Shown: piece after piece, positions 1 through 64,000 of the stretch
Numbering within the stretch: the first letter of the stretch is position 1
Layout of the letters: every line of letters starts with the position of its first letter
Source of the DNA: Patescibacteria group bacterium
GTDB lineage: Bacteria; Patescibacteriota; Minisyncoccia; UBA6257; 2-01-FULL-56-20
Reading direction: 5' to 3'
Assembly (NCBI GenBank): GCA_024654525.1
Contig: JANLHI010000022.1
Coordinates: forward strand, 3,931-67,930
DNA length: 64,000 nucleotides
Notes under the pieces: generated by a model
What the model was told of the DNA's origin: nothing
Database searches by the model: none
The model's input: the letters and a program-made list of their open reading frames with translations, nothing else
Translations under genes and position numbers: made by a program

Positions 1-1512
1 TTGAAAGGTGAGTCTAAATGCTGTGGTGCAGTGATCTGCGCATCTGCCATCATGCGCGCACGACACAGTTTTGTTTTCCAAGTCAGCAATCGCTTGATCA
101 GTTATTCTGTCGGGCAAGTCAATGTGGCTGATGTCCACCTTATAATCCCTATTGTCCGGGTCCCTCCATGCAAATCCTCTCTTTATAGCAACATCTTTAT
201 CCAGCGGGAAGAAATCCTGTGCAACTGTATCATTGTATGGATATGGTGAAAGTTCGGACGGAAAAAATTCGCCATATCCGTAAACGCGACCAATTTTATC
301 CGTGTAGGGCATGTCTTTCATGTGTTGAATTATCTGGGGCACCAAAATTTCATACTCTTCTTTCGTATATTGTTTGTTAAGGATGCAATACTCTTTGTGA
401 TGCATCCCCACGCAACCAAACATATGGGAAGAATTATTTACCACAAAACAGTATTGAGTATCGCTGCAATTTTGAAAGCTCTCAAAACAAAACTTTGATC
501 GGGATATGTGATTGCCACTTGCCGCACATTCATAGATAAGTTCGCTGTTCAGCCCATAGCGGAACTGATCATATGAGTCACGGGTTCCCGCAGAATAGAG
601 ACCTTGGCAATATCGAAGATTTTCGCCACTGTTTACGTAATAACTATCCTGGACGTTCTTGGAGTTAAAGATATATTCACCGGTGCAGTTCTCATTCTTG
701 AGTCCGCGCATGTAGCGTACCGGAAATTGTAACCAGAACTGTCTCGTCTTCTCTTTCATAGCAAGAAGAGAACTGTACGATGTTATATCCAGTTTTTTGA
801 TCTCGTGTCCGTACTCTTCCTTCGAGTAAGGCTTATTGAAGATATGGTAATTCTTGTTGCGGAGACCGACACATCCGAAAAGATTAGAACACCCGACGCA
901 GTCTCGGCTAAACGCGATATCATAGGAATCTTCGCAATACGAAGAGAAGAGTGACCGGGAGCACTTCTTGTTGAAAAATGATTCATAGCAAAGTTCGCTA
1001 TCGGTGATATATGAACTGTCGAATAGTTGTCGGCTACGTGTCGAATTATCTGAGTAAGCGCTATCTTCTATAAAAGTACATCCAAAGATCAGATAAGAAT
1101 TCTTGACATCGCTTGCGTTGTTGCAATAATCGCTGTTTACAAAATTAAGAAAGAATCTACTGGGGATTGGGGATTGCCGCAATAGCTCTCCGAATTGGGT
1201 AAAAAATGGCCTCTCCCAATCATAATCTCTGCCCGAGGCGTTTTGATCCCAGTTGTCCGAGAACCAGTAGTCCTTATCGACCACCTTCGCTCCAGAAAAA
1301 TCGTTGGTCCCTGATAGAATTTTCTCACCACTAATAACGTCTTTCGCGTGATATAGGTATCGTTCGTTCCACCATGCCATTCTCCGTTGCATCCGGCATG
1401 TAGAGCACCATGTCGGCGGTGGAACTTCTATTTTTTTGTAAAAATCAAAATCTTCCGGATCAATCGTGAACTGATTCTTGCAGTTTTGGCATGCCCGAGT
1501 TTCTGAGTCCAT
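1..1512 (-). CDS. Cys-rich repeat protein with N-terminal CxxC..CxxC zinc ribbon. Partial: C-terminus lies beyond the window start.
   Basis: Manual translation from ATG at 1512 reads more than 500 codons to the window edge without a stop. It is absent from the ORF track because no stop lies in the window. The N-terminus reads MDSETRACQNCKNQF..WCSTCRMQRRMAWWNERYLYH. The block FGCVG(L/M)..K.Y.I.NK.Y.KEEY occurs twice. Confidence 0.5.
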   Translation of the reverse strand, partial: MDSETRACQNCKNQFTIDPEDFDFYKKIEVPPPTWCSTCRMQRRMAWWNERYLYHAKDVISGEKILSGTNDFSGAKVVDKDYWFSDNWDQNASGRDYDWERPFFTQFGELLRQSPIPSRFFLNFVNSDYCNNASDVKNSYLIFGCTFIEDSAYSDNSTRSRQLFDSSYITDSELCYESFFNKKCSRSLFSSYCEDSYDIAFSRDCVGCSNLFGCVGLRNKNYHIFNKPYSKEEYGHEIKKLDITSYSSLLAMKEKTRQFWLQFPVRYMRGLKNENCTGEYIFNSKNVQDSYYVNSGENLRYCQGLYSAGTRDSYDQFRYGLNSELIYECAASGNHISRSKFCFESFQNCSDTQYCFVVNNSSHMFGCVGMHHKEYCILNKQYTKEEYEILVPQIIQHMKDMPYTDKIGRVYGYGEFFPSELSPYPYNDTVAQDFFPLDKDVAIKRGFAWRDPDNRDYKVDISHIDLPDRITDQAIADLENKTVSCAHDGRCADHCTTAFRLTFQ

Positions 1513-1765
1513 AGATTAATCGTACCAGAGAATATGGAAATCATTATATCTCAGCCGCGGACTTCCGCATCTCATTTGTCTCATTTTGAATGACAGGGAT
1601 GCCTAATCCTCCCATCTATCCCAGATCTCAGGAAAACTTTATACTGCTTGCATTGGCTGGGTTCCGAACCGAACCGGGCAGCAACTAAGCGAGAGCGAAG
1701 GAGTACTGAGGCCAATAGGCCGAATGTGCCAAATTTCAGAATTCGAATTTTTTACCAACAAAAAG

Positions 1766-2464
1766 TTATATTCCCTCGTACACTACGTCTTTTCTTTCCA
1801 CTACGATTTTCCAACCCTTACGTTTCGCGGTGCGGTAAAGCTTTTGATTCGGATTGAAACAAATCGGCTTCTCTACCAATTCAAGAAATCGAATATCGGA
1901 TTCCGTATCTCCCACTCCCACGGAACCGCGCAAGGTCAAATTTTCCTTCTCCACCGCTCTTTGGAGAACTTTTGATTTATCGAAAATAATATCCTCGTGC
2001 ATCATGGCACCCGTGAACCTTCCCTTTCCATCCACTTCATACATCAACCCATACACTTTCGTGAATCCGAGATTCTTGCAAAACATATCCACCGCCGTTT
2101 TAGGAGAGTGGGAAATCGCAAGCACATAATACTTTTTCTTTTTTAATTCCCGCACAAGGTTGCGGGTATAGTGATACACCCGATTTTTATGGAGTGCCAC
2201 TACCCTCTTTGCCACACGAAAAAAATCATCAAACCGCACTCCCTCCACATTGCGCCGGAATACCGTAACCACACTGGTAATATACGTTTCATAATCCCCC
2301 TTCCGATCAAGCCATTTCTGCTTATCCCGCGCATAGATATTCCGCACATCGGGAGTGAAAATCCCCTCGGCGATAAGCTCTTCGACAAGCTCAATCAAAA
2401 GACTTGAGCGAAAAATCGTCCCGTCGATATCAAATATGGCAACCTTTCTGCGCGGTGTATCCAT
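1766..2464 (-). CDS. HAD-superfamily hydrolase, subfamily IB (phosphoserine phosphatase-like)
   Basis: DIDGT motif near the N-terminus (VAIFDIDGTIF). GVGDTESD near the C-terminus. About 230 aa. Confidence 0.8.
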   Translation of the reverse strand: MDTPRRKVAIFDIDGTIFRSSLLIELVEELIAEGIFTPDVRNIYARDKQKWLDRKGDYETYITSVVTVFRRNVEGVRFDDFFRVAKRVVALHKNRVYHYTRNLVRELKKKKYYVLAISHSPKTAVDMFCKNLGFTKVYGLMYEVDGKGRFTGAMMHEDIIFDKSKVLQRAVEKENLTLRGSVGVGDTESDIRFLELVEKPICFNPNQKLYRTAKRKGWKIVVERKDVVYEGI

Positions 2465-2539
2465 AGCTCTATTTTACGTCATTCTCCACGCCACACCCAA
2501 CTTTACAAAAAGCGCATCCCAAACGCATTAATCGACTCA

Positions 2540-3898
2540 CTATTTTTCTTTTGTAGAATTTCCAAGAGACTGTTCAAGCGCTTCAAGGTTTCCGTCCACC
2601 ACATCGTAGGAATTTGCATAATCCTCTTTTGCACCATTTTTGTGAAACTTAATTCCCGAATCTGTAAATTTGATGCCGGATGCGGTTGAGATGGAAACCA
2701 CCACATCATCTTCTTTAATAGTATTTTCTGCACGCGCCTGCATCACGCAATTGAGCGCAACCGCGCTTTGCGGGCACACATTCGCACCCGCACGCATAAA
2801 TCGCGCCCACGTTTTGAGAATCGCCTCCTCCTCGACGCTGTAAAACTTGATATTAAATTTCTCATAGAGCTTTTTTACTCTCGGGAAACTTACAGGGTCG
2901 TTAATATTCATCGCGCTTGCAACCGTATCTTTGAATGTTCCGGGAGCGTATTCCGTGAATTCGCTCTTTGCCCAGCGCGCAAGCGTATTTGCCGATGCGG
3001 ACTGTGATCCGATTATTCCCGGAAGCTTATCAATCAACCCCAATTCTTTTGCGCGCAACAAACTATTAAGCAATGCCGCAAGATTCCCGCTATTGCCGAT
3101 AGGAATTGCAATCCAATCGGGCACTTTCCAAGAAAAGTCTTGCAAAATCTCGAGTGCGATGGTTTCCTGTCCCACCACGCGCATATCGTTCTTGCTGTTC
3201 ACTAATACATATTCCGGATGCGCCTTGGTAAATTCTTGGATGAGTTTCATACACCCATCGAATCCCTGCGGATGGCGAATCGCTTTTACGGTTGCACCGT
3301 GCGTCATCGCCTGAAAAAGTTGGGAATCGGAAACTTTTTCGTACGGCAAAAGCACCACGCAAGAAAGTCTGTCGCGCACATATGCCGCATACACCGCCGC
3401 GGATGCAGAAGTATCTCCCGTAGACGCACAGGAAATTCCTTTGATGCCAAGTTGGGGATATTCCTTTTGTAATCGCAACGCATCGGAAATCGCTACGGGC
3501 ATTCCACGATCTTTAAAACTCTCGGAAGGCGCCTGCCCCTCCATTTTGATATACAAATTATTCATTCCCAACTCTTTTTTGAGCCATGCGGGAACTTCGA
3601 ATAAATCCGTTTGTCCTTCGTTGAGGGATAAAATATATTCCTTGGGAAACCCGGGAAGAATAAAATCCCGCCATAACCATACTCCGGAATTATTGGGATA
3701 CATCCTTCGCGATGCACCAAAACGAAGATCATTGAAATATGCTTGCGCATGCGCCCCGTCTCCCACTCTCGATTTCACAAAGTCCTCATCCCGTACCACC
3801 ATCAGCAAATTGCCGCATTCGGGACATACGTATAAAAACCGGTCAGGGTCGAATTTTTTCTCGCATGCAATACATTGATGCCAGTAATGGAATTCCAT
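2540..3898 (-). CDS. thrC: Threonine synthase with N-terminal Cys4 zinc ribbon
   Basis: PLP fold-type II motifs SFKDRG and GNSGN. 452 aa. N-terminal CxxC..CxxC. Confidence 0.8.
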   Translation of the reverse strand: MEFHYWHQCIACEKKFDPDRFLYVCPECGNLLMVVRDEDFVKSRVGDGAHAQAYFNDLRFGASRRMYPNNSGVWLWRDFILPGFPKEYILSLNEGQTDLFEVPAWLKKELGMNNLYIKMEGQAPSESFKDRGMPVAISDALRLQKEYPQLGIKGISCASTGDTSASAAVYAAYVRDRLSCVVLLPYEKVSDSQLFQAMTHGATVKAIRHPQGFDGCMKLIQEFTKAHPEYVLVNSKNDMRVVGQETIALEILQDFSWKVPDWIAIPIGNSGNLAALLNSLLRAKELGLIDKLPGIIGSQSASANTLARWAKSEFTEYAPGTFKDTVASAMNINDPVSFPRVKKLYEKFNIKFYSVEEEAILKTWARFMRAGANVCPQSAVALNCVMQARAENTIKEDDVVVSISTASGIKFTDSGIKFHKNGAKEDYANSYDVVDGNLEALEQSLGNSTKEK

Positions 3899-3944
3899 AG
3901 CTCCCTAATCTAACCACAGAATGACAATTTGGAAAATCCGCTCA

Positions 3945-4571
3945 CTACTCTTCTATTTTTGCGAGAAATTGATCCACGCCAAATCCCGGCGTTCTTAATT
4001 CGCCATACTCAAGCACCACATCGGCATAACGCTTATACATTGCGTTTCTACTTCGAAGAAGCTCCAGATAACATCGAGCCAATGCTTCCTGCGGAGACTC
4101 GTGTGGATGTGGAATATATCTATCACCCCAAATCACCGGCTTTGGTTCGAGAAGGTAATCCCGATACAATTTTTCCCGTAGACTTTCCGGGGCATCCAAT
4201 GCTACCATCGTGCTCATACTCTTGAGTTTTTTAAAAATAACTTCTTCCGCATAAATACTGCTTCCGGTGGTATCGATGACAACATTTCCCCTACTATCCT
4301 GCAACATCAGAATCGCCTCGTTCATTGCCGAAGTTTCTTCTGCAAGATAGAGTGCCGCACATTCCTTGTACCGCGTTTCGTAGGGTTGACCCATCCAGCG
4401 GGCAACATCCTGAATACCTTTATACCCATTTGCTTGAAGATGAGGCGAAAGCCCCAACTCAATCCGATCATCACATGAAAAAGAAGTAAAACCGGCATTT
4501 TCAAACCTTTTTCTCCAAAAGGATTTCCCCACATTTGACATGCCCATAAGGGTAAGACTCATATTTTTCAT
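3945..4571 (-). CDS. P-loop NTPase kinase (shikimate/gluconate-kinase-like fold)
   Basis: Walker A GMSNVGKS at the N-terminus. 208 aa. Immediately upstream of thrC on the same strand. Confidence 0.55.
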   Translation of the reverse strand: MKNMSLTLMGMSNVGKSFWRKRFENAGFTSFSCDDRIELGLSPHLQANGYKGIQDVARWMGQPYETRYKECAALYLAEETSAMNEAILMLQDSRGNVVIDTTGSSIYAEEVIFKKLKSMSTMVALDAPESLREKLYRDYLLEPKPVIWGDRYIPHPHESPQEALARCYLELLRSRNAMYKRYADVVLEYGELRTPGFGVDQFLAKIEE

Positions 4572-4677
4572 ACCTCCAGTGTAATGGTTTTAATAAAACA
4601 CACAAAAAGCATACAGAAAAAAAATGTAACACCTCAAAAATTCTCCTTGCATATTCCCCAATTAGAGACTACGCTGT

Positions 4678-5199
4678 GTGCATATGAGCGACTTTAGAAA
4701 ACCGAGAGAGTTTGGCGGGAATCGAGGAGAGAATAGATTTGGAAGAAGGAATTCCGATCGTCCGAGTTTTGGCAATCGACCCACGGGACCCTCTCGCAAC
4801 GGAGGTGGAGATTTTCACCGTCCCGAGATGCACCGCGCGGTATGCAGTAAATGTGGAAACTCGTGTGAAGTGCCTTTTCGCCCCAATGGCAAAAAACCGG
4901 TGTATTGCAGTGAATGTTTCGGAAATACCACAAGGAGCACTCCTTCCGATAACTTTCAAAGAAGGGATTCAAACACTCCTTCTCCGGCACAGCCCCAGGC
5001 GAGAGACACAAGAATTGATGATTTAAAAGGACAGATGGACGCAGTGCAGTCAAAGCTTGATAAAATCCTCAAAATAATCGAGTCACACTCCCACTCTGTC
5101 GCTCCGATAATTGTTCCTGAAAAAGTTTCGGCTCCAAAAGAAGAAAAGAAGAAGGCAACCGCAGTCAAAAAATCTCCCGCAAAAAAGAAGAATTCATAG
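4678..5199 (+). CDS. RG-rich low-complexity protein with CxxC-x17-CxxC zinc ribbon (VPF..PVYC motif) and a lysine-rich tail
   Basis: CSKCGNSCEVPFRPNGKKPVYCSECF. The RG/RGG-rich N-terminus suggests RNA binding. The antisense ORFs are lower complexity. Confidence 0.5.
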   Translation: MHMSDFRKPREFGGNRGENRFGRRNSDRPSFGNRPTGPSRNGGGDFHRPEMHRAVCSKCGNSCEVPFRPNGKKPVYCSECFGNTTRSTPSDNFQRRDSNTPSPAQPQARDTRIDDLKGQMDAVQSKLDKILKIIESHSHSVAPIIVPEKVSAPKEEKKKATAVKKSPAKKKNS

Positions 5200-5220
5200 A
5201 TTGCATCCTCACGTAAGGAT

Positions 5221-5463
5221 ATGCCGTATTTTGTGTATCTTATGGAATGTACGGACGGAAGTCTTTATACCGGCATTACGACCAACCTTGAAAGAAGGTT
5301 TGAAGAACACGTATCGCGCCACGGTGGAAATTATACTCGCGCTCATAAAGCGCGGAGGATTGTTTATACTGAAGAATATCCCTCGCGATCGGAAGCGCTG
5401 AAGCGCGAAGCGGAAATAAAAAGCTGGCAACGAAAGAAAAAACTTATGTTAATTAAAAAATAG
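5221..5463 (+). CDS. GIY-YIG nuclease family protein
   Basis: N-terminal YFVYLMECTDGSLYTGITTNLERRFEEH, the GIY-YIG signature. 80 aa. Confidence 0.8.
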   Translation: MPYFVYLMECTDGSLYTGITTNLERRFEEHVSRHGGNYTRAHKARRIVYTEEYPSRSEALKREAEIKSWQRKKKLMLIKK

Positions 5464-5485
5464 TGCGGTGATATACTGAAAGGAA

Positions 5486-5953
5486 ATGGCTCATATCCAC
5501 GAAAAAATAGATTTCACCGCGAGCGCATACATCGTATACAAAAATACCGTGCTTCTCCGGAAACATGACAAATATGGCGCGTGGCTCGACGTCGGCGGGC
5601 ACATTGAACCCGATGAAGACCCCAATCAAGCCGTACTCCGAGAAGTAAAAGAGGAGGTGGGTCTCGATGTAATACTTGCGGGAAAAATTCGCACGTTCGA
5701 CAACGACTCCGAGACAGAACTCATACCCCCTCGCTTCCTCAATCGCCACCGCATCAACACCACGCATGAGCATATAGACCTCGTCTACTTTGCAACCAGC
5801 ACCACCAACATCATCAGAGAAACCGACGGGCGGGAAAAGAGCGAAGAAATAAGGTGGTTCACCAAAGAAGAACTTCTCGACCCCAAGCTCCAAATCTGGG
5901 AACGGGTACGGTACTATGCGCTCACGGCACTCGAGGAAATAGCCGGAAAATAA
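5486..5953 (+). CDS. NUDIX hydrolase
   Basis: Nudix box GGHIEPDEDPNQAVLREVKEEVGL. Confidence 0.85.
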   Translation: MAHIHEKIDFTASAYIVYKNTVLLRKHDKYGAWLDVGGHIEPDEDPNQAVLREVKEEVGLDVILAGKIRTFDNDSETELIPPRFLNRHRINTTHEHIDLVYFATSTTNIIRETDGREKSEEIRWFTKEELLDPKLQIWERVRYYALTALEEIAGK

Positions 5954-5954
5954 T

Positions 5955-6977
5955 ATGGTAAAACTTTTTCTTATCTCCGGAATAATTGCGCTTGCGATTG
6001 CAATAGGACTCGCCATTGAACCCCGGCAAGTGGTTATCGCGCCCCCTCAAACAAATACCCAAAATACGGAAGAACTTGCAATTATCGCGGAGCAAATCCC
6101 CGCAACAGGCACGCAAAATCCTCCCGTTGCACTCCCGCTCGAAACCCTGCCGGAACCGCTTCCGGAAACAAAAATTCCACTCGCCGCAACCAAAGCATCC
6201 CTCATAGCGCCGGAGGAAATTCTTCAGGGAAACGTTGGAAGGATTACCACCGATGATGCGCCATTTCTCAAAAAAGTGGTTTTTGACGGTGTGGAGATTC
6301 CGACATTCGTGTACGCCGGAAAACCCCGCACATTCATCGCAATAGACCTCGCCAAAAAACCGGGGACGTATGACTTGAAAACCACGCTTACGAACGGCGA
6401 AACCATTTCGAAAAAAATTGCGGTGATAGAACGAAAAAAACCACTCGTAGAAGAAGTTTCTATTCCAGAAAAGATTGGCGGGAATACTGAAGTAGGACAA
6501 AACAATTATTTAACCTCGATGAATGAGGCAAATACTGATATTAAAAACATCGTTACCGCACATGCAATCACTTGGACGCAAGAATTTATCCCTCCCCTTA
6601 CCAACATCACGATTACCAATCCTTATGGATATGGGGTAAGCACCGGCGCGTATGTTATTCCTCATAAAGGTACGGACTTTAAAGCGGCAGTGGGAACAAA
6701 ACTTGTCGCAATGAACAGTGGCGTGGTAAAAATTTCAAAAAACTACCCTTTCTCATACGGCAATATGGTAGTGATAGATCACGGACTGGGAATCGAGACA
6801 CTGTATCTCCACCTTTCGCGAATGGATGTAAAAGTTGGAGATGCTGTTGCGCGAGGACAAACTATCGGACTCTCGGGTGACACGGGCTACGTCTCGGGAC
6901 CTCATCTCCACTTGAGCATAAAAGTAGGCGGCATTTCGATTGACCCGATGCAGTTTTTAAAATTGTTTAACCCGTAG
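5955..6977 (+). CDS. M23 family metallopeptidase (LytM-like), membrane anchored
   Basis: N-terminal TM helix. C-terminal HKGTDF..NMVVIDHG..GDTGYVSGPHLHLS. Confidence 0.85.
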   Translation: MVKLFLISGIIALAIAIGLAIEPRQVVIAPPQTNTQNTEELAIIAEQIPATGTQNPPVALPLETLPEPLPETKIPLAATKASLIAPEEILQGNVGRITTDDAPFLKKVVFDGVEIPTFVYAGKPRTFIAIDLAKKPGTYDLKTTLTNGETISKKIAVIERKKPLVEEVSIPEKIGGNTEVGQNNYLTSMNEANTDIKNIVTAHAITWTQEFIPPLTNITITNPYGYGVSTGAYVIPHKGTDFKAAVGTKLVAMNSGVVKISKNYPFSYGNMVVIDHGLGIETLYLHLSRMDVKVGDAVARGQTIGLSGDTGYVSGPHLHLSIKVGGISIDPMQFLKLFNP

Positions 6978-6978
6978 A

Positions 6979-7033
6979 AATAAAAGAAGCCTCACTCATC
7001 GTTAGACAAGCAAGGCTTCCCATGTTTTTTTGC
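6979..7033. repeat. Copy 1 of a 55-bp direct repeat containing a hairpin (GAAGCCT-20 nt-AGGCTTC) flanked by A/T runs. Bidirectional terminator-like.
   Basis: Identical 55 nt at 8366..8420. Sits between convergent M23 peptidase and minus-strand genes. Confidence 0.7.
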
Positions 7034-7054
7034 CTCATTGCATCAGTGCGTGAT

Positions 7055-7432
7055 TCACTTCGCCTTAATGGTGCGAACTTTCACCTCTTGCGCCGCAATG
7101 ACGATGATAACAGGCTCCTCCCACGGATGATTAGGAACAATACCCTCGTTTATCACCCTTTCGAGAAGCTTCGCGTCTCCCGGAATGGAAAACTCCACCT
7201 TCACAGACTGGAAACTTGCAAGTTTCCTGATTTCACCAGAAGTGGGCGTAGAACCCTCAAGCGGGCGAAATTGCTCGACGCCGGGAGCGGACGACCATGC
7301 AACGGAGTCGTAATTTCCATGACGCAAGGCCGAGACCTTTATAACGCCTTCGATAAGCCGACTCGCATGTTCCGGCGATACAAATGTGGCGACACGATAT
7401 ACAGAAGAGAATCCGACCTTTTTAGTGCTCAT
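7055..7432 (-). CDS. Hypothetical protein, possibly CutA1/PII-like fold
   Basis: 125 aa. C-terminal HPWEEPVIIV resembles the CutA HPYEVPEII motif. Weak call. Confidence 0.35.
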   Translation of the reverse strand: MSTKKVGFSSVYRVATFVSPEHASRLIEGVIKVSALRHGNYDSVAWSSAPGVEQFRPLEGSTPTSGEIRKLASFQSVKVEFSIPGDAKLLERVINEGIVPNHPWEEPVIIVIAAQEVKVRTIKAK

Positions 7433-7542
7433 AACTTACTCCGATATGAATATACGGTTGGTTCCGTATTTATGTTGTTAATAGACCCGAAGCGGCAATA
7501 GTACTATTTGCGATTCATATTTGCAAGACCTTATATAATCAC

Positions 7543-7581
7543 AAATAAAAAAACCAGGGACGATTATGGTAATCGTCCCGG
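7543..7581 (-). terminator. Intrinsic terminator (10-bp stem GGGACGATTA/TAATCGTCCC followed by a U-run)
   Basis: Hairpin at 7554..7581 with a run of A at 7544..7553 on the plus strand. Lies after the stop of the 229-aa gene. Confidence 0.6.
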
Positions 7582-7601
7582 TTGGATTGATGGTTCTTTG
7601 T

Positions 7602-8291
7602 TTAAGTCTCACAACTAGGAAATCCCCCCCAACTTTTAGGTCTTTCTAAACTTTGAATCCCCACGCGCTTATCACACGAGGGTGTGCCATAGTATAAGCT
7701 TGCATGCCTATCCTTATAAGTACACAAAACAGGAAAACCGTTACGAAGACAAATTCGCGGGGAACGCCTTGAAAGTTTTGGCACCTTATGTCGTGAGGCA
7801 TTGGCAATTATATTATGATGTCGTAACACAGGAAAAACTGAAGCATGGACAATACATTCAAAAACAGTGTATGAAAACCTTCCCTCACACGCAAGCTCCC
7901 GTAGAGATTCAATATGTTTCATATCCATACAAGCTCTTCCATCTTCAACATTAGTCGCAATATAAGGACCATCGGGAACCTGTACAAGATTGCGAATCTT
8001 CCCCGCTTCAAGATCATTCCAACCTCTTACTCCATCATCCCACACCAAAAAAGACATAAGACGACTTAAATCGAGCGGGTCGGGTCGTCTCGGGACAAGG
8101 AGAGTGAGTCCTTTTTCGGGTACGAATTCAGCAAGGCGGCGGAGTTCATCTTCGTCACCTAATCCGATGTCAACCCAAAACGCAATTTGATGATAAAAAA
8201 GTTCGCGTGGGGTTGGGACGAACAAAGATGGTGAATGAGAAATTATTATCTCTTCATACTGCTCAACGGTAATTATGGGAAATGCTTTCAT
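7602..8291 (-). CDS. Hypothetical protein (229 aa), no recognizable domain
   Basis: ORF track. A C7 homopolymer near the 3' end means the C-terminus may be frameshifted. Confidence 0.45.
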   Translation of the reverse strand: MKAFPIITVEQYEEIIISHSPSLFVPTPRELFYHQIAFWVDIGLGDEDELRRLAEFVPEKGLTLLVPRRPDPLDLSRLMSFLVWDDGVRGWNDLEAGKIRNLVQVPDGPYIATNVEDGRACMDMKHIESLRELACEGRFSYTVFECIVHASVFPVLRHHNIIANASRHKVPKLSRRSPRICLRNGFPVLCTYKDRHASLYYGTPSCDKRVGIQSLERPKSWGGFPSCET

Positions 8292-8365
8292 ATCTAATCA
8301 TCTAAATTTTTCAAATCCATTAAACTGCGCTAAAACTAGCAAGAAAAAGGTTATGCTGTCAACAA

Positions 8366-8420
8366 AAATAAAAGAAGCCTCACTCATCGTTAGACAAGCA
8401 AGGCTTCCCATGTTTTTTTG
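8366..8420. repeat. Copy 2 of the 55-bp direct repeat / bidirectional terminator
   Basis: Identical to 6979..7033. Lies immediately downstream of the metG stop. Confidence 0.7.
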
Positions 8421-8434
8421 TGCCATCACAGAGG

Positions 8435-10105
8435 CTACTCCCCCGCTTCGGCAAGTTGAATTTCTCCGAGAATCAATTCGTGATCCACTTTTGGTATCAG
8501 CGGTGTCGGTTGCCCGATGGGGGTGTTGGCGGCAAGCGGCGAATATCTCCAACTCACATCGTCCGTGCCTAGATAGGCATTTAGCCTCTCTGTTACACCT
8601 GGGAAGAATGGTGCGGTAAGACGCCGTAAGGCGTCCGCCACCTCCATGCACACTTTGAGTGTTTCGGCGACGTGCGCCTTGTTGCTCTCGATGTTTCTCC
8701 ATGGCGCGCGGTGCTCGATATAGACGTTTGCCTTCCGTGAGAAGTTGAGAATACTCACCAGCGCTTGCCTCAATTCTCCCTTTTCGATGAACGCCCCCAC
8801 TTCTCTTAACGCAGTGGGTGATGCCATCCAAAGAACAACACTTTCATCGCTTACCGGCACACCACTATTGGGCACGGCACCGAAGTACCGATGCGTCATC
8901 GAAAACGTGCGGTTCCAGAAGTTCCCGAGATTTCCAACCAAGTCGGCATTCACCCGTGCTTCGAAGTCATCCCACCGAAATGTACTGTCTTTGCTTTCCG
9001 GCGAGTTGAGTGTGAGGTAGAACCGGATTGCGTCCGGATCGAATTTTGCAAGCGCATTCGGCAACCAAATGCCGATATTCTTGCTCTTCGAAAGCTTCAC
9101 GCCTCCGAAGTTCAAGAACTCGCTTGAGATGATTCTGTTCGGGAGGTGAAGCCCGAGCGCCATGAGCATCGCCGGCCAAATGATGGTGTGAAACGGAATA
9201 TTATCCTTCCCGTGCACGTAATAGTGCACCGCCTCCGGATTATCCCACCATTCGCGCCACGCTTCGGGAAGCCCTTCGGTTTGAAGGGACGCCCATTCGC
9301 GCGAACAAGACAGGTAGCCAATCACCGCTTCAAACCACACATACATCACCTTCTCGGTGAACCCTTCAACCGGCACCGGAATACCCCATGAGAGGTCCCG
9401 CGTAATGGGCCGGTCTTCGAGTCCCTTGGTAAGCCACGCCTCGGTAATTTTCACCGCGTTTTCCCGCCATCCTTCTTTTGACTTCTCCTTCCACTCCGCA
9501 AGATGTTTTTGAAACGCGGGCAGATGGAGATAAAGGTGTGTCGAAGGTTTCCAGACCGGTGTTGCGCCACACGTTCTGCAATGGGGCGCGATAAGATCAT
9601 GCGGGGTATGAAGATGCCCGCATGTATCACACTGATCACCACGCGCACCTTCCACCCCACACTTTGGATTCGGACATTTTCCTTCAATAAACCGATCAGG
9701 AAGCGTGCGATTACAGGTGTCGCACCGCGCCTGCTGTTCTTCACGCGTAACCATGTGGCCATCCGCATGAAGCTTCGCAAACACTTCTTGTGCTACTCCC
9801 TTGTGGAAGGCACCCATTGTCTTTGAGTACAACGAGTAGCTGAAACCGAGTTTCTTGACGAGCGTTTCCACAATCTCATCGTGGTACTGACCCGCCACTT
9901 CTTCCGGTGCTCTTCCTTCTTTGTCCGCGGTCACAAGAATCGGGGTGCCGTGGCAATCACTACCGGAGACAAAAAGCACATCGTCTCCATTTGCACGGTG
10001 ATACCGCGCGAGCACATCCGCCGGCAGTAATGCCGCGACGTGCCCCAAATGCAGCGAGCCATTGACGTATGGCCATGCCGCCGCAACCAATACCTTTTTT
10101 TTCAT
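8435..10105 (-). CDS. metG: Methionyl-tRNA synthetase
   Basis: HLGH (HIGH-class) and KLSKSK (KMSKS) motifs. Zn-knuckle cysteines. 556 aa. RBS GGAGGAA precedes the ATG. Confidence 0.9.
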   Translation of the reverse strand: MKKKVLVAAAWPYVNGSLHLGHVAALLPADVLARYHRANGDDVLFVSGSDCHGTPILVTADKEGRAPEEVAGQYHDEIVETLVKKLGFSYSLYSKTMGAFHKGVAQEVFAKLHADGHMVTREEQQARCDTCNRTLPDRFIEGKCPNPKCGVEGARGDQCDTCGHLHTPHDLIAPHCRTCGATPVWKPSTHLYLHLPAFQKHLAEWKEKSKEGWRENAVKITEAWLTKGLEDRPITRDLSWGIPVPVEGFTEKVMYVWFEAVIGYLSCSREWASLQTEGLPEAWREWWDNPEAVHYYVHGKDNIPFHTIIWPAMLMALGLHLPNRIISSEFLNFGGVKLSKSKNIGIWLPNALAKFDPDAIRFYLTLNSPESKDSTFRWDDFEARVNADLVGNLGNFWNRTFSMTHRYFGAVPNSGVPVSDESVVLWMASPTALREVGAFIEKGELRQALVSILNFSRKANVYIEHRAPWRNIESNKAHVAETLKVCMEVADALRRLTAPFFPGVTERLNAYLGTDDVSWRYSPLAANTPIGQPTPLIPKVDHELILGEIQLAEAGE

Positions 10106-10207
10106 ACTGATTCCTCCATATTAACTTGTTAAGGTCGTGCTGACGGCACGATTTTTCTTTTAAAGAACGCACACGCGTCCCCATTGAAAAACCGCCGAAG
10201 CAAGGAA

Positions 10208-10278
10208 TGACTGGGATGGGACTTGAACCCACAACCGGGTACTTATGAAGCACCTGCTCTACCTTGAGCTACCCAGTC
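10208..10278 (-). tRNA. tRNA-Met (anticodon CAT), elongator type. CCA not encoded.
   Basis: Manual cloverleaf: 7-bp acceptor with G1-C72, U8, D-stem GCTC/GAGC, anticodon loop TTCATAA, T-loop TTCAAGT, 71 nt. Not initiator-like: 1-72 are paired and there is no GGG/CCC run in the anticodon stem. Confidence 0.85.
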
Positions 10279-10388
10279 ATTGCGAAGCAAACGTATCACA
10301 AAATACCATCGCCAACAAGCGGAATGAGAGAACGCCCAACCCGAAGGTTGAGCGTTCAATGATTCTGAAATCCAAACAAACCACATGT

Positions 10389-11330
10389 CTAGACCGCGAC
10401 TAGATCGGCATTCCGCGTGACCCTTGATGCCCATGGCGCCGGAGCTTCCGGACGGTAGTGCCGGAACTGACCCATCCCGGCACCGATCTCTGTCCCGAGA
10501 CTGTGGAACTGGTACACATCCAATCCTCCTTGCGCGCAAATTTGCTCGAACGCATGGTGATTGGCGGATTCCGCGAAACCCGTCTCGGAGACAGGCGAGA
10601 ATCGTGACAGGCGTAGTCGGACAGGTAAACCGTTCAATAGTCCGACTAATTCTTCGGCATGCGCTTCCGCATCGTTGACGTCCTTGAGCAGGACATAATT
10701 TAGGACAACCCTCGTTCGGAGGGTGTCCGCGTATTCCACCGCGGCGGCGAGCACTTCGCCAATCGGGTATTGCCGTGTGATTGGCATCAGTTCCGTTCGC
10801 AGCTCATCGTTCGGCGCATGGAGCGACACCCGAAGCTGGAGGTTCGTCATGCGAAGACCCACGAGTTTGCGAATGCCGGGAGCAATCCCGACGGTCGAGA
10901 TGACAACCCGCATGTCGGGAGAAATGTGCTCCAACGCACTTTTCACCGCGCTGAAATTCAGCAACGGTTCTCCCATTCCGGTGAAAGAGACCTCGAGGCC
11001 TCGCGCCGGATATTGCGTATCGCCGAGCATCCCGTTGACTTGAAGGATAATCTCGTCGCCAGTCAGATTGCGTACGATTCCCTGCAAACCCGTGGCGCAA
11101 AACGCACACTTCATCGCGCAACCGATTTGGCTGGAGATGCACAGCGAATCGTACTCACGAGTTCTGAACTGGAGGTGAGCGCTTTCGACCGTATGTCCGT
11201 CACGGGTAGCCCAAACGTACTTTGTTACTACGCTACTTTCGGCTTTTGCCTGTAAGGACATTCGGCTCGCCGTATTGTTGATGTTATGCCCGCCGATGGT
11301 TTCCATCGAACGAGCGTTTCGCATGCCCAT
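10389..11330 (-). CDS. RlmN/Cfr-family radical SAM enzyme, N-terminally short. The ORF track start at 11429 is probably an over-extension.
   Basis: CISSQIGCAMKCAFCATG (CxxxCxxC), MGMGEPLLN and SLHAPNDELR match RlmN. GC about 62 %. A candidate start, MGMRNAR at 11330, lies inside inverted repeat A. An alternative start is at 11261. Confidence 0.75.
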   Translation of the reverse strand: MGMRNARSMETIGGHNINNTASRMSLQAKAESSVVTKYVWATRDGHTVESAHLQFRTREYDSLCISSQIGCAMKCAFCATGLQGIVRNLTGDEIILQVNGMLGDTQYPARGLEVSFTGMGEPLLNFSAVKSALEHISPDMRVVISTVGIAPGIRKLVGLRMTNLQLRVSLHAPNDELRTELMPITRQYPIGEVLAAAVEYADTLRTRVVLNYVLLKDVNDAEAHAEELVGLLNGLPVRLRLSRFSPVSETGFAESANHHAFEQICAQGGLDVYQFHSLGTEIGAGMGQFRHYRPEAPAPWASRVTRNADLVAV

Positions 11331-11343
11331 AGCATGCCCGTCT
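11310..11343. repeat. Inverted repeat A (34 bp), a perfect reverse complement of 12741..12774
   Basis: AGACGGGCATGCTATGGGCATGCGAAACGCTCGT on the minus strand. Covers -13 to +21 of the radical SAM start codon. Confidence 0.9.
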
Positions 11344-11674
11344 AGAATACATGTGGTATTCATAATTGTTAACGTACTGCGTACGACTCCCTTTATGAAG
11401 AATGATTTCCTATGGGGTCGCGCGTGCAACCCTCACAGCGTCTTACGACATTCATAATAAAGAGCCGTATAGAAATAATAGGAGTGCTTATAGAAAAGCG
11501 CAAACATGGAAACTGTGTGTATCTCGGATATCCTTTATAAATAGCTCATTACCGAACAAAAAAGCTATGTATAACAGCTGAAATGGCAAGCCGGCTAACC
11601 CATAAACATAGATTAGCCGACAAGGCATTATTTTCGAACATAATTCAGTTCTTCGACAGAGCGGTAACCGCTAT

Positions 11675-12457
11675 TCACAAATGATTTTTCATGCGCCCAA
11701 GCATAAATGCATGATCCCTCGGGTCGTACTTGCGCATGTAATATCGACATCTCAACTCTCTTCTCTCAATTACTCTGGGACGAGCGCATAAGCTGCAAAA
11801 CACGAATGGATACATCCTAAAAAAATCTGCAGATACGCGATCCCGAGAAAGGACTGCCGAATACTGGTGGCAACATTTACTTGCACACTCATCGCACACA
11901 GCTTCGTTTGGAGATAATTTATAGGAGTAATCCAACATTGCATCGCCACATTGTTTGCAACGAATTCCGCCCGTAACAACAACCGCCCGTTTTCCTTCAA
12001 AATCAGTTTCACCAAGAAAAACCAGCTTTCTACCACCATAGCGAGCAGTATTATTAAGATCATCAAGCACTTTTTCATCATCTCTCGTACTCCCGCACAG
12101 AAAGATAATGCGCCCTTGTTGCCTCAATTTCGAAAAAGCTTCTCTAAAAACCTCTTCATTATTGAATGTAGCAGTGGTAATTTTCTTACCATCAGTTATA
12201 ACAGTGCCAATTGAGTTCGAATTCAAACTGCAAAGCTCTAAACTGACTTCGTTAAAAGAACCGCCACAAGGATTCTGAAAAAGAACCCAGAGAGATTTCT
12301 CACTACCAGTTACATTGTTCACACACATCCATGAGATATGCTTAATCGAATCTCCCGGCTTGAGTACCTCAACAACAGCGATAATATCTTCAGCCTCACC
12401 CGTTTCAATCGGCACCAATGTATAAGTCGCCGTTTCTTCATCACAGATAATTTTCAT
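11675..12457 (-). CDS. Hypothetical 260-aa protein with C-terminal CxxC..CxxC zinc ribbon and an Arg/Cys-rich basic tail
   Basis: RBS AAGGA 8 nt before ATG 12457 (MKIICDEE). The ORF track version (start 12652) has an implausible N-terminus. About 40 % GC, unlike its flanks. Confidence 0.5.
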   Translation of the reverse strand: MKIICDEETATYTLVPIETGEAEDIIAVVEVLKPGDSIKHISWMCVNNVTGSEKSLWVLFQNPCGGSFNEVSLELCSLNSNSIGTVITDGKKITTATFNNEEVFREAFSKLRQQGRIIFLCGSTRDDEKVLDDLNNTARYGGRKLVFLGETDFEGKRAVVVTGGIRCKQCGDAMLDYSYKLSPNEAVCDECASKCCHQYSAVLSRDRVSADFFRMYPFVFCSLCARPRVIERRELRCRYYMRKYDPRDHAFMLGRMKNHL

Positions 12458-12576
12458 AACATAATTCCTTTTTGAAATTTTCAATTTGCGCAAACGGTGA
12501 AGAATTGAGTGTAGCAAGCAGAACATCAAATGACAACCAGCTACAAGAGAATAAAACGCCAGACTTAGCAACCCCG

Positions 12577-12604
12577 TTGACACACCAAAAAAAAGTACTA
12601 TTAT
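12577..12604 (+). promoter_or_regulatory. Sigma70-like promoter (TTGACA-16-TATTAT) about 150 nt upstream of metK
   Basis: Sequence match only. Confidence 0.45.
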
Positions 12605-12740
12605 CCCCTTACAATCCTTATTGTACGCACCGCAAGGTGCTGCGTGAATCAACTTTGTTGATTTCGTAGGAAATTATTTCTTTACAAGAAGAGTTGCAAC
12701 GTTTAGTTCATTCAAAACTTATGAGTACTCCAAGTACCCA

Positions 12741-12774
12741 AGACGGGCATGCTATGGGCATGCGAAACGCTCGT
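12741..12774. repeat. Inverted repeat B (34 bp)
   Basis: Identical to the reverse complement of 11310..11343. Covers -13 to +21 of the metK start (ATG 12754). Confidence 0.9.
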
Positions 12775-13860
12775 GTTGTGGCGGTTGAATTCGTCACGCC
12801 CGGGCATCCAGATAAGGTCTGCGATCAAATTGGAGACAGTATCCTTGACGCCGCAATCACTCAAGATCCACTTTCGCGAGTTGCCCTTGAGACAACCGGC
12901 GGACATGGTCTCGTGATGGTAAATGGCGAGATGACTACCAAAGCCGACCTCGATATTGTTAGCATCGTGCAAAGAAAGTATGCCGAAATTGGACATGACC
13001 GTTCCATCGAAGTACTCCTTCGCATCGTTCAGCAGTCTCCGGACATTGCACAGGGAGTTGACGACTGTGCTGCCGCTGGCAAAGACAGCGATGAACAAGG
13101 AGCGGGAGATCAGGGAGTCATGGTGGGTTACGCCATCGGTGGCGAGGCAAACTTCATGCCGCAGGCATATAACCTCGCAAAAGCGCTCACTGACCGACTA
13201 ACGGAAGTGAGAGTTCGAGGGATTCTCCCTCACGTAAAGGCTGACGGCAAAAGCCAGGTCACTTTGGTGAACGGCGTTGTCACTCGCGTGACCATCGCCG
13301 CACATCACAGCGACACAGTCGGGCTTGAACAACTGCGCGCAGATATTCTCAAAGATGTCGTGCAGGTGGTCATCCCCGGAATCAACGGCGACGCTGTCAC
13401 CATCAACGGCACCGGAAAGTTCGTGCAAGGCGGTTTCGAAGCTGACGCGGGAACTACCGGTCGCAAATTGGCAGTGGACAATTATGGTCCTCTGGTTGAA
13501 ATCGGCGGCGGATGCTATTCGGGAAAGGATCCTTCGAAAGTGGATCGGAGTGCGGCATATTTCTGCCGGATGGTGGCAAAGGCCATTGTTGCGGGAGGCC
13601 ACGCGAACGAAGCAGTCGTGAAGGTGGGCTACGCCATCGGCGTCGCAAAACCGACATTCCTGTCGGTGCTGACTCCTCTTGATGGAGAAGCGGCCGAAAA
13701 ATTCGAAGCGCATGTGCTGTCGAAGTTCGATTTTCGGCCCAAAGCCATCATCGAACGTCTCGGGCTCCGGAAACCCGACGGCTGGTGCTATGCCGACACT
13801 GCCGCAGCGGGTCACTACGGGGATGACCGGTTCCCGTGGGAAAAAGTGGTGGAGATCTAA
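12754..13860 (+). CDS. metK: S-adenosylmethionine synthetase
   Basis: GHPDKVCDQIGD, GGGCYSGKDPSKVDRSAAY. GC about 62 %. The ORF track start at 12694 is probably over-extended. MGMRNAR..VEFVTPGHPDK aligns with the MetK N-terminus. Confidence 0.9.
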   Translation: MGMRNARVVAVEFVTPGHPDKVCDQIGDSILDAAITQDPLSRVALETTGGHGLVMVNGEMTTKADLDIVSIVQRKYAEIGHDRSIEVLLRIVQQSPDIAQGVDDCAAAGKDSDEQGAGDQGVMVGYAIGGEANFMPQAYNLAKALTDRLTEVRVRGILPHVKADGKSQVTLVNGVVTRVTIAAHHSDTVGLEQLRADILKDVVQVVIPGINGDAVTINGTGKFVQGGFEADAGTTGRKLAVDNYGPLVEIGGGCYSGKDPSKVDRSAAYFCRMVAKAIVAGGHANEAVVKVGYAIGVAKPTFLSVLTPLDGEAAEKFEAHVLSKFDFRPKAIIERLGLRKPDGWCYADTAAAGHYGDDRFPWEKVVEI

Positions 13861-13900
13861 AGATCTCACAGGGTAGGAAGGGGTACCCAGTATGTTTTTA

Positions 13901-13941
13901 ACAAAAAAGTGCCTTCGCTCACGCGAAGGTACTTTAATTTT
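13901..13941. terminator. Bidirectional intrinsic terminator (CCTTCGC-tcac-GCGAAGG flanked by A- and T-runs)
   Basis: Lies between convergent metK (+) and the NUDIX gene (-). Confidence 0.55.
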
Positions 13942-13968
13942 CCCACTAATTTCTCACATGGGAATGCC

Positions 13969-14448
13969 TCAACTCCTTTTCAAAAATATCTTCAACATCT
14001 CAACCTCTATTCCAATCTGCGAATGAAGCGGGGAAGGAAGCTGGTCTAACGCGAACCATCCTATTTCGTCTATCTTCTCCGGGTCACCGTTCTTAACTTT
14101 TGCAGGGTCAACCAACACCCAATGCATGTTTTTTACCCAATGAGTAGACAATCCGTTGTGCGTGCGGAGTACATTTTTTGTAGTCACATATTCGATTTCA
14201 AGCGGTACCACGCCGTATTCCTCCAGAACCTCGCGTGCCACCGTGTCTTCAAACGTTTCGCCAAATTCCATCGCTCCTCCGCCACAATCCCATACATCCT
14301 GTTCATCGCGACACTTTTTGCTCCGCTTGTGCATAAGTATGCGCCCTTCCGTGTCATAGCACCAAAACACGCAGTTCACACCGATATAATCAACACCGCG
14401 CTTCATATCCCGCTTTTGATATTCCGGAGATTTCTGATCGGGAATCAT
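13969..14448 (-). CDS. NUDIX hydrolase
   Basis: Nudix box GGGAMEFGETFEDTVAREVLEEYG. Confidence 0.85.
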   Translation of the reverse strand: MIPDQKSPEYQKRDMKRGVDYIGVNCVFWCYDTEGRILMHKRSKKCRDEQDVWDCGGGAMEFGETFEDTVAREVLEEYGVVPLEIEYVTTKNVLRTHNGLSTHWVKNMHWVLVDPAKVKNGDPEKIDEIGWFALDQLPSPLHSQIGIEVEMLKIFLKRS

Positions 14449-14450
14449 GG

Positions 14451-15209
14451 CTATTCAACCCTCTTCGACTGATGCTCTTTCAAAAATCCTGAAAATCCCT
14501 TTATCATCTCCAACGGCACCGTGAATACTACTGTGTTTGACTGATCCGAAGAGATATCATTGATGGATTGCAATGTGCGAAGGTGAAGCGCTCCGTCCAC
14601 CGCAGAGAGTATCTTTGCCGCTTCCGCCATGTTTTGAGCCGCGGCAAGCTCCCCTTCTGAATTGATAATAACCGCGCGTTTTTCCCGTTCCGCTTCCGCT
14701 TGTTTCGCAATCGTTCGCTCCATGTCCGCCGGTAAACTTACATCTTTAAGCTCCACATTACTCACTTTAAGTCCCCATTCATCCGTCTCTTTGTCCACGA
14801 TTTCACGAATTCGGTCAGCAAGCTTTTCCCGATTTGCCAGAAGTTCATCTAAACTTACTTCCCCCACGATGTTCCGCATGGTAGTTTGTGCAAATTGAGA
14901 AATTGCATAGTAAAAATCCTGCACTTCAAGAATCGCTTTTTCCGCGGACTGCACACGATAATAAATCACCGCGTTTACCGTGACCGATACATTGTCGCGC
15001 GTGATTGCTTTTTGATCCGGCACATCCACGGCTTTGATACGCATATCCACCTTCTGATAGCTTTGAAACACGGGAATTACGATCCGCCATCCCGGCTCCA
15101 TTACATTACTGAAACGCCCCATCGTAAATTTCAAACCACGTTCATACTGATTCACCTGTCGCAAGCTTGCAATCAGAAGCACAACAATTATTGATATATA
15201 TATCTCCAT
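14451..15209 (-). CDS. SPFH/band-7 (stomatin/HflC-like) membrane protein
   Basis: N-terminal TM helix followed by an SPFH-like region. Start chosen at MEIYISII (15209). The ORF track extends it to 15278. Confidence 0.8.
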   Translation of the reverse strand: MEIYISIIVVLLIASLRQVNQYERGLKFTMGRFSNVMEPGWRIVIPVFQSYQKVDMRIKAVDVPDQKAITRDNVSVTVNAVIYYRVQSAEKAILEVQDFYYAISQFAQTTMRNIVGEVSLDELLANREKLADRIREIVDKETDEWGLKVSNVELKDVSLPADMERTIAKQAEAEREKRAVIINSEGELAAAQNMAEAAKILSAVDGALHLRTLQSINDISSDQSNTVVFTVPLEMIKGFSGFLKEHQSKRVE

Positions 15210-15243
15210 AAGTGTATTATACCATATATAATTCATCCTTATC

Positions 15244-15627
15244 ATGCAATTCCACCACACCTCCTTAAGCGTCAGCAATCTTGAAACAAGCCTTATATTT
15301 TATACAACCATGCTTGGTTTTAAAGAAATTAAGCGATTTGAGCGTCCCGACCTGGGAGGCAAAGCGACACTACTCGAACTTGGCGGATATCATCTTGAAC
15401 TTTGGCAATTTGACGCGACAAAACCAAACAAGGACGATTTTTCCGACCTCCACACGCGTGGCATTAAACACCTCGCGTTTCGCGTGGAAAATGTCGAGCA
15501 TGTCTATCACACACTTACCGCACAAGGCATTACCGCTACGGAACCAAAACAAGGCTCTATGGCAAAATATATTTTTATAAAAGATCCCGACGGTTTTCCC
15601 ATCGAAATTCTTGAAATGCTCAACTGA
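15244..15627 (+). CDS. VOC/glyoxalase I family protein
   Basis: HTSLSVSNLETSLIFYTTMLGF..HLAFRVENVE. Confidence 0.8.
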   Translation: MQFHHTSLSVSNLETSLIFYTTMLGFKEIKRFERPDLGGKATLLELGGYHLELWQFDATKPNKDDFSDLHTRGIKHLAFRVENVEHVYHTLTAQGITATEPKQGSMAKYIFIKDPDGFPIEILEMLN

Positions 15628-15639
15628 CAACTTTTATCT

Positions 15640-15987
15640 ATGCACCTTCTTCGCACCAATAAAATGTACGAAAAATATGTTCGTTTTATACATAAAGGCG
15701 GTCTTCGCGAAGAATGCGTGCTTTGCACAAAAAAACCGATTAAGTCCTTCCGTTATTGGCGCATTATTATGAATGATTTTCCTTATAACAGAATCACCAA
15801 CATTCATCATATGATAGTCCCGAAACGGCACACCGTAGAAGCAAAACTCACAAAGAAAGAGAGGGAAGAACTCCAAAAATTGAAAATGAGGTATGTGAGC
15901 CCGAATTATACTTTTATTATGGAGGCATCCCATAAAGACAAGTCCATCCCCTCACACTTCCATCTCCATCTTGTGGTGATTAAGTAA
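15640..15987 (+). CDS. HIT-family-like protein
   Basis: C-terminal HFHLHLVV (HxHxHxx). Confidence 0.55.
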   Translation: MHLLRTNKMYEKYVRFIHKGGLREECVLCTKKPIKSFRYWRIIMNDFPYNRITNIHHMIVPKRHTVEAKLTKKEREELQKLKMRYVSPNYTFIMEASHKDKSIPSHFHLHLVVIK

Positions 15988-16585
15988 GAGGAAATAAAAC
16001 TTCCTTAATCCCCGCCATCGCATCAATCACCAATTGAATATGCTCGGCGCGATTGACTCCTAACTCGGCAATTCCCTGCTCAATATCTTCACGGCTTACT
16101 TTCGCCGCGAATCTTTTTTCCTTAAGCCGTTTTTCAACCGATTGCACATTGAGACTTGCGAATTTATCCGGTTTCATATGCGCAATCGCCATCACAAACC
16201 CGCAAAGCTCATCCACCGCAAACAGGCATTTTGCGGCATTGGTATCACGTGGTACACCCGAATATAGTGCGTGCCCCAGAATAATCCGCATTACTTCTTC
16301 CGGATATTCCTTTTCACGTAGAATCTTCTCTCCTTCAAACGGATGTCCCGTTCTTGCATCCGCATCGGGCTTGCCCGCCATAGCTTCAGCGACGGCGGGA
16401 ACGGGGTACTTCTCATAATCAAAATCATGGAGTAGCCCGCAGATACCCCACAACTCCTCATCCTCGCTATATTTTTTCGCATATGCGCGCATGGCGGCTT
16501 CAACCGACAAACAATGTTTACGCAAACTCTCCGACTGAACATATTCGGCAAGAAGCTTCCATGCTTCATCGCGATTTGGAATCAT
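15980..16585 (-). CDS. HD-domain phosphohydrolase
   Basis: LLHDFDY, with His/Asp motifs. Confidence 0.8.
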   Translation of the reverse strand: MIPNRDEAWKLLAEYVQSESLRKHCLSVEAAMRAYAKKYSEDEELWGICGLLHDFDYEKYPVPAVAEAMAGKPDADARTGHPFEGEKILREKEYPEEVMRIILGHALYSGVPRDTNAAKCLFAVDELCGFVMAIAHMKPDKFASLNVQSVEKRLKEKRFAAKVSREDIEQGIAELGVNRAEHIQLVIDAMAGIKEVLFPLT

Positions 16586-16653
16586 ACAATCATTGTACCC
16601 ATAATAACCGTATTACGGCAATTTATTTAGCAATATCTAAGTAACGTATTACA

Positions 16654-17427
16654 ATGGTAAATATGAGATATGCGATAAAACTCGTCATAATTGTCATTGT
16701 TGCCGTCAGCGCATATTGGATATTCGGCAAAAGTTTTCATAGTGCAAAAAATACACTCGACTTCCGCAACGCAACATACGTCATAGACAATAATCCCCTG
16801 ACACTTACCAATGGAGTGTCGGAACAGGAAGCGGCGTCCGGCTCCGCAACAAAAGTCACCACTAAAATATTCGGTGAACCAGCATATGGGGACCTGAATA
16901 ACGACAGTATCAATGATGCCGCGCTGATAATGGTGCGTGATGCCGGCGGGAGCGGTACATTTTACTATGCAGTAGCACTTCTTGATGAGAGCGAAAATGC
17001 CGCACAAGGAACCAATGCCGTTCTTCTCGGAGATCGCATTGCACCGCAAAACATTGAAATTTCAAATGGGCAGATTATTGTACATTATGCCGTTCGTGCA
17101 CTCGACGAACCCATGAGTACACAACCTTCACTCGGCATTTCCAAACATCTTCTCATAGACGGAAACACGCTTGAAGAAGGGAAGCGAGTAGTATTCAACT
17201 GCGCCGATGAGAAATCGATAGTCGCGATATTTCATCCCGACAACGACACACAGGTGGAATTAAAGTTAAGTGATGGACGAGAATTAAACGTACCTCATGC
17301 TATTTCCACATCCGGAACACGCTATGCAAATAAAGATGGAAATTTTATATTCTGGAATAAAGGAAATGACGCCACAATACAGGAACATGGCAAAGAGACT
17401 TTCCGTAACTGCACTATTTCACAATAG
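16654..17427 (+). CDS. Membrane-anchored protein with C-terminal MliC-like (lysozyme inhibitor) domain
   Basis: TM helix. C-terminal C..SGTRY..FW.KG.DA..C pattern. Confidence 0.55.
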   Translation: MVNMRYAIKLVIIVIVAVSAYWIFGKSFHSAKNTLDFRNATYVIDNNPLTLTNGVSEQEAASGSATKVTTKIFGEPAYGDLNNDSINDAALIMVRDAGGSGTFYYAVALLDESENAAQGTNAVLLGDRIAPQNIEISNGQIIVHYAVRALDEPMSTQPSLGISKHLLIDGNTLEEGKRVVFNCADEKSIVAIFHPDNDTQVELKLSDGRELNVPHAISTSGTRYANKDGNFIFWNKGNDATIQEHGKETFRNCTISQ

Positions 17428-17460
17428 TTTCGGTACACCGCACGGGAAAAACCATTACCA

Positions 17461-17853
17461 ATGTTTCGTCCTATCACCACATATATTTCCCGCACGACAT
17501 ACACCGCATGCGTAATTTCCGGAAGTCAAAATGGGCAGAAAATAGGATTCCCCACGCTTAACCTTGTCATCCCGAAAAATTTTACCGAACCTCACGGTAT
17601 CTACGCAGGATGGGTATACATAAACACAGTGCGTTATCGGGGCGCATTCCACTACGGTCCCATTCCCGTATTTCAAAAAAAGGATTCGTCACTTGAAGTG
17701 TTTGTTCTTGACGCGAACCTTACATCGCCTCCCGCACAAATTTCATTTGAGCTCGTGGGAAAAATTCGCGCTATCGAGAATTTTACCGACACGGACGCAC
17801 TGAAAGAGCAGATAACACAAGACGTATCCGCGGTACGCATCATACTGCAATAA
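17461..17853 (+). CDS. Riboflavin kinase (monofunctional RibF C-domain-like)
   Basis: GFPTLNL, GIYAG, HYGPIPVF, EVFVLD. Confidence 0.65.
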   Translation: MFRPITTYISRTTYTACVISGSQNGQKIGFPTLNLVIPKNFTEPHGIYAGWVYINTVRYRGAFHYGPIPVFQKKDSSLEVFVLDANLTSPPAQISFELVGKIRAIENFTDTDALKEQITQDVSAVRIILQ

Positions 17854-17887
17854 CATCGCCTCTTCTCCGCATGATACAATACACATA

Positions 17888-19183
17888 TTGAATAATCCGA
17901 TATCGGACAAGGAAAAAAAGAAAAAAATATCCCGAATGTCGCGCATCTGGCGCATGCTCGGACCCGGATTCATAACAGGTGCCGCGGATGACGATCCCTC
18001 GGGAATTGCCACATATTCGCAAACCGGTGCACAGTTCGGATACGGACAACTCTGGATGATACCGCTTCTTTACCCGCTCATGACTGCGGTGCAAGAAGCA
18101 TGCGCCCGCATCGGCGCCGTAACAAAGAAAGGTATTGCCGCGGTAATACGAGAACATTACAGTCGACGCGTACTTGCGGTTGCGGTAACTCTTATTGCCG
18201 TTGCAAATACCGTAAATATCGGCGCAAATCTTGGGGCAATGGCAGAATCCACTCGGCTACTTCTTCCGATTCCGTTTACCGTTGTAATACTTTTCTATAC
18301 CGTAGTAATTCTTTTTCTTGAAATATTTTTGGCATATCCCATATATGCAAAAGTACTTAAATGGCTCGCATTCAGTCTGTTTGTCTATCCCGCCACTTTA
18401 TTTCTTATCCACGCGCCATGGGGAGAAATCATCCGCGCCACTTTTATTCCTCACTGGGAATTTGGATTTGGATTTATATTCATCCTTACCGGAATCATAG
18501 GCACCACCATCTCTCCATACATGTTTTTCTGGCAGGCATCGGAGGAAGTGGAAGAGATACAAGATACGCAACGAACGCGTCTTTCTCAAAAATTTTTCAA
18601 TACGCTCCGCATCGACAATGCCATCGGCATGTTTCTCTCACAACTCATCGCATGGTGCATCATCGTCGTTACCGGAACAGTACTTCATCAAAACGGGGTG
18701 ACTGACATTGCCACCGCCGCCGACGCCGCACGGGCACTTGAACCGCTTGTGCAGACATTCCCTCACTCGGGACTTATTGCACAGCTTATTTTTGCAATAG
18801 GTATCGTAGGACTCGGACTCCTTGCAATTCCTATTCTTGCCGGATCTGCCGCCTACGCCATGGCAGAAGCCTTCAACTGGCGAGAAGGACTTTCACAAAA
18901 ATTCCGCGATGCGCACGGGTTTTACGGAATAATTATAGTCGCAATGATTCTTGGTCTTTGCATTAACTTTATCGGCATCGACCCGATGAAAGCGCTTATT
19001 ATCACCTCCGTTATCAATGGAATATTCGCCATACCCCTTCTTCTCCTTATTGCTTTTATTGCTCGCAGTAAAAAAATAATGGGAGTACATCGAAGCGGTA
19101 TGCTCTCCAATGTATTGCTATGGATTACCATTCTATGCATTATTTTTGCGGCGATTACTATGGTCGTGATGTTCGGAACATAG
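17888..19183 (+). CDS. mntH: NRAMP family divalent metal transporter
   Basis: GPGFITGAADDDPSGIATYSQTGAQFGY signature. Multiple TM helices. Terminator hairpin at 19238..19272. Confidence 0.85.
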   Translation: MNNPISDKEKKKKISRMSRIWRMLGPGFITGAADDDPSGIATYSQTGAQFGYGQLWMIPLLYPLMTAVQEACARIGAVTKKGIAAVIREHYSRRVLAVAVTLIAVANTVNIGANLGAMAESTRLLLPIPFTVVILFYTVVILFLEIFLAYPIYAKVLKWLAFSLFVYPATLFLIHAPWGEIIRATFIPHWEFGFGFIFILTGIIGTTISPYMFFWQASEEVEEIQDTQRTRLSQKFFNTLRIDNAIGMFLSQLIAWCIIVVTGTVLHQNGVTDIATAADAARALEPLVQTFPHSGLIAQLIFAIGIVGLGLLAIPILAGSAAYAMAEAFNWREGLSQKFRDAHGFYGIIIVAMILGLCINFIGIDPMKALIITSVINGIFAIPLLLLIAFIARSKKIMGVHRSGMLSNVLLWITILCIIFAAITMVVMFGT

Positions 19184-19283
19184 TATGATGTGATTTGACG
19201 GATAGGAAACAATCTGATACAATTTTCGTACATATTTCATCGCATCCCGTTGCAGTCTCGTGGGGTGCGATGTCTGTTTTATT

Positions 19284-20414
19284 ATGAAAATACTTACCAA
19301 CGTACACCATCGAGTCTTGGCGGGTATCAATCAAGTGGTCTCTTCTTTTGCGTCATATACACAACGCCAATCCTCTCCCGTTGAACTCGTAGGTGTGGTG
19401 CTTGAATCGGATTCCCGCATATCATCGAAAAACTCGAAGAAATCTTCCATTCCTTGCATTACTCTGCGTACACCACAACCTGATTTCTCGGATCTTCTTG
19501 CGCGCAGTGAAAGCCTCGAGGACTTCGCGGAAGGGTTTCGTCCTATTATAGAAATGTATATGGATGTTATTCGCACCTCGCGTCCCGACGTAGTTCTCTT
19601 GAATGGAACATACTACCTTCCATGGTGTCTTATGACTGCGGCCGCGGCATCAAAAACGCCGATGATACTTCATTATCACGGATCCATCACTAAAGAAACC
19701 GAATATTGGAGGGAATCAGAAAGGCGCGAACTCATGCGGTCTATGGAACGTTCTTTCCTTCGTCCCGGTATGAGATATATTTTCCCTTCCGCGCACGCGA
19801 AGCAGGTAGTGGAAGAAGATGTTCACGGCACACCACTTCCCGACTCTATAATAATTCCCAATCCTATCCCAAAACAATTTTTTAAGGCAACATCCGTAAA
19901 AAGTAAGAAAAATGTGGGGGTGGTAAGCCGTTGGGCGCAAATAAAAAATATTGATTTTGTAAAAAAGTTTGCGAAGCTCAATGCTCGCCGGGGAGCTCCG
20001 CTTATTATCAGTGCGATCACCGACCTTGCCAATTCGGCCCCCATTCGGCAAGAGCTCGAAGGATTGGTGAAATTTCTCCGTCCGCGTACCAATGAAAGAC
20101 TTGCCGAATTTTATGCACGCATGGCAATTGTTCTTTGTCCTTCTCACTTTGAAACATATGGCAACGTAGCCCAGGAATCCGTAGCAACCGGAACTCCCGC
20201 GTTAGTAAATCGCAACATGGGAGTTGCGGAAATATTTCAACGCATCGGACTTGATCGTTTGGTAGTGGATTTTGCCTCCACCGCCACCATCCATGACACT
20301 GTTGAAGACGTTGCAAAACAAGCAATAAGCAACGAAGAACGCAGGAATCTTGAGAATGAAGCGGGAGCAGAAGCCATACACAAACGTCTCATGTCCTACT
20401 TTACATCAAGGTAA
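19284..20414 (+). CDS. Glycosyltransferase, GT-B fold (GT4-like)
   Basis: FETYGNVAQESVATGTPAL (EX7E). Start chosen at MKILTN, after the upstream terminator. The ORF track start is at 19260. Confidence 0.7.
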   Translation: MKILTNVHHRVLAGINQVVSSFASYTQRQSSPVELVGVVLESDSRISSKNSKKSSIPCITLRTPQPDFSDLLARSESLEDFAEGFRPIIEMYMDVIRTSRPDVVLLNGTYYLPWCLMTAAAASKTPMILHYHGSITKETEYWRESERRELMRSMERSFLRPGMRYIFPSAHAKQVVEEDVHGTPLPDSIIIPNPIPKQFFKATSVKSKKNVGVVSRWAQIKNIDFVKKFAKLNARRGAPLIISAITDLANSAPIRQELEGLVKFLRPRTNERLAEFYARMAIVLCPSHFETYGNVAQESVATGTPALVNRNMGVAEIFQRIGLDRLVVDFASTATIHDTVEDVAKQAISNEERRNLENEAGAEAIHKRLMSYFTSR

Positions 20415-23086
20415 GATTCCCTCCTCATAAATACAGATCTCACTATCCATTTTCTTCCCTCCTCGAACACAAGGAGTGTGCCCGCCATTATTACAATAAC
20501 CGTCCACTCTGTTGCGCCAAGTGGAACCGTGTGAAGTAATTTTTGAAACGTCGGATGATAAATGGCGACAAGCTGGAGCGCAATAGTGCTTACTGTAGCT
20601 CCCACGAGAAAACGATTTTCAAAAAAACCGGAGAACGCTGAACGATGCGTGCTTCTGCAATTCCATGCGTTAAACCACTGGAATACTGCAAGCGTAGTGA
20701 GCGACACGGTGAGCGCTTTTGCGGAATCGAACTTAAGATAACTCGAGAAAATAAGGAGTGTGCCTCCGGCGATAATCACTCCCATAAATACCATTCGCAA
20801 CGCCGCATGCTTATCAAGTATAAAACGCGATGGCTTACGGAAACCGCGCACAAGTAGATTTTTTTCTTTGGGTTCCATTGCAAGCGCGACATCAAGGAAT
20901 CCATCGGTAACAAGATTTAACCAAATAATCTGCGCGGGGAGAATCGGCAACGGTAATTGAAGTGCAAGCGATCCTATAATTACCAATACCTCCCCCGTGC
21001 TTGTAGAGAAAAGGTAGAGTACCACTTTCTGTATCGTTCGATATATGCTTCGTCCTTCTTCTACGGCTGAAATAATATTTCCAAAATTATCGTCCAGAAG
21101 CACAAGATCAGATGCCTCCTTCGCAACTTCCGTACCTATGATTCCCATTGCAACGCCAAGATCCGCAGCGGCAAGCGAAGGCGCGTCGTTTACCCCATCT
21201 CCGGTCATCGCTATAATTTCTCCTCTCTTTTTAAAAATTTCTATGATGCGCAATTTTTGCCCCGGCGTTACGCGCGCGAATACACTTACCGTATCAAAGC
21301 GCCGTAAAAGCTCCTCCTCGGGAAGTTCATCCAGTTCTTTTCCGGTAAGTACTTCTTCCCCAGACTTAAGTATCCCCGCTTCTTTTGCAATAGCATGTGC
21401 GGTTATTTTATGATCTCCCGTAATCATCACTACACGAATCCCCGCATGTTCGGCGCGAAGCACCGCATCTTTTACCGACTCCCGCAGTGGATCACGCATC
21501 GCGAAAAATCCCACGAACACAAGCGGAGGCACTACACCGTTTTCTATATTTAACATTGCACGTTCACGCATTGCGCACGCAAGTACTCGATATCCTTCTC
21601 CGGAAAGTTTTGCGAATGTATTTTCTATAGTTTCCCGTTCTTTTACGCCTATCTTTTTAGCCCCTTCCTCGGTCCATATCCGATTAGAAAGTTCCAATAC
21701 CTGCTCGGGAGCCCCTACTACCGTCAGTAAGTTTTTTTTGTTCCACTCGTGGATCGTAAGGTGATATTTGGTCGAATAATCGAAAGGTATCTCAAAACGA
21801 AGATGGGCCTCTTCTTCTATATCCTTGTACCCTATTTTTTTTCCGAACACTCCAAGCGCCGCTTCCGTAGGATCCCCGGATACTTTCCATAGTTTTTCCG
21901 ACTCGACATACATCGCCGTTGCATTTGTACAAAGTGAAGCGATACGCCCCATAAGCATCAACGAAGGATGGTTTAGCGGCTCAAGGATTTCTCCATCACG
22001 CGATACGTCTCCTTCGGGTTCATATCCGTTTCCCGTAATATGGTAGGTAATTCCGTCTATGTGAACTTTTTCAATCACCAATTCATTTTTCGTCAAAGTC
22101 CCCGTTTTATCGACTGCAATGATTTTTGCTTGCCCCAGTCCTTCTACCGCTTGAAGTTTCTTTACCAGTACCTGTCGCTTTGACATACGCCACACACCCG
22201 ACGCAAGCACTAATGTAAGCACGATGGGAAGTCCTTCGGGGATAACGGAAACCGCAAGCGATACCACCGTCGCAAGCATCTGCGCCGCGGATTCTCCCCT
22301 CCACACACCAAACCAAAACAGCGCGACACTGAGTACAAACACCGCAATAATAATAGAGTTGGAAAGTGATGCAACATTTCTCTTAAGAGGTACGTCGGTA
22401 TTGACAGAAACTATTTCTTTGGAAATCTTTCCTATTTCCGTGGAAATTCCTGTCGCCACCACTACCGCCTTCCCCATGCCCGCAACCACATTGGTGCCTC
22501 TCCATACCATGTTGCGGCGATCCGAAACAGACGCCGTTGAATTTGAGAGCGTATCCGAAACTTTACCGACAGGAACCGACTCCCCTGTAAGAGTAGATTC
22601 GTCTACGCGCAATGATTTCTCGAAAAAAATTCGAGCATCGGCAGGAACTTTTTCTCCTTCGTGAAGCACAATTACATCACCGGGAACTGTTTCGCTGTCC
22701 GAAATAATATATACCTTTCCCTCACGCACCACCGTTGCGGATCCGCGAATATATTGTCGCAATGCACGAAGCGTATTTTGCGCCTTTCCTTCCTGAATTG
22801 ACCCTACTACGGCATTGAAAACAAGCACTACGCCGATAATTATCGCGTCTGCCGTCTCTCCAATATATAAAACCACCAATGCCGCGGCTAAAAGAATATA
22901 GATGAGAGGACTTGCAAATTGAGCGAAGAAAATACTTACCAGCCCGCGCGCTCGCGGCTCGGGTAAGGCATTCGGTCCTACTTTTTTTATGCGTTCATCA
23001 ACTTCGCTCGCATCAAGCCCTGATTCGCGTGAATGCAATTCTTCAAATACTTTTTCAAACGAATAGGTATGCCATGAATCACTCAT
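20396..23086 (-). CDS. P-type ATPase, type IIA-like (Ca2+/cation)
   Basis: DKTGTLT, TGES, MTGDGVNDAPSL. 896 aa. Confidence 0.9.
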   Translation of the reverse strand: MSDSWHTYSFEKVFEELHSRESGLDASEVDERIKKVGPNALPEPRARGLVSIFFAQFASPLIYILLAAALVVLYIGETADAIIIGVVLVFNAVVGSIQEGKAQNTLRALRQYIRGSATVVREGKVYIISDSETVPGDVIVLHEGEKVPADARIFFEKSLRVDESTLTGESVPVGKVSDTLSNSTASVSDRRNMVWRGTNVVAGMGKAVVVATGISTEIGKISKEIVSVNTDVPLKRNVASLSNSIIIAVFVLSVALFWFGVWRGESAAQMLATVVSLAVSVIPEGLPIVLTLVLASGVWRMSKRQVLVKKLQAVEGLGQAKIIAVDKTGTLTKNELVIEKVHIDGITYHITGNGYEPEGDVSRDGEILEPLNHPSLMLMGRIASLCTNATAMYVESEKLWKVSGDPTEAALGVFGKKIGYKDIEEEAHLRFEIPFDYSTKYHLTIHEWNKKNLLTVVGAPEQVLELSNRIWTEEGAKKIGVKERETIENTFAKLSGEGYRVLACAMRERAMLNIENGVVPPLVFVGFFAMRDPLRESVKDAVLRAEHAGIRVVMITGDHKITAHAIAKEAGILKSGEEVLTGKELDELPEEELLRRFDTVSVFARVTPGQKLRIIEIFKKRGEIIAMTGDGVNDAPSLAAADLGVAMGIIGTEVAKEASDLVLLDDNFGNIISAVEEGRSIYRTIQKVVLYLFSTSTGEVLVIIGSLALQLPLPILPAQIIWLNLVTDGFLDVALAMEPKEKNLLVRGFRKPSRFILDKHAALRMVFMGVIIAGGTLLIFSSYLKFDSAKALTVSLTTLAVFQWFNAWNCRSTHRSAFSGFFENRFLVGATVSTIALQLVAIYHPTFQKLLHTVPLGATEWTVIVIMAGTLLVFEEGRKWIVRSVFMRRESYLDVK

Positions 23087-23096
23087 ATATCCGTAA

Positions 23097-23864
23097 TTAC
23101 CTTATAATAATAAGAAACAAGACCACGAGCGCGATACGATAGACACCGAACACTGCAAGTGAATGTTTCCGAATATATTCCAAAAGAAATCTAATACTTA
23201 TGATGGCAGTGACAAAGGACACTACGGATCCAATAGTAAGTATGTGCATATCCGAAAATGAAAAGGTGTGAATATTTTTTACCAAATCAAAACCTGTCGC
23301 CGCAAGCATAGTGGGAACCGCAAGAAGAAAGGAAAACTCCACTATCGCTTCGCGACGCACACCAAGAATCATCCCTCCTACAATCGTTGCCGCCGCACGG
23401 GAAACACCGGGGATCATTGCAATCGCCTGAAAAAACCCGATTCCTACTGCGGCACGATAGCTGATATCATTTATATTTTCTACCGTTTTCCTCCCTGCAA
23501 AAAAACGTTCAAACACAATAAGCAATACCCCTCCTATTGCAAGTGCCCAAAGCACCACCTCGGTATTTCCGATAAGATATGTTTTTACGATTTTATAAAA
23601 TATCAAACCGAGTACTCCGGTAGGAATAAATGCAATTATTATCTTTTTAAGCAATGCGCGATTACATAATTCTCGCCAAAACAATACAATAACCGCCGCG
23701 ATTGCTCCGCTTTGAATTGCAATTTCGAACGTTTTTGTAAAGTCAGACTGTACAATCCCCAATATATCGGAAACAAGTATCAAGTGAGCCGTGGATGAAA
23801 TCGGAAGAAATTCCGTAAACCCTTCCACAATTCCCAATAACAACGCCGAAAATCCTGAAATCAT
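23097..23864 (-). CDS. uppP: Undecaprenyl-diphosphatase
   Basis: N-terminal EGFTEFLPISSTAHL. 255 aa, polytopic. Confidence 0.9.
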   Translation of the reverse strand: MISGFSALLLGIVEGFTEFLPISSTAHLILVSDILGIVQSDFTKTFEIAIQSGAIAAVIVLFWRELCNRALLKKIIIAFIPTGVLGLIFYKIVKTYLIGNTEVVLWALAIGGVLLIVFERFFAGRKTVENINDISYRAAVGIGFFQAIAMIPGVSRAAATIVGGMILGVRREAIVEFSFLLAVPTMLAATGFDLVKNIHTFSFSDMHILTIGSVVSFVTAIISIRFLLEYIRKHSLAVFGVYRIALVVLFLIIIR

Positions 23865-23989
23865 ATTCTGATTCTACCATACGTTCCATTATTATTGATT
23901 TTATTCCGTCACTCTCAACGTAGTAGAAAAACCCTTCTTATAAAAAAGAAAGTTCTCGGAAACCACATTCACGCATATCGTATTAATCC

Positions 23990-25030
23990 TTATTTTTTAG
24001 TACTACTCGCCGTAGCGGATGTAGAAGTAGCAACATCAGGGACATTCTCGGAGGAAGTTTTTTGAAGAGTTTCCGCGATACCCATTTTCCATTTTCCATC
24101 CTCCTGTATAAATACCATCTTTGCGGTACTTGACGATCCATTTTCCTGTATGGATGCAATACTCAAAATCACGGTGTCGGCCTCTTTTTCGGCATCAATC
24201 ACTACAAGGTCTTTATACCACACTGGTTGCCACTCCGATGATGACGCGACGGTCGCAAGAGTTTGGGCGCTTAAATATTGACGCTCTGACGCAACATCTT
24301 TTGCAATATGCGCTTCTCTAATTAATTGAAACGCTTCTTTCGCGCCTGTAATATCCGAGTCTTCCACGGGAACTTGGACGACGTTATTACTTTCATTTTT
24401 AGTACTCGTTGTGGAAGCGGGCTGATTTTCTTGATTTTGCGTTTCGGAAGGTACAACTGCGGGTTCCTCGTTGCTTTTTATATACCAATACCCGGCCGCG
24501 ATAACCGCGATAATAAGCGCAATAAGCCCCGCGATAAGAGGAATATTATTATGAGAAACGGGAGCTTTTGCTTTTTGTTCAGATTCTTGATTATTTATGG
24601 AAACAATTTCAGGGGAAGAAGCTTCTGGCTCGGTTGGAATCTGGAGGGAGTCGTTGGAGGTAGCAGAAGAAACTGGAGAAGCGGAATCAACCGGTGAGGG
24701 TTTTGCCGAAATAGCCGGAAAATCAACCGATTTCTTCTGGCTTTCAGGAGAAACCGTGGGCTGAGAAGGCTGGGGAGAAGTAACTATTGCCGAAGGATCA
24801 GCCACTGCGGGAAGATTTACCGGTTCTGAAACAGGAGAAGTAGCAACAGCCGGAGCACTTTGCTCTTGTGGAACAGAAGGAATTTCTGCCGGTGTCGCAC
24901 TGCTCTGTATCGCTTCTTTCACATCCGCCTCCGGCCATCCAGCTTTAAGAAGCGCATCGGAGATATCCTCAATCTTCACACCCCTCTCTAACTGAGACTT
25001 AATATAAGAAAGTATTTGTTTGTCAGCCAT
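23990..25030 (-). CDS. Hypothetical single-pass membrane protein with P/S/T-rich linker
   Basis: ORF track. TM at IPLIAGLIALIIAVIAAGYWYI. Confidence 0.5.
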   Translation of the reverse strand: MADKQILSYIKSQLERGVKIEDISDALLKAGWPEADVKEAIQSSATPAEIPSVPQEQSAPAVATSPVSEPVNLPAVADPSAIVTSPQPSQPTVSPESQKKSVDFPAISAKPSPVDSASPVSSATSNDSLQIPTEPEASSPEIVSINNQESEQKAKAPVSHNNIPLIAGLIALIIAVIAAGYWYIKSNEEPAVVPSETQNQENQPASTTSTKNESNNVVQVPVEDSDITGAKEAFQLIREAHIAKDVASERQYLSAQTLATVASSSEWQPVWYKDLVVIDAEKEADTVILSIASIQENGSSSTAKMVFIQEDGKWKMGIAETLQKTSSENVPDVATSTSATASSTKK

Positions 25031-25112
25031 TGCAAATAATTATATCAATAATCACAGATGATGCTAGAATACTTATCAACATGGACATTGCGTCTTCAAA
25101 AGATATTTTTCT

Positions 25113-25331
25113 ATGAAAATAACTGTTCGCGCAAAGCCGAGTGCAAAAACCACTTTCGTTGAAAAGATAGACGAAAAAACTTTTATCATATCCGTCGTTG
25201 AACCCTCACGGGAAAATAAAGCCAACTTTGCGATAATAAAAGCTCTCGCGGAATACTTCAACACTTCCTTTTCTCGCATACGACTCGTGTCGGGGCGCAC
25301 CGCAAAACAGAAAACATTCGAAATTACTTAA
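25113..25331 (+). CDS. DUF167 (YggU-like) protein
   Basis: VRAKPSAK..VVEPSRENKAN..L..YF..SFSRIRLVSGRTAKQK pattern. Confidence 0.6.
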   Translation: MKITVRAKPSAKTTFVEKIDEKTFIISVVEPSRENKANFAIIKALAEYFNTSFSRIRLVSGRTAKQKTFEIT

Positions 25332-25357
25332 GTTATTTATTGCCATATTACTAAATC

Positions 25358-25690
25358 ATGTTTTCAGGACTCACCAATCTTCATAAAAAAAGGAGGGATT
25401 CCACCGCAAGCACTCGTTCGAAACTTCCTCTCGTATGGAAACTTATCATCGATGAACTGGCGATAGTGGTAGGCGTTGTGGTGGCGCTTTTCAATATTCC
25501 TCAACTTATTACCATTTGGGCAAACCACGATATCAGCGGCGTATCGCTTACTTCATGGACGGGATTTTTCTTCGGCTCTATATTTTGGCTTTATTACGCG
25601 ATTCTCCATAAGGAAAAAGTTCTTGTACTTACCTTTAGCATTAACCTTCTTGCCCATGCGTTCATCGTATTGGGCATCCTTGTACATTAA
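25358..25690 (+). CDS. PQ-loop / SemiSWEET-like small membrane protein
   Basis: Three predicted TM helices with a PQ motif (NIPQLITIW). About 100 aa. Confidence 0.5.
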   Translation: MFSGLTNLHKKRRDSTASTRSKLPLVWKLIIDELAIVVGVVVALFNIPQLITIWANHDISGVSLTSWTGFFFGSIFWLYYAILHKEKVLVLTFSINLLAHAFIVLGILVH

Positions 25691-25844
25691 ACATATCTCA
25701 TGGGAAGCACGACATACTGCCCTTCGCCAAAGCGCGAATGACCCGCAACTGCAAATAGCAAAAGATGCGGCGGCATTCCTTCAAATATGTACTCGCGTCG
25801 TGGATTCTCTCACGCTCCTCGGCACGTTTATCCTTGTACGACAC

Positions 25845-26951
25845 TCAATCAGATTGGAGAAGCGCGAGCATCACGCGGCTCACCTCACATAAATCCCGAA
25901 CAGTAATCGCTTCCTCTGCAGTATGGATGTTGACGGCTCCATACCCCAAATTCAGCACTTCAAGTCCGCGAGCGCGGAAAATACAATTGTCGGCGCATCC
26001 CCATGTTTTTTTGAAACACGGCACAATACCGATTCTCTGAATGCGTTCTTGCGTCGCATTCAGAAACGCATTATCCATGGTAAGCGAGTATCCGTCATTC
26101 TCCCTCACCGCCTCAACTGCCGCGCCACCTCCTGCGTGCGCCGCGGCATCCTGAAAAATATTCCGCACCGCCACAGTGTGCGTTTCAACTTTCTCTTCGG
26201 AATAGCTTCGCAATTCGCATTGCAGGTCGATTCGGTCGGGAACTGAATTTCGCGCTTCGCCTCCCCGTATCATGCCAATGTTAAAAATGGACTCGTCATC
26301 AAGACCTCCAAGCGTTATTTTTGAAAGTGCCGCGTTCAATATTCCTATGGGATTTATTCCTTCTTCCGGGCGCGATGCATGCGTCGCGCGCCCATGGAGC
26401 GCCACATCAATCCTGTTGTAAAACGGTGCGGCAATAATAATCGTTCCCACGGGCTGTCCGGAATCAAAACAAAATCCTTTCTTTGCATGTATCAGCGAGT
26501 ATTCAAGATTGAGTGCCCCATAATTTCCCGTTTCTTCGGAACGCGTGAATATTGCTTCGACCGGCGCGTGGGACACATCACGCTTGCAGAGTACCGTGAA
26601 TACCTCCAAAATTGCCGCGACTGCGGCTTTATTATCGGCTCCGAGAATCGTTTCGCCCGCGCTGCGAATAACGCCGTTCTCCACTACTGGTTGCACTCCT
26701 CTCCCCGGCTCCACCGTGTCGAGATGCGCGCAGAGCATGCGCGGTTCTCCTTTTCCTTCTATGCGCGCAATCACGTTGCCGTAATTATCCCGTTGGTGCG
26801 AAATTTTTAACGCATCCAACACACGCTCTATATGCGCGGCAATATTCCCTTCCTCGCCGGAAGGACTGTCAATCCGTACTAAATCCATAAATGTATTGGT
26901 AATCCGTTGTTCATTCATCATAGTTTTGAATATATTGTAATTGATAATCAA
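25845..26951 (-). CDS. M20 family metallopeptidase (peptidase T-like)
   Basis: AHLDTV, GADNKAA. 368 aa. Likely true start MMNEQ at 26921. Confidence 0.75.
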   Translation of the reverse strand: MIINYNIFKTMMNEQRITNTFMDLVRIDSPSGEEGNIAAHIERVLDALKISHQRDNYGNVIARIEGKGEPRMLCAHLDTVEPGRGVQPVVENGVIRSAGETILGADNKAAVAAILEVFTVLCKRDVSHAPVEAIFTRSEETGNYGALNLEYSLIHAKKGFCFDSGQPVGTIIIAAPFYNRIDVALHGRATHASRPEEGINPIGILNAALSKITLGGLDDESIFNIGMIRGGEARNSVPDRIDLQCELRSYSEEKVETHTVAVRNIFQDAAAHAGGGAAVEAVRENDGYSLTMDNAFLNATQERIQRIGIVPCFKKTWGCADNCIFRARGLEVLNLGYGAVNIHTAEEAITVRDLCEVSRVMLALLQSD

Positions 26952-27012
26952 TAATAATGGTGCGGGAAGTGGATTTAAACCACCTCCCGCCTATCGCGTT
27001 ATACACTTCACC

Positions 27013-27639
27013 TTATAGACCATGCCGCGCTGCTGTTTCGGGAGTGATTCTGAAATAACATATTCCCGAATCCCTTTTTGCTTCGCCGAATGCGAGAGAG
27101 CAGTATTCCGCATTGGGAGCGCCCATCTTTTTTACAGAACACGTACAGCTCGCACGCCATGCCTCGCTCGGAAGGCGCCTTCGCGGAACTTCCATAAAGT
27201 TGAGATCTTCCCCTACTCGTCGGGATATGGGATTAGTCGTGGTCGCCAGTATATCTTTCTCCGTATGTCTGGGAAGAAACACGGAGTACATTGCGTGATT
27301 CGCACCTTTCCCTCGATATTCCGGGAATACATAGGTACTTCCAAGCTCAAACCAATTTCCGGTCAGAGGTATCAGACGCGCATGACACACCACTTCTCCA
27401 ATCGCCGTAAATCCTATTACGGAAAGCCCCTTCATAAAACTGGCGCGCACGCTCTCGAACATGACACCGAGAAGATGCGGTTCTCGCGAGAATGCGTCAA
27501 CTATTTTTCTCAGTGCGCCATTCAGATCAAAACCGTACCGTTCAATACCTGACATATCGAGACACCAGCGTATTGCTATCGGGGGCTTATTCCCCTCTAT
27601 GCATTTTCTTTTCACATCACCGCCTTTGCTCTCTTTCAT
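27013..27639 (-). CDS. GNAT family N-acetyltransferase with C-terminal Cys cluster
   Basis: VFPEYRGKGANHAM acetyl-CoA motif. RBS AAAGGA 7 nt before ATG 27639. Confidence 0.5.
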   Translation of the reverse strand: MKESKGGDVKRKCIEGNKPPIAIRWCLDMSGIERYGFDLNGALRKIVDAFSREPHLLGVMFESVRASFMKGLSVIGFTAIGEVVCHARLIPLTGNWFELGSTYVFPEYRGKGANHAMYSVFLPRHTEKDILATTTNPISRRVGEDLNFMEVPRRRLPSEAWRASCTCSVKKMGAPNAEYCSLAFGEAKRDSGICYFRITPETAARHGL

Positions 27640-27868
27640 GAAAATCCTTTCAAGTTAAGGGTTAATTTAGTAAGGAACTGTTCTCTCCCCAAAAAAAATT
27701 CAGCCTCTTTCGGGAAGAGGCTGAATGTGAGTTGGTGTTGCGTTTTTTATCGAGACGCACAACCAACCTCTTCCCACAAGAGGTCATTGCGCTTCGACTT
27801 CGAAACAAATTGAAGATGTCTCACTGCCATAATATTCAAGAGTATACTCATCTTCGCAATAGTGTCAA
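27640..27868 (-). promoter_or_regulatory. Promoter (TTGACA-16-TATACT at 27868..27841) plus an about 190-nt structured leader ending in an intrinsic terminator (27723..27687) just upstream of the GNAT gene
   Basis: Hairpins at 27766..27784 and 27701..27723 share CCTCTT/AAGAGG arms and could form alternative pairings. No known riboswitch motif was recognized. Confidence 0.35.
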
Positions 27869-27917
27869 ATGAAATCGCCGCGCATAGTGTCATGCGCGGC
27901 GTTCGTACCCAACTTCA

Positions 27918-28256
27918 TTATTCCCGTTTTTTTATATTTCTTGATATTTTCACCTTCCGCTTCACAACTTCATACCATATATTTGAAGCAACTCCAAGAT
28001 ATCCGCTAAACTTTTTAAGTTTCACATCGTAATCTCTTCCGATATGTCGGCGGACAAGCACTCGAAGCTCTGCATCAATATCAACCTTAGCTTCTTCGCA
28101 AAGCGCCAACCAGTTCCAAAGAGACTTTTCACCTTCACCAAGGAGCCGATGGTTGGACTGGGTAAGTGTGAATGATTTCTGACCGGAACATATTTTTGCT
28201 TTCGCGGGAAATACTACTCCCAACTTAAGCTGTTCTCGTAATTGCCTTTTTGTCAT
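27918..28256 (-). CDS. Hypothetical 112-aa protein, the sole gene downstream of the SAM-I riboswitch
   Basis: ORF track. Followed by a 9-bp-stem hairpin at 27877..27900. Confidence 0.5.
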   Translation of the reverse strand: MTKRQLREQLKLGVVFPAKAKICSGQKSFTLTQSNHRLLGEGEKSLWNWLALCEEAKVDIDAELRVLVRRHIGRDYDVKLKKFSGYLGVASNIWYEVVKRKVKISRNIKKRE

Positions 28257-28287
28257 ATTTTTTCCTTTTCTCTTTTTGAATACCTTT

Positions 28288-28319
28288 CAAAGAACAAAAA
28301 CAACCGCCACACGCGGTTG
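28288..28319 (-). terminator. Riboswitch expression-platform terminator (CAACCGC-gugug-GCGGUUG followed by UUUUUGUUCUUU)
   Basis: Immediately 3' of the aptamer and 5' of the ATG at 28256. Confidence 0.75.
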
Positions 28320-28333
28320 ATCTGTTCTTAAAA

Positions 28334-28434
28334 CATCTCTCCCCGTGAAGGGCAGGTTCGCACGTTACCTGACGCAGGTACGTTGCGGGCGGATATCGGG
28401 CCAGTCCCTTGGCAATCCGCACTCTTGATGTGTA
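28334..28434 (-). ncRNA. SAM-I (S-box) riboswitch aptamer
   Basis: Minus-strand RNA reads ACACAUCAAGAG-UGCGGAUUGCCAAGGGACUGGCCCGAUAUCCGC-CCGCAAC..GAGAGAUGU. AUCAAGAG, GGGACUGGCCCGAU, GCAAC and the AGAUG P1 return match the S-box consensus. Promoter upstream and terminator downstream. Confidence 0.8.
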
Positions 28435-28449
28435 TTCGGTTGTAGATAT

Positions 28450-28477
28450 ACTATACTCTCCCCGAAACCGCTGTCAA
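28450..28477 (-). promoter_or_regulatory. Sigma70-like promoter (TTGACA-16-TATAGT) driving the riboswitch
   Basis: -35 at 28477..28472, -10 at 28455..28450. Confidence 0.55.
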
Positions 28478-28500
28478 ACCCTCAAACACTTTATCATTTT

Positions 28501-28534
28501 CTCATAGGACAATTCCATAGAATTGTCCTATGAG
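28501..28534. promoter_or_regulatory. Palindrome CTCATAGGACAATTC-CATA-GAATTGTCCTATGAG, a third copy of the ArsR-1 box family (core ACAATTCnATAGAATTGT)
   Basis: Shares half-sites and 4-nt spacing with the palindromes at 59467..59504 and 59815..59844. Confidence 0.5.
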
Positions 28535-28565
28535 AAAGCAAAACATATAATTACATCCCCCCTTC

Positions 28566-30224
28566 CTAATGCCCGAAAAATCCCCGTCCTTCTTTGTCGG
28601 GAATGAGATAGAGTGAAATTCCTTTTTGCTCGCAGAGTGCAATAGTTTCCTTATCGCGCACAGAGCCGCTTGTGGAAAATATCGCCCGCACTCCCGCATC
28701 AATCAGCACTCGTGGCGCATCGGGAAACGGAAAGAAACTGTCGCTATACGCAACCGCGCCGTTCGTGTCGTGTCCTCCGCGGCGCGCACGTTTGATCGCA
28801 AGCTCCGCCGCGCCCACCCTGTCCTGCTGTCCCACACCATCGCCGAGGAGCATTCCGTTTTTTACAATCGTGATTGTGTTGCTGTTTGAAGTAGAACCCA
28901 CTGCCCACGCAAACATCATATTGCGTTCCGCCACGACATCCGCCACAGGACCGTATTTTTTTATGGATTCGCTTTTCATATCCGGAACAAAAACATAATT
29001 TGGTTGCCGTAAAAATCCTCCACGCACATAACGAATTCTCGGATGTATATCGAGTAAACCGATTCCCACATGGGAAAGATTCTCGTTCGCCACAAAACGG
29101 CATTTGTCTTTTTTTCTGCGAAGAAGTTCAATCGCCGCCGCCTCGAACTCCGGCGCAACCACCGTATCGAGCAACCGCCGATTTCCCTCTTTCATGCCAA
29201 AATTTGCGAGTGTTTCCGCTTCCATAACACCCACAGGAAAATTCGTCATTACCACTCCTCCCATAATCGCGAGCGGATCTCCGGAAATCATATTTTCAAG
29301 AACTTTTTTAGAATCACTGCCATATGCCGCACCGCAAGGATTACCATGTTTTACCGCCACTGCTATTTTTGGCACTTCTCCAAAACCCTGTTCGAATCCC
29401 GCCACGATATGCGTCACGGTCTGGAGCAGACGATCCGTATCGCACCAATTGTTATAGCTCAACGGAGTTCCTTCTACGAGGGTGAAATTATCCAGTGAAA
29501 GCGGATCATTGGTATTATTCGTGTATAACGCCGCGGGTTTTTGCCACGCATTCTCGCCGTACAAACACTCTGCCGCGCGATGCCCGAGTACTCCCGCATA
29601 CGCACCGCCTCCGTGATACGACGCAGACATAAGGCAATACTGCGCGACCGTAAATTCCGCTTTCGCCGCCAACTCCCGCACAAGTCCTTCATCCTCATAC
29701 TTATTTTTTCTGAGCCATTCTATAACCTTCATCCGATCCGCAGGGTCGGAAACCACAATCCTCCCTCCCTTCGCCGCCGAACGAAGCATGGCAGGCCCGC
29801 CTATATCCGTCATCTCTACAATCGATTCTCGAGTAGCGTTCGGTTTTGCAATTTCTTCTTCAAGCGGATATAAGTCCACACACACAAGATCAATAAAAAT
29901 AATCCCACGCTTTTCGAGTTCTGCACGATCCTCCGGCATGTCGCGCGCAAGAAGTCCCGCATGTACTTCACGTGAAAGCGTTACTACGCGATGTCCCAAA
30001 ATCGGCTCTCCCACAAGGAACGCCGCATCACGCACTTTGATACCCGCATCCGTAAGATGCTTCGCCGTGCCACCCGATGCAAGAATATCCCACCCAAGCT
30101 TTTGAAGTTCCCCCGCAAACTCTGCAATACCTTCTTTGTGGTATACGGAAATGAGCGCGGTTTTTTTTCTTACGTCCATAGTAAATAATGTTTTAACCTT
30201 TAAACTTCGCAAGTTTTGCCGCAA
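28566..30224 (-). CDS. purH: Bifunctional AICAR transformylase / IMP cyclohydrolase
   Basis: ALISVYHKEGIAEFAGEL N-terminus. About 530 aa. Likely start MDVRKK at 30179. Confidence 0.9.
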   Translation of the reverse strand: MRQNLRSLKVKTLFTMDVRKKTALISVYHKEGIAEFAGELQKLGWDILASGGTAKHLTDAGIKVRDAAFLVGEPILGHRVVTLSREVHAGLLARDMPEDRAELEKRGIIFIDLVCVDLYPLEEEIAKPNATRESIVEMTDIGGPAMLRSAAKGGRIVVSDPADRMKVIEWLRKNKYEDEGLVRELAAKAEFTVAQYCLMSASYHGGGAYAGVLGHRAAECLYGENAWQKPAALYTNNTNDPLSLDNFTLVEGTPLSYNNWCDTDRLLQTVTHIVAGFEQGFGEVPKIAVAVKHGNPCGAAYGSDSKKVLENMISGDPLAIMGGVVMTNFPVGVMEAETLANFGMKEGNRRLLDTVVAPEFEAAAIELLRRKKDKCRFVANENLSHVGIGLLDIHPRIRYVRGGFLRQPNYVFVPDMKSESIKKYGPVADVVAERNMMFAWAVGSTSNSNTITIVKNGMLLGDGVGQQDRVGAAELAIKRARRGGHDTNGAVAYSDSFFPFPDAPRVLIDAGVRAIFSTSGSVRDKETIALCEQKGISLYLIPDKEGRGFFGH

Positions 30225-31587
30225 GCCCGATGTATGTTTTCGGTATAAATTTCTTCAACTCTTTTTTCAACTTCTGAGAAATATCGAGTTCATCGATAAA
30301 TCCGCGGATATCGTTAATCGTCACTTCCTTCCCGCGCGCAAGAGTTTTAAGTCTCTCATATGGCATCGGCACATTCTCGCGCCGCAAAATTGTCTGAATT
30401 GCTTCGGTGATGACTTCCGGATGACGCTCTAGTTCCGCAACGGCTTTTTCTTTGTGTACTGCGATGCGTCCAAGCTGATTAATAAGATATGCGAAGCCGA
30501 TGAGTGAATGACCAAACGCCACGCCAATAGTACGCATCACGGTGGAATCGGAAAGATCGCGTTGCAAACGGGAAATAGGAAGTTTCTGAGAAAAAAATCC
30601 AAGCATTGCATTCGCCATTCCAAAGTTCCCCTCGCTATTCTCCAAAAACCAGGGGTTTATTTTGTGGGGCATTGTGGAAGAACCCACCTCTCCCTCAACA
30701 GATTTTTGCGCAATCCATCCATCGCTTATATATCGCCACACATCCTGATTAAATCCTATGAGAATTGAATGAATCCTCTGCATATTCTGAAAAAGTTCTA
30801 CAAAACTGTCACGTGACTCAATTTGAGTAGTAAAAATGTTGGCTTCGATTTTTACCTTTCTTGTGTTCTTTAATGTTGCAATGAATTTCTTCGAAAACGT
30901 GATCCAATCTTTTTTTGGGTACGCCGCCACAAGCGCATTATAGTTCCCTGTCGCCCCATTGAGTTTTGCAAAAAGCGTATGATTCTTGATTTGTGCAAGT
31001 TGCTGCCGAAGCCTCATTTCGAACACTTTGAATTCTTTTCCAAACGTAGTGGGTGACGCCGGCTGCCCGTGCGTTCGAGCAAGCATGGGAACACTTGCAT
31101 TTCCTTTCGCAAAAGCTCCGATTTTTGCAATTACTGCTTCTACCGCAGGAATATATACCTCTTGAACACTTTCTCCAATCATAAGCGCATATGCAATATC
31201 CGATGCATCATATGAAGTAAGTCCGAAATGCACCCATTCTGCGCAATCTTTGAGCGACGTCTTCTGAAGTTTGTCCTTGATGAAATATTCAATCGCTTTG
31301 AAATCATGATTTGTGGGTTTGATTTTTTTATATCCCACAAACTCAATATCCTTGATAATCTTTGCATCCGCTTCTGTGAAATCATAAAGGCTCCGTATAA
31401 CCTTCTTCTCTTTTTTAGAAAACGCACGAAGCTTTGTAGCACGGGATTCGCTCAAAGCAATAAGGTATTCGCCTTCCATAATAATTTTATATTTCATGGA
31501 CGCGGCTTCACTGAAATACGCCGCAAGCGGTTCCGTATATTTTCTATAACGCCCATCAATCGGGCTGATTGCGTCAAGAGGATCCAT
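30193..31587 (-). CDS. purB: Adenylosuccinate lyase
   Basis: GSSTMPHKINP signature. 464 aa. Confidence 0.9.
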   Translation of the reverse strand: MDPLDAISPIDGRYRKYTEPLAAYFSEAASMKYKIIMEGEYLIALSESRATKLRAFSKKEKKVIRSLYDFTEADAKIIKDIEFVGYKKIKPTNHDFKAIEYFIKDKLQKTSLKDCAEWVHFGLTSYDASDIAYALMIGESVQEVYIPAVEAVIAKIGAFAKGNASVPMLARTHGQPASPTTFGKEFKVFEMRLRQQLAQIKNHTLFAKLNGATGNYNALVAAYPKKDWITFSKKFIATLKNTRKVKIEANIFTTQIESRDSFVELFQNMQRIHSILIGFNQDVWRYISDGWIAQKSVEGEVGSSTMPHKINPWFLENSEGNFGMANAMLGFFSQKLPISRLQRDLSDSTVMRTIGVAFGHSLIGFAYLINQLGRIAVHKEKAVAELERHPEVITEAIQTILRRENVPMPYERLKTLARGKEVTINDIRGFIDELDISQKLKKELKKFIPKTYIGLAAKLAKFKG

Positions 31588-31632
31588 TGTTGTAAGTTGC
31601 AGGTTATTTTTTATTGGTCATAGGTCAGTTTT

Positions 31633-33213
31633 CTACATATACCGTATTGTCCCCGGCGGTTTTTGCGTGATGTCATAAAGCACGCGTGTCACACCTTGAA
31701 CCTCATTTACAATACGATTTGCCACATGTCCCAAAAATTCCGGCGTGAAGGGATACCAGTCCGCAGTCATAAAATCAGTTGTGGTGATTGCGCGGAGAAG
31801 AATCATATAGCCATACTCCCGCTCATCCCCCTTCACCCCCACTGCGCGGCTTGTGTCGAGCGCCGCAAACGCCTCAGTCACTTTTCGATACAAATTCGCA
31901 GATTGTATCTCTTCTATGAAAATTTTGTCTGCGTCTCGGAGAATTTGAAGCCGTTCATCCGTGACTTCTCCCAAAATGCCAATAGCGAGTCCCGGTCCGG
32001 GAAACGGATGACGCCACACAATATCTTTCGGAACGCCAAGTTCTTTTCCGATTGCACGGACTTCATCTTTAAAAAGTTCTTTAAATGGCTCAATCACGCG
32101 ATTTTCTTTAATAAGTGCAAGTACTTCCGGCACACGGTTGTGATGTGTTTTTATCGTATCAGACGGACCACGCACGCTTACGCTCTCGATCACATCAGGA
32201 TACAGCGTCCCCTGACTTAACATATCCTTGGGAGACACATTGCGCATCAAGAAATCAATAAACTTTTTACCTATTATTTTTCTTTTCGTTTCAGGGTCAA
32301 CCACCCCATACAATGCCTTTATAAAATCCCGCGATGCATCGATACACGTTACACGAAGCCCAAGGTCTTTTAGATTTACACGTACCTGCGCTGCTTCGTC
32401 TCGACGGAGAAATCCATTGTCGATAAAAATATTTTTAGTCTGGCGCGCCGGAAGCGCTTTCTTTAAAAGCACGGCAAGCACCGTCGAATCCACGCCCCCG
32501 GAAATCGCATGCACCACTGATCGCGCTCCCACCGTTGCACGAATATCTCGAATGGTGTTGGTAATAAAATGTTTTGTCGTCCATTGCGCACGCGCACCAC
32601 AAATACTTTTCGAAAAATTCTCCAAAATCTTTGTACCATATTCGGTGTGCCACACTTCGGGATGAAATTGTACGCCATATATGCCGCGCGCGGTATCCGC
32701 AATCGCCGCAAAAGGAGAATGTGCGGACGATGCAAGTATCGAAAATCCTTTAGGAATTTTCTGTGCCGCATCACCATGACTCATCCATACTGTTTGTTTT
32801 GCGGGAGTTCCCTCAAACAATCCTCCGCGCCAACTTTTCATTGAAAGCAATGCTTTTCCGTATTCCCGATGCATCCCTCGCTCCACACTACCACCACGCA
32901 TATGCACAATCGATTGCAATCCATAACAAATTCCCAATATGGGTTTCCCTATATTTAAAATATCCCCGCTGATATGGGGAGCATTTTTTGCATATACGCT
33001 TGCGGGACCTCCTGAAAAAATAAACCCCTTTACCGACTCTCCGGTAAACTGGGATATATCCGCATGATACGGGACAATCTCCGCATGTACGTGCTTTGCG
33101 CGAATACGCCGTGCGATAAGTTGCGTTACTTGAGATCCAAAATCAAAGATAATAATGGTGTCGAGCGGTCGAGTCATTGAAAAACTTTGAGTAGTATTAT
33201 TTCCTACACCCAA
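31633..33213 (-). CDS. guaA: GMP synthase (glutamine-hydrolysing)
   Basis: GATase domain (GICYGLQ), ATP-PPase SGGVDSTV, C-terminal GTIRYM-type end. Confidence 0.9.
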   Translation of the reverse strand: MGVGNNTTQSFSMTRPLDTIIIFDFGSQVTQLIARRIRAKHVHAEIVPYHADISQFTGESVKGFIFSGGPASVYAKNAPHISGDILNIGKPILGICYGLQSIVHMRGGSVERGMHREYGKALLSMKSWRGGLFEGTPAKQTVWMSHGDAAQKIPKGFSILASSAHSPFAAIADTARGIYGVQFHPEVWHTEYGTKILENFSKSICGARAQWTTKHFITNTIRDIRATVGARSVVHAISGGVDSTVLAVLLKKALPARQTKNIFIDNGFLRRDEAAQVRVNLKDLGLRVTCIDASRDFIKALYGVVDPETKRKIIGKKFIDFLMRNVSPKDMLSQGTLYPDVIESVSVRGPSDTIKTHHNRVPEVLALIKENRVIEPFKELFKDEVRAIGKELGVPKDIVWRHPFPGPGLAIGILGEVTDERLQILRDADKIFIEEIQSANLYRKVTEAFAALDTSRAVGVKGDEREYGYMILLRAITTTDFMTADWYPFTPEFLGHVANRIVNEVQGVTRVLYDITQKPPGTIRYM

Positions 33214-34670
33214 TAATTAGGCGATTGTTCGGTAATGGAAACATTGTGAGGATGGCTCTCCGTTACTCCCGCGGAAGTCACCTGAACAAACCGGGCTTTC
33301 TCCCTGAATTCTTCGATATTTTTTGCACCACAATATCCCATTGCGGCACGCAACCCTCCCGCGATTTGATGTGCGGCTTCACGAAGGTATCCGCGATATG
33401 AAACTCTTCCCTCTATACCTTCCGGTATTAATTTGGAAATCTCTTCTTCGGGATCTTGGAAATAACGGTCGCGTGTCCCTTCGGACATCGCACCGAGAGA
33501 ACCCATACCGCGATATGATTTGTATTTTCTTCCCTCGTACAACACCGTTTTTCCCGGAGATTCTTCGAGTCCCGCGAGCATATTACCAAGCATCACGCTA
33601 TGTGCACCCGCACCGATGGCTTTTGCAATATCACCGGTAAATCGTATTCCTCCGTCTGCAATTACCGGAATACCATGCTTCTCACATACCTCCACGCATT
33701 GCATCACCGCAGTAAGTTGAGGCACTCCAACTCCCGCCACCACGCGCGTGGTGCATATCGAGCCCGGTCCCACTCCTACTTTAACCGCATTTACTCCCGC
33801 CTTAATTGAGGCCTCTGCCGCTTCCGGGGTTACAAGGTTCCCACTGATAATTTGCAAATCAGGAAATGCGTTTCTTACTTCGCGAACCCTATCAAGCACC
33901 TTTTGCGAATGTCCGTGCGCGGTATCCGTTACAATCACATCCACTCCTTTTTTTACAAGCGCCTCAACTCTTGAAAGCGTGTCTGCGGAAATCCCCACCG
34001 CGGCGCCCACGCGCAATCTTCCTTGTTCATCTTTACACGCATTTGGGAAACTCTTCCTTTTTTCTATATCTCTAAACGTCGCGAGTCCCTTGAGTGCAAA
34101 GTTTTCATCCACAATAAGCAACTTCTCTATTTTATTATGTTGGAGGATTTCTTGCGCCTTCTCAAGACTTGTACCCAAAGGTGCCGTTATCAAATTTTCC
34201 TTCGTCATCACTTCAGAAAGTTTCGTGGTAGGGCTCGAAGTAAGACGTAAGTCGCGGTTTGTGACGATTCCTAAAAGTTTCATGTTATCCCCCACGATCG
34301 GAATCCCGCTTATCCGATATTTTTTAGTGAGCTCAACTGCATCTTTCACTGTGTTTTCAGGGCGAAGCGTAAATGGCTCAAGAATAATTCCGGACTCTGA
34401 ACGCTTCACACTGTCTACCATTTCCTCCTGTCTTTCGATTGAGAGATTTTTATGGAGAATGCCAATTCCTCCTTCGCGCGCGAGCGCAATCGCCATCTCC
34501 GACTCGGTAATCGTATCCATCGCGGCGCTTATCGCCGGAAGATTAAGCGTAATGCGTTCGGTAAGCTTTGTCGTAAGATCTACATCACGGGGGGATACTT
34601 CCGAATGCCCGGGAACAAGGAGTACGTCGTCGTAGGTAAGTGCGGTTCCAATAATTTTTTTATTATTCAT
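33204..34670 (-). CDS. guaB: IMP dehydrogenase
   Basis: GVGPGSICTTR catalytic loop, CBS pair. 488 aa. Confidence 0.9.
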   Translation of the reverse strand: MNNKKIIGTALTYDDVLLVPGHSEVSPRDVDLTTKLTERITLNLPAISAAMDTITESEMAIALAREGGIGILHKNLSIERQEEMVDSVKRSESGIILEPFTLRPENTVKDAVELTKKYRISGIPIVGDNMKLLGIVTNRDLRLTSSPTTKLSEVMTKENLITAPLGTSLEKAQEILQHNKIEKLLIVDENFALKGLATFRDIEKRKSFPNACKDEQGRLRVGAAVGISADTLSRVEALVKKGVDVIVTDTAHGHSQKVLDRVREVRNAFPDLQIISGNLVTPEAAEASIKAGVNAVKVGVGPGSICTTRVVAGVGVPQLTAVMQCVEVCEKHGIPVIADGGIRFTGDIAKAIGAGAHSVMLGNMLAGLEESPGKTVLYEGRKYKSYRGMGSLGAMSEGTRDRYFQDPEEEISKLIPEGIEGRVSYRGYLREAAHQIAGGLRAAMGYCGAKNIEEFREKARFVQVTSAGVTESHPHNVSITEQSPNYWV

Positions 34671-34691
34671 GGGTAGTTATTCTTTCTCGCA

Positions 34692-35672
34692 TTACGATAA
34701 TGAAACGCTTCTTGAATATTTTTTGAGATTGTTGCGTATTCTCTCTTTAATAGGCAAGGAAAAATCAACCGCACACGTTGCGCCGGTAAGTTGTTCGTAA
34801 ATCCTCATATACCGATGCGCAAGTTCCACCACCTTGTCTTTTGGAGCTTCGGGCAATGTGTTGTCGCCATATGGATCCGAATTCTCCTTAAACCATAAAC
34901 GAAGAAACTCTTTATCGAAATACTCGGGCTCTTCCCCTTTTGAAAATCGCTCATCATAGCTCCCTAATTGCCAATACCGCGAAGAATCGGGGGTGTGGAT
35001 TTCATCAATAAGTGTCACCTGTCCTCTTTCATCAACCCCAAATTCATACTTTGTATCCACAAGAATCAATCCGCGCTCACGAGAAACCTCGGTACCATGA
35101 ATAAAAAGCGCAAGTGCCGCCCGCTCGATTTCCCTCCAACGATCTTCCGGCACGATACCGCGCTCTATAATTTGTTGCGGTGTTATCGCCTCGTCATGCA
35201 CATCGGATTTTATAGTCGGCGTAATAACCGGAGCATCAAGCTTTTGATTCTTCTTTAACCCTTCGGGAAGCGTGAAACTGCCAAAATCACGTTCACCCGC
35301 TTGGTACTTCGTCCATAACGATGTACTCGTGACACCGGTAATATATCCGCGTACCACGACTTCAATCGGCACCACTTCATATTTTCTTACTACAATAACG
35401 TTCGGGTCCGGCGTGTCTATCATATGATTCGCGATAATGCCTTTTGTTTTCTCAAACCAAAAAGAGGCGATCGCTACGAGCGATTGCCCCTTGAACGGTA
35501 TGAGCGCAAGATTTCTATCAAACGCGGAATACCGATCGGTGGTAATAATAATCAATGTATCCCCCTGATCATAAATATCGCGTACCTTACCCGCACGTCG
35601 CACACCAAGTTCTGAAAAATCCGTACTCTCAATCACATAGTCCGCATGCGCGGTGATTGTATCGTAGTCCAT
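34692..35672 (-). CDS. purC: SAICAR synthetase (long form)
   Basis: GKVRDIYD..LIIITTDRYSAFD. 326 aa. Confidence 0.85.
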   Translation of the reverse strand: MDYDTITAHADYVIESTDFSELGVRRAGKVRDIYDQGDTLIIITTDRYSAFDRNLALIPFKGQSLVAIASFWFEKTKGIIANHMIDTPDPNVIVVRKYEVVPIEVVVRGYITGVTSTSLWTKYQAGERDFGSFTLPEGLKKNQKLDAPVITPTIKSDVHDEAITPQQIIERGIVPEDRWREIERAALALFIHGTEVSRERGLILVDTKYEFGVDERGQVTLIDEIHTPDSSRYWQLGSYDERFSKGEEPEYFDKEFLRLWFKENSDPYGDNTLPEAPKDKVVELAHRYMRIYEQLTGATCAVDFSLPIKERIRNNLKKYSRSVSLS

Positions 35673-35724
35673 GCCTTATTATACACCCTTCTCATTACTG
35701 TCAAACATAGAGTATTATTACTGT

Positions 35725-36720
35725 ATGAACATCCAAAAACTTGAAGCCACTGCACGGCAAATGGTAGCGCCGGGAAAAGGCATTCTCGCGACCGACGAAA
35801 GCTCAAAAACGGCAAACAAACGACTTGCCATGCGAAACATTCCGCAAACGGAAGACATGCGCCGCGCATGGCGGGAAATACTCTTTACTGCGCCGGGCAT
35901 CGAAAATAACTCAAGCGGCGTCATTCTTCTTGATGAAACTATCCGCCAAAACACGAAAGACGGGATACCATTCCGTGAGCTCCTCTCAAAACGCGGTATC
36001 ATCCCGGGTATTAAAGTAGACAAAGGATTAGCAAACCTCCCTAACTTCCCCGGAGAAAAAATTACCGAAGGATTGGATGGTCTGTCCGCACGCCTCGAAG
36101 AATATGCAACGCTCGGAGCACAATTCTCCAAGTGGCGTTCAGTCATAAGTATCGGACAAGGACTCCCCACTACCCCTTGTCTTGAGGCGAATGCATTTAT
36201 CCTCGCACAATACGCCGCGCGTTCGCAATCCGCGGGACTTGTTCCCATCATCGAACCAGAAGTGTTGATTGAGGGCACGCACACGCTTATACAATCCGAA
36301 GTGACTATACGTCACGCACTCGAAATTGTATTCTCGGCAATCGCAAAATATCGCATATATCTCCCGGGACTTATTCTCAAAACCAGCATGGCGCTCCCCG
36401 GTAAACAATCCGGTATCAAATCCACACCCGTGGAAGTCGCGGAATCCACACTTCGCGCGCTCACCACCACAGTTCCAAAAGAAATTGCGGGAGTGGTGTT
36501 TCTCTCCGGGGGCCAAACACCGCAGGAAGCAACAGAAAATCTGAATGCAATGGCAAATATACCCCACCCGTGGCCGCTCACTTTCTCCTACTCGCGCGCG
36601 TTCCAAGATCCGGCAATGGATATTTGGATGGGACAAGACGCAAATATACAAAAAGCACAAGAAACTTTCGCCGTACGCGTGAGCGAAACCGCACTTGCCT
36701 CCGAGGGAAAATATAAATAG
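35725..36720 (+). CDS. fba: Fructose-bisphosphate aldolase, class I
   Basis: GKGILATDES..TANKRL. Start chosen at MNIQKLE. The ORF track start is at 35671. Confidence 0.8.
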   Translation: MNIQKLEATARQMVAPGKGILATDESSKTANKRLAMRNIPQTEDMRRAWREILFTAPGIENNSSGVILLDETIRQNTKDGIPFRELLSKRGIIPGIKVDKGLANLPNFPGEKITEGLDGLSARLEEYATLGAQFSKWRSVISIGQGLPTTPCLEANAFILAQYAARSQSAGLVPIIEPEVLIEGTHTLIQSEVTIRHALEIVFSAIAKYRIYLPGLILKTSMALPGKQSGIKSTPVEVAESTLRALTTTVPKEIAGVVFLSGGQTPQEATENLNAMANIPHPWPLTFSYSRAFQDPAMDIWMGQDANIQKAQETFAVRVSETALASEGKYK

Positions 36721-36728
36721 CCAAAGCT

Positions 36729-37493
36729 ATGATTGATGTTGCAATCGAAGCCGCAAAAAAAGGCGGTGAAGTACTCCTTCGTTACTTCGAAACCGAACTG
36801 GCGCATGAAGTGAAAGACGATGCAACATTTGTAACCAAAGCGGACTGCGAATCGGAAGCGGCAATTCTCGGAATTCTTCAACCCCGCTTTCCCGACCACT
36901 CTTTTCTCGCGGAAGAAACCGGGGAATCCAAAAAAGATTCTCCGTATAAGTGGATAATCGACCCCTTGGACGGTACCGCAAATTTTATTAACGGCTTGCC
37001 CCTGTGGGCAATCTCCATTGCACTCTTAAAAAACAACGAAGTAATCGGTGCGGTAGTATATAACCCTCTTATCAACTTTCTTGTTCATGCGGAACGCGGA
37101 AATGGATTGTGGTGCAACGGCATGCACACGCATGTCTCATCTCAAAATAAGGATACCGCGATGATAAGCGCGGGAGTGGGAAAGGAAAAAGGCACCAAAG
37201 AAAAACTTTCCGCGCTGTTACGCGAGGCCCCCAAGCACATAAAAACATATCGCTATATCGGCACTGCGGCGCTTGAGCTTGCAACGCTTGCCCGGGGAGG
37301 AACCGAGGGATATATCAGTTTGGGAAACTCACCCTGGGATTATGCGGCGGGAACACTACTCGTGCAGGAAGGCGGCGGCACCATTACCGATTTTCACGGA
37401 AATCCGTGGAGCTTTGAAGAGAATTATTTTGTAGCCTCAAACGGTACAACTCACCACGATATTCTGGAACTGATAAAGTCAGCGGGAATGTAA
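36729..37493 (+). CDS. Inositol monophosphatase / FBPase family (SuhB-like)
   Basis: DPLDGTANFINGLPLWAISIAL. Confidence 0.8.
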   Translation: MIDVAIEAAKKGGEVLLRYFETELAHEVKDDATFVTKADCESEAAILGILQPRFPDHSFLAEETGESKKDSPYKWIIDPLDGTANFINGLPLWAISIALLKNNEVIGAVVYNPLINFLVHAERGNGLWCNGMHTHVSSQNKDTAMISAGVGKEKGTKEKLSALLREAPKHIKTYRYIGTAALELATLARGGTEGYISLGNSPWDYAAGTLLVQEGGGTITDFHGNPWSFEENYFVASNGTTHHDILELIKSAGM

Positions 37494-37505
37494 CCGCCTA
37501 CCCCT

Positions 37506-38237
37506 TTAATCCATAAACTTATATTCCATTCTCGGCTCCTCTGGCGCATCGTAGAGAGGAATAATTTCGATTTCTCCTTTTGCTTGCATACGAATCACAT
37601 CAATTACTTTTCCGAAAAGACGGAAGTTTTTATTTACAATAATAGGCTTGTATTTCGGATCGGAAGACACGGGCGAAAGAATCACTGCATTGTTCGCAAT
37701 CTCAAGTTTTTTGATTACTGCGAATCCATCGATGATAGCAACCACTAAATCTCCCGCCTCCGCAATCTCCGTCACCTCCACAAGTACATAGTCTTTTTCT
37801 TTAATACCCGCATCACACATCGAATCTCCGATGGCTTTTACGCATACCACATTATCCACTTTCTTACCTTGGAGAAGCTCTGTCGCGACACATACATAAT
37901 CATCAAAATTCCGTTCTGCGAAAATACTCATTTGATCACATCCGGCGGACGCAATTACGGGAATTTGTATTGTCATGGGTTCATCTTTCTTGGGCATCAC
38001 AAGCCGGATTCCTCGCCTTACATACCGACTCCGCTCGATAAGTCCTTTTTGTTGAAGCGCTTCCAAATATTGCGTTACTGCACGTGGCGAAGAGAACTTC
38101 ATGAGCGTTACGAGTTCCGTGACCGTAGGCGATTCTCCTTTTTTCTCCATAAGCTTTCGCAACGATTCGTAAAAACGTCCTTGTTTCGCGGTAAGTTGAA
38201 TAATTTTGTTATTCAACGGTTTTTTGTTGATAGTCAT
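37506..38237 (-). CDS. lexA: LexA-like repressor (wHTH + S24 peptidase)
   Basis: N-terminal wHTH. AIGDSM (Ser) and VIKKL (Lys) dyad. Confidence 0.8.
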   Translation of the reverse strand: MTINKKPLNNKIIQLTAKQGRFYESLRKLMEKKGESPTVTELVTLMKFSSPRAVTQYLEALQQKGLIERSRYVRRGIRLVMPKKDEPMTIQIPVIASAGCDQMSIFAERNFDDYVCVATELLQGKKVDNVVCVKAIGDSMCDAGIKEKDYVLVEVTEIAEAGDLVVAIIDGFAVIKKLEIANNAVILSPVSSDPKYKPIIVNKNFRLFGKVIDVIRMQAKGEIEIIPLYDAPEEPRMEYKFMD

Positions 38238-38261
38238 AATGTATATATTATAACTGTCTAT

Positions 38262-38280
38262 AGTATATACAATATATACT
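38262..38280. promoter_or_regulatory. Candidate SOS box: 8-3-8 palindrome AGTATATA-caa-TATATACT, 25 nt upstream of the lexA ATG
   Basis: AT-core palindrome reminiscent of the E. coli CTGT-(AT)4-ACAG box, but with AGT/ACT ends. Confidence 0.3.
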
Positions 38281-38299
38281 TATCCACAGGGTATAGAGA

Positions 38300-39070
38300 C
38301 TACACTCCTCCAAGTTTTTTGATAGTTCTTTTCACGCGCATAATACACTTTTCAGTGTTCGAAATAATTTCCTGTTCCGTACAACGAATCACTGTCCATC
38401 CGTAGCGCCGAAGCACTGCATCTTTTTCTTTATCTCTCTCGCGCTGACGCACACTGGAATGCGCTTTCGTATTATCACACTCGATTGCAATCATCCCTCG
38501 CCGACACTTGATTGCAAAATCAATACGGAATCTCTTTTTCTCGCCTTTCTTTCCACATAAAACATTCCATTGCGGATCAACGCGAATATCCGCACGCCGG
38601 AATGCATCGCGCATTATCGCCTCCGTATCCGCTACACCGTAGAGACTTATTATATTTTTTGCAGTTCGAAGTTTCTGCAATGTCGTAAACCCAAATGAAA
38701 CCCTTCGCGGCAACACATTCCACACCGGATGCGGAAGTTCCCGAATCGCCCCCACACGAATCCTTACATAATCGTCTTGTGCTCGAAGATGGCGCTCTTC
38801 TAAGGGTAGGAGCGCCACACGCTTTACCGTACGGCACTCCGCTACGCGAGCATAATAACGAATGCATTTCCCTCCCCACTTGAACGATGACACCGGCTCA
38901 TAAAATGCCAAATACTCAAATGCACGTTTCGGCATATATCGTACCGGAATCCTATACCATCGTTCATTGAAAAGAATACCGAGATCTCTCCGGTTTTTAA
39001 TCACCCCCACAAGCACCGAGCAATCTTTCTTCCTCTCACGATTGACCTTGTTCCGTATTCTTCTGTTCAT
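38300..39070 (-). CDS. DUF559 (Vsr-like PD-(D/E)XK endonuclease domain) protein with an unknown N-terminal domain
   Basis: C-terminal RIDFAIKCRRGMIAIECDNTKAHSSVRQRERDKEKDAVLRRYGWTVIR. Start chosen at M20 of the ORF track protein. Confidence 0.55.
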   Translation of the reverse strand: MNRRIRNKVNRERKKDCSVLVGVIKNRRDLGILFNERWYRIPVRYMPKRAFEYLAFYEPVSSFKWGGKCIRYYARVAECRTVKRVALLPLEERHLRAQDDYVRIRVGAIRELPHPVWNVLPRRVSFGFTTLQKLRTAKNIISLYGVADTEAIMRDAFRRADIRVDPQWNVLCGKKGEKKRFRIDFAIKCRRGMIAIECDNTKAHSSVRQRERDKEKDAVLRRYGWTVIRCTEQEIISNTEKCIMRVKRTIKKLGGV

Positions 39071-39200
39071 TCCGACGCAACGCTTCCACCTTCTCTTGTA
39101 TTTTACTCCCTCCCCGCATCGCTTCAATAATTTTTCTCACTTCTTCCGAACCCGTATTACTCGGCATCGCGCTAAACGCCCTCTTAAGATTATCTGCCAT
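39036..39200 (-). CDS. Small hypothetical protein (about 54 aa). Weak.
   Basis: ORF trimmed to MADNLKRAF.. from the ORF track entry 39036..39338. Confidence 0.25.
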   Translation of the reverse strand: MADNLKRAFSAMPSNTGSEEVRKIIEAMRGGSKIQEKVEALRRNEQKNTEQGQS

Positions 39201-39358
39201 TTTTTGTGCACTTTCCTGAAGAGCGCTAAACACCACGTCGGGAGGAATGTTTTTCTTTCCGCGATATTTAATAATCCACCACCAATACCGAAAACGAACT
39301 TTTATTATCGGCCATATGCTATACCGTAAAAATCTCATGCTTTTTAGAAGCGCTTATA

Positions 39359-39733
39359 TTATTTCCACGCACTTACCAATACCCATATCGCAAGCGCAAA
39401 CCACACAAGGACTGAAAACCATGCCTTTCCTATTCCTTTTGCTATCACCTCATCTCTTAATTTTAAAATGACATTCGCATAAGGAATAAACCCAAGCCCA
39501 ACAATGAGCATTACAATAAGTGCTATTGCGCCAAATTGTACTGCGGTCACAAGCGGAAGAACATAATATCCCGCCACGGCAAGCAACACCACATACACGA
39601 TTGTAGTCACCGTAGTATGACGATATATCGGATCCACAAGCTTCATCCAAATTCCCGGATTAATAATAACCACGGCAAGCTTTACTAACACTATCACTGA
39701 AAAAACTACGGCAAGTATATCGATTGGAGTCAT
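39359..39733 (-). CDS. Hypothetical polytopic membrane protein
   Basis: 4 predicted TM helices. Confidence 0.5.
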   Translation of the reverse strand: MTPIDILAVVFSVIVLVKLAVVIINPGIWMKLVDPIYRHTTVTTIVYVVLLAVAGYYVLPLVTAVQFGAIALIVMLIVGLGFIPYANVILKLRDEVIAKGIGKAWFSVLVWFALAIWVLVSAWK

Positions 39734-39796
39734 ATATATACGATAAGATTGATTATTTTCAACTTTCCTTGATTATACCAAAGCAAGAAATCTAAA

Positions 39797-41155
39797 TCAG
39801 TGCAACAATATTTCCTCCTTCTTCAAAGTTCTGCGCAGATATAACCACGAAAACCCTGACGCGGTCCACGTTATCACGAATAATCCCCACCACACTCCGC
39901 CAAGTCCCCAGTGAAACGCGTATACAAACACACTAAAAATCAGCACGGGCGCAACAACCTGCCGTACCATTCCCATCCAAAGGGAAAACATGGGGCGCTT
40001 TAATCCTCTCAAAATAGAATCCACCGCCATAAGTATTCCGTAGGGCCACATCATAAACGCAGCAATACCCAAAAATACCACTCCTATACTCACCACATGC
40101 GTATCGCGAACAAAAAGCCCCATGAGTGGTTGTGCAAAGAAAAAGAGAAAAACCGCTCCTACGGTAGATATCATCAATGCATAACGAAATACGGTATGCA
40201 CAATTTCGTTTACTCGTTCCAGTTTTTTTGCTCCTCGGTTTTGCCCCACTAGTGTTATTGCTGCAATATTGATACCGATAAGTGGGAGAAGCGCAATCTG
40301 CTGTACGCGCGTTCCCACACCATATGCCGCAACGGCACCCTCTCCAAACTTTCCCACAAAATATGTGGAAATAAAGAACCCGATAGCAACACTCATCATA
40401 CTAATACTCGCGGGGAACCCTTGGCGCGCAATTTCTCTATACGTTTTCAGATCCGGCGCAAGTTCGCGATAAAACCTTTTATGAAGAAGCTTTGTGTGGA
40501 GTACTTTCGGAAAAAGGTAAAACACACCTATGAACTCGATGAGGATGGTAGCAAGTGCAATTCCTGCAATGCCCATTGCGGGAACACCAAACCCGCCGAA
40601 CATGAACCAGTAATTGAAAAGGAAATTCATAAAGAACCCCGCGACAAGAAAGTTGCGGAATGATTTTGTATCCCCCACGGAGTTCAATATCGCGTTGAAG
40701 GAAAAAACGAGGATAAACGAAATTGTACCGAGAAATATTACCGACACGTACGATACCGCAAACGCAAGGTATATTCCGGACGCGCCCAATGCGCGGAATA
40801 TGGGCGGCGCGACTGCGAGACCCAGTCCGGTAATAAACACCGAAAGTATGAGTGAAAACGAGATTCCCTGCACCGCATACCGCTTCGCGTCTTCCCGATT
40901 CCCCTCTCCCACCGCGTGCGCAATAAGCGCGGTCACACCGGAGTTTACTCCGGAACCGAGCGCAAGAACAATGAAAAACACCGGGAACGAAAGCGACAGC
41001 GCCGCAACCGCTTCGGTACCCGCAAACCCGCTGAAGTATGCATCCACGATGTTGTACATCGTGTTAAAGAAAAAACCGACACTTGCCGGTATTGCAATCT
41101 TTTTGATGAGGGATGGAATATGTCCCTCGGTTATTTCATTGTGTGATTCGTCCAT
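39797..41155 (-). CDS. MATE family efflux transporter
   Basis: 12-TM architecture. N-terminal KKIAIPASVGFFFNTMYNIVDAYF. Confidence 0.85.
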   Translation of the reverse strand: MDESHNEITEGHIPSLIKKIAIPASVGFFFNTMYNIVDAYFSGFAGTEAVAALSLSFPVFFIVLALGSGVNSGVTALIAHAVGEGNREDAKRYAVQGISFSLILSVFITGLGLAVAPPIFRALGASGIYLAFAVSYVSVIFLGTISFILVFSFNAILNSVGDTKSFRNFLVAGFFMNFLFNYWFMFGGFGVPAMGIAGIALATILIEFIGVFYLFPKVLHTKLLHKRFYRELAPDLKTYREIARQGFPASISMMSVAIGFFISTYFVGKFGEGAVAAYGVGTRVQQIALLPLIGINIAAITLVGQNRGAKKLERVNEIVHTVFRYALMISTVGAVFLFFFAQPLMGLFVRDTHVVSIGVVFLGIAAFMMWPYGILMAVDSILRGLKRPMFSLWMGMVRQVVAPVLIFSVFVYAFHWGLGGVWWGLFVITWTASGFSWLYLRRTLKKEEILLH

Positions 41156-41200
41156 AGAGTCGGAACATCATATCATGAGAGCCTCTTTTTTCGTAAGACA

Positions 41201-41599
41201 CTACCTTTTCCATTCATCAATTTCCGGATGAAAATCTACCTGGTATTCCGGTATACCAAGAGAAACACCATATTGTTTTGCTGCATCATATTGATCCTTG
41301 CTATGTCGGTCTATGGTAAATATCTTGTTGCGAAAAATAATGTAATGCGTGGTCTCGTTTTTAAAATCCGCGTACCAGTTATGTTTTGCATCAAGCGTGC
41401 GCGATAATGACTCGGCAACTTCTTCTGCTTTTTCTGGAGAGATTTCCACCGTGTGCATTGTCCACGCTTCAACCCACGGCGTTTTATGTTTTTCCACCAC
41501 CCGCTCTATTTTGGTACTCAAAATTACAACGTCTTTTAAAACATCTTTATTCTCCAGACTCTCTTCAATGATTACCCCTTTATAATCCATATTGTTCAT
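41201..41599 (-). CDS. Hypothetical protein (132 aa)
   Basis: ORF track. Confidence 0.4.
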   Translation of the reverse strand: MNNMDYKGVIIEESLENKDVLKDVVILSTKIERVVEKHKTPWVEAWTMHTVEISPEKAEEVAESLSRTLDAKHNWYADFKNETTHYIIFRNKIFTIDRHSKDQYDAAKQYGVSLGIPEYQVDFHPEIDEWKR

Positions 41600-41659
41600 T
41601 GATTTAAATATTTAAGAATTCCGATTTAAAACTATCATATCATGAATTTAATTGTGTAT

Positions 41660-41700
41660 TGGTAAAAATAAAACAACCAATGGGCAAAACCACGGGTTGT
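41660..41700 (-). terminator. Intrinsic terminator (AACAACC..GGUUGUU followed by UUUAUUUUU)
   Basis: Downstream of the stop of the 103-aa gene. Confidence 0.5.
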
Positions 41701-41734
41701 TCTACTGTTTCCGCCCTTCAGGCGGGTAATGTTG

Positions 41735-42046
41735 TCACGCTGGCTGGAGCGCGCAAACCCCTGCGAGATCGCTCTCTTCAACCTCTCCTGCTTTCAGAAG
41801 GAGTTCGAATACTCTCTTGATATCCCCGTCACTCAGTTCGGCGCTAACAGAGTGCACTTCCACTCTTTGAATAGCGTTGTCGAATTCCACCACGGCAATC
41901 ACTATTTTTTCACCTACGAAAATCGATGGGGGGAATTGCCTCACCTTTATTCCCGAAGATGCCCCGCAAGTGAGGCGATCTCTCCATTCAATCGAATGTC
42001 GGGGATGAAACTCTCTTAACTTTTCCATAAACTCGTCGGAGTTCAT
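41735..42046 (-). CDS. Hypothetical protein (103 aa)
   Basis: ORF track. Confidence 0.4.
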   Translation of the reverse strand: MNSDEFMEKLREFHPRHSIEWRDRLTCGASSGIKVRQFPPSIFVGEKIVIAVVEFDNAIQRVEVHSVSAELSDGDIKRVFELLLKAGEVEESDLAGVCALQPA

Positions 42047-42141
42047 ATTTATCTCGCTTTCTTATATTAAATTTTCAGCCCTTCTTCCCTATTTTAAATT
42101 CTACGCCAACCCTTCTTCCCCGCAAATCGGGATATCCACCG

Positions 42142-43497
42142 TTACCGACTCCGTCGAGAGTGACCACTGAATCCGGGACGAGGAGAAGAATTGCCGAAGC
42201 CACCTCGTGAGGGCGGGCGACGTCCGAAACTCGGACGAGGATATGGTGAAGAAGAAGTGGAGGAATAAGGACGAGCGCTGGTGCGACCATAGTTACTGCG
42301 TGGCGCAGAAGAAGAAAACCGCGGACTGCGATTTCCAAATCTTTGAAACGGTTCGCGTTCCGGCATCGTTTCTGCACGTGCGGGAGGAAGATCTTCGGGA
42401 AGTTTTGAAAGCGGGAGCGTCGAACGAATAAGACGCTCAATACTTCGCACACCTCCTTTTTCATTCGGCGTTGCAAATGATACTGCGTGTCCCACACCAC
42501 CCATGCGTCCCGTGCGCCCGATGCGATGCACATAATCCTCCGCACTTGCGGGTAAATCATAGTTCACCACAAGCGCGATTCCCTTTACATCAATACCGCG
42601 TGCAGCGATATCCGTTGCTACAAGTATTCGATATCTCCCATTTTTAAATCCTTCAAGCGCTTCCTTCCGTTGCATAAGCGAACGATTCGAATGAATCTCG
42701 GCGGCACTATGCCCCAACACGCGCAACCCCGCCGCAATCCGTTTTGCGCTATATTTCATTCTCGCAAAAATCAAAGTTGAACCCTTTCCTTCCGCAAGAA
42801 TTTTCTCAAGAAGGCGCGATTTATCCTGTCGTTGCACAAAGAAAACTTCCTGCGTCACTTTTTCTGCCGCAGTACCTTGCGGTGCGATCTCCACGCGCAC
42901 GGGTAACTTCATATGCGCACGTGCAATACGCACTATGTCTTCCGGCATCGTTGCGGAAAAAAGCAATGTCTGTCGTGCATCGGGCGGGGGCAATACCGAA
43001 AGAATACGTTTCAATTGCGGAGCAAATCCCATGTCAAACATCCTATCCGCCTCGTCGAGTGTAAGAATCTTCACTCCGCTCAACGATACTGTTTTTTGCT
43101 CCAAGTGATCAATAATTCTCCCCGGCGTACCGATAACCACATGCGGGTTTCGGCGAAGCTGTTGTAATTGCCTTCCAATCGCTTCCCCCCCGATAAGCAC
43201 CACAGATTTTATACCCAAAGGAACACCCACTTTCCCAAATGTTTCTTGTACTTGCAACGCCAATTCGCGCGTAGGTACCACAATAAGCCCCTTATCACCG
43301 CGAAGCGCCGCTTGTATCATTGGAATCGCAAATGCCAAGGTTTTTCCTGTTCCCGTTTGTGCAATACCCACCAAATCCTTTCCTTCGATCGAAGAAGGAA
43401 TGGATCGTTCTTGAATAGGCGTAGGTGTAGTAAACCCCGATTTCTCAAGTATATCTAAAATATTCGGCGCAATGCCAAGACTCTGAAAGTTACTCAT
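42142..43497 (-). CDS. DEAD-box ATP-dependent RNA helicase with C-terminal RG/S-rich tail
   Basis: Q-motif/GKT (AQTGTGKTLAF), DEAD (LDEADRM), SAT, HRIGRTGR. Confidence 0.9.
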   Translation of the reverse strand: MSNFQSLGIAPNILDILEKSGFTTPTPIQERSIPSSIEGKDLVGIAQTGTGKTLAFAIPMIQAALRGDKGLIVVPTRELALQVQETFGKVGVPLGIKSVVLIGGEAIGRQLQQLRRNPHVVIGTPGRIIDHLEQKTVSLSGVKILTLDEADRMFDMGFAPQLKRILSVLPPPDARQTLLFSATMPEDIVRIARAHMKLPVRVEIAPQGTAAEKVTQEVFFVQRQDKSRLLEKILAEGKGSTLIFARMKYSAKRIAAGLRVLGHSAAEIHSNRSLMQRKEALEGFKNGRYRILVATDIAARGIDVKGIALVVNYDLPASAEDYVHRIGRTGRMGGVGHAVSFATPNEKGGVRSIERLIRSTLPLSKLPEDLPPARAETMPEREPFQRFGNRSPRFSSSAPRSNYGRTSARPYSSTSSSPYPRPSFGRRPPSRGGFGNSSPRPGFSGHSRRSR

Positions 43498-43629
43498 GTG
43501 GGTACCCTACCACAGAAATGATGAAATACCTAATTTTTGTCAAAGTTTTTCTAAACTACGCATTGTAAAATAAGAACAACCACCGCGCGTACGCAACTGC
43601 GATTGTCGTGAATATTTATAGAAACTGTC

Positions 43630-43667
43630 TTCATATTCAAGTATTTTGCAAAATACTTGAATATGAA
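43630..43667. promoter_or_regulatory. 38-bp perfect palindrome TTCATATTCAAGTATTTTGCAAAATACTTGAATATGAA (ArsR-2 box, downstream copy)
   Basis: Shares a 28-bp core with 44020..44057. Lies upstream of the DEAD-box helicase. Confidence 0.6.
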
Positions 43668-43717
43668 ATATACCCCAATGTTGATCCTTAAAACTCCTAC
43701 AGGGGATCACACAATAG

Positions 43718-43990
43718 TTATGTAAGCGAACGGCAAAAAGAGAACACCGCCTCCGCTCGAAGAGTAAGTTTGTGGCGCACGGTCGTACCTTCGTACCGCT
43801 TTATCACCAACCCCGCAATTGCAAGTTTTCGAATATGATCGGATGCATTCTGATAATTCATACGAAGCTCATCGGCAATCTCCTCCACGGAAAGCTCCGG
43901 CTTTTTCTTCAAAAGTTCGAATATTTCCAATCGTCGATGATTCGCAAATCCTTTAATAATTCGCTCAAGTCTTCGTGAAGTATTATTCAT
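43718..43990 (-). CDS. ArsR/SmtB-family transcriptional regulator (paralog 2)
   Basis: HTH LSVEEIADELRMNYQNASDHIRKLAIAGLV. RBS AAGGGAG before ATG 43990. Confidence 0.8.
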   Translation of the reverse strand: MNNTSRRLERIIKGFANHRRLEIFELLKKKPELSVEEIADELRMNYQNASDHIRKLAIAGLVIKRYEGTTVRHKLTLRAEAVFSFCRSLT

Positions 43991-44019
43991 ATCTCCCTTG
44001 CTATTATTACACACTGACT

Positions 44020-44057
44020 CCACTATTCAAGTATTTTGCAAAATACTTGAATAGTGG
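44020..44057. promoter_or_regulatory. 38-bp perfect palindrome CCACTATTCAAGTATTTTGCAAAATACTTGAATAGTGG (ArsR-2 box, promoter copy)
   Basis: Lies 30 bp upstream of the arsR-2 start, between divergent genes. Confidence 0.6.
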
Positions 44058-44115
44058 GATGCGATTTCTTTTTTATTTTTTGAGAAAACAATGAAGTTTG
44101 GTGTATAGTAAGACC

Positions 44116-44382
44116 ATGCAAAAAGAAAAAATATTAGAGGAGCTAAACGAGGCAAAACAAAGCATTTTAAAACGCATGACTACCTATATCGGGGCGGGAT
44201 TCGGACTCGTTGTCGGTCTTGCGTGGAACGATGCGATTGCAGTCCTTATCCGTACAATTTTTCCCGATGCAACCGGCACAATTATCGCAAAGTTTATTTA
44301 TGCGTTTCTTCTTACCGTCATTGTCGGTATGGTACTGTATTCCATGGAAAAGATTTTAAACAAAACCGACGGTAAAAAATAA
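44116..44382 (+). CDS. Small membrane protein (about 89 aa), divergent from arsR-2
   Basis: Two TM helices. TTGAGA-18-TATAGT promoter. ATG at 44116. Confidence 0.5.
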   Translation: MQKEKILEELNEAKQSILKRMTTYIGAGFGLVVGLAWNDAIAVLIRTIFPDATGTIIAKFIYAFLLTVIVGMVLYSMEKILNKTDGKK

Positions 44383-44392
44383 TATATTCTTT

Positions 44393-45088
44393 ATGAAACA
44401 TAATCTGCTTTTTCTCGACACGGAAACCACCGGCATGGAAAACGGAAGGGTGGTACAGCTTGCGTATAAAAAAGAGGGTGATGCGGATACATTTGTAGCA
44501 TACTACAAACCGCCAATACCGATTGAAATTGAAGCAATGGTGGTGCACCACATCACCGAAAAGCATGTTGCGGATAAACCGGCATTCGCAACGTCGGAAA
44601 CACGCGCCACTCTCTCCGAACTGCTTACGGATTCCATCTTGGTCGCGCACAATGCCAAATTCGATATCGGAATACTCGCGAACGAAGGAGTTTCTACGCA
44701 ACATTCCATTTGTACATTGAAGGTCGCGCAAACAATGTATGACTATCCTATGTATAAACTGCAATACCTGCGTTACCTGTGGGGAATCGATATCGCTGAA
44801 GCGCTTGCCCACGATGCACGGGGAGATGTTGCCGTTCTTGAAAAAGCATTTGAACACATGGCAACCGAGTACGCCGCATCGCACAACCTTACCGCCGAAG
44901 AAACCATAGAGGCGTTTGTGGAGATAACACGGAATCCGATACTCCTTAGACGGGCGAGCTTCGGAAAATATGTCGGAAAAACATTTGAGGAAATAAAAAA
45001 AATTGATCGGGACTATCTCCGATGGATGGGAACGCTCAAAGACAAAGATGAGGATTTTCTCTATACCGTACAACACCACCTCTCCTGA
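44393..45088 (+). CDS. DEDDh 3'-5' exonuclease (DnaQ/epsilon-like) with a C-terminal extension
   Basis: LFLDTETTG, VAHNAKFD, HDARGD motifs. Confidence 0.8.
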   Translation: MKHNLLFLDTETTGMENGRVVQLAYKKEGDADTFVAYYKPPIPIEIEAMVVHHITEKHVADKPAFATSETRATLSELLTDSILVAHNAKFDIGILANEGVSTQHSICTLKVAQTMYDYPMYKLQYLRYLWGIDIAEALAHDARGDVAVLEKAFEHMATEYAASHNLTAEETIEAFVEITRNPILLRRASFGKYVGKTFEEIKKIDRDYLRWMGTLKDKDEDFLYTVQHHLS

Positions 45089-45089
45089 A

Positions 45090-48071
45090 TCATTGCATTC
45101 CCCTTCTCAATTCACAATATTTACACTTCGCATCGTCGCAACAACGATCCCAAAACGAAAGACTTCGTATCTCGTTCGCCACGGAAACAATCAACGCCTC
45201 CAGCTCCTTCACTTCTCCGGAAACGACAGTAAATTCTTCCTGATGGAATTTTCCGCGTTCGTCGGGCTCTATAAATTGAATAACGCCGGACGTCATATCG
45301 TATTTCCCCTCTTTTTCCAAAAGAAGCTTATAGAACACAAGCTGACGTTTATAGTCACCGGTGCTTGATTTGGTATTTCCTTCAATCTCGTTTCTGGTCT
45401 TCGGTTTTCCGGTTTTATAATCGATAATGCGTGCGTGCGCATCTCCCGAAAATTCAATCCGGTCAATTTTTCCGTTTACAGGGATGACATCCCCAACAGT
45501 AACACCGCTTATTTTCACTTCGTTCGCGGCATGCGGAGACCACTCCGCATGATATTCGTCATAATATGCGGCAAGCGCTTTCTTTCCTTTCTCGCAAGCT
45601 TCCTTGTATTCGCTCTCCTCAATCGGCTCGCGCGCCATAGCTTCTTCAAAACGCGCAATAAGATATGCCTTCCCTTTATTTTCTTTCGCTGTCAATGCAT
45701 CAAAATAATTTTTGAGCGCCGCGTGAATCGCGTTACCGAATGAGAGGTGTTTATTGGGAGATTCCGGAATACGTATCAAATTTCGATAAAAATATTTCCA
45801 CGGACATGAAAGGTAATTGTTAAGCGCAGTAACCGATACTCCTTTTTCCTCAAAAAGTGCGCTTAAAAAATCTTTATCTTTCAATTCCGGCGTTTTTGCG
45901 GATATGGGCGCAAACATCATTTCGCGATGCGCGGAAAATTTCCGCTCGTACAAATCCGCGTCGTAGGGTACTAACACATCTTCTTTCAATTCCGCGATGA
46001 ATTTTGAAGGTAATTGCTCTTTTCCGTCATGGTCCGTTTTCGCAAGCGTTACAAAAAGTTCTTTCTTCGCACGCGTAAGCGCGACGTAAAATACATTCCG
46101 CTCATCTTCATCATCTTCTTCAAGAATATTTTCCACGGATTCAAGTACGCGATAAATCTTCCTCGGTAACTTGATATGCTCGCGGTGGAATCGCGAACCC
46201 CATTTGCGGTCAATCGCATTCATAACAAACACTCGATCAAACTCCTGTCCTTTTGCACGATGCGCGGTCATAAGCCGAACTCTCCCCACAAGCCGTAATG
46301 TCTCCGCGCTTTTTACCGCAATGCCATGGTTGCTCATTATATCAAGATACTCAAAGAAATCGTTCAACGTATAGCTCTTCTGCCGTGCAATAAATGATTT
46401 AAGAATATCAAAAAGGGCATGGAGTTTTGCGATTTTCTCCGTCGTGGACGGGTGATTCACTATCGCGTTCAAAAACCCCGAATCATGCACAATCATCTCG
46501 AATGATTCTCCCGCACCTTTATTCTTCGAAACCTTTTTCCATGCGGAAAGTTTCTCAAACAGAGTAAGACATGCGTCTTTCGACTCTATATTCGCCAAAC
46601 CCAGCATCTCCGCCGAACGCAACACATCATATACCTTCTTTCGATTCTTCCCCGCAAAAGAAAATAATTTATACACATCAAGTGGCGGAATACCCAAAAA
46701 ATCAACGTGAAGCATTTCTACAAGCGCAACATCGTTTCCAAAGTGTTGTACGGCGCGTAATATGCGGATAAGTTTTTTTATCTCTTCGTCTCCCAACACA
46801 TCCTGATCGGATTCGATATTGAAAGGAACTTTTTCTCTCTCTAACATACGTACAAGCGGAATAACATCTTTATTATCCCGATAGATCACCGCAATATCCT
46901 TTGGATCCTCTTTCTCGTCAATTAATTCCTTTATTGTTCGGGCAATAAAATAGTATTCAACGTCGGGAGAAGATAACGCAACCACATGCGCGGGTACTTC
47001 GGGATGTCCCGCATTTGCAGTAAGTGCCACTTCACGCGGAGAAACCATGTGCGCCGCATTCAAGATCGCCTGCGTGGAGCGGTAATTATTACGAAGAGAA
47101 ATAAGCGCCACGTCGCGATATTTCTTTTTGAAATAATGAAAGTTTTCCAAAGACGCCCCCTGAAAACGAAAAATCGCCTGCTTTTCGTCCCCCACTACAA
47201 ATAAATTGGGACGGTCGCTCCCGCCTGCCATAAGCTCAATTATTTTATTCTGCCCGTCATTCGTATCCTGATGCTCGTCCACAAGGAAAAAATCATACGT
47301 ATCGCGAAGAACTCGGAGCATGTCTTCGTTTTCTTCAAGCGCGTGCGACACGAACATAATCATGTCGCTATAGTCGTACTGTTTTGCACTGCGAAGTGCC
47401 TGCTGATATTTCTCATACATTGTCGCCAACTCTTCATTTCGCTCGACGTGTTTTGCAGGCGACAAATATTTCGTTTTCATTTTCCCCTCGTATTTTCCAG
47501 ATTGATTGATCAAATCCGGATTCGCATAAAAACTCTTCTTCTCATCGGCGGCTATTTTTTTAAAACCATCCGGGTCTATTCCCTGACGCTTCAGCTCGCT
47601 GATAGCGCTCATGATGTTGCGAAGATAATAATAACGATCCCCAAACGGACGCAGCTCCTTAAGTGGCAACGTGTCGATAAGGTGGCGAAGAATAGTTATC
47701 TGATCAATCTCCGTAATATTCGAAGCCCCGATGATGTGCGGAAAGTAATCGGGATAATCACGGATAATACGGTTTGCAAAACCGTGGAACGTTGAAATCT
47801 CAACACGATACGAGTTCTTCCCAACAAGCTCCGAAAGTCTTCTGCGCATCGAAATCGCGCCGGACTCCGTAAAAGTAAGCGCCAAAATTTTCTCCGGAGG
47901 CGTTTCCGTTTTCTCCAAGATATTCGCGATACGCATGGTAAGTACCTCGGTCTTTCCGGTACCCGGCCCCGCGATTACCATCACCGGCCCCTCAATACTA
48001 TCAACCGCTTCCCGCTGTTCTTTATTCAGCTCCTTATAACGGTCGATAAAGTTTTCTGTTACATATGTCAT
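45090..48071 (-). CDS. UvrD/PcrA-like helicase fused to a C-terminal PD-(D/E)XK (RecB/Cas4-like) nuclease with an Fe-S cysteine cluster (AddA-like)
   Basis: GPGTGKT Walker A and UvrD motifs. C-terminal IIDYKTGKPK plus CPWKYF..CDDAKCKYCE. 993 aa. Confidence 0.85.
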   Translation of the reverse strand: MTYVTENFIDRYKELNKEQREAVDSIEGPVMVIAGPGTGKTEVLTMRIANILEKTETPPEKILALTFTESGAISMRRRLSELVGKNSYRVEISTFHGFANRIIRDYPDYFPHIIGASNITEIDQITILRHLIDTLPLKELRPFGDRYYYLRNIMSAISELKRQGIDPDGFKKIAADEKKSFYANPDLINQSGKYEGKMKTKYLSPAKHVERNEELATMYEKYQQALRSAKQYDYSDMIMFVSHALEENEDMLRVLRDTYDFFLVDEHQDTNDGQNKIIELMAGGSDRPNLFVVGDEKQAIFRFQGASLENFHYFKKKYRDVALISLRNNYRSTQAILNAAHMVSPREVALTANAGHPEVPAHVVALSSPDVEYYFIARTIKELIDEKEDPKDIAVIYRDNKDVIPLVRMLEREKVPFNIESDQDVLGDEEIKKLIRILRAVQHFGNDVALVEMLHVDFLGIPPLDVYKLFSFAGKNRKKVYDVLRSAEMLGLANIESKDACLTLFEKLSAWKKVSKNKGAGESFEMIVHDSGFLNAIVNHPSTTEKIAKLHALFDILKSFIARQKSYTLNDFFEYLDIMSNHGIAVKSAETLRLVGRVRLMTAHRAKGQEFDRVFVMNAIDRKWGSRFHREHIKLPRKIYRVLESVENILEEDDEDERNVFYVALTRAKKELFVTLAKTDHDGKEQLPSKFIAELKEDVLVPYDADLYERKFSAHREMMFAPISAKTPELKDKDFLSALFEEKGVSVTALNNYLSCPWKYFYRNLIRIPESPNKHLSFGNAIHAALKNYFDALTAKENKGKAYLIARFEEAMAREPIEESEYKEACEKGKKALAAYYDEYHAEWSPHAANEVKISGVTVGDVIPVNGKIDRIEFSGDAHARIIDYKTGKPKTRNEIEGNTKSSTGDYKRQLVFYKLLLEKEGKYDMTSGVIQFIEPDERGKFHQEEFTVVSGEVKELEALIVSVANEIRSLSFWDRCCDDAKCKYCELRRGMQ

Positions 48072-48194
48072 ATAAAATATATCCCTGTCGCCTGCGGTTA
48101 CTTTCGCCTTTTCCCCCAGTATACCACTATGACACGTGATGCCGATGTTCTCTCATACTCCAATGAAACCGACATTATTTTGAAATATTTTTCT

Positions 48195-48224
48195 TATTCT
48201 CCTATTCGCGCGAATCAGAGAATA
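48195..48224. repeat. Palindrome TATTCTCCTATTCGCGCGAATCAGAGAATA (15-bp arms, 2 central mismatches)
   Basis: Same family as 54896..54927. Confidence 0.5.
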
Positions 48225-48264
48225 CACACAACAAAGCTATGAAGATGACTAGCGTATAAAAAAA

Positions 48265-48831
48265 TCAACCGCCGGATTGCCAACGGTAAATGAATTCTGG
48301 CTGATAGATAAAGTTTGTGATGTTGAGTGTCAGGTTGTCATGAATCACATATCCGGTAAACACTTCAAACGCCAGTGCGAGAGTAACGGTGAACCATATC
48401 GGCACACGGAATGCCATGAAAAATCCAAGCATCATGGAAAATGTGTCGAGTACCGAGTTGATAATGCTGTCTCCCGAATACCCTTGTGCTAACGCCTGTT
48501 CGCGATACGCGTTGATTACCCATGGCGTGTTTTCCGCAATCTCCCATCCGATTTCGATTCCCATCGCGACAAGAAGGCGTGTCGCCATCGGCATTCGTGG
48601 AAAAAGCCAACGAAGTAATGCATAGAAAAGGAATCCGTGAATGATATGCGAAAACGTGTACCAGTCAAAAAGTTGCTGGGACATCTCCGATGACAACGCT
48701 TCGCTTACCCAAAATTGTATATTTCCGCTCGCAGAGATGAGCGGCTGTCCGAGGAGTGTCAACACCCCCGCCTGCAGGGTTACCAGTCCGAGAGCGATAA
48801 TAGCGACGTGTAGTACGGTGACTTTTTTCAT
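48265..48831 (-). CDS. DUF2585-like membrane protein
   Basis: Polytopic. YSGDSI motif. Assignment from memory. Confidence 0.4.
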   Translation of the reverse strand: MKKVTVLHVAIIALGLVTLQAGVLTLLGQPLISASGNIQFWVSEALSSEMSQQLFDWYTFSHIIHGFLFYALLRWLFPRMPMATRLLVAMGIEIGWEIAENTPWVINAYREQALAQGYSGDSIINSVLDTFSMMLGFFMAFRVPIWFTVTLALAFEVFTGYVIHDNLTLNITNFIYQPEFIYRWQSGG

Positions 48832-48846
48832 ACTGAATTCAGTATA

Positions 48847-49575
48847 TCAGATATCTTTCCTATCCTCGGAAATACAAATTTTTGTTCGCTTGAGTTTTAA
48901 AAGTATCGCCGGAAAATCGAATTGCTCCGTAAACGCACGGATATAGGCGCCAGAGGAAACGCGAAAGCGGACTGTGAATATCTGCATGTTTGCGGTATGT
49001 TTCTCGAAATATGTTTTCCAACCAGCAAGGATTTTTTCCTGCCGAAAATCTCCATGTATCTTCCCAATCGAATCTTTTATGTATTCTACCACCTCTTTCG
49101 CCTGCACCGTTTCTCTACCAATAAGAATCGCTTCTTTTATTTCCACCGGAAGCATCGGTCGGACAATGCCCATGTTTCCATTCTTGTAATGATCAAAAAG
49201 TTTAACGCCATCAACCGTGTGTCCCGAAAACCACGGATATGTTTGTTCGCGAAGCGCACGGATTTTTTCGAGTGATGCAGTAATGCGTTCCTTGGAAACG
49301 GCACTCTCGCCTTCGTGATCGATAATTCCAAGCGCGTCGTATGTGTCTGTCGCCACACCTATCAGAAATGTGGCGACGTATTCCTTATCGCACGAAAGAA
49401 AATCCTCGCGATGATTATTCTCGTCCCCCACCAGCACCAGCATTTCTCCCTCCGCCATCGGATCAAGCCGCCCGGCGTATGAGAGTACCTCATCTTTCAT
49501 CTCCGGTTTTTCGATACGCACGCGCTCAAGTGTTTCAAGAGGCGTTTCCCCAACGCGTTTTGAGATGAGAATCAT
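48847..49575 (-). CDS. TruB-family pseudouridine synthase (no PUA domain)
   Basis: GRLDPMAEG (catalytic Asp), DKEY, TDTYD. Confidence 0.65.
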   Translation of the reverse strand: MILISKRVGETPLETLERVRIEKPEMKDEVLSYAGRLDPMAEGEMLVLVGDENNHREDFLSCDKEYVATFLIGVATDTYDALGIIDHEGESAVSKERITASLEKIRALREQTYPWFSGHTVDGVKLFDHYKNGNMGIVRPMLPVEIKEAILIGRETVQAKEVVEYIKDSIGKIHGDFRQEKILAGWKTYFEKHTANMQIFTVRFRVSSGAYIRAFTEQFDFPAILLKLKRTKICISEDRKDI

Positions 49576-49690
49576 GTGCGTATTCTATCCTCTTTATCTT
49601 CCTTATTCAAAATTTATCCTTCACTACTATTTATAAAAAATCAGCCGAGGTGCGTTTTAAAGCACTCGGCGATTTTTAGATTTGGAGGAT

Positions 49691-49942
49691 TTACCCCCTT
49701 GTTATCTCTTTGATAGCCCCTTCTCTGTGAGCAGAAAGGAACTCTTTGAATGAAATGTACTCCTTTTTCGGAATATTTCCTCCACCACGACTCACCATTG
49801 TTTTGATGGAGCCCCCTCCCTCAAGTTCGGGGTGCACATTCATTTCTATGACCCTTCTTTGTGTCCCACTACGGGAGATAATAACATCCCCCCTTCTGAG
49901 AAGTCGCAAAACTTCATCCACCATATCTTCTCTGTTTTTCAT
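49691..49942 (-). CDS. Hypothetical protein (83 aa)
   Basis: ORF track. Strong promoter upstream. Confidence 0.4.
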   Translation of the reverse strand: MKNREDMVDEVLRLLRRGDVIISRSGTQRRVIEMNVHPELEGGGSIKTMVSRGGGNIPKKEYISFKEFLSAHREGAIKEITRG

Positions 49943-49998
49943 ATCATTTCTTTCTTATTTTGATTTTTCAATACCGTATAAAACACATCCGGTGATTT

Positions 49999-50027
49999 AT
50001 TATAGCATTAAAATGCTATAATGTCAA
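49999..50027 (-). promoter_or_regulatory. Consensus sigma70 promoter TTGACA-17-TATAAT. The spacer contains a TATAGCATT..AATGCTATA palindrome.
   Basis: Exact -35 and -10 hexamers. Lies 50 nt upstream of ATG 49942. Confidence 0.5.
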
Positions 50028-50153
50028 TCCCCGCAATGGTTCAATAGCTGGAATGCCCCACGCGATGCATATTGCATATTCAGACAACCCGAGTCTCCCT
50101 CAAGTCCCCATGTGGACGCGGTGCATTTGGTGCCTATTTTACCATCTCCCGCA

Positions 50154-50720
50154 CTAGAAATTAGGAATAATTAAATCGGCCGCATCTTTCGGCTTGTACT
50201 CGTTAACGTATTCATCATCATTCCTTTTCCACGGTCCATCCCATTTTTCATCTTGAGAATTTTTATAAACCTCACGATCGCGTTTTTTCCCTCGTTCACT
50301 CGCGATTGTTTGGTCGCAATCAATCCAAATTTTATATGCAAAATAGCGCAGTAATTCCGGACGAAAAAGACCGACTCCTTCAACAATGAGAATTCCGGAA
50401 TGGGAAACCGTTATGCTTTTAATAATTTTATTTTCCGCGTGATCCCAATGACCATATGCCACGGAGTTTTCTCCCTTTAAAAAAGGAGTGAGTACTTCCC
50501 TTTCGAGTCTCTCAAAATCCATTCCTTTCCAGTGCGTGTAATTCTCAATCGTCCTGTCTATTCCAAAATAATCTACGCAAATCACAGGAGCGTTCATTGC
50601 AATTCCTAATAAATCCGCAAAAGTTGACTTACCCGCGCCTCCAAAACCTGAAATAGCGATAACCGCCGGAGTTTTTAGCGATATGATTTTCTCGATAAGA
50701 TTTGGATTGATTTCTTTCAT
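50154..50720 (-). CDS. P-loop kinase (uridine kinase / NRK-like)
   Basis: ISGFGGAGKSTFA Walker A. Confidence 0.55.
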   Translation of the reverse strand: MKEINPNLIEKIISLKTPAVIAISGFGGAGKSTFADLLGIAMNAPVICVDYFGIDRTIENYTHWKGMDFERLEREVLTPFLKGENSVAYGHWDHAENKIIKSITVSHSGILIVEGVGLFRPELLRYFAYKIWIDCDQTIASERGKKRDREVYKNSQDEKWDGPWKRNDDEYVNEYKPKDAADLIIPNF

Positions 50721-50812
50721 AATTTTTGGTGAAATTCATTGTATCATTTCTCCATTGCATTTTTCTAAAAAAGAAACTCAAACTAATATATGATCAATCA
50801 TCATTCTATACC

Positions 50813-51382
50813 CTACTTTTTCCTCCTAAAGCACCCCACCATATGATCATTTACCATTCCCGTTGCTTGCATGTGGGCGTAAAGTGTCGTGGGTCCCAAA
50901 AATTTAAATCCCCGCTTCTTTAAGTCCTTTGCCCATACAACCGCCTCGTCGTTGAACGGTGCGATGTCCTTCATCGTGCGGATTTTGTTTTTTATCGGTT
51001 TTCCACCTACAAAACTCCACATATATTTCGAAAAAGTCCCGAACTCTTTCTTGACTTCGAGAAATTTCCCTGCGTTGTGCAGTGTCGCCTCAATTTTCAA
51101 TCTATTTCTCACAATTCCCGCGTCCTTCATTAAACGTTCGGAATCTTTCTTCCCGAACTTTGAAATCTTCACGGGATCAAAACCCGCAAACGCTTTCTTA
51201 AAGTTTTTCCGCTTGTACAAAATAGTGCGCCAACTAAGCCCCGCTTGAAACGCCTCAAGACACAAAAATTCAAAAATTTTCTTATCGTCGCGAAGTACCG
51301 CTCCCCATTCCGTATCGTGATACTCTCGCATCAAACCATCATCCCCGTCTGCCCATACGCACCGTTTTTGCGGTATTGCCAT
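50813..51382 (-). CDS. tag: DNA-3-methyladenine glycosylase I
   Basis: YHDTEWG, EAFQAGLSW. Zn-ligand residues present. Confidence 0.85.
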   Translation of the reverse strand: MAIPQKRCVWADGDDGLMREYHDTEWGAVLRDDKKIFEFLCLEAFQAGLSWRTILYKRKNFKKAFAGFDPVKISKFGKKDSERLMKDAGIVRNRLKIEATLHNAGKFLEVKKEFGTFSKYMWSFVGGKPIKNKIRTMKDIAPFNDEAVVWAKDLKKRGFKFLGPTTLYAHMQATGMVNDHMVGCFRRKK

Positions 51383-51435
51383 ACTTTAATTTTACCGTAT
51401 CAAACCGTTTCTTCAAGCCTTTTCAAAAAGAGTTA

Positions 51436-52062
51436 TCATTTCACAATCTTTACCAACCGAATTCCTCCATACCCGATAAGCAATAGGGCGACAATAGCGT
51501 TTGATACCTGAACAAAAGAAATTGGCACTGTATTTTTTATCAGCGACATCACAATGGCGGAACTCCCCATAAAGAGAAATGTGGACAATCCCATCGCTAC
51601 ACCAAAAATGACAAGATCGTGTTTTGTGTAGTTGTATTCAAGCGCCTTTACAGTAAACAAACTTGTTACCGTCACGATGGTCAAAGGACTCGATATGGTG
51701 AGCAATAATGCAGCCGTAAAACTCGAAAGGATGCCCACCGGACTTGCAATCGCATCGGTAGAAATATTCTCGCCTGTTATGCTTTTGATAATCATTACTC
51801 CAAAGAGTATCAATACCACGGAACTAATGACTCCAAAAGTCTTTCTGACTTTCTTATGCGTCAGTAATTTCCCAACCCCCACAATCGCAAGGGTAATATA
51901 AAAATAATCAGCAAACGCCACGCCACCCGCACCGGCAATACCATCAAAGACTGTCTTCTGTAGCGACAGGCTGATAACAAAAAAGAAGGCCGGTCCGACA
52001 GCAAACTGAAGGATAAATCCGGTTATTAGACCATTTAAAAAAACACTTCTTTTTTCCATCAA
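51436..52062 (-). CDS. LysE/RhtB-type exporter
   Basis: 6 TM helices. N-terminal LNGLITGF..GPA. Confidence 0.55.
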   Translation of the reverse strand: MMEKRSVFLNGLITGFILQFAVGPAFFFVISLSLQKTVFDGIAGAGGVAFADYFYITLAIVGVGKLLTHKKVRKTFGVISSVVLILFGVMIIKSITGENISTDAIASPVGILSSFTAALLLTISSPLTIVTVTSLFTVKALEYNYTKHDLVIFGVAMGLSTFLFMGSSAIVMSLIKNTVPISFVQVSNAIVALLLIGYGGIRLVKIVK

Positions 52063-52068
52063 ATTATT

Positions 52069-52332
52069 TTACCCTTTTAACTTCTTTACCTTACTAATCC
52101 CGTGAGAGGCGGTGCACTTCGGGCGCACGCAGACTCTACTTCTCGTCATAATCATAGAAAGCGCAAACGCGAGAAATCCCAGACCAAGACCAATAAAAAG
52201 CCCGGCGAGTAGCTCATTAAAAAGAAATCCAAATCCGATACCCAGCAACACGCCGGAGGGTACAAATAAACCCGATGGGCGTCTCTTGCCGTCATGGCAA
52301 CACTCTTTCCCTTCGCATTTTTCGTGTTTCAT
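52069..52332 (-). CDS. Small membrane protein with an N-terminal Cys-rich (CEGKECCH) metal-binding-like motif
   Basis: ORF track. Two TM helices. Confidence 0.4.
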   Translation of the reverse strand: MKHEKCEGKECCHDGKRRPSGLFVPSGVLLGIGFGFLFNELLAGLFIGLGLGFLAFALSMIMTRSRVCVRPKCTASHGISKVKKLKG

Positions 52333-52362
52333 ATATTTAAATGATAACTCGACGCGGTGATT

Positions 52363-52953
52363 CTATCTGATTCCCGTGTCGCAAGAAAGATCTGCCTTCA
52401 CCATTTCGTCGGGACCTATACTTATCTTTTTCATCTCGCAATACGGGAATGGCTGACCACCAATCGCCTGCACACTGAATTCGCCCGGGGGAAGCATTGC
52501 TCTATACCCTCCTTCTTTGCCCGTCTCCACGCTGGAGAAAAGCGAACTTTTCGAGCTATTTTTTTCAATGATTTGCACCGTAGTCTCATACCCTTTATCC
52601 GCGCAATTCGGATCGGGCGGATTTCTCATCACGGGACACATGGGCCCAAGAAGCACCCGCCCTTCCACGCCGGATTTAAACGGGAGAATTCCCATGTCTC
52701 CACCGGCGTTCTCTTCGCCGATCCCTTGTCGCTCGGGAATATGAAACGTTTCTATAATAACCTCTGCAAATGTCCGATCTCCATGCCTGCACTGACGCGG
52801 ATAACTTTCCATCACGGGATTCCCCACTGCTACACACTCGTCAAAATTGGAAACCATCTTCACCGAATATTCTTCGGTTGTCATTTTCCACATCACACCA
52901 AACCCCAATATCACAAGCACCACTATTATTACGATTGTCTTTTCCTTTTTCAT
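52363..52953 (-). CDS. Hypothetical secreted/membrane-anchored protein
   Basis: N-terminal signal-anchor. Confidence 0.45.
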   Translation of the reverse strand: MKKEKTIVIIVVLVILGFGVMWKMTTEEYSVKMVSNFDECVAVGNPVMESYPRQCRHGDRTFAEVIIETFHIPERQGIGEENAGGDMGILPFKSGVEGRVLLGPMCPVMRNPPDPNCADKGYETTVQIIEKNSSKSSLFSSVETGKEGGYRAMLPPGEFSVQAIGGQPFPYCEMKKISIGPDEMVKADLSCDTGIR

Positions 52954-52985
52954 AAATCTTTTTTATACCCAATGACGAGGATTAC

Positions 52986-54134
52986 TTATCCCTCCCCCGG
53001 ACCGCCAAGCGTAATTTTTTCCGGTTCGAAAAATACTCTCCTGTCGCCCTCTTCCACCACACCCACTTCGGCAAGGTCGTAGCCCGATTTTTTTCCGAGC
53101 GCAAGCGTACGTGCCACTTCTTCCTTTGGTACAAACACATAATACCCCCCGCCCCAGTTGAATGTTTTGAGACAATCTTTCATTTCAATTCCTAGTCCGC
53201 GCACAAATTGCATTACCGGCGGTACGGGAACCCATGAGTGAATACGATAACTATATTGCCGCTTATCGAATGCGAGCTTTCCCACGCCATCACCCGTACC
53301 GGGAAGGAGCGCGTGAATATTCACCTTCTCCGTAAGAAGCGTTTCGATGAGCGCCACGTACGAACGCGTGGGGATAAGAATTTCTTCGCCAAGAGTCTTC
53401 CCATTCGGAAGCTTGGTTAAAAACTGATCCGGCAACTCGAGCGCTTTTTTAATAAGGAGTGAGATGCCGTTTGAGTGTACGCCGGATGATGTTGCGGCAA
53501 TAATCCGGTCTCCGGGCGCGAGCTTCTTCCCGGTCACAAGATTTTCCTTCGGCGCAATAATTCCTGTGGTACACCCCGAAAGAGTTGCCACCATTTTCAC
53601 GGGAGGTTTTGGATTCACAATGTATTTCACCGAGGCGGACTCCCCCGCAGGCATTGCCATCCCGACTTCTTCACAAATTTTCAAAAATCCCGCCGCCAGA
53701 TCACGCGCACGATTTTCATCTGAGTACCACGCACTGTCAGACGCTTCAATCTGATCGGTAAACACCACAGGAAGCGCACCCTGCGCAATCACATCGTTTA
53801 CCGTCATCATGGCGGTATCTATCGCAATACTGTCGTAATAAGTTCGAGCACCAGCTCGCCCTGAGCCTGTCGAAGGGTTGCCCCCAAACTGATACATCCA
53901 TTCTGCAATCCAGTTTTTGTTTCCCAAATCTTCCTGCGTCTGACACCAGCGATGCGATTCGTTTCCGCGATATTCAAACACTGCGCCGTGTGCACCAGTC
54001 GCTTCTTCGGTAATAAACACTCCTCGCTTTTCAGGAAATTTCAGCGTCTTCCGACCCGCAGAAACCATATACTGCTTGAAGGGCTCCATTTGAACATAAT
54101 CAACGCCCGCTTTGGCATATTCGCTTTGAGACAT
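52986..54134 (-). CDS. purM: PurM-like protein (probable AIR synthetase, atypical, with an about 60-aa insertion)
   Basis: YAKAGVD, VNDV, GESAS, SSGVHSNGISL, ALLPGTGDG, FNWGGG. Confidence 0.65.
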   Translation of the reverse strand: MSQSEYAKAGVDYVQMEPFKQYMVSAGRKTLKFPEKRGVFITEEATGAHGAVFEYRGNESHRWCQTQEDLGNKNWIAEWMYQFGGNPSTGSGRAGARTYYDSIAIDTAMMTVNDVIAQGALPVVFTDQIEASDSAWYSDENRARDLAAGFLKICEEVGMAMPAGESASVKYIVNPKPPVKMVATLSGCTTGIIAPKENLVTGKKLAPGDRIIAATSSGVHSNGISLLIKKALELPDQFLTKLPNGKTLGEEILIPTRSYVALIETLLTEKVNIHALLPGTGDGVGKLAFDKRQYSYRIHSWVPVPPVMQFVRGLGIEMKDCLKTFNWGGGYYVFVPKEEVARTLALGKKSGYDLAEVGVVEEGDRRVFFEPEKITLGGPGEG

Positions 54135-54152
54135 CTAATTATGAATAATAAA

Positions 54153-54734
54153 TTACACTTTAGAAAAATCCGATAATAACTTTCGTAATTCCTGCTCGGC
54201 TGTCGCGGAATCCTTAAACGTCTTATAACCATACCGCTCTGCTTCTTTTTTGTACATTACCCTTTCGCAATAATAAAACAACTCCGCCTCCTTACGTTGT
54301 AATGCTTCCGTTTTTCCCCAACGAGGACGCTCTCTATTTCTCCGAAAAACCTCTTCAACAGAGTTACCAAGAAGAAACGCTCCTCCAAAGTCAAAATTGC
54401 GTTTTGCAAACTCGGGAATGATATTTACACCTTCAACGATCGCGCCCTTTCCCGATTGGCGCACACTTTGAATTTTTTGCAGTACGGTAGGTAAAAATGC
54501 CTCCGATTGGCGTTTAATATTTTTCCAATTCTCCTCACATGAAACCGTGCGTAAATATTCTTCTTCGTCTTTATCCCAAAAAAAATTAGCCCACGGTTTA
54601 AGCTTTTCATCTTTCTTCATATCTCCGCGAAACGCGTCTATATCAATATGCACAAGCCCGAATTCCGCCGCAAGCTTTGCCGCGAGGAAACTTTTTCCCG
54701 CCGTTGGAATACCACCGATAAATGCGAAAGGCAT
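54153..54734 (-). CDS. P-loop NTPase / kinase embedded in the pur cluster
   Basis: GIPTAGKSFLA Walker A. Confidence 0.5.
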   Translation of the reverse strand: MPFAFIGGIPTAGKSFLAAKLAAEFGLVHIDIDAFRGDMKKDEKLKPWANFFWDKDEEEYLRTVSCEENWKNIKRQSEAFLPTVLQKIQSVRQSGKGAIVEGVNIIPEFAKRNFDFGGAFLLGNSVEEVFRRNRERPRWGKTEALQRKEAELFYYCERVMYKKEAERYGYKTFKDSATAEQELRKLLSDFSKV

Positions 54735-54803
54735 AAGAAAATAGAAAGTAGAAAGATGGAAAATAGAATCGATATGCTACTGGGTCATTGTACATCCGTG
54801 TTT

Positions 54804-54843
54804 AAAAAAACGGAAAGCGACGCGAGGAATCCCCTTGCGCCGC
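54804..54843 (-). terminator. Intrinsic terminator after purE (GC-rich hairpin followed by U7)
   Basis: GCGGCGCAAGG..CCUCGCGUCGC then UUUCCGUUUUUUU. Confidence 0.45.
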
Positions 54844-54895
54844 TACTTATATGGAGAAAAAAACAAATAGTCAACTTACTTATTGAATCTTCTCT

Positions 54896-54927
54896 CTATT
54901 CTCTTATTCGCGCAAATAAGAGAATAG
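54896..54927. repeat. Palindrome CTATTCTCTTATT-cgcgc-AAATAAGAGAATAG (13-5-13)
   Basis: Same family as 48195..48224. Lies just 3' of purE. Confidence 0.5.
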
Positions 54928-54936
54928 TTCTTAAAT

Positions 54937-55458
54937 TTATTTTTCTCTCAAATACTTTTCGAATCCGATTTTCTCCAGTTTCTGGGCTTTCGCAATGAGC
55001 GACTTCTCTAATCCTTTCTTGTAGTCCAAAAATTTCTTTTGTAATTTTTTGTCGCTTATCGCAAGCATCTGTATTGCAAGAAGTCCCGCATTCTTCGCGC
55101 CATCAATCGCAACAGTGGCGACGGGAACTCCGGGAGGCATTTGCACTGTGGCATAGAGCGCATCAACACCATGTAAAGCGCCAGACCGAATAGGCACTCC
55201 AATAATTGGTAGCGTGGTGTGTGCCGCCATTGCCCCCGCAAGATGCGCCGCACTTCCCGCGCCCGCGATGATAACTTTCAAACCACGCGCAACGGCGGTC
55301 TGCGCATACTCTGCCGCCCGCGCAGGAAAACGATGGGCGGAAACAACCGTAATTTCATATATCACACCGAATTCTTCCAAAACTTTCGCCCCGTCTTGCA
55401 TCACGGGCAAATCCGAGTCACTTCCCATAATTATTCCAACTTGTGGATTGTGAGTCAT
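54937..55458 (-). CDS. purE: N5-CAIR mutase / AIR carboxylase
   Basis: VGIIMGSDSDLPVM, AGSAAHLAG. 173 aa. No purK in the window. Confidence 0.9.
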   Translation of the reverse strand: MTHNPQVGIIMGSDSDLPVMQDGAKVLEEFGVIYEITVVSAHRFPARAAEYAQTAVARGLKVIIAGAGSAAHLAGAMAAHTTLPIIGVPIRSGALHGVDALYATVQMPPGVPVATVAIDGAKNAGLLAIQMLAISDKKLQKKFLDYKKGLEKSLIAKAQKLEKIGFEKYLREK

Positions 55459-55479
55459 ACGTTATTGATCATAAGTTAA

Positions 55480-56322
55480 TCAATACTTACCCATAAGATA
55501 ATCCATTTTCATTACTTTGAATATAGCATCAAAATTCCCAAGAATCTTCTTTTCTCCTTGGGAAAACGTCACAATAAAATGCACTTGCACATTCGGAAGA
55601 TCTGAATCTTCAATATCTACAAGTCGAGCTTCCACGGTAAATGCGCACGTTTCAGGAATTACGAAACCTTCTGTTGCATTGATATAAAGACGCTGAAGCC
55701 TAATCGACTCTCGCACTTCTTCAAACGAATCACCGGGAAAATAATTATTTCCGTATGAGCCGGGGATGGTATGCCCCAAATTGATTTTTAAGGAGTCGTG
55801 CGTCGTGGTCATCCAACGTATTTTCTTCCCATGATCTGCAAAAAGTTTTATTGCTGTTTCATACAGCGTAGAAAAGCTCATCCCCACCTGCGCATGTTCC
55901 GCCGCCTTGTATACCACGTTATATATGTCAGTGAGATGTTGTCGCACCTGTCTGTCACCTCCCCCATACACAGTACACCCCACATCGCCAATCATCCCGG
56001 TGGCTCGGTCTATCGGTGAGGCATAGAGAATCCCAACCGTATCACCATTGAAACGATTATTTTCTGTCGGAAAAAATTGCGGACTTCGCAGTGTTTCAAA
56101 TTGAAGTCTTGTATATGGTTTTTTCTCCCCAAAGAGCACTGCCACTCCTCCCGGCGGAGGGTCGTACCAACCCATAGGATAAAATTCTTTGTGCGCTGAA
56201 AGATTAGCGAGGATTCTATCACAGACTTCCGCTTCCGAAATTCCTTCATGATTTTCAAGTGCCTTGGCAATAATTATTCCCGCAGCTTCCCGAGATTTAA
56301 CAATGGTTCCTATGCAATTCAT
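55480..56322 (-). CDS. Pita-bread-fold (M24-like) metallopeptidase-like protein
   Basis: Putative metal ligands: D..D 11 aa apart, then H (GHTIPG), E (FTVE), E. 280 aa. Weak. Confidence 0.35.
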   Translation of the reverse strand: MNCIGTIVKSREAAGIIIAKALENHEGISEAEVCDRILANLSAHKEFYPMGWYDPPPGGVAVLFGEKKPYTRLQFETLRSPQFFPTENNRFNGDTVGILYASPIDRATGMIGDVGCTVYGGGDRQVRQHLTDIYNVVYKAAEHAQVGMSFSTLYETAIKLFADHGKKIRWMTTTHDSLKINLGHTIPGSYGNNYFPGDSFEEVRESIRLQRLYINATEGFVIPETCAFTVEARLVDIEDSDLPNVQVHFIVTFSQGEKKILGNFDAIFKVMKMDYLMGKY

Positions 56323-56766
56323 TTTTCCAAAAAATACTTCTTTATTTTATTATAGTGCACCGAACTCCTTAAAAGTACAAGAGACCTGCGGATTAATCCG
56401 AAAGGTCTCTTATGCTGAAATTTCGGGGCTAAGCCCCGTGAATCTTGCCACCGTCTCAATGAGACGGGTGGTAACGACCTCCATTCTTCCCACATCATTG
56501 AAAACAATGATGTCGAATATTGGTCGCCGTAATCGGGGCGGAAAATCGGGTATCGGATCACTCCGAAGAATAGAGTTGATCACCACCGCGTAGCGATACG
56601 CGATCCGCAGTCTCCTCTGTCGCTCTTTCTTCGGCGCACGAATGAAGATGCGAAGCATCATTCCTCTCTTTGTTAAATGTGCGTTGTTTACTAACGCCTC
56701 TAGCGTAACGCCGTTATACACCATTTGTCAATCTCACCGCGCACCCAATGACTGACAATCAATAGA

Positions 56767-58092
56767 TTACGGTCTGTAACGCAATGATTTTGCACCAATA
56801 TCTTTTCGGTAATACATTCCCTCAAAATGAATCTTCCCCACTGCCTGATATGCCTTGTCGAGTGCTTCTTTCAAAGTCTTGCCTATGGCAGTAACACCCA
56901 ATACTCGCCCACCAGACGTAACTAATTTTTCACCCTCTAGTTTCGTTCCCGCGTGAAAGACCACTACACCTGGTATTTTCTCAGCTTCTTCGATACCAGT
57001 GATTTCTTTTCCTTTTTCATAACTACCTGGATACCCTTTACTGCAAAGAATAACACAGCACGCAAACCCAGGGTTCCACTCTATATTCACATTCTCAAGT
57101 GTCCCTTCAATGCACGCCTCGACGATATCCAATAAATCGGTTTTAAGGAGTCGCATATAACTCTGCGTTTCCGGGTCTCCAAAACGAGCATTAAACTCGA
57201 GCGTCTTTACACCACCCGAACTCATCTTGAGACCCGGATACAAACACCCTGCGAACGGATATCCCTTCGCTTTCATTCCTATGAGCGCAGGCGCGACGAT
57301 TCGCTTTTCAAATTCGACGAGCATCTCCGCCGTCACCCACGGCAAAGGCGCGATGGTACCCATGCCTCCCGTGTTCGATCCCGTATCATTCTCGCCTATG
57401 GGCTTATGATCCTGTGCCGTCGGGAAAAGCGAATACGAAACACCATCCGAAAACACATGAAGTGAAATTTCCTGCCCATCCAAATACTCCTCAATTACCA
57501 CTTCCGCTCCCGCCGCACCAAACATTTTCTCCGCCATTATTCTTTGTAAAGCTTCTTCCGCCTCGCTCATCGTTTCACACACAAAAACACCTTTTCCTAA
57601 CGCGAGTCCGCTCGCCTTCACCACAATCGGCGCGCTCCGCGATGCGAGATATTTTTTTGCGGCTTCATAATCGGAAAAAGTTTTAAACTCCGCCGTAGGA
57701 ATCCCCGCCTCTGCCATAAATTGCTTCGAAAATACTTTTGACGCCTCGATTTCCGCCGCGGCTTTTGTGGGACCAAAGGCGGGAATGCCTTTTGCCCGAA
57801 GCACGTCTATAAGCCCCAGCGCAAGCGCATCGTCGGGACCCACCACCACGCAATCCACTCTTCTCTCCACCGCAAACGCGGTGAGTTTCTCGATATACGT
57901 CGCAACAATAGGCACATTCTCGCCCAACAATTTCGTGCCGCCGTTCCCCGGCGCAATATAAAGCTTCTCCACGCGCAACGATTGCGCAAGTTTCCACGCA
58001 AGCGCGTGTTCGCGCCCGCCAGAACCAACAACTAATATTGTTTTTCCACTACTCATTATTTTGGTTGTATCCCCAACTTTCCGGCAACCCAC
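56767..58092 (-). CDS. purD: Phosphoribosylamine-glycine ligase
   Basis: ATP-grasp GARS. Probable start MSSGKTILVVGSGGREHA at 58056. Confidence 0.9.
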   Translation of the reverse strand: MGCRKVGDTTKIMSSGKTILVVGSGGREHALAWKLAQSLRVEKLYIAPGNGGTKLLGENVPIVATYIEKLTAFAVERRVDCVVVGPDDALALGLIDVLRAKGIPAFGPTKAAAEIEASKVFSKQFMAEAGIPTAEFKTFSDYEAAKKYLASRSAPIVVKASGLALGKGVFVCETMSEAEEALQRIMAEKMFGAAGAEVVIEEYLDGQEISLHVFSDGVSYSLFPTAQDHKPIGENDTGSNTGGMGTIAPLPWVTAEMLVEFEKRIVAPALIGMKAKGYPFAGCLYPGLKMSSGGVKTLEFNARFGDPETQSYMRLLKTDLLDIVEACIEGTLENVNIEWNPGFACCVILCSKGYPGSYEKGKEITGIEEAEKIPGVVVFHAGTKLEGEKLVTSGGRVLGVTAIGKTLKEALDKAYQAVGKIHFEGMYYRKDIGAKSLRYRP

Positions 58093-58691
58093 AATATAAA
58101 ATCCAATTTTTTAGAATCAGGAATTGGACAATCACTAAACTTTTTATTGAAAACCAATAACATATTTTTACATCTCCCATCAATCCGCATCTGCTTATAA
58201 AAATCTTTGAGTGTTGTGTAATAACTCAAGTACTTTTCAATCCTCTTATATTTTGACGGATAACCGAAACCAAATATATGAGATATCTTTGAATCATAAA
58301 TGGGATATTCTGGATTTATCATATTTAGTAGTTTTGTAGTAAATGAGAACTGGACAGCATTACGTCCTTGCACATCTTCAAAACTCTGTAATTCTAGCAA
58401 TATTTTTGCTACATCTTTATCGGTAAAAGATTCTTTTTTCCGAAAATACTGCATCAACTCAAAATACTCATGTTTGAATTCAGGTGATAACCCAGCTCTA
58501 TCTAATCCATAATATGAACGAAATACAAATTGAAAAACAAAATTATTTCTTACATCTCCCTTTTTGAACTCCGCCGTTAAGAATTTATACACATGCACAT
58601 CTTCGCACTCAATCAATGCAACAATTCTATGAATATTATTACTTATAAACAAAATTATTTCCTCTAGACTTCGCATATAAGTTTTCTTCAT
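58056..58691 (-). CDS. Hypothetical 211-aa protein translationally coupled between purN and purD
   Basis: ATG at 58691 lies 1 nt after the purN stop. Its stop overlaps the purD ATG as TAATG. Confidence 0.5.
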   Translation of the reverse strand: MKKTYMRSLEEIILFISNNIHRIVALIECEDVHVYKFLTAEFKKGDVRNNFVFQFVFRSYYGLDRAGLSPEFKHEYFELMQYFRKKESFTDKDVAKILLELQSFEDVQGRNAVQFSFTTKLLNMINPEYPIYDSKISHIFGFGYPSKYKRIEKYLSYYTTLKDFYKQMRIDGRCKNMLLVFNKKFSDCPIPDSKKLDFILWVAGKLGIQPK

Positions 58692-58692
58692 A

Positions 58693-59466
58693 TTACCCGT
58701 TCGGAAACATCTCGACTGCCCTTCGCTTTGCTTCTTCAAGAATCTGCTCCTCGCCGGGGAGAATGAGCGGCTTTCCTCTCACAATTTCTTTTACCGCGCC
58801 TTTCGCAAACATTTCAATCGTTTCAATCTGCACCTTATGCTCTACCGGCAATGCGCGGGCGGCAAGCGTTTCTGGCGTATCATCTTCTAAAATAGAAACT
58901 TGCTTTGCGTGTAATACTGCGCCTTTGTCATATTCGGTAGTCACGCGATGCGCCGTCATCTCTGTCCAAAAGTCCCGCTGCACCGCACGAACAAAAAATA
59001 ATCGTGCCGCATGCACACGCTTCCCATACATTCCTTTTCCACCGAAATCCGGCCGCCCCGGGTCAAGCGGGCCCGGATGTTGGTTTACAATCCTTCCCTC
59101 AAACGCCGCGATTACATTTTCCGGAGTTTTCACAAGCCAACCATATTGCCCCACAAAATCTACTCCACGCGCACGACATTCTTTGATAATCGACTCACCA
59201 AACTCATCACGCGAAGGAAACGCTTTTGGTGAAAGCACTATCACATCTTTTTTTGGCACGCCTGCGCGTTTCACGCGTTCGATACCGCCCGCCTCGGGTT
59301 TGCTCGCAATCACACACGCCACTTCCACGCCCGAAAGCCGTCCCATCTGTGTCGCGCGAATAATCGCCTCCGCAGTAGTCCCCCCGCCGGAAAGTAAAAT
59401 CGCAATTCTCATTATATTAAAATTCATTCTACCTTTTCTCATCCAAAAACTCGACAAGCACGCCAT
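58693..59466 (-). CDS. purN: Phosphoribosylglycinamide formyltransferase
   Basis: MRIAILLSGGGTTAEAII, NQHPGPL. Probable start at 59412 or 59427. Confidence 0.85.
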   Translation of the reverse strand: MACLSSFWMRKGRMNFNIMRIAILLSGGGTTAEAIIRATQMGRLSGVEVACVIASKPEAGGIERVKRAGVPKKDVIVLSPKAFPSRDEFGESIIKECRARGVDFVGQYGWLVKTPENVIAAFEGRIVNQHPGPLDPGRPDFGGKGMYGKRVHAARLFFVRAVQRDFWTEMTAHRVTTEYDKGAVLHAKQVSILEDDTPETLAARALPVEHKVQIETIEMFAKGAVKEIVRGKPLILPGEEQILEEAKRRAVEMFPNG

Positions 59467-59504
59467 CCTCTATGGAACAATTCTATAGAATTGTTCCATA
59501 GAGG
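59467..59504. promoter_or_regulatory. 38-bp perfect palindrome CCTCTATGGAACAATTC-TATA-GAATTGTTCCATAGAGG (ArsR-1 box), immediately upstream of purN
   Basis: Perfect reverse-complement symmetry. Confidence 0.6.
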
Positions 59505-59509
59505 AAACC

Positions 59510-59797
59510 CTATACCAGTTTGATTAAAATTCTGAAATCTTCGGGCATGTTGGCGCCCAGAGAATAAAAAACGTGTCCGTTCATTCCTTTTGCATCCACT
59601 ACATCAAGTCGTTTAAGAATAGCGAGATGGTTTGAGGTCGCTTTAAGCGAAATTTCCAACTCATCCGCAATCTGTCCCACGTGCATCGCCGGCCCTTCCG
59701 AAAGCATCACTATAATTTTTAAGCGATTCACGTTCGCCAGCGCCCGAAACACCGTAGTCCAACGTTTATGATTCCGATTTCCTTTCGCCATGCCCAT
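59510..59797 (-). CDS. ArsR/SmtB-family transcriptional regulator (paralog 1) inside the pur operon
   Basis: HTH VGQIADELEISLKATSNHLAILKRLDVV. A TATAAT at 59810..59805 sits 7 nt before ATG 59797, so the transcript may be leaderless. Confidence 0.8.
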   Translation of the reverse strand: MGMAKGNRNHKRWTTVFRALANVNRLKIIVMLSEGPAMHVGQIADELEISLKATSNHLAILKRLDVVDAKGMNGHVFYSLGANMPEDFRILIKLV

Positions 59798-59814
59798 TCC
59801 ATATATTATATCGC

Positions 59815-59844
59815 ATTGGAACAATTCTATAGAATTGTTCCAAT
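59815..59844. promoter_or_regulatory. 30-bp perfect palindrome ATTGGAACAATTC-TATA-GAATTGTTCCAAT (ArsR-1 box) overlapping the arsR-1 promoter
   Basis: Abuts the -10 element. Confidence 0.6.
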
Positions 59845-59954
59845 AAAAAAATATTACCAGCCGTTATAGCCCTTGTGTTCTTTTTTTATAATTATTTTTG
59901 CTTTCGATTCCGACCTTTATTTTTTCAATACAGGAACCGGCATTTTCAACGTTC

Positions 59955-61382
59955 TCAACTCGCAAACAAGCTTCCCTGACGTTCATGCATCACTTCCATA
60001 ATACGGACTTCGCGAATACGTTCGCGGATATCTATCGAATATCCGCCCGTGAAGCACGAAAGATTGAACATGGTACGCGGAAGACGTGTTGCGCCCACCA
60101 ATCCACTAAGAGAAAGATAATACAGAGATGTTGCACCAAGATACCTTCCGATTTCTTCAACCGATTTATCCGTCGCGATTAAATCTTTTTGAGCCGGCGT
60201 ATCTATTCCATAAAAGTCAGGGAATAAAATCGGCGGAGAACTTATCAAGAAATGCACTTCACTCGCACCCGCCTCAAAAAGCGTTTTGATAATCCTACGC
60301 GATGTGGTGCCTCTCACAATCGAATCATCAATTAACACTACGCGCTTTCCCTTCAATACTTCCGGTAACGGCACCAATTTCATTTTCACGCCTAAATCGC
60401 GCGTATGCGAATCCGGTTCAATAAACGTGCGGTGAATATAGCGGTTTTTAAGGAGTGCGAGCTCAAGAGGAATTCCACTTTCCTGCGCATACCCAACCGC
60501 GACGTGAATCGCAGTCTCCGGAACCGGTACCACAATATCCGCGTCCGGATGATATTCTTTTGCAAGCTGAACACCGCAATTGCGACGCACTTCATAAACC
60601 GAACGTCCAAGAAACGTGCTGTCGGGACGGGCAAAATACACAAATTCAAAAATATCAAATTTTTGATCGGGCGGTACGATTTGCTCCGTTTGAATTCCCG
60701 ACTTATCCACGGTCACCATCTCACCGGGATTCACCTCACGCACAAATTCAGCTCCTATTGCGTGGAGTGCGCATGTCTCCGACGCAAATACTGTCCCGTT
60801 ACTATTAATCTTTCCCATCACAAGCGGACGAATACCGCACCCGTCACGCACCGCAACAAGGGAATCCCTTGTCATCGCCACCACCGAAAACGCACCGGTA
60901 AAAAGCGGGAACGCCTGACGCACCGCTTCACGCAACGTGCTTCCTTTTTTGAGATAATACCCCACCGCCTCCGCCATCAATTCTGAATCGTTTTTCCCTT
61001 CGACAGAGACTCCATTTGCACTTAAAAATTCTTCAAGTGCAACGGTACTCGGAAGATTCCCGTTATGCGCGAACGCAAGCGTATCGTCATACGCTTTTAC
61101 CGGCTGATTATGAAATGCATCGGTACCCTTCGAAGTCGAATAGCGAACATGTCCTATTGCACAATATCCTACAAGCGCACGAATATCTTCTTCGGCAAAC
61201 GCTTGTGCAACAAGTCCTCTCTTTCTGCAAAATCGGATTTGAGACCCGTCACTCGCCGCAATGCCCGCCCCCTCCTGTCCGCGATGCTGTAAAGAAAAAA
61301 GCCCATAGAATGCAAGTCGGCTTACGTCGAGTCCTTCGCCGAAAACACCAAACACACCGCATTTCTCATTCAACTCACGCAT
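59955..61382 (-). CDS. purF: Amidophosphoribosyltransferase with short propeptide
   Basis: MRELNEKCGVFGVFG: catalytic Cys after a propeptide, as in B. subtilis PurF. PRTase motifs. Confidence 0.9.
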   Translation of the reverse strand: MRELNEKCGVFGVFGEGLDVSRLAFYGLFSLQHRGQEGAGIAASDGSQIRFCRKRGLVAQAFAEEDIRALVGYCAIGHVRYSTSKGTDAFHNQPVKAYDDTLAFAHNGNLPSTVALEEFLSANGVSVEGKNDSELMAEAVGYYLKKGSTLREAVRQAFPLFTGAFSVVAMTRDSLVAVRDGCGIRPLVMGKINSNGTVFASETCALHAIGAEFVREVNPGEMVTVDKSGIQTEQIVPPDQKFDIFEFVYFARPDSTFLGRSVYEVRRNCGVQLAKEYHPDADIVVPVPETAIHVAVGYAQESGIPLELALLKNRYIHRTFIEPDSHTRDLGVKMKLVPLPEVLKGKRVVLIDDSIVRGTTSRRIIKTLFEAGASEVHFLISSPPILFPDFYGIDTPAQKDLIATDKSVEEIGRYLGATSLYYLSLSGLVGATRLPRTMFNLSCFTGGYSIDIRERIREVRIMEVMHERQGSLFAS

Positions 61383-61387
61383 GATTG

Positions 61388-62158
61388 TTATTTAAAATAA
61401 GAAACTGCATTTTTGAAAAGTTTGAGGCCGGGACCGTCCGTAGGAATTCTTTTTTTATTTCTTGACGATTGCTCCTTAAGATATGGCCAATGTGGTAACT
61501 GTGTAAAAAACTGTGCGCGTTCTGGATGAGGCATCATTCCCAATATTCTACCATTGCGTGCGAGAACACCCGCGATGTTTTTAACCGATCCGTTTGGATT
61601 TGCGGGTAAATTCTCGTGCTCACATATTTCCCCCTTTATATAGGTAAATGCGATTGCGTGATTCTTCTCAAGATACGCAAGTGTTTCTGCATCCGCGACA
61701 AATTTTCCTTCGCCATGAGCAATCGGGAGCATTGCGTGTTGTACACCGCGAAGCCAAGGGCTCTCTCCCCGCACTTCGACATCCACCCATCTCACTATAT
61801 ACCGCGCGGAATCGTTATAGGTGAGTGCCCCCGGAAGAAGTCCTGTATTCGTCAAAATTTGAAACCCGTTGCAAATCCCTATTCCCAACTTATCCGCAGA
61901 AAAGAAATTTTCGATTTCCTGTGCAAAATGATTTTTTATTTTGTGTGCATATGCCTTTCCCGAACCTGTGTCGTCTCCGTAAGAAAATCCTCCCGGCATC
62001 GCGAGAATTTTATATGCTTTAAGCGAAATAAGTCCGTCCACAATATCATTGATATGCACGATATCCGCTTTCGCACCGGCCCGCTCGAACGCGACTTTTG
62101 TTTCTTCTTCGCAATTCAAGCCATATCCGGAAAAAATTATAACTTTTGGTTTTTGCAT
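61388..62158 (-). CDS. purQ: FGAM synthase, glutaminase subunit
   Basis: GICNGFQ, HGEGKF, MPHPER. Confidence 0.9.
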   Translation of the reverse strand: MQKPKVIIFSGYGLNCEEETKVAFERAGAKADIVHINDIVDGLISLKAYKILAMPGGFSYGDDTGSGKAYAHKIKNHFAQEIENFFSADKLGIGICNGFQILTNTGLLPGALTYNDSARYIVRWVDVEVRGESPWLRGVQHAMLPIAHGEGKFVADAETLAYLEKNHAIAFTYIKGEICEHENLPANPNGSVKNIAGVLARNGRILGMMPHPERAQFFTQLPHWPYLKEQSSRNKKRIPTDGPGLKLFKNAVSYFK

Positions 62159-62191
62159 ATAGGTTATTGACTACCGTTCATATGGCATAAA

Positions 62192-64000
62192 TTAATAATT
62201 TTTAAATGTCCCTCGATATGCTTCAAGCGCACTCTTTATATTAATCCGTACCGCACGCGCACCATCCCATCCTTTAATATGCACGACTCCATCATGTGCT
62301 ACCGTGCCAATGCGCATACATGCATTTCCCCGCATAAGCGCTTCAAACTCCTTGCATTTTTTCGGATCCACACTTACCACTATCCGTCCCTGCGATTCAG
62401 AAAAAAGCGCGAGATCATCACGAGTATGATTTCCCGGAACATTCCTTAAATCTATATCCGCGCCAAGCATTCCTCCCATCGCGCTTTTCATAAGTGCGAC
62501 CGCAAACCCCCCGCGCCCCACACTTACCGCCGATGCCACAAATCCTCGCGCAAGCGCACGCGCCATTGCGCGATATAATTTCCCGTTTTTCTTCGCATCA
62601 ACGCGTGGCACACTATTCCCCATACAATCCTTTCCTATGCGCTCGGACTGCATAACCGCATATTCCGTTCCGCCGATTTCATCATTCGTTTCTCCTAAAA
62701 TATAAATCGCATCTCCGGATATTTTAAAGTCAGAGGTAATGCATTTTGTGCTATCAGACACAATACCGATTGCCGAAATAAGAAGCGTGGGAGGAACCGA
62801 AATAGAAACAGGTTTTCCTTCGGCATCAAACCCTTTGAAATCATTAAACATACTGTCCTTTCCCGAAATGAACGGGGTGCCGTACGCAACCGCATAGTCA
62901 TAACATGCATGTACGGCATCTTTCAGTTGCGCAAGACGCACCGGATTATGCGAGTCGCACCAGCAAAAATTATCCAAAATTGCAATCCTGTCGGGATCGG
63001 CTCCACCCACCACCGCGGTGCGCACCGCCGTATCAATCGCACATGCCGCCATGTCGTATGCATTAATTTCCGAATACGTGGGATACAATCCCTGCGAAAG
63101 CACCACTGCCTGTTTTGAATCAAGTCTTGGACGCGTCACAGTCGCATCCACATTCACACGCCCGCGTCCCGCGAATGGTTTTATCACCGATCCTCCCTGC
63201 ACCTCGTGGTCGTACTGGCTCGAGATATGCGCAAAACTCGCGATATTCGGACGCGCAAGCATTTCGAGAATCGTTGCATTAAATGCACCGGAAGATTCTT
63301 TTGGAGGCTCACTACGACGAATATGCGCCACACTCGACATCATGTCGCGCCGCACCCATCCTTCATGGAGAAAATCCATACTAATATCCATTATTTTTTT
63401 TCCATCATGCTCCACCACGCACCGCCCCGAATCCGTAAACTCGCCAACAATCGTCGCCTCCACGCCGCGCCTTCGAAACAACGTCACAAGCTCTTTTAAT
63501 TTTTCCTTCGGTACCGCAAGCGTCATTCTTTCCTGCGACTCTGAAATCCAAATTTCCCACGGCGCAAGTCCGGGATATTTCAGAGGCACCTTATCAAGAG
63601 CCACTTTACATCCGCCCGACTCTTTCGCCATCTCAGCAATTGAGCATGAGATCCCTCCCGCGCCGTTATCAGTAATACTCGAATATAATCCTTTATCGCG
63701 CGCTTCCTTCACCAATACATCGGAAAGTTTTTTCTGCGTAATAGGGTCGCCAATTTGCACCGCCATCGCGGGACTCCCCGCGTCGAGCGCGACGGACGAG
63801 AACGTCGCGCCATGAATTCCATCGAGTCCCACACGATTCCCCGCAATTACAATATAATCCCCCGACCGCGCCCGCTTCTCATATAATTTGCGGGATATCC
63901 CCCGTGAACCCGAATGGCTTTTACGGGGAATCAATCCCACGGTTCCCACAAATACTCCCGGCTTCGCACGATACCGCGGGTCAAAGAACACAAATCCCTG
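62192..64000 (-). CDS. purL: FGAM synthase II (PurM-like domains). N-terminus beyond the window end.
   Basis: Runs off the window edge. Paired with purQ. Confidence 0.85.
   Translation of the reverse strand, partial: QGFVFFDPRYRAKPGVFVGTVGLIPRKSHSGSRGISRKLYEKRARSGDYIVIAGNRVGLDGIHGATFSSVALDAGSPAMAVQIGDPITQKKLSDVLVKEARDKGLYSSITDNGAGGISCSIAEMAKESGGCKVALDKVPLKYPGLAPWEIWISESQERMTLAVPKEKLKELVTLFRRRGVEATIVGEFTDSGRCVVEHDGKKIMDISMDFLHEGWVRRDMMSSVAHIRRSEPPKESSGAFNATILEMLARPNIASFAHISSQYDHEVQGGSVIKPFAGRGRVNVDATVTRPRLDSKQAVVLSQGLYPTYSEINAYDMAACAIDTAVRTAVVGGADPDRIAILDNFCWCDSHNPVRLAQLKDAVHACYDYAVAYGTPFISGKDSMFNDFKGFDAEGKPVSISVPPTLLISAIGIVSDSTKCITSDFKISGDAIYILGETNDEIGGTEYAVMQSERIGKDCMGNSVPRVDAKKNGKLYRAMARALARGFVASAVSVGRGGFAVALMKSAMGGMLGADIDLRNVPGNHTRDDLALFSESQGRIVVSVDPKKCKEFEALMRGNACMRIGTVAHDGVVHIKGWDGARAVRINIKSALEAYRGTFKNY

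What the first reader, a model, noticed from the sequence alone, without database searches (positions are those of the whole stretch)
6979..8420. 55-bp direct repeats (a bidirectional terminator sequence) flanking a 1.33 kb two-gene cassette inserted between M23 peptidase and metG
Identical 55-mers sit at 6979..7033 and 8366..8420. Each contains a 7-bp hairpin flanked by A/T runs, a bidirectional-terminator arrangement. Between the copies are two independently transcribed minus-strand genes (229 aa unknown, 125 aa CutA-like), each with its own promoter and terminator. The arrangement looks like an insertion that duplicated its target, in the manner of attL/attR or recombination at the terminator. 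No integrase or transposase is present.
Basis: seen in the sequence. Interest (0 to 1): 0.6.

Follow-up and report, generated by a model that had tools for sequence, protein, structure and literature searches.

The report
Recently duplicated transcription terminator, not a cassette
Two identical 55-base copies of one transcription terminator sit 1.39 kb apart in an uncultured Patescibacteria genome, but relatives show that the genes between them were not inserted as a unit, so this is most likely an ordinary local copy of a terminator and not the scar of a mobile element.

Summary
The repeat is real: an exact 55-nt direct repeat at 6978-7032 and 8366-8420, the only two copies in the 64 kb. It is an intrinsic terminator, strong for minus-strand transcripts (17-bp hairpin plus U-run) and weak on the plus strand.

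The cassette-insertion reading fails on comparison with relatives.
- In three related contigs (L028-L030), the M23 gene is followed by a homologous terminator and then a truncated homolog of the 125-aa gene. Nucleotide identity is even across all three parts (72-76%). M23-terminator-125-aa is therefore ancestral, and copy 1 is the resident terminator.
- The two window copies are 100% identical, so copy 2, downstream of metG, is far younger than that arrangement, or it has been homogenised by gene conversion.
- In two other relatives M23 abuts NUDIX or Band_7. No relative retrieved has M23-terminator-metG.
- The 229-aa gene belongs to the DUF5701 family and has atypical composition. In another relative it lies on the other side of tRNA-Met-metG.
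- None of the 63 ORFs of 100 aa or more in the window is a recombinase.

Best reading: a recent local copy or conversion of a terminator onto the 3' end of metG, at a seam in a rearrangement hot spot. The mechanism is inferred. Reads and closer relatives are needed to settle it. Interest is low.

The parts
5955..6977 (+). M23 metallopeptidase gene. The true start is probably about 60 codons inside this ORF. Its stop codon TAG abuts copy 1.
   Evidence: Pfam Peptidase_M23, E 4e-29. Homologs are about 281 aa. Upstream synteny zf_Tbcl_2 / GIY-YIG / NUDIX / M23 is shared with relatives.
6978..7032 (-). Terminator copy 1, the resident ancestral copy. It terminates the 125-aa gene and, weakly, M23.
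   Evidence: Exact repeat. 17-bp minus-strand hairpin 7021..6984 plus U-run. A homologous terminator sits at the same place in L028-L030, 72% identical, with compensatory stem changes.
7055..7432 (-). 125-aa gene (NUV53_02385): stand-alone PII-like domain related to the insert domain of NIF3/YqfO. An old neighbour of M23.
   Evidence: Profile match to 2gx8 residues 162-255, E 5.9e-14. Foldseek top hits are 2gx8, 3lnl, CPII and, lower, CutA. A 5'-truncated ortholog, 78% aa identity, lies next to M23 in L028-L030.
7557..7579 (-). Separate intrinsic terminator of the 229-aa gene (10-bp stem, then U7).
   Evidence: Terminator scan; sequence.
7602..8291 (-). 229-aa gene (NUV53_02390): divergent DUF5701-family protein of unknown function, with atypical composition.
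   Evidence: 107 relatives by exhaustive HMMER. 40 of 41 aligned family members match Pfam DUF5701; the window protein itself scores 21.4 bits, below the 27.4 cut-off. AF2 pLDDT 91.5 with no PDB or viral fold match. GC3 0.32, second lowest of 63 ORFs.
8292..8365 (-). Upstream region of the 229-aa gene. A perfect TTGACA (8362..8357, minus strand) lies 3 nt from copy 2. The -10 element is only weak.
   Evidence: Read from the sequence. The consensus promoter scan reported no site here.
8366..8420 (-). Terminator copy 2, the young copy. It terminates metG, 14 nt after its stop codon.
   Evidence: Exact repeat. Hairpin 8409..8372 plus U-run, -26.7 kcal/mol. Identity to copy 1 stops sharply at both ends.
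8435..10105 (-). metG (methionyl-tRNA synthetase).
   Evidence: Pfam tRNA-synt_1g, E 9e-141. 74% and 79% aa identity to metG of L050 and L031.
10207..10279 (-). tRNA-Met (CAT) immediately upstream of metG. The pairing is conserved in L031 and L050.
   Evidence: ARAGORN and Rfam.

Best explanation
The 55-mer is a Rho-independent terminator built for minus-strand transcripts.

Copy 1 (6978-7032) is the old, resident terminator between the convergent M23 gene and the 125-aa gene. Copy 2 (8366-8420) is a very recent exact copy of it, or the product of a short gene-conversion or template-switch event that overwrote an earlier metG terminator. It sits 14 nt after the metG stop codon, at the seam between the metK / tRNA-Met / metG block and the DUF5701 gene.

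Functionally, copy 2 would end metG transcription and shield the downstream DUF5701 gene and the 125-aa gene, each of which appears to be a separate unit.

The two genes between the copies are not one unit. One is an old neighbour of M23. The other is a compositionally odd gene that occupies different positions in different genomes.

Shown: the repeat, the hairpin, the ancestry of copy 1 and the 125-aa gene, the absence of recombinases, and the variability of this site among relatives.

Inferred: that copy 2 derives from copy 1, and how. The borders of the copied patch fall in the A-run and the T-run of the terminator, which would suit microhomology-guided template switching or a short conversion tract.
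For: 1. The hairpin plus U-run lies directly after the stop codons of both metG and the 125-aa gene. The six G-U pairs make it strand-specific.
2. L028, L029 and L030 come from three independent assemblies. In each, M23 is followed by a 47-nt homologous terminator and then the C-terminal 68 codons of a 125-aa-gene homolog (78% aa identity). Nucleotide identity is 72% (M23 3' end), 72% (terminator), 76% (spacer) and 76% (gene remnant), that is, one vertically inherited block.
3. The two window copies are 55/55 identical, and their similarity ends abruptly at both borders. The duplication is therefore much younger than the M23-terminator-125-aa arrangement.
4. In L024 and L020, M23 is followed directly by orthologs of window genes at 13975-14454 (NUDIX) or 14451-15224 (Band_7). 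The whole 7-kb stretch 6978-13968 is lineage-specific, and M23-terminator-metG occurs in none of the relatives retrieved.
5. In L050 (metG 74% aa identity) the closest homolog of the 229-aa protein (P0128, a DUF5701-family protein; 41% identity) lies upstream of tRNA-Met-metG, not downstream.
6. GC3 is 0.32 for the DUF5701 gene, 0.53 for the 125-aa gene and 0.60 for metG.
7. None of the 63 ORFs of 100 aa or more is an integrase, transposase or HUH enzyme.
8. There are no further copies in the window or in the 52 fetched loci, and the 34-nt core is absent from the JGI metagenome and IMG/VR collections.
Against: No genome close enough to show the state before the duplication was found, so neither the direction (copy 1 to copy 2) nor the mechanism is observed.

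The inner stem of the 55-mer resembles the sequence at the same offset downstream of metG in L050 (14 of 5000 and 10 of 3000 shuffles reach the score). This could mean metG already had a related terminator and the two were homogenised, which is not a de novo copy.

Only 64 kb of the genome could be searched, so a dispersed family of this hairpin is not excluded.

A precise 55-bp patch copied 1.39 kb away has no well-documented dedicated mechanism that I could cite.

The repeat length equals 55, the largest default k-mer of metaSPAdes (from my own knowledge). Reads could not be inspected.
Confidence: 0.6

Rival explanations
1. Cassette integration. A circular or linear 1.33-kb two-gene element carrying the 55-mer recombined with the terminator shared by M23 and metG. 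The recombination was either homologous over 55 bp or done by a recombinase acting in trans. It left a copy on each side, like attL and attR, and the element could excise again.
For: Perfect direct repeats with sharp borders. Both enclosed genes look like self-contained units with a terminator between them. The site downstream of M23 differs in every relative. The DUF5701 gene has atypical composition. 55 bp is enough for RecA-dependent recombination (general knowledge).
Against: The 125-aa gene and copy 1 are ancestral next to M23, at the same divergence as M23 itself, while the repeats are identical. The two genes differ in composition and are never linked elsewhere. No empty site M23-terminator-metG was found in any relative. 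There is no recombinase in 64 kb. Neither protein has phage, plasmid or defence-system matches.
Confidence: 0.1
2. Old duplication kept identical by concerted evolution. Both terminators are ancient, one after the 125-aa gene and one after metG. Repeated short gene conversion between copies 1.39 kb apart keeps them identical.
For: Copy 1 has a clear positional homolog in L028-L030. The inner stem of the 55-mer also shows a position-matched similarity to the metG 3' flank of L050 (p about 0.003), which the L028 terminator lacks. The 55-mer could therefore be a hybrid of two resident terminators.
Against: The L050 similarity is short (18 of 21 nt with a 3-nt gap), and that L050 stretch does not fold as a terminator. 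A 55-bp unit with no flanking homology is a poor substrate for repeated conversion. No relative with two copies was seen.
Confidence: 0.15
3. Member of a dispersed hairpin repeat family (REP-like or MITE-like) that lands at the 3' ends of genes. The two copies are independent insertions.
For: A hairpin with A/T-rich flanks at gene 3' ends is where REP-type elements sit (general knowledge). Only about 64 kb of the genome could be examined.
Against: Only two copies in 64 kb, even allowing 3 mismatches. No RAYT or IS200-type gene is present. Copy 1 is orthologous in position and flanks to the L028 terminator, so it is not a recent arrival. The core is absent from the JGI metagenome and IMG/VR collections.
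Confidence: 0.08
4. Assembly or population artefact. The contig threads twice through one 55-mer node of a k=55 de Bruijn graph. In the cells the intervening 1.33 kb may be present only in a sub-population, or as a tandem or circular form.
For: The repeat length equals the largest default k of metaSPAdes (my own knowledge; the assembler of this MAG is unknown to me). No second assembly of this organism could be retrieved.
Against: All four junctions must exist in reads for the graph to contain them. The path M23-55mer-125-aa gene is independently confirmed by synteny with L028-L030. Reads of ordinary length would span a 55-nt repeat.
Confidence: 0.05

Closest known systems
Rho-independent (intrinsic) terminators shared by convergent genes
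   Same: A stem-loop followed by a U-run directly after stop codons, with an A-run on the other side, lying between convergent genes (M23 and the 125-aa gene). The hairpin is conserved through compensatory changes in L028.
   Different: Here an exact second copy sits 1.39 kb away after another gene. In this genome the hairpin is strongly asymmetric: six G-U pairs on the minus strand become C-A mismatches on the plus strand.
attL/attR direct repeats flanking integrated elements (genomic islands, prophages, integrative elements)
   Same: Identical direct repeats of tens of bases bracket a stretch of accessory genes at a site that varies among relatives.
   Different: There is no integrase or excisionase, and the adjacent target is not a tRNA or tmRNA gene. 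The bracketed genes are of different ages, one of them ancestral at this site. No empty site was found.
Integron gene cassettes flanked by attC hairpins
   Same: An imperfect hairpin of about 55-60 nt on each side of small genes.
   Different: No R''/R' box pair lies at the ends; a single GTTAGAC lies in the loop. There is no intI. The genes appear to have their own promoter-like regions and a terminator between them. Only two sites are present.
REP/BIME and other small hairpin repeats at gene 3' ends
   Same: Hairpin repeats in intergenic regions between convergent genes that can act as terminators or mRNA stabilisers.
   Different: Two copies only, perfectly identical, with no RAYT gene. One copy is positionally orthologous in a relative.
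Short segmental duplication or gene conversion between nearby repeats
   Same: A perfect short direct repeat with sharp borders and no recombinase. The borders fall in homopolymer-rich A and T runs.
   Different: The copied unit is exactly a functional terminator placed at a useful position, 14 nt after the metG stop. This suggests it was retained by selection.

Membership tests
Intrinsic (Rho-independent) terminator | G+C-containing stem-loop immediately followed by a U-run on the transcript | tested here: met
   Minus strand: 17 pairs (6 G-C), loop of 4, then UUUUAUUU. Energies -23.0 and -26.7 kcal/mol, z -3.8 and -5.7.
Intrinsic (Rho-independent) terminator | Located just downstream of a stop codon in the sense orientation | tested here: met
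   Copy 2 starts 14 nt after the metG stop. Copy 1 starts 22 nt after the stop of the 125-aa gene.
Intrinsic (Rho-independent) terminator | Structure conserved in relatives despite sequence change | tested here: met
   The L028 homolog folds on both strands (-22.8 and -22.4 kcal/mol), with GGAGCC/GGCTCC in place of GAAGCC/GGCTTC. This rests on one related lineage only.
Intrinsic (Rho-independent) terminator | Actually stops RNA polymerase | not testable with these tools
   Needs transcript 3'-end mapping or in vitro transcription.
Bidirectional terminator | Hairpin equally stable on both strands, with an A-run upstream and a T-run downstream | tested here: inconclusive
   The A-run and the T7 run are present. 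The plus-strand stem is only 7 bp with a 20-nt loop (-16 kcal/mol) and the U-run starts 5 nt after the stem. The L028 version is symmetric.
attL/attR of an integrated mobile element | Site-specific recombinase in or next to the element | tested here: not met
   No integrase, transposase or HUH domain in any of 63 ORFs of 100 aa or more in the window.
attL/attR of an integrated mobile element | Empty site (one repeat copy, flanks joined) in related genomes | tested here: not met
   Relatives have M23-terminator-125-aa remnant (L028-30), M23-NUDIX (L024) or M23-Band_7 (L020), never M23-terminator-metG. The relatives are distant (62-69% aa identity), so absence is weak evidence.
attL/attR of an integrated mobile element | Bracketed DNA arrived as one piece, later than the flanks | tested here: not met
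   The 125-aa gene is co-inherited with M23 (72-76% nt identity throughout). GC3 is 0.53 against 0.32 for the two genes.
Transposon target-site duplication | Short duplication (2-14 bp), terminal inverted repeats, transposase | tested here: not met
   The duplication is 55 bp. There are no inverted repeats at the inner borders and no transposase.
Integron cassette / attC | R''(RYYYAAC)...R'(GTTRRRY) boxes at the two ends of the hairpin, plus an intI integrase | tested here: not met
   Only one such heptamer, GTTAGAC, and it lies in the loop. No integrase is present.
REP/MITE-like dispersed repeat | Many copies scattered in the genome | tested here: inconclusive
   Two copies in 64 kb with up to 3 mismatches allowed and none in the other loci. 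The rest of the genome was not available.
   No Pfam or NCBIfam hit. CutA structures appear only from rank 30, E 0.07, in the fold search.
PII-like insert domain of NIF3/YqfO proteins | Sequence-profile and fold match to that domain | tested here: met
   Profile of 6 homologs against 2gx8 residues 162-255, E 5.9e-14, and against 3lnl/2nyd, E 3e-11. Foldseek top hits are 2gx8 and 3lnl. The AF2 model is of moderate quality (pLDDT 72).
Pfam DUF5701 (229-aa protein) | Score above the Pfam gathering threshold | tested here: inconclusive
   The window protein scores 21.4 bits, below the 27.4 cut-off. However, 40 of 41 aligned relatives match DUF5701, best E 4.5e-16, and the closest relative P0128 is annotated PF18959.

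The most novel reading that the evidence does not exclude
The identical terminator pair is a working recombination substrate. It would make the 125-aa + DUF5701 segment an integrase-free module that pops out and back in by host homologous recombination. Alternatively, hairpin-guided template switching may be a regular way in which these small genomes give a relocated gene, here metG, a ready-made terminator. The inverted duplication of the metK 5' element 3-5 kb away (11310-11370 and 12714-12774) would be a second example of regulatory parts being copied at the seams of rearranged blocks.
Probability: 0.1. Interest if true: 0.55.

Novelty: new member of a known kind. Interest (0 to 1): 0.2.

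Why it matters
As it stands, this matters little. It is one more short duplication of a regulatory element in a rearrangement-prone spot of an uncultured Patescibacteria genome. It is also a caution: perfect direct repeats around small genes need not be att sites.

It would matter more in two cases. One is if reads showed the segment excising, which would mean recombinase-free cassette mobility. The other is if copying of terminators and leaders at block seams proved to be a recurrent way in which reduced genomes keep relocated housekeeping genes properly punctuated.

Tried and rejected
1. Exact look-ups of the window's M23, metG and 229-aa proteins in public assemblies found nothing. The source contig (NCBI MAG, locus tags NUV53_) could not be retrieved, so neither the rest of the genome nor the reads could be checked.
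2. metG in species-representative genomes reached only 42% identity or less, in Chloroflexota and others. That scan is now spent.
3. The 34-nt core of the repeat gave no hit in JGI metagenomes or IMG/VR.
4. The metG search of JGI metagenomes found one 79% relative (L031), but that contig ends inside metG, so its 3' side is unknown.
5. Rfam gave no match to the repeat or the cassette region.
6. Neither protein matched the defence-system (PADLOC), phage-family (PHROGs), plasmid or phage collections. The 125-aa family has no relative in viral contigs. The DUF5701 alignment was too divergent for that scan.
7. I tested whether DUF5701 is functionally tied to metG and rejected it. Other family members lie between ABC transporter genes (L051) or between ftsA and ftsZ (L052). 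None of the 30 metG-centred loci fetched by similarity to the window's metG (L001-L019, L031-L041) carries one; L050, reached through the DUF5701 homolog itself, is the only one.
8. I looked for flanking direct repeats around DUF5701 in L051 and L052 and found none.
9. I asked whether the other perfect repeat pairs in the window (43634/44024 and 59473/59817) are the same phenomenon. They are not: they are palindromes flanking ArsR-type regulator genes, probably operators.
10. Tetranucleotide composition of the 1.39-kb segment is not an outlier (65th percentile).
12. Literature searches for DUF5701, for NUV53 and for terminator duplication gave nothing usable.
Full report
**Observation**

The window holds an exact 55-nt direct repeat at 6978-7032 and 8366-8420, with start-to-start spacing of 1388 nt. 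With up to three mismatches these are the only copies in 64 kb, and none is expected by chance.

The unit is AAATAAAAG, then a hairpin, then CCCATGTTTTTTTG. On the plus strand only a 7-bp stem forms (-16 kcal/mol). As minus-strand RNA it forms a 17-bp hairpin (6 G-C, 5 A-U, 6 G-U) with a 4-nt loop, followed by a U-run. Energies are -23.0 and -26.7 kcal/mol, z -3.8 and -5.7. It is the longest terminator-like hairpin in the first 20 kb. The G-U pairs become C-A mismatches on the other strand, so the element is tuned to minus-strand transcripts.

Copy 2 lies 14 nt after the stop of metG (8435-10105, minus). Copy 1 lies 22 nt after the stop of the 125-aa gene (7055-7432, minus) and touches the stop codon of the M23 peptidase gene (5955-6977, plus). 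Between the copies lie the 125-aa gene, a separate terminator (7557-7579) and the 229-aa gene (7602-8291).

**Source and proteins**

The window comes from an NCBI MAG labelled Patescibacteria group bacterium, locus tags NUV53_02385 and NUV53_02390, on a 75-kb contig.

- **The 229-aa protein.** It is not an orphan. An exhaustive HMMER search finds 107 relatives, and 40 of 41 aligned members match Pfam DUF5701. The window protein itself scores below the Pfam threshold. Its AlphaFold model is confident (pLDDT 91.5), yet it has no match among solved or viral structures.
- **The 125-aa protein.** It has five homologs. A profile of them matches the PII-like insert domain of NIF3-related proteins: 2gx8 residues 162-255 at E 5.9e-14, and 3lnl/2nyd. 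The fold search agrees, and CutA appears only far down the list. 'CutA-like' is therefore right about the fold class and wrong about the family.
- **Mobile-element links.** Neither protein matches defence, phage or plasmid collections.

**Relatives on the M23 side**

M23 homologs of 62-69% identity share the upstream genes zf_Tbcl_2, GIY-YIG, NUDIX and M23. They differ downstream.

- **L024 and L020.** In L024, M23 is followed after 13 nt by a NUDIX gene orthologous to window 13975-14454. In L020 it is followed by a Band_7 gene orthologous to window 14451-15224. Both then reach the HD gene of window 15980-16588. Against these genomes the extra DNA in the window is not 1.33 kb. It is the whole 7 kb from 6978 to 13968: the 125-aa gene, DUF5701, metG, tRNA-Met, a radical-SAM gene, a 325-aa ORF and metK.
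- **L028, L029 and L030.** These three independent assemblies give the decisive result. M23 is followed by a 47-nt homolog of the 55-mer, then by the last 68 codons of a homolog of the 125-aa gene (78% aa identity) in the same convergent orientation. The homologous hairpin folds well on both strands and carries compensatory changes.
- **Even divergence.** Nucleotide identity to the window is 72% for the M23 3' end, 72% for the terminator, 76% for the spacer and 76% for the gene remnant. M23, terminator and 125-aa gene are therefore one old, vertically inherited block, and copy 1 is the resident terminator.

**Relatives on the metG side**

- **L050.** In this Logan contig metG is 74% identical and metK about 75%. 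The closest DUF5701 homolog (41%) lies upstream of tRNA-Met-metG, whereas in the window it lies downstream.
- **L031.** metG is 79% identical. The contig has metK, tRNA-Met and metG with no DUF5701 upstream, and its 3' end is missing.
- **Other DUF5701 genes.** They sit between ABC transporter genes (L051) or between ftsA and ftsZ (L052). In both places they are compositional outliers.
- **Composition in the window.** DUF5701 has GC3 0.32, the second lowest of 63 ORFs (mean 0.456, sd 0.064). The 125-aa gene has 0.53 and metG 0.60.
- **Homologs of the 125-aa gene.** They occur in unrelated contexts and never beside DUF5701.

The two 'cassette' genes therefore have different histories.

**Inference**

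Copy 1 has diverged by about 28% between the window lineage and the L028 lineage, yet the two window copies are 55/55 identical, and their similarity stops sharply at both borders. The duplication, or the last homogenisation, is much younger than the residence of the 125-aa gene next to M23. This contradicts a single insertion that brought both genes and duplicated its target. No recombinase is encoded among the 63 ORFs of 100 aa or more.

The most economical account is a recent 55-bp copy of the resident terminator placed at the 3' end of metG, at the seam between the Met block and the DUF5701 gene. There it would terminate metG and insulate the downstream genes. The patch borders fall in the A-run and the T-run. 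That would fit microhomology-guided template switching or a short conversion tract, but this step is inferred, not shown.

**A complication**

The inner stem of the 55-mer resembles the sequence at the same offset after metG in L050: AAGCC.TGCTTGT..ACGAT. Only 14 of 5000 and 10 of 3000 shuffles reach that score. The L028 terminator shows no such similarity. This is weak evidence that metG once had a related terminator and that the two were homogenised. I keep that as a rival at about 0.15.

**Other rivals**

- **Recombination-mediated cassette (0.1).** It survives only if gene conversion or parallel insertion is added to the model.
- **Dispersed hairpin family (0.08).** It cannot be excluded without the rest of the genome.
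- **Assembly or population effect (0.05).** The repeat length equals 55, the largest default k of metaSPAdes (my own knowledge). However, the path M23-55mer-125-aa gene is confirmed by synteny with L028-L030.

**Comparison with known systems**

The element meets the sequence criteria for an intrinsic terminator. It does not meet the tested criteria for att sites, transposon target duplications or integron attC sites. REP-like status is undecided.

**Verdict**

This is a new example of a known kind of event, and interest is low. Reads from the source sample and closer relatives would settle the remaining questions.

Noticed in passing
window 11310-11370 (minus) and 12714-12774 (plus); L050 about 3915-4015; L031 about 959-1005: A block of about 40 nt, TAGACGGGCATGCTATGGGCATGCG[A/T]A[A/C]CGCTCGT, is invariant at nucleotide level at the 5' end of metK in three genomes whose MetK proteins are only about 75% identical. 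A second, inverted copy sits at the 5' end of the radical-SAM gene in the window. There is no Rfam match. It is a candidate uncatalogued cis-regulatory element, possibly SAM-related, that overlaps the start codons.
   Followed up: partly
window 6978-13968: Compared with L024 and L020, the whole 7-kb stretch between M23 and the NUDIX/Band_7 genes is lineage-specific. It holds the 125-aa gene, DUF5701, metG, tRNA-Met, radical SAM, a 325-aa ORF and metK. The 3' side of M23 is a rearrangement hot spot in this family.
   Followed up: partly
window 7602-8291; L051 6001-6648; L052 6001-6753: DUF5701 genes are single-gene compositional outliers lodged between housekeeping genes: GC3 0.32 against about 0.46 in the window, 0.86 against about 0.65 in L051, and 0.67 against about 0.38 in L052, where the gene sits between ftsA and ftsZ. 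The fold is confidently predicted (pLDDT 91.5) and matches no solved structure.
   Followed up: partly
L050 5612-5850 and 8565-8786: In the relative L050 the unit DUF5701-tRNA-Met-metG is bracketed by two diverged direct copies (72% over 93 nt) of a small 73-aa ORF with no Pfam match. The upstream copy is frameshifted.
   Followed up: partly
L028 3992-4195, L029 3985-4188, L030 4060-4263: The homolog of the 125-aa gene is 5'-truncated in these relatives, with only residues 58-125 left. The gene is therefore decaying there.
   Followed up: yes
window 43634-43663 and 44024-44053; 59473-59498 and 59817-59842 (third copy, 81%, at 28505-28530): Perfect 30-nt and 26-nt palindromes each occur twice, flanking small ArsR-type HTH regulator genes (43718-44023 and 59510-59824). 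They are probably paired operators for the regulator and a neighbouring gene.
   Followed up: partly
window 10207-10279 and 8435-10105; L031 1577-1651; L050 6644-6717: A tRNA-Met (CAT) gene lies about 100 nt upstream of metG, on the same strand, in all three related genomes. This pairs the synthetase gene with its tRNA gene.
   Followed up: no
window 8435-10105: Among species-representative genomes the best metG matches are only 35-42% identical, mostly Chloroflexota. metG, metK and the radical-SAM gene have the highest GC3 in the window (0.56-0.62). The Met block may have a different origin from the rest of the contig.
   Followed up: no
window 6978-7032 and 8366-8420: The repeat length, 55, equals the largest default k-mer of metaSPAdes (my own knowledge). 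The assembler used for this MAG is unknown and the reads were not available.
   Followed up: no

What the first reader, a model, noticed from the sequence alone, without database searches (positions are those of the whole stretch)
8435..13860. GC-rich methionine/SAM-themed block (metG, tRNA-Met, RlmN-like, Zn-ribbon gene, metK) in an AT-richer genome
Hand counts of 60-nt windows give about 55-62 % GC for metG, the radical SAM gene and metK. Most other genes in the window give about 38-47 %. Some genes between 4.6 and 7 kb reach about 50-55 %. Every gene in the block concerns methionine: Met-tRNA synthetase, elongator tRNA-Met(CAU), a SAM-dependent RlmN-like enzyme and SAM synthetase. A tRNA gene in the middle is a classic island integration hotspot. 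The left edge coincides with the duplicated 55-bp terminator repeat. This could be a horizontally acquired methionine module, possibly of mobile-element or phage origin, or it could reflect expression-linked composition.
Basis: partly seen in the sequence, partly recalled or inferred. Interest (0 to 1): 0.6.

Follow-up and report, generated by a model that had tools for sequence, protein, structure and literature searches.

The report
Conserved methionine/SAM module, not an island
The GC-rich methionine genes are a native gene module shared by a group of ultrasmall (Patescibacteria) bacteria, not a recently imported island, and their GC excess looks like gene-specific codon preference; the unexpected part is an unlisted 85-base folded RNA leader in front of the SAM synthetase gene that was copied, promoter included, in front of an atypical radical-SAM gene.

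Summary
metG, the radical-SAM gene and metK are the three most GC-rich of 63 ORFs in the window (54-56 % against 45.4 ± 3.6 %; GC3 0.57-0.63 against 0.45). The block is two GC-rich segments split by an AT-rich stretch (40.5 %) that holds the Zn-ribbon ORF.

A foreign island is not supported. The closest MetG and MetK relatives are all Patescibacteria. The unit metK <-> tRNA-Met -> metG recurs in at least seven related genomes with unrelated flanks. In most of them, met genes sit above their own genome's GC3 whether the background is 0.45 or 0.61; an unrelated contig at 0.22 shows the same offset. The shift is mainly NNC over NNU and ATC, the signature of codon selection. There is no integrase, no att repeat and no close phage relative. 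Old transfer of the module within the phylum stays possible.

New here:
- An 85-nt four-way-junction leader precedes metK. It has seven instances, 16 of 33 pairs show compensatory changes, and it has no Rfam match.
- The metK promoter, leader and first 19 codons are duplicated in front of the RlmN-like gene.
- That RlmN-like protein lacks the N-terminal domain and has Met where the methyl-carrier Cys355 should be.

The parts
6978..7032 (.). Copy 1 of a perfect 55-nt repeat. It is a hairpin flanked by A/T runs, a terminator-like element readable on both strands, directly after the stop of the M23 peptidase gene.
   Evidence: 2 matches, 0 expected by chance; fold; terminator scan
7602..8291 (-). 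229-aa DUF5701-like ORF. It is AT-rich (GC3 0.32) and lies inside the segment bracketed by the two 55-nt repeats. A 41 % identical homologue sits between metK and metG in relative L026.
   Evidence: (weak PF18959 match)
8366..8420 (.). Copy 2 of the 55-nt repeat. It serves as the terminator just downstream of metG and marks the left edge of the GC-rich segment.
8435..10105 (-). metG, methionyl-tRNA synthetase, 556 aa. It has HLGH and KLSKS motifs and zinc knuckles, and lacks a C-terminal tRNA-binding extension. GC 0.538, GC3 0.596.
10106..10206 (-). Spacer between tRNA-Met and metG, conserved in relatives. A short UUCG hairpin followed by a U-run lies right after the tRNA, and a GGAGG Shine-Dalgarno sequence precedes the metG ATG.
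10207..10279 (-). tRNA-Met(CAU), not an initiator, no encoded CCA. It is a conserved member of the module rather than an integration site.
10389..11363 (-). Atypical RlmN-like radical-SAM gene: 324 aa from the first ATG, or 305 aa from the ATG at 11306 as NCBI calls it. It has CX3CX2C and the Cys118 equivalent, but no RlmN N-terminal domain, and Met replaces the methyl-carrier Cys355. Its first 19 codons are a copy of the metK 5' end. GC 0.560, GC3 0.631.
11382..11469 (-). Copy A of the 85-nt four-way-junction leader RNA, upstream of the radical-SAM gene. The -10 box TATTAT is kept just upstream and the -35 box is degenerate.
   Evidence: (76.5 bits)
11675..12460 (-). AT-rich ORF with CxxC pairs, the 'Zn-ribbon gene': 261 aa from ATG, or 325 aa from an upstream TTG at 12652. 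It matches no Pfam, NCBIfam, PHROG or PADLOC family. A weak (27 %) relative lies upstream of metG in L025. It sits between the two inverted copies of the metK leader.
12577..12604 (+). Sigma-70-like promoter TTGACA-16-TATTAT (11 of 12 matches), the best site in 6.9-14.1 kb. It is conserved in relatives and places the transcript start at the first base of the leader.
12610..12698 (+). Copy B of the 85-nt four-way-junction leader RNA, upstream of metK.
   Evidence: (72.2 bits)
12721..13860 (+). metK, SAM synthetase, 379 aa. It carries a clade-specific N-terminal extension ending in MGMR.AR. GC 0.554, GC3 0.568.
13912..13929 (.). GC-rich hairpin with flanking T/A runs between metK and the convergent NUDIX gene. 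It acts as a terminator and marks the right edge of the GC-rich segment.

Best explanation
The block is a native methionine/SAM module shared by one clade of Patescibacteria. Its core is metK, transcribed divergently from tRNA-Met followed by metG. The GC excess is a property of these genes, not a mark of foreign DNA. About half of it comes from amino-acid composition (raised GC1 and GC2). The other half comes from synonymous codon choice, mainly C-ending NNY codons and ATC, plus G-ending four-fold codons in metG. That is the pattern expected for strongly expressed, translationally selected genes (inferred; expression was not measured). In this genome alone, the gap between tRNA-Met and metK gained two genes: an atypical RlmN-like radical-SAM gene and an AT-rich Zn-ribbon ORF. 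During that event the metK promoter, its 5' leader and its first 19 codons were duplicated in inverted orientation. The radical-SAM gene is therefore now driven by a copy of the metK control region. That region contains a conserved 85-nt four-way-junction RNA, which I take to be a cis-regulatory element coupling both genes to the same signal. The most plausible signal is SAM or methionine status (inferred, not shown).
For: Module membership and ancestry:
1. The window's MetG is 100 % identical to an NCBI 'Patescibacteria group bacterium' MAG protein. Its best hits (78, 74, 73 ... 53 %) include Berkelbacteria and Falkowbacteria, every hit above about 48 % that carries a taxon name is Patescibacteria, and Bacillota, Paenibacillus and a deltaproteobacterial MAG appear among the hits only at about 45-46 %.
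2. metK and metG are adjacent in L001, L002/L003/L032, L004/L005, L027, L033 and L035. They are separated by cargo genes in L026, and metG lies next to cargo genes in L025. The outer flanks are unrelated.
3. tRNA-Met(CAU) accompanies the pair in seven genomes.
4. MetK identities parallel MetG identities: 70/74, 68/74, 57/66, 61/60 and 58/62 %.

Composition:
5. The GC3 of the met genes exceeds the local background in hosts of different composition. Window: 0.57-0.60 (metG, metK) against 0.45. L001: 0.58-0.66 against about 0.45. L002: 0.61-0.70 against about 0.45. L035: 0.56-0.64 against 0.45-0.54. L027: 0.78-0.90 against about 0.61. The unrelated AT-rich contig L028: 0.38-0.39 against about 0.22.
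6. Codon asymmetry in the window: NNC/(NNC+NNU) is 0.55 against 0.32 and ATC is 0.54 against 0.23, while NNG/(NNG+NNA) is 0.39 against 0.35. L001, L002 and L028 show the same direction.
7. The first RSCU principal axis is a C-ending axis. metK and the radical-SAM gene lie on it beside the class I aldolase.

Absence of mobility signals:
8. No integrase, att repeat, PHROG or PADLOC hit, and no close phage relative.

Insertion and duplication:
9. L033 (MetG 79 %) has the plain metG <- tRNA-Met | metK layout without the two extra genes.
10. The inverted repeat 11310-11370 / 12714-12774 and alignments A1-A4 show the duplicated promoter, leader and 5' coding sequence, with a 34-nt perfect core.

Leader RNA:
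11. Each copy folds alone into the same multi-branch shape, z -2.9 to -6.1.
12. A covariance model built from five copies found new hits exactly upstream of metK in L035 (65 bits) and L036 (50 bits).
13. In the seven-sequence alignment, 92.6 % of cells pair and 16 of 33 pairs carry double changes, against 7.7 ± 1.9 in shuffles (0 of 500) and 2-4 in the slid controls.
Against: 1. Expression was not measured. No ribosomal-protein, EF-Tu or other benchmark gene of this genome is in the window, so the link to expression is indirect.
2. Two or three relatives show little or no elevation: L026, L036, and L004 for metG.
3. metG owes more to G-ending than to C-ending codons, and it sits mid-range on the RSCU axis.
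4. In L027 and L002 the G-ending purine codons rise as well. That also fits a general pressure towards GC.
5. The module-type MetG forms its own clade, apart from the MetG of other Parcubacteria-group genomes (45-48 %). Berkelbacteria is sister to the window's subclade. The window's IMPDH, by contrast, is closest to Paceibacterota and Liptonbacteria proteins. This patchiness suggests past lateral movement of the module within the phylum.
6. An RlmN-like enzyme is not an obvious highly expressed gene, yet it has the highest GC3 of all.
7. The leader is known from only seven closely related instances, and the covariance model finds nothing in more distant module carriers.
Confidence: 0.6

Rival explanations
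1. The metK/tRNA-Met/metG module moves horizontally between Patescibacteria lineages. Its GC excess would then be the not-yet-ameliorated signature of GC-richer donors, such as genomes like L027 (59 % GC) or L031 (65 % GC).
For: 1. The module-type MetG clade is patchy. Two NCBI 'Falkowbacteria' MAGs carry MetG of different clades (62 % and 48 % to the window). Berkelbacteria (66 %) is closer to the window than other Parcubacteria-group MetG (45-48 %). The window's IMPDH points instead to Paceibacterota and Liptonbacteria.
2. The flanks of the module are not syntenic in any pair of genomes.
3. GC-rich contigs carrying clade-type MetK exist.
4. The gap between metK and metG is a variable cargo site.
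Against: 1. The closest known relatives are only 78-79 % identical in protein, so synonymous sites are saturated. A donor signature should have decayed by now.
2. Even in the GC-rich host L027 the module exceeds its own flanks (0.78-0.90 against 0.61). This needs a gene-specific force in any case.
3. The unrelated contig L028 shows the same offset for its metK and metG.
4. The codon shift in the window is asymmetric, with C-ending codons raised and G-ending purine codons unchanged.
5. No mobility genes or repeats bound the module.
Confidence: 0.2
2. GC-biased gene conversion. The module would be a recombination hot spot, and repeated homologous exchange would have driven its synonymous sites towards G and C.
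For: 1. There are signs of recombination around the module: the inverted duplication of the metK 5' region with a 34-nt perfect core, the 55-nt perfect direct repeats, and variable cargo in relatives.
2. In L002 and L027 both G- and C-ending codons rise.
Against: 1. In the window and in L028 the purine-ending two-fold codons barely move (0.39 against 0.35; 0.28 against 0.22), while C-ending pyrimidine codons rise strongly.
2. The cargo genes lying inside the same region (the Zn-ribbon ORF and the DUF5701-like ORF) are AT-rich.
3. No population data are available.
Confidence: 0.08
3. A genomic island of phage or mobile-element origin, integrated at the tRNA-Met gene.
For: A tRNA gene lies in the middle of a compositionally deviant block, and a perfect 55-nt repeat sits at its left edge.
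Against: 1. The tRNA is a conserved part of the module in relatives.
2. The tRNA 3' end has no second copy in the window.
3. No integrase, transposase or phage-family proteins were found.
4. Phage MetK and MetG hits reach only 30-45 % identity, and the IMG/VR scan found nothing.
5. The 55-nt repeats bracket the neighbouring AT-rich DUF5701 segment, not the GC-rich block.
Confidence: 0.03

Closest known systems
Expression-linked codon bias in bacterial housekeeping genes (translational selection for C-ending NNY codons)
   Same: The GC3 excess is confined to particular conserved genes. It follows the host background with a positive offset. It is dominated by NNC over NNU and by ATC.
   Different: No expression data or reference set of highly expressed genes is available for this genome. 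metG leans on G-ending four-fold codons. Some relatives show no offset.
tRNA-linked genomic islands and horizontally acquired gene cassettes
   Same: The block deviates in composition, contains a tRNA gene, and has non-syntenic flanks and a variable cargo site.
   Different: There is no integrase, no att duplication and no foreign phylogenetic affinity. The tRNA is a conserved cargo-independent member of the unit.
SAM-responsive riboswitches upstream of metK (SAM-I/S-box, SAM-IV, SMK box, SAM-VI; Rfam)
   Same: It is a structured, covarying 5' leader directly upstream of metK. Like SAM-I it is built as a four-way junction. It precedes two SAM-related genes in one genome.
   Different: It matches no Rfam family even at E up to 10 on the isolated leader. 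The junction has almost no unpaired nucleotides. No ligand has been tested. It is known only from seven instances in one subclade.
RlmN/Cfr radical-SAM RNA methyl synthases
   Same: It shares the radical-SAM core with CX3CX2C and the LC(I/V)SSQ cysteine (the Cys118 equivalent). It is 34-46 % identical to RlmN and Cfr, and its best PDB matches are 6fz6, 9p0p and 3rf9.
   Different: The N-terminal PF21016 domain is absent. Met replaces the transiently methylated Cys355 in the AACGQL motif. It scores below the TIGR00048 cut-off. Only 5 of 266 family members examined share the Met (role of Cys355 from PMC4689488).

Membership tests
tRNA-integrated genomic island / prophage remnant | An integrase or recombinase gene next to the tRNA or at an island edge | tested here: not met
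   Pfam scans of the ORFs between 1.7 and 17.8 kb found none. The only nuclease-like hit is an 80-aa GIY-YIG protein at 5221-5463. The cargo ORFs have no PHROG hits.
tRNA-integrated genomic island / prophage remnant | A direct repeat of the tRNA 3' end (attL/attR) bounding the island | tested here: not met
   The 22-nt 3' end of tRNA-Met occurs once in the 64-kb window, even when 3 mismatches are allowed.
tRNA-integrated genomic island / prophage remnant | Island genes absent from close relatives, or showing foreign phylogenetic affinity | tested here: not met
   metK, metG and tRNA-Met are present together in related Patescibacteria, and the nearest homologues are all Patescibacteria. Only the radical-SAM gene and the Zn-ribbon ORF are missing from the closest relative, L033.
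tRNA-integrated genomic island / prophage remnant | Base composition that deviates from the host | tested here: met
   GC 0.54-0.56 against 0.454 ± 0.036, z 2.3-3.0.
Methionyl-tRNA synthetase (TIGR00398 / PF09334) | Score above the curated cut-off, plus the class I HIGH and KMSKS motifs | tested here: met
   483 bits against a cut-off of 336. HLGH at residue 19 and KLSKS at residue 337.
S-adenosylmethionine synthetase MetK (TIGR01034) | Score above the curated cut-off, with all three MAT domains | tested here: met
   350.6 bits against a cut-off of 309.4. PF00438, PF02772 and PF02773 are all present.
RlmN/Cfr radical-SAM methyl synthase | The radical-SAM CX3CX2C cluster motif | tested here: met
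   GCAMKCAFC is invariant in alignment A7.
RlmN/Cfr radical-SAM methyl synthase | The methyl-carrier cysteine (E. coli RlmN Cys355, Cfr Cys338) in the AACGQL motif | tested here: not met
   The motif reads GAGMGQF. Met aligns with the Cys of 6fz6 and 9p0p. Met occurs in 5 and Cys in 247 of the 266 family hits examined. The role of Cys355 is taken from PMC4689488.
RlmN/Cfr radical-SAM methyl synthase | The RlmN N-terminal RNA-binding domain (PF21016) and a score above the family cut-off | tested here: not met
   PF21016 is absent from this protein and its short relatives. TIGR00048 scores 217 bits, below the 290-bit cut-off.
Known SAM riboswitch classes (Rfam) | A match to a curated covariance model | tested here: not met
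   No hit at E up to 1 over 7.0-15.5 kb, and none at E up to 10 on the isolated leader. Only chance-level hits appear in L001.
Riboswitch / cis-regulatory leader RNA (generic) | A conserved secondary structure supported by covariation, located in the 5' UTR of a metabolically coherent gene set | tested here: met
   Seven instances, all directly upstream of metK or of the SAM-dependent radical-SAM gene. 16 of 33 pairs show compensatory changes, and the controls are far lower.
Riboswitch / cis-regulatory leader RNA (generic) | Direct, selective ligand binding that changes gene expression | not testable with these tools
   This needs in-line probing, ITC or reporter assays.

The most novel reading that the evidence does not exclude
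The 85-nt four-way-junction leader is a new class of SAM- or methionine-responsive riboswitch confined to a Patescibacteria subclade. In this genome it was copied together with the metK promoter and start region, which recruited a mechanistically aberrant RlmN-like radical-SAM enzyme (Met in place of the methyl-carrier Cys355, no RNA-binding N-domain) into the same regulon. The space between metK and metG would then act as a collecting site for SAM-consuming enzymes, on a module that also spreads laterally within the phylum.
Probability: 0.22. Interest if true: 0.7.

Novelty: new variant of a known kind. Interest (0 to 1): 0.4.

Why it matters
For the finding as given, the result is a caution. 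A compositionally deviant, tRNA-containing, functionally themed block can look like an island and still be a vertically maintained module with gene-specific codon bias.

The by-products matter more.
1. No natural riboswitch or structured leader specific to Patescibacteria turned up in three full-text literature searches. This motif is a concrete, testable candidate upstream of the central SAM-producing gene.
2. The duplication of promoter, leader and first codons shows how a regulon can grow by copying a control region.
3. A small clade of RlmN-like proteins has Met at the methyl-carrier cysteine position. This challenges the accepted ping-pong mechanism and points to a different chemistry or substrate.

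Tried and rejected
1. Look-up of the window's own MetG found no encoding contig on record.
It gave no close relatives and no host taxonomy.
3. The IMG/VR scan with MetK found no relative. tblastn of MetK and MetG against 50,697 phage records gave only generic hits of 30-45 %. I rejected a phage origin.
4. Rfam gave only the tRNA, plus chance-level sRNA hits on the metK terminator.
5. Covariance model R1 found nothing upstream of metK in the more distant module carriers L002, L004, L027, L031 and L032. Their long leaders fold, but differently. I therefore do not claim the motif beyond the subclade.
6. I considered that the conserved stretch at the metK start might be non-coding. Relatives change it synonymously and keep the peptide MGMR.AR.MA.EFVT, so it is coding. 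Excess codon-level conservation there is weak: 3 of 6 against 21 of 187 invariant-residue codons.
7. I considered tRNA mimicry by the leader and rejected it. The P3 loop is not conserved and holds CAU in only one copy.
8. The AlphaFold2 model of the Zn-ribbon ORF, made without an alignment, had pLDDT 33 and was unusable, so no fold search was run.
9. PHROG and PADLOC scans of the cargo ORFs found nothing meaningful.
10. The metagenome pattern scan for the MetK N-terminal motif returned only four loci.

Full report
1. THE OBSERVATION

The window has 45.8 % GC. I called 63 non-overlapping ORFs mechanically. The 60 outside the block average GC 0.454 (sd 0.036) and GC3 0.448 (sd 0.057).

| Gene | Coordinates | GC | GC3 |
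|---|---|---|---|
| metG | 8435-10105, - | 0.538 | 0.596 |
| radical-SAM gene | 10389-11363, - | 0.560 | 0.631 |
| metK | 12721-13860, + | 0.554 | 0.568 |

These three rank first to third in GC, and first, second and fourth in GC3.

The elevation is not continuous.

| Segment | GC |
|---|---|
| 8435-11363 | 53.9 % |
| 11364-12720 | 40.5 % |
| 12721-13860 | 55.4 % |
| rest of the window | 45.4 % |

The transitions are sharp and fall at the gene ends. The Zn-ribbon ORF in the middle is among the more AT-rich genes (GC3 0.37).

About 45 % of the excess sits at codon positions 1 and 2. Block GC1 is 0.59-0.67 against 0.53, and GC2 is 0.43-0.44 against 0.38. The remainder is at position 3.

2. GENE IDENTITIES

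- MetRS is secure. PF09334 has E 9e-141, TIGR00398 scores 483 bits against a cut-off of 336, and the HLGH and KLSKS motifs and zinc knuckles are present.
- MetK is secure. All three MAT domains are present and TIGR01034 scores 350 bits against a cut-off of 309.
- The tRNA is tRNA-Met(CAU). It has a fully paired 1:72 end and no GGG/CCC in the anticodon stem. By the established bacterial initiator rules it is not an initiator (sequence). A tRNA-Ile2 read through lysidine cannot be excluded.
- The radical-SAM protein resembles RlmN and Cfr but fails their definition (section 8).

3. WHERE THE BLOCK COMES FROM

The window's MetG is identical to a protein of an NCBI 'Patescibacteria group bacterium' MAG on a 75,091-bp contig. 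Its best hits run from 78 % down to 53 %. They include Berkelbacteria GW2011_GWA2_46_7 (66 %) and a Falkowbacteria MAG (62 %). Every hit above about 48 % that carries a taxon name is Patescibacteria. Other Patescibacteria, Bacillota, Paenibacillus and a deltaproteobacterial MAG all sit at 45-48 %.

I fetched the contigs of these relatives.
- metK and metG are adjacent and divergent in L001, L002/L003/L032, L004/L005, L027, L033 and L035.
- They are separated by cargo genes in L026. In L025, cargo genes lie directly upstream of metG.
- The pair is rearranged in L036.
- A tRNA-Met(CAU) gene accompanies the pair in seven genomes, usually directly upstream of metG, as in the window.
- MetK identities to the window track MetG identities: 70/74, 68/74, 57/66, 61/60 and 58/62 %.
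- The outer flanks are unrelated in every pair. tblastn with 18 window proteins found nothing shared beyond the module and two cargo genes.

The neighbourhood repeatedly carries further methionine and SAM genes. These are Cys_Met_Meta_PP, homocysteine S-methyltransferase, SAM hydroxide adenosyltransferase, AdoMet decarboxylase, and TehB-like and PrmA-like methyltransferases. The methionine theme is therefore a conserved functional neighbourhood, and the tRNA is one of its members.

4. IS THE GC EXCESS FOREIGN?

The key comparison is the GC3 of the met genes against their own flanks in hosts of different composition.

| Locus | Met-gene GC3 | Flank GC3 |
|---|---|---|
| window (metG, metK) | 0.57-0.60 | 0.45 |
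| L001 | 0.58-0.66 | mostly 0.29-0.53 |
| L002 | 0.61-0.70 | 0.30-0.53 |
| L035 | 0.56-0.64 | 0.45-0.54 |
| L027 (59 % GC contig) | 0.78-0.90 | 0.59-0.63 |
| L028 (unrelated, 36.6 % GC; MetG 27 % identical) | 0.38-0.39 | 0.20-0.36 |

The offset is weak or absent in L004, L026 and L036.

The relatives differ by 21-40 % at the protein level, so their synonymous sites are saturated. A shared donor signature could not persist under those conditions. A positive offset that follows each host's background needs a gene-specific force.

The codon detail agrees.

| Measure in the window | Module | Flanks |
|---|---|---|
| NNC share of two-fold pyrimidine codons | 0.55 | 0.32 |
| ATC share of Ile codons | 0.54 | 0.23 |
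| NNG share of two-fold purine codons | 0.39 | 0.35 |

L001, L002 and L028 behave alike, although purine codons rise too in L002 and L027.

The first principal axis of RSCU in the window explains 17 % of the variance. It is a C-ending axis. metK and the radical-SAM gene lie on it beside the class I fructose-bisphosphate aldolase, an inositol monophosphatase and a NUDIX gene. metG lies mid-range because it prefers G-ending four-fold codons.

This asymmetry is what established work on translational selection predicts. A uniform GC-rich donor or mutational bias does not predict it.

5. MOBILITY SIGNALS

None were found.
- There is no integrase or transposase among the ORFs scanned between 1.7 and 17.8 kb.
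- The tRNA 3' end has no second copy.
- The cargo ORFs have no meaningful PHROG or PADLOC hits.
- The IMG/VR scan with MetK found no relative.
- Phage records hold only generic 30-45 % MetK and MetG homologues.

6. WHAT REMAINS OF THE HGT IDEA

The control protein IMPDH has its best named relatives in Paceibacterota and Liptonbacteria (72 %). An NJ tree, without bootstrap, shows three things.
- The module-type MetG (P0001-P0025) forms a separate clade from the MetG of Moraniibacteriota, Portnoybacteria and a second Falkowbacteria MAG.
- Berkelbacteria is sister to the window's subclade.
- Two 'Falkowbacteria' MAGs carry MetG of different clades.

This patchiness, together with the non-syntenic flanks, leaves room for old lateral spread of the module within the phylum. 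That event would be too old to explain today's composition. I give this rival 0.2, biased gene conversion 0.08, and a phage or island origin 0.03.

7. THE LOCAL REARRANGEMENT AND THE LEADER RNA

The closest relative with both genes on one contig is L033 (MetG 79 %). It has metG <- tRNA-Met, a 560-bp spacer, then metK. In the window, the radical-SAM gene and the Zn-ribbon ORF lie in that spacer.

A 61-nt inverted repeat (11310-11370 against 12714-12774, 85 %) led to the finding that the whole metK control region is duplicated in front of the radical-SAM gene. The duplicated part comprises the -10 box, about 110 nt of leader, the ATG and 19 codons, and it includes a 34-nt perfect core. Both proteins would start M.T....DGHAMGMRNAR. 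NCBI instead calls the radical-SAM protein from the next ATG, giving 305 aa.

The peptide MGMR.AR.MA.EFVT is conserved in distant MetKs through synonymous changes, so it is genuine MetK coding sequence.

Upstream of metK lies the best sigma-70-like site of the region: TTGACA-16-TATTAT at 12577-12604, conserved in relatives. The transcript would start at the first base of an 85-nt element.

Evidence that the element is a real structured RNA:
- In each of five copies the minimum-free-energy fold alone is the same. A long closing helix P1 encloses hairpins P2, P3 and a short P4. The z-scores run from -2.9 to -6.1.
- RNAalifold gives a four-way junction.
- On the five-sequence alignment, 95.7 % of cells pair and 15 of 33 pairs have changes on both sides. 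Shuffles give 7.2 ± 1.8 and the slid controls give 0-3.
- A covariance model built from those five sequences then found two sequences it had never seen. Both lie exactly upstream of metK: L035 at 65 bits and L036 at 50 bits. L036 has a rearranged locus.
- With seven sequences, 92.6 % of cells pair and 16 of 33 pairs are compensatory. No shuffle out of 500 reaches that value. That alignment is fitted to the model.

P1 (inner part), P2 and P3 are supported by covariation. P4 is not.

The two copies inside the window differ throughout P2 and P3 yet keep the pairing. That argues that both copies are under selection.

No Rfam family matches, even at E up to 10 on the isolated leader. The model finds nothing in the more distant module carriers, whose long leaders fold differently.

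The 3' strand of P1 is a purine-rich, Shine-Dalgarno-like tract lying 24-36 nt before the ATG. metK has no Shine-Dalgarno sequence next to its ATG, whereas metG has GGAGG.

RNAalifold also pairs the start codon region (AUGAGU) with GCUCGU, around an invariant GCAUGCU/GGCAUGC hairpin. That part does not vary, so it is untested.

What is shown and what is inferred:
- Shown: a conserved, covarying, promoter-proximal RNA sits in front of metK, and a copy sits in front of a SAM-dependent enzyme gene.
- Inferred: it regulates both genes, most plausibly in response to SAM or methionine status, by controlling ribosome access.

8. THE RADICAL-SAM PROTEIN

It belongs to a small set of short (277-321 aa) RlmN-like proteins that lack the N-terminal domain PF21016. 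It keeps CX3CX2C and the LCISSQ cysteine. At the AACGQL motif, however, it reads GAGMGQF.

The cysteine of that motif is Cys355 of E. coli RlmN and Cys338 of Cfr. It is the residue that is transiently methylated and donates the methyl group (PMC4689488).

Among 266 family hits examined, 247 have Cys. Only five have Met: the window's protein and P0122-P0125. In a library of 1.84 billion representatives, only one sequence is at least 50 % identical.

One Met-type homologue, P0123, lies in an operon metK-metG-methyltransferase-rSAM-PfkB on the unrelated AT-rich contig L028. There it has background composition. Another, P0125, lies near NUDIX and PfkB genes.

The link to metK therefore recurs. The enzyme should not be annotated as RlmN. 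Its gene was probably acquired by this lineage.

9. THE LEFT EDGE

The perfect 55-nt repeats are terminator hairpins. They bracket a 1.33-kb AT-rich segment containing the DUF5701-like ORF, not the GC-rich block. A homologue of that ORF lies between metK and metG in L026, so it belongs to the same pool of cargo genes.

10. VERDICT

- The island interpretation is not supported.
- The composition-by-selection interpretation is the best supported, but it is unproven without whole-genome and expression data.
- The most interesting content lies beside the original claim: the new leader RNA, its duplication, and the Cys-to-Met RlmN-like enzyme.

Noticed in passing
window 6978-7032 and 8366-8420 (segment 7033-8365 between them): Perfect 55-nt direct repeats of a bidirectional terminator bracket a 1.33-kb AT-rich segment. 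The segment holds a DUF5701-like ORF (7602-8291, with its own terminator at 7557-7579) and about 520 nt with only doubtful ORFs. It looks like a cassette inserted between the M23 peptidase gene and metG, with duplication of the terminator. The mechanism is unknown.
   Followed up: partly
window 10389-11363 (-), residues ~295-301 (GAGMGQF): The RlmN-like protein has Met at the position of the methyl-carrier Cys355. Only 5 of 266 family members examined share this. Another Met-type member sits in a metK-metG-MTase-rSAM-PfkB operon (L028 8001-8903). The side chain of Met is itself an S-methyl thioether, which raises the question of a different or single-turnover chemistry.
   Followed up: partly
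window 10106-10206 (-): The spacer between tRNA-Met and metG is conserved in L001, L026 and L033. Directly after the tRNA comes a CUGC-UUCG-GCAG-type hairpin followed by about five U, which could be an attenuator or a processing signal. Further pairings follow. The evidence is modest (covariation term +0.9).
   Followed up: partly
window 42840-42885 (-), inside the DEAD-box helicase gene: The leader covariance model gives a partial hit (P2-P4 only, 15.6 bits, E 0.11). The hit includes GCACCGCAAGGUACUGCG, which is 17 of 18 identical to P2 of the metK leader. It is probably chance, but the similarity is notable.
   Followed up: no
window 28.5-64 kb: There is a long run of purine-nucleotide biosynthesis genes on the minus strand. 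Confirmed by search: PurH (AICARFT/IMPCHase), SAICAR synthetase, a formyltransferase and IMP dehydrogenase. Several neighbours look like purB, guaA, purD, purE, purM, purF, purQ and purL from their N-termini only, and were not scanned. From general knowledge, de novo purine synthesis is unusual for Patescibacteria.
   Followed up: partly
window 58056-58739 (-): This is the most AT-rich ORF of the window (GC 0.317, GC3 0.298), wedged inside the purine gene run. It is a stronger compositional outlier, in the opposite direction, than the block under study.
   Followed up: no
window 5486-5953 (+): This NUDIX gene has the most extreme C-ending codon bias in the window (RSCU PC1 4.8; C at 51 % of four-fold sites; GC3 0.59). 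It shows that the bias is not confined to the methionine block.
   Followed up: partly
L026 5600-5830 and 8570-8783; L025 1567-1785; L033 1445-1684 (-): A small conserved ORF family of about 70-80 aa (…HWSV…LVRAMN..L.P.G..RGSNHN.W..PL) recurs next to the module. It is present twice in L026, where the copies bracket DUF5701-tRNA-Met-metG. It is absent from the window.
   Followed up: partly
L025, L026, L028, L036 (UCP032817-like, TehB-like methyltransferase, DUF5701); L026, L035, L036 (homocysteine S-methyltransferase plus a ~285-aa unknown); L001 (SAM_HAT_C); L026 (AdoMet_dc, PrmA-like): The gap between metK and metG and its surroundings collect a recurring set of SAM-using or SAM-recycling genes in different combinations. 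This suggests a cargo hot spot organised around SAM supply.
   Followed up: partly
L031 830-3773: A 65 % GC metagenome contig carries a clade-type MetK with the MGMRKAR N-terminus (61 % identical). It is followed in the same direction by a quite different MetG (38 %). MetK and MetG can therefore be uncoupled in some genomes.
   Followed up: no

What the first reader, a model, noticed from the sequence alone, without database searches (positions are those of the whole stretch)
11310..12774. Perfect 34-bp inverted repeats covering the translation start sites of divergent metK and an RlmN-like radical SAM gene, bounding a 1.4 kb AT-rich segment
The 34 nt AGACGGGCATGCTATGGGCATGCGAAACGCTCGT occurs twice, in opposite orientation, at 11310..11343 and 12741..12774. 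Each copy spans about -13 to +21 of a start codon, which is roughly a ribosome footprint. Both SAM synthetase and the SAM-consuming radical SAM enzyme therefore begin with the same 7 residues, MGMRNAR. The element contains two self-complementary GCATGC blocks that can fold into a 6-bp hairpin with the AUG in its loop. The bounded interior (about 40 % GC, versus about 62 % in the flanking genes) contains both upstream regions and one Zn-ribbon gene. Possible readings: (i) a shared translational or transcriptional operator that co-regulates SAM synthesis and SAM use, possibly bound by the protein encoded between the repeats; (ii) an invertible segment whose flipping swaps the two promoters and leaders; (iii) a footprint of recombination or gene conversion during acquisition of the GC-rich genes. 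No target-site duplication flanks the repeats.
Basis: seen in the sequence. Interest (0 to 1): 0.8.

Follow-up and report, generated by a model that had tools for sequence, protein, structure and literature searches.

The report
Duplicated metK leader RNA drives two genes
The perfect inverted repeat is the best-conserved piece of a roughly 200-base control region of the SAM synthetase gene (promoter, folded RNA leader and start-codon hairpin), and a second copy sits in front of a newly inserted radical SAM gene, which exposes a folded metK leader RNA in Patescibacteria that matches no catalogued RNA family.

Summary
The 34-bp perfect inverted repeat is real (0 expected by chance). It is not an isolated element. 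It is the tip of two diverged, oppositely oriented copies of the metK 5' control region: a sigma70-like promoter, an ~88-nt four-way-junction leader RNA, and a stem-loop holding the AUG GGC AUG start codons.

The metK copy is native. Orthologous Patescibacteria metK genes carry the same leader and an almost identical 34-mer (one differs by 1 nt), and their proteins share the MGMR.AR N-terminus.

The second copy drives an RlmN-like radical SAM gene. That gene, plus an uncharacterised Cys-rich gene, lies between tRNA-Met and metK, which are adjacent in a relative.

The two leaders are only 52% identical yet keep every helix through compensatory changes (15 of 29 pairs; 97% paired versus 44-55% when slid). 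Both copies therefore appear to be under selection. No Rfam 15 family matches.

Most likely this is an undescribed cis-regulatory leader, possibly a SAM-responsive riboswitch, that co-regulates SAM synthesis and one SAM consumer. The ligand and mechanism are inferred.

I found no support for an invertible switch, a transposon, or binding by the interior protein. Low-frequency inversion across the repeat cannot be excluded without reads.

The parts
12741..12774 (+). 34-mer, metK copy. It forms a stem-loop (outer stem 12743-12748 with 12769-12774; inner stem 12747-12753 with 12757-12763; AUG 12754 in the loop, AUG 12760 in the 3' strand). It encodes DGHAMGMRNAR.
   Evidence: The 34-mer is near-identical in orthologous metK genes (L090 differs by 1 nt, L005 by 2).
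11310..11343 (-). 34-mer, radical SAM side copy (same stem-loop; AUGs at 11330 and 11324).
   Evidence: It continues with TCGATGG (to 11303), as in orthologous metK genes but unlike the window's own metK.
12714..12740 (+). Upstream extension of the repeat (61-nt block, 85%). It includes the first in-frame AUG (12721) and a small hairpin GAGUAC..GUACCC.
11344..11370 (-). Upstream extension on the radical SAM side. It includes AUG 11363 and hairpin GAAUAC..GUAUUC, which carries a compensatory G-C to A-U change relative to metK.
12609..12698 (+). metK leader: four-way-junction RNA (P1 in two parts, P2, P3, short P4).
   Evidence: CM R1 73.7 bits. RNAalifold and covariation. MFE z = -3.4. An nhmmer profile from orthologs only gives E = 9e-6.
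11382..11469 (-). Radical SAM leader: paralogous four-way-junction RNA, 52% identical to the metK copy with all helices kept.
   Evidence: CM R1 73.3 bits. MFE z = -5.6. Detected independently by an HMM built without it, E = 9e-5. Identity matrix.
12577..12604 (+). metK promoter-like site, TTGACA-16-TATTAT.
   Evidence: 11 of 12 matches. The position is conserved in orthologs.
11475..11503 (-). Putative radical SAM promoter, TTGCGC-17-TATTAT. The -35 is weak and was identified by eye through alignment with the metK promoters.
   Evidence: It is below the threshold of the scan.
12721..13860 (+). metK (SAM synthetase). The start is 12721, 12754 or 12760.
   Evidence: Pfam and TIGR01034, 350.9 bits against a cutoff of 309.4. 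N-terminal alignment A2.
10389..11363 (-). RlmN/Cfr-like radical SAM gene fused to the metK 5' block. Possible starts are 11363, 11330, 11324, 11306 and 11261.
11675..12457 (-). Interior gene: an uncharacterised Cys-rich (Zn-binding) protein.
10207..10279 (-). tRNA-Met (CAU), part of the conserved metG-tRNA-Met-metK neighbourhood.
8435..10105 (-). metG (methionyl-tRNA synthetase).
   Evidence: Synteny.

Best explanation
The inverted repeat is the most conserved module of two paralogous copies of the metK 5' control region. One copy is native to metK. The other is fused in front of an RlmN-like radical SAM gene inserted between tRNA-Met and metK. Each copy has a sigma70-like promoter, an ~88-nt four-way-junction leader RNA, a short spacer, and a stem-loop (the 34-mer) that holds the AUG GGC AUG start region.

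Shown: the homology, the conservation of the leader upstream of metK in related Patescibacteria, compensatory base-pair changes in both copies, the absence of any Rfam match, and the synteny.

Inferred: the leader is a cis-acting regulatory RNA, most plausibly a metabolite sensor for SAM or a related compound. It would control translation initiation by modulating access to the start-codon stem-loop. Carrying the same leader would put the SAM-consuming enzyme under the same signal as SAM synthetase. The perfect 34-nt identity would then reflect strong purifying selection on that stem-loop, possibly helped by a short gene-conversion tract. It is not a recombinase site.
For: (1) MetK orthologs at 67-72% identity have N-termini such as MSTTSTLDGHAMGMRTARSMAVEF, and the second M of MGM is invariant. 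Their DNA carries the 34-mer with 1-4 changes.

(2) The radical SAM side copy continues TCGATGG (S-M) like the orthologs, whereas the window's metK has GTTGTGG. It is therefore a metK fragment. Close radical SAM homologs lack this N-terminus.

(3) In L006, metG, tRNA-Met and metK are adjacent and divergent; L093 and L096 also have metG and metK divergent. The window has an extra ~2.3 kb between tRNA-Met and metK.

(4) RNAalifold on six leaders gives P1-P4 plus the start hairpin, with 15 of 36 pairs compensatory. On the aptamer alone, 97.1% of cells pair versus 44-55% when slid, and 15 of 29 pairs change on both sides (0 of 500 shuffles reach this).

(5) The CM hits only metK leaders and the radical SAM copy among 248 kb. 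An HMM built without the radical SAM copy and without the 61-mer still finds it (E = 9e-5).

(6) The aptamers of the two window copies are 52% identical, yet both fold stably (z = -3.4 and -5.6).

(7) A more distant ortholog, L096, shows the same four-way junction directly upstream of metK.

(8) Rfam 15 has no match, even at E <= 10 on the 201-nt leader.

(9) No terminator lies between the aptamer and the start codon, which points to translational control.
Against: - Only six close leaders, five of them independent metK loci, plus one weak distant hit support the structure. P4 shows no covariation.
- The CM does not recognise the metK upstream regions of L092, L093 or L095.
- No ligand, no conserved unpaired pocket and no convincing alternative pairing between aptamer and start stem-loop was identified.
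- Repressing a SAM consumer when SAM is high is not an obvious logic.
- The start codons are unknown. If translation starts at the first AUG (12721 / 11363), the 34-mer lies at +20 to +54 and is not the initiation site.
- The start region of metK (about -8 to +60) is as conserved as its most conserved coding stretches, so part of the 34-mer's conservation could be ordinary 5' coding constraint.
Confidence: 0.7

Rival explanations
1. Invertible DNA segment. Recombination between the two 34-bp repeats flips the 1.4-kb interior and swaps the promoters and leaders of metK and the radical SAM gene. This could be a programmed switch or occasional RecA-mediated inversion.
For: Perfect 34-bp inverted repeats 1397 bp apart flank both promoters. 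From general knowledge, 34 bp of identity exceeds the roughly 25 bp needed for RecA-dependent recombination.
Against: No recombinase domain was found in the interior protein or in the genes tested within about 8 kb. The repeats are the conserved core of longer diverged homologous blocks that also exist, singly, at orthologous metK loci, so their presence needs no inversion system. Swapping two functionally equivalent leaders would change little.
Confidence: 0.07
2. The radical SAM side copy is a non-functional scar of the rearrangement that inserted the gene. The perfect 34 nt reflects a recent gene-conversion tract and has no regulatory meaning.
For: The two window copies share one state absent from all orthologs (CGA instead of CGT at the Arg codon). 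Homology ends abruptly at the junction with radical SAM specific sequence. The deposited (NCBI) protein starts downstream of the repeat.
Against: The aptamer parts are 52% identical, so the duplication is old or foreign. Even so, every helix is preserved by compensatory changes and the radical SAM copy folds better than the metK copy. A neutral relic of that age should have lost its pairing.
Confidence: 0.1
3. DNA-level operator. The two palindromic GCATGC blocks are bound by a repressor, possibly the Cys-rich protein encoded between the repeats, which blocks transcription into both genes.
For: GCATGC-N5-GCATGC resembles a dimer binding site and is invariant in the close metK group. The interior protein has conserved Cys clusters.
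Against: Orthologous loci keep the motif, and none of their called genes resembles the interior protein in size or annotation. The site lies about 140 nt downstream of the promoter. The protein has no recognisable DNA-binding fold. RNA-level pairing explains the conservation, including L092's ACGAGC/GCUCGU variant.
Confidence: 0.05
4. Methionine sensing by translation. The Met-codon-rich N-terminal extension (M..M.M.R) stalls ribosomes when Met-tRNA is scarce. This would throttle both MetK and the fused radical SAM protein. The hairpin would tune this effect, and it could act alongside the leader.
For: All 17 clade members in A2 have 2-6 Met codons in the 4-19 residues that end at the conserved M-R, and most have M-x-M-R. 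Strong SD sites precede the first AUG in L093, L095 and L096, so the extension is probably translated there. The locus is linked to metG and tRNA-Met.
Against: Multiple AUGs may simply be alternative start codons. Nothing here shows stalling. This reading does not explain the covarying four-way junction.
Confidence: 0.15
5. Mobile element. The 1.4-kb segment is an insertion sequence whose terminal inverted repeats are the 34-mers and whose transposase is the interior protein.
Confidence: 0.02

Closest known systems
SAM-I (S-box) riboswitch clan
   Same: A structured 5' leader of metK with a four-helix junction closed by a P1 stem. One motif reused upstream of several SAM or methionine genes in a genome.
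   Different: No match to the SAM-I, SAM-IV or SAM-I/IV covariance models even at E <= 10. The junction has almost no unpaired nucleotides. There is no terminator, so any control would be translational. The ligand is untested.
SAM-III (SMK box) riboswitch of Lactobacillales metK
   Same: Specific to metK, acts on translation, and its regulatory structure reaches into the ribosome-binding region.
   Different: Different size and architecture, and no Rfam hit. Here the start codons sit in a separate, ultra-conserved stem-loop about 55 nt downstream of the junction.
Invertible promoter switches (fimS, Bacteroides invertons)
   Same: Short perfect inverted repeats flank a promoter-bearing segment between divergent genes.
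   Different: No invertase was found nearby. The repeats are coding or leader sequence conserved at orthologous single-copy loci. The interior is 1.4 kb and carries an unrelated gene.
Leader-peptide sensing of aminoacyl-tRNA (trp and his attenuators)
   Same: A cluster of codons for the relevant amino acid (Met) lies at the very start of the message, within RNA secondary structure.
   Different: The Met codons are in frame with the enzyme itself rather than in a separate leader peptide. No terminator or antiterminator pair was seen.

Membership tests
Known SAM-binding riboswitch classes in Rfam 15 (SAM-I, II, III/SMK, IV, V, I/IV, VI, SAM/SAH) | Sequence and structure match to the family covariance model | tested here: not met
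   cmscan of 10000-14500 and of 12590-12790 at E <= 10 gave no riboswitch family at either leader.
Known SAM-binding riboswitch classes in Rfam 15 (SAM-I, II, III/SMK, IV, V, I/IV, VI, SAM/SAH) | Located in the 5' UTR of SAM or methionine metabolism genes | tested here: met
   The motif lies directly upstream of metK in the window, L005, L006, L007/L008 and L090, and upstream of a radical SAM gene in the window.
Riboswitch / structured cis-regulatory leader (generic) | Conserved secondary structure supported by compensatory substitutions | tested here: met
   15 of 29 pairs change on both sides; 97.1% of cells pair versus 44-55% when slid; 0 of 500 shuffles reach this. Only 6 sequences were available.
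Riboswitch / structured cis-regulatory leader (generic) | Direct, selective ligand binding that changes gene expression | not testable with these tools
   Needs in-line probing or ITC and reporter assays.
Invertible DNA switch (inverton) | Inverted repeats flanking a promoter-containing segment | tested here: met
   Repeats at 11310-11343 and 12741-12774; promoter-like sites lie inside.
Invertible DNA switch (inverton) | Site-specific recombinase (invertase) encoded nearby | tested here: not met
   No recombinase domain in the ORFs scanned against Pfam between 2.5 and 19.2 kb; the interior protein also has no hit in PHROGs or NCBIfam.
Invertible DNA switch (inverton) | Both orientations present in the population | not testable with these tools
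   No reads are available. The window is a single consensus contig of a MAG.
Insertion sequence with terminal inverted repeats | Target-site duplication flanking the repeats | tested here: not met
   The outer flanks..CCATCGA and GTTGTGG.., are unrelated.
Insertion sequence with terminal inverted repeats | Recognisable transposase between the repeats | tested here: inconclusive
Insertion sequence with terminal inverted repeats | Multiple copies or occurrence at unrelated sites | tested here: not met
   No further copy in the window, in GTDB species-representative genomes or in IMG/VR. In JGI metagenomes the only true match is a metK ortholog.
RlmN/Cfr radical SAM RNA methyltransferases | CxxxCxxC cluster plus the upstream catalytic Cys (C118 equivalent) | tested here: met
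   SLCISSQIGCAMKCAFC aligns with RlmN sequences.
RlmN/Cfr radical SAM RNA methyltransferases | C-terminal methyl-carrying Cys (E. coli C355, by recall), N-terminal RlmN domain, and a score above the equivalog cutoff | tested here: not met
   Cys is replaced by Met (GAGMGQF). PF21016 is absent. TIGR00048 scores 217.6 against a cutoff of 290.
MetK (methionine adenosyltransferase) | Three S-AdoMet synthetase domains and a score above the equivalog cutoff | tested here: met
   PF00438, PF02772 and PF02773 are present. TIGR01034 scores 350.9 against a cutoff of 309.4.

The most novel reading that the evidence does not exclude
The four-way-junction leader is a new riboswitch class restricted to a clade of Patescibacteria. 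It would sense SAM or a closely related methionine-cycle metabolite and gate translation through the ultra-conserved start-codon stem-loop. In this genome it would have been copied onto a horizontally acquired, mechanistically atypical RlmN-like radical SAM enzyme, forming a two-gene SAM regulon in an organism with very few known regulators.
Probability: 0.35. Interest if true: 0.8.

Novelty: new variant of a known kind. Interest (0 to 1): 0.6.

Why it matters
Patescibacteria (the CPR) make up a large share of bacterial diversity, yet almost nothing is known about how they regulate genes. My literature searches found no paper that holds 'riboswitch', 'metK' and 'Patescibacteria' together, and no mention of a 'SAM-VII' riboswitch.

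A covariation-supported metK leader that matches no Rfam family would be a directly testable candidate for a new metabolite-sensing RNA. Its reuse on a second, SAM-consuming gene is the kind of regulon evidence normally used to assign a ligand.

The case is also a caution. A striking perfect inverted repeat that looks like a recombination site can be the conserved tip of a duplicated regulatory region.

Tried and rejected
- An exact search for the 25-nt core in GTDB species-representative genomes and in IMG/VR found nothing.
- The degenerate 29-nt pattern in JGI metagenomes gave 3 loci. Only L090 is a true metK ortholog. L089 and L091 are chance matches in an unrelated GC-rich sequence.
- The search for related loci with the MetK alignment in genome contigs was swamped by generic metK. 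The best identity was 48% and no clade members were recovered, so that scan was wasted.
- Exact look-ups of the window's MetRS and of the deposited (NCBI) radical SAM protein were not on record.
- CM R1 does not detect the metK upstream regions of L092, L093 or L095 even with filters off. L093 folds into a junction with three helices, but L095 does not, so their resemblance is only by eye and is not counted as evidence.
- I considered a tRNA-Met remnant upstream of the radical SAM promoter, which would have extended the duplicated block. It is not significant: score 23 versus shuffles of 18 +/- 2.7, maximum 30.
- The weak CM/HMM hit at 42835-42885 lies inside a DEAD-box helicase coding region and is a chance match.
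- I looked for an alternative pairing between the aptamer and the start stem-loop. Only a 4-bp GAGU/GCUC possibility emerged, which is not convincing.
- The AF2 model of the interior protein from a single sequence was useless (pLDDT 35). With an alignment the model reached pLDDT 79, but no significant fold match followed. The afdb50 library was unavailable.
- MAFFT misaligned the 3' half when the radical SAM copy was left out. I therefore tested independence with nhmmer instead of a second CM.
Full report
**Observation.** The 34-mer AGACGGGCATGCTATGGGCATGCGAAACGCTCGT is present exactly twice, at 11310-11343 (-) and 12741-12774 (+). No further copy appears at up to 3 mismatches, and none appeared in 100 shuffles. 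The repeat finder extends the arms to 61 nt at 85% (11310-11370 and 12714-12774). An in-register comparison shows the similarity fading upstream and stopping abruptly downstream, where gene-specific sequence begins.

The window averages 45.8% GC. The interior is 40.4%. metG, the radical SAM gene and metK are 53.8, 56.5 and 55.5% (GC3 58-61%), not about 62%. The outer flanks show no target-site duplication.

**Source and genes.** The radical SAM protein, MetK and the interior protein are each 100% identical to proteins of an NCBI MAG labelled 'Patescibacteria group bacterium' (75,091-bp contig). The local gene order is:
- metG, 8435-10105 (-)
- tRNA-Met (CAU), 10207-10279 (-)
- the RlmN-like radical SAM gene, 10389 to about 11330 (-)
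- an uncharacterised Cys-rich gene, 11675-12457 (-)
- metK, from about 12721-12760 to 13860 (+)

**The repeat is the native 5' end of metK.** The closest MetK proteins (67-72% identity; Taylorbacteria and unnamed Patescibacteria) begin with sequences such as MSTTSTLDGHAMGMRTARSMAVEFVTDGHPDK. Across 20 aligned sequences, the second Met of MGM is invariant and the following Arg is nearly so. At the DNA level, the metK starts in L005, L006, L007/L008, L090 and L092 carry the same sequence. L090 differs from the window's 34-mer at one position and L005 at two.

The copy next to the radical SAM gene continues ...GCTCGT TCGATGG (Ser-Met), exactly as the orthologous metK genes do. The window's own metK reads GTTGTGG (Val-Val) at that point. 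The closest radical SAM homologs (42-56% identity, 280-321 aa) have no such N-terminus and start near the window's Met at 11261. The radical SAM side copy is therefore a metK 5' fragment fused to another gene.

**Synteny.** In L006 (GCA_039739115.1), metG (-), tRNA-Met (-) and metK (+) are adjacent. Only 88 nt separate the tRNA from the leader. metG and metK are also divergent in L093 and L096, and metG, tRNA-Met and metK are linked in L005. Relative to this arrangement, the window carries about 2.3 kb of extra DNA between tRNA-Met and the metK promoter. That DNA holds the radical SAM gene with its leader copy, plus the Cys-rich gene.

**The homology covers a whole control region.** Aligning about 320 nt upstream of each start shows that the radical SAM copy is homologous to metK leaders back to the promoter. 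metK has TTGACA-16-TATTAT at 12577-12604 (11 of 12 matches). The radical SAM copy has TTGCGC-17-TATTAT at 11503-11475; I identified this by eye, and its -35 is weak.

Between the promoter and the first AUG, independent MFE folds of L006, L090 and both window copies give the same multi-branched structure. RNAalifold on six leaders predicts:
- a two-part P1
- hairpins P2 and P3
- a 3-bp P4
- a separate hairpin GCAUGCU-AUG-GGCAUGC

Of the 36 predicted pairs, 15 show compensatory changes.

Counting on the ~88-nt junction alone gives 97.1% of cells paired, against 44-55% when partners are slid by 1-3 columns. Fifteen of 29 pairs change on both sides, and 0 of 500 shuffles reach that. P3 is the clearest case: GGGCU/AGCCC, GGACUA/UAGUCC, AUCAAC/GUUGAU and, in the radical SAM copy, GGGUUGC/GCGACCC. 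P4 does not covary.

Both window junctions fold far better than shuffles (z = -3.4 and -5.6).

**Specificity.** A covariance model built from the six sequences hits, in 248 kb of window plus related loci, only the metK leaders and the radical SAM copy (73-92 bits). That result is circular for the radical SAM copy, so I ran a second test. A sequence-only HMM from the five metK junctions, excluding the 61-nt block, finds 11385-11466 (-) as the second-best hit in the window (E = 9e-5). An HMM from the four non-window orthologs finds metK (E = 9e-6) and then the radical SAM copy (E = 0.011). A third weak hit lies inside a DEAD-box helicase gene and is a chance match.

A more distant ortholog, L096 (62% MetK identity), gives a weak CM hit (11.4 bits, E = 0.18) in the correct position and orientation. 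Its MFE fold is the same four-way junction. L092, L093 and L095 are not recognised.

**Age and selection.** The junctions of the two window copies are only 52% identical. That is no closer than the radical SAM copy is to the orthologs (43-55%). The duplication is therefore old, or the copy came from another lineage. Because all helices survive through compensatory substitutions, the radical SAM copy has been under selection for structure and is not a decaying scar.

Against that background, 34 of 34 identity is explained mainly by the extreme conservation of this segment everywhere (94-97% versus L005 and L090). Only one state, CGA instead of CGT, is shared exclusively by the two window copies. 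A short gene-conversion tract is possible but not required.

**What the 34-mer is.** It is a self-contained stem-loop. The outer stem pairs ACGGGC (12743-12748) with GCUCGU (12769-12774). An inner hairpin places AUG 12754 in the loop and AUG 12760 in the 3' strand. L092 carries ACGAGC/GCUCGU, turning a G.U into an A-U.

Fourfold-degenerate positions (GGC, GCT, CGT) are invariant in the close group, although the genes average about 60-70% nucleotide identity elsewhere.

No terminator-like site lies between the junction and the start. Any regulation would therefore act on translation.

**Start codons.** This question remains open. Each copy has three in-frame AUGs. The deposited (NCBI) MetK is 388 aa, which corresponds to a start at TTG 12694, and the deposited radical SAM protein is 305 aa, a start at 11306. 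In the distant orthologs L093, L095 and L096, a strong Shine-Dalgarno site precedes the first AUG, so the Met-rich extension is probably translated there. In L092 only the last AUG is available.

**Known families.** Rfam 15 has no match to either leader, even when only 201 nt are searched at E <= 10. Full-text searches found no paper holding 'riboswitch', 'metK' and 'Patescibacteria' together, and none mentioning 'SAM-VII' with 'riboswitch'; two broader queries turned up nothing on such a leader. By function and context, the nearest analogues are the SAM riboswitches that precede metK in other phyla. Membership in any of those classes was tested and not met.

**The radical SAM protein.** It is RlmN/Cfr-like but atypical:
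- It scores below the TIGR00048 cutoff (217.6 against 290).
- It lacks the RlmN N-terminal domain.
- It has Met in place of the C-terminal catalytic Cys.

Its homologs occur next to metK and metG (L001), next to aminoacyl-tRNA synthetases (L004), or in an NRPS-type cluster (L002).

**Verdict.** The most probable function is co-regulation of SAM synthetase and one SAM-consuming enzyme by an undescribed structured leader. That the leader senses SAM is an inference from context only. Programmed inversion, a transposon, a protein operator and an assembly artefact are all unlikely. Occasional homologous inversion across 34 bp cannot be excluded without reads.

Noticed in passing
window 10389-11330 (-); alignment A1: The RlmN-like protein and its two closest homologs (P0002, P0003) have Met where RlmN/Cfr carry the C-terminal methyl-carrying Cys (GAGMGQF versus G.ACGQL). 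They also lack the RlmN N-terminal domain and score below the RlmN equivalog cutoff. The canonical ping-pong methylation mechanism is therefore unlikely.
   Followed up: partly
L001 4264-9858; L004 8001-14685; L002 2698-11591: Homologs of this short radical SAM family sit in unusual contexts: metK-metG-methyltransferase-rSAM-PfkB between STAND NTPase genes (L001); rSAM next to a LeuRS-like gene, DUF6687, a Rieske protein, MetRS and a sulfotransferase (L004); and an NRPS / B12-radical SAM cluster (L002). The link to metK and metG recurs outside Patescibacteria.
   Followed up: no
alignment A2 (MetK N-termini); window 12721-12762: The N-terminal extensions of this MetK clade are strikingly Met-rich: 2-6 Met in the 4-19 residues that end at the conserved M-R, usually as M-x-M-R (for example MKMNMKMR, MEMTELEGRMRMR). 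This could mean alternative start codons or a Met-tRNA-dependent translational sensor.
   Followed up: partly
L005, L006, L007/L008, L093, L096: Patescibacteria relatives keep a methionine/SAM neighbourhood around metK: metG, tRNA-Met, SAM decarboxylase (AdoMet_dc), homocysteine S-methyltransferase, several methyltransferases, a SAM hydroxide adenosyltransferase-like gene (SAM_HAT_C) and a Cys/Met PLP enzyme. metK is also GC-richer than its locus in L006 and L007 (51-56% versus 43-46%), so its higher GC in the window is not evidence of recent transfer.
   Followed up: partly
window 11675-12457 (-): The interior ORF belongs to a rare, unannotated Cys-rich protein family. It has 50 cluster representatives and conserved CxxC...CxxCxxxCxH...CxxC. 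The AF2 model has pLDDT 79, and there is no significant structural neighbour.
   Followed up: yes
window 12743-12751 and about 12798-12806; L005 metK 5' end: GACGGGCAT (Asp-Gly-His) occurs in the 34-mer and again about 60 nt downstream at the GHPDK motif of orthologs (T-D-G-H-P). The radical SAM side copy has CGGCGGGCAT at a position consistent with homology continuing to this point after a 9-nt deletion. The statistical support is marginal.
   Followed up: no
window 13897-13953: A GC-rich hairpin with T-runs on both strands lies between convergent metK and the NUDIX gene. It drew weak sRNA hits in Rfam and a terminator-like call on the minus strand, and it is probably a terminator.
   Followed up: no
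window 42835-42885 (-): A short match to the conserved CGCAGGAA..TTTTCTTT part of the leader (CM E = 0.45, HMM E = 0.01) lies inside a DEAD-box helicase coding region. I judged it a chance match.
   Followed up: yes
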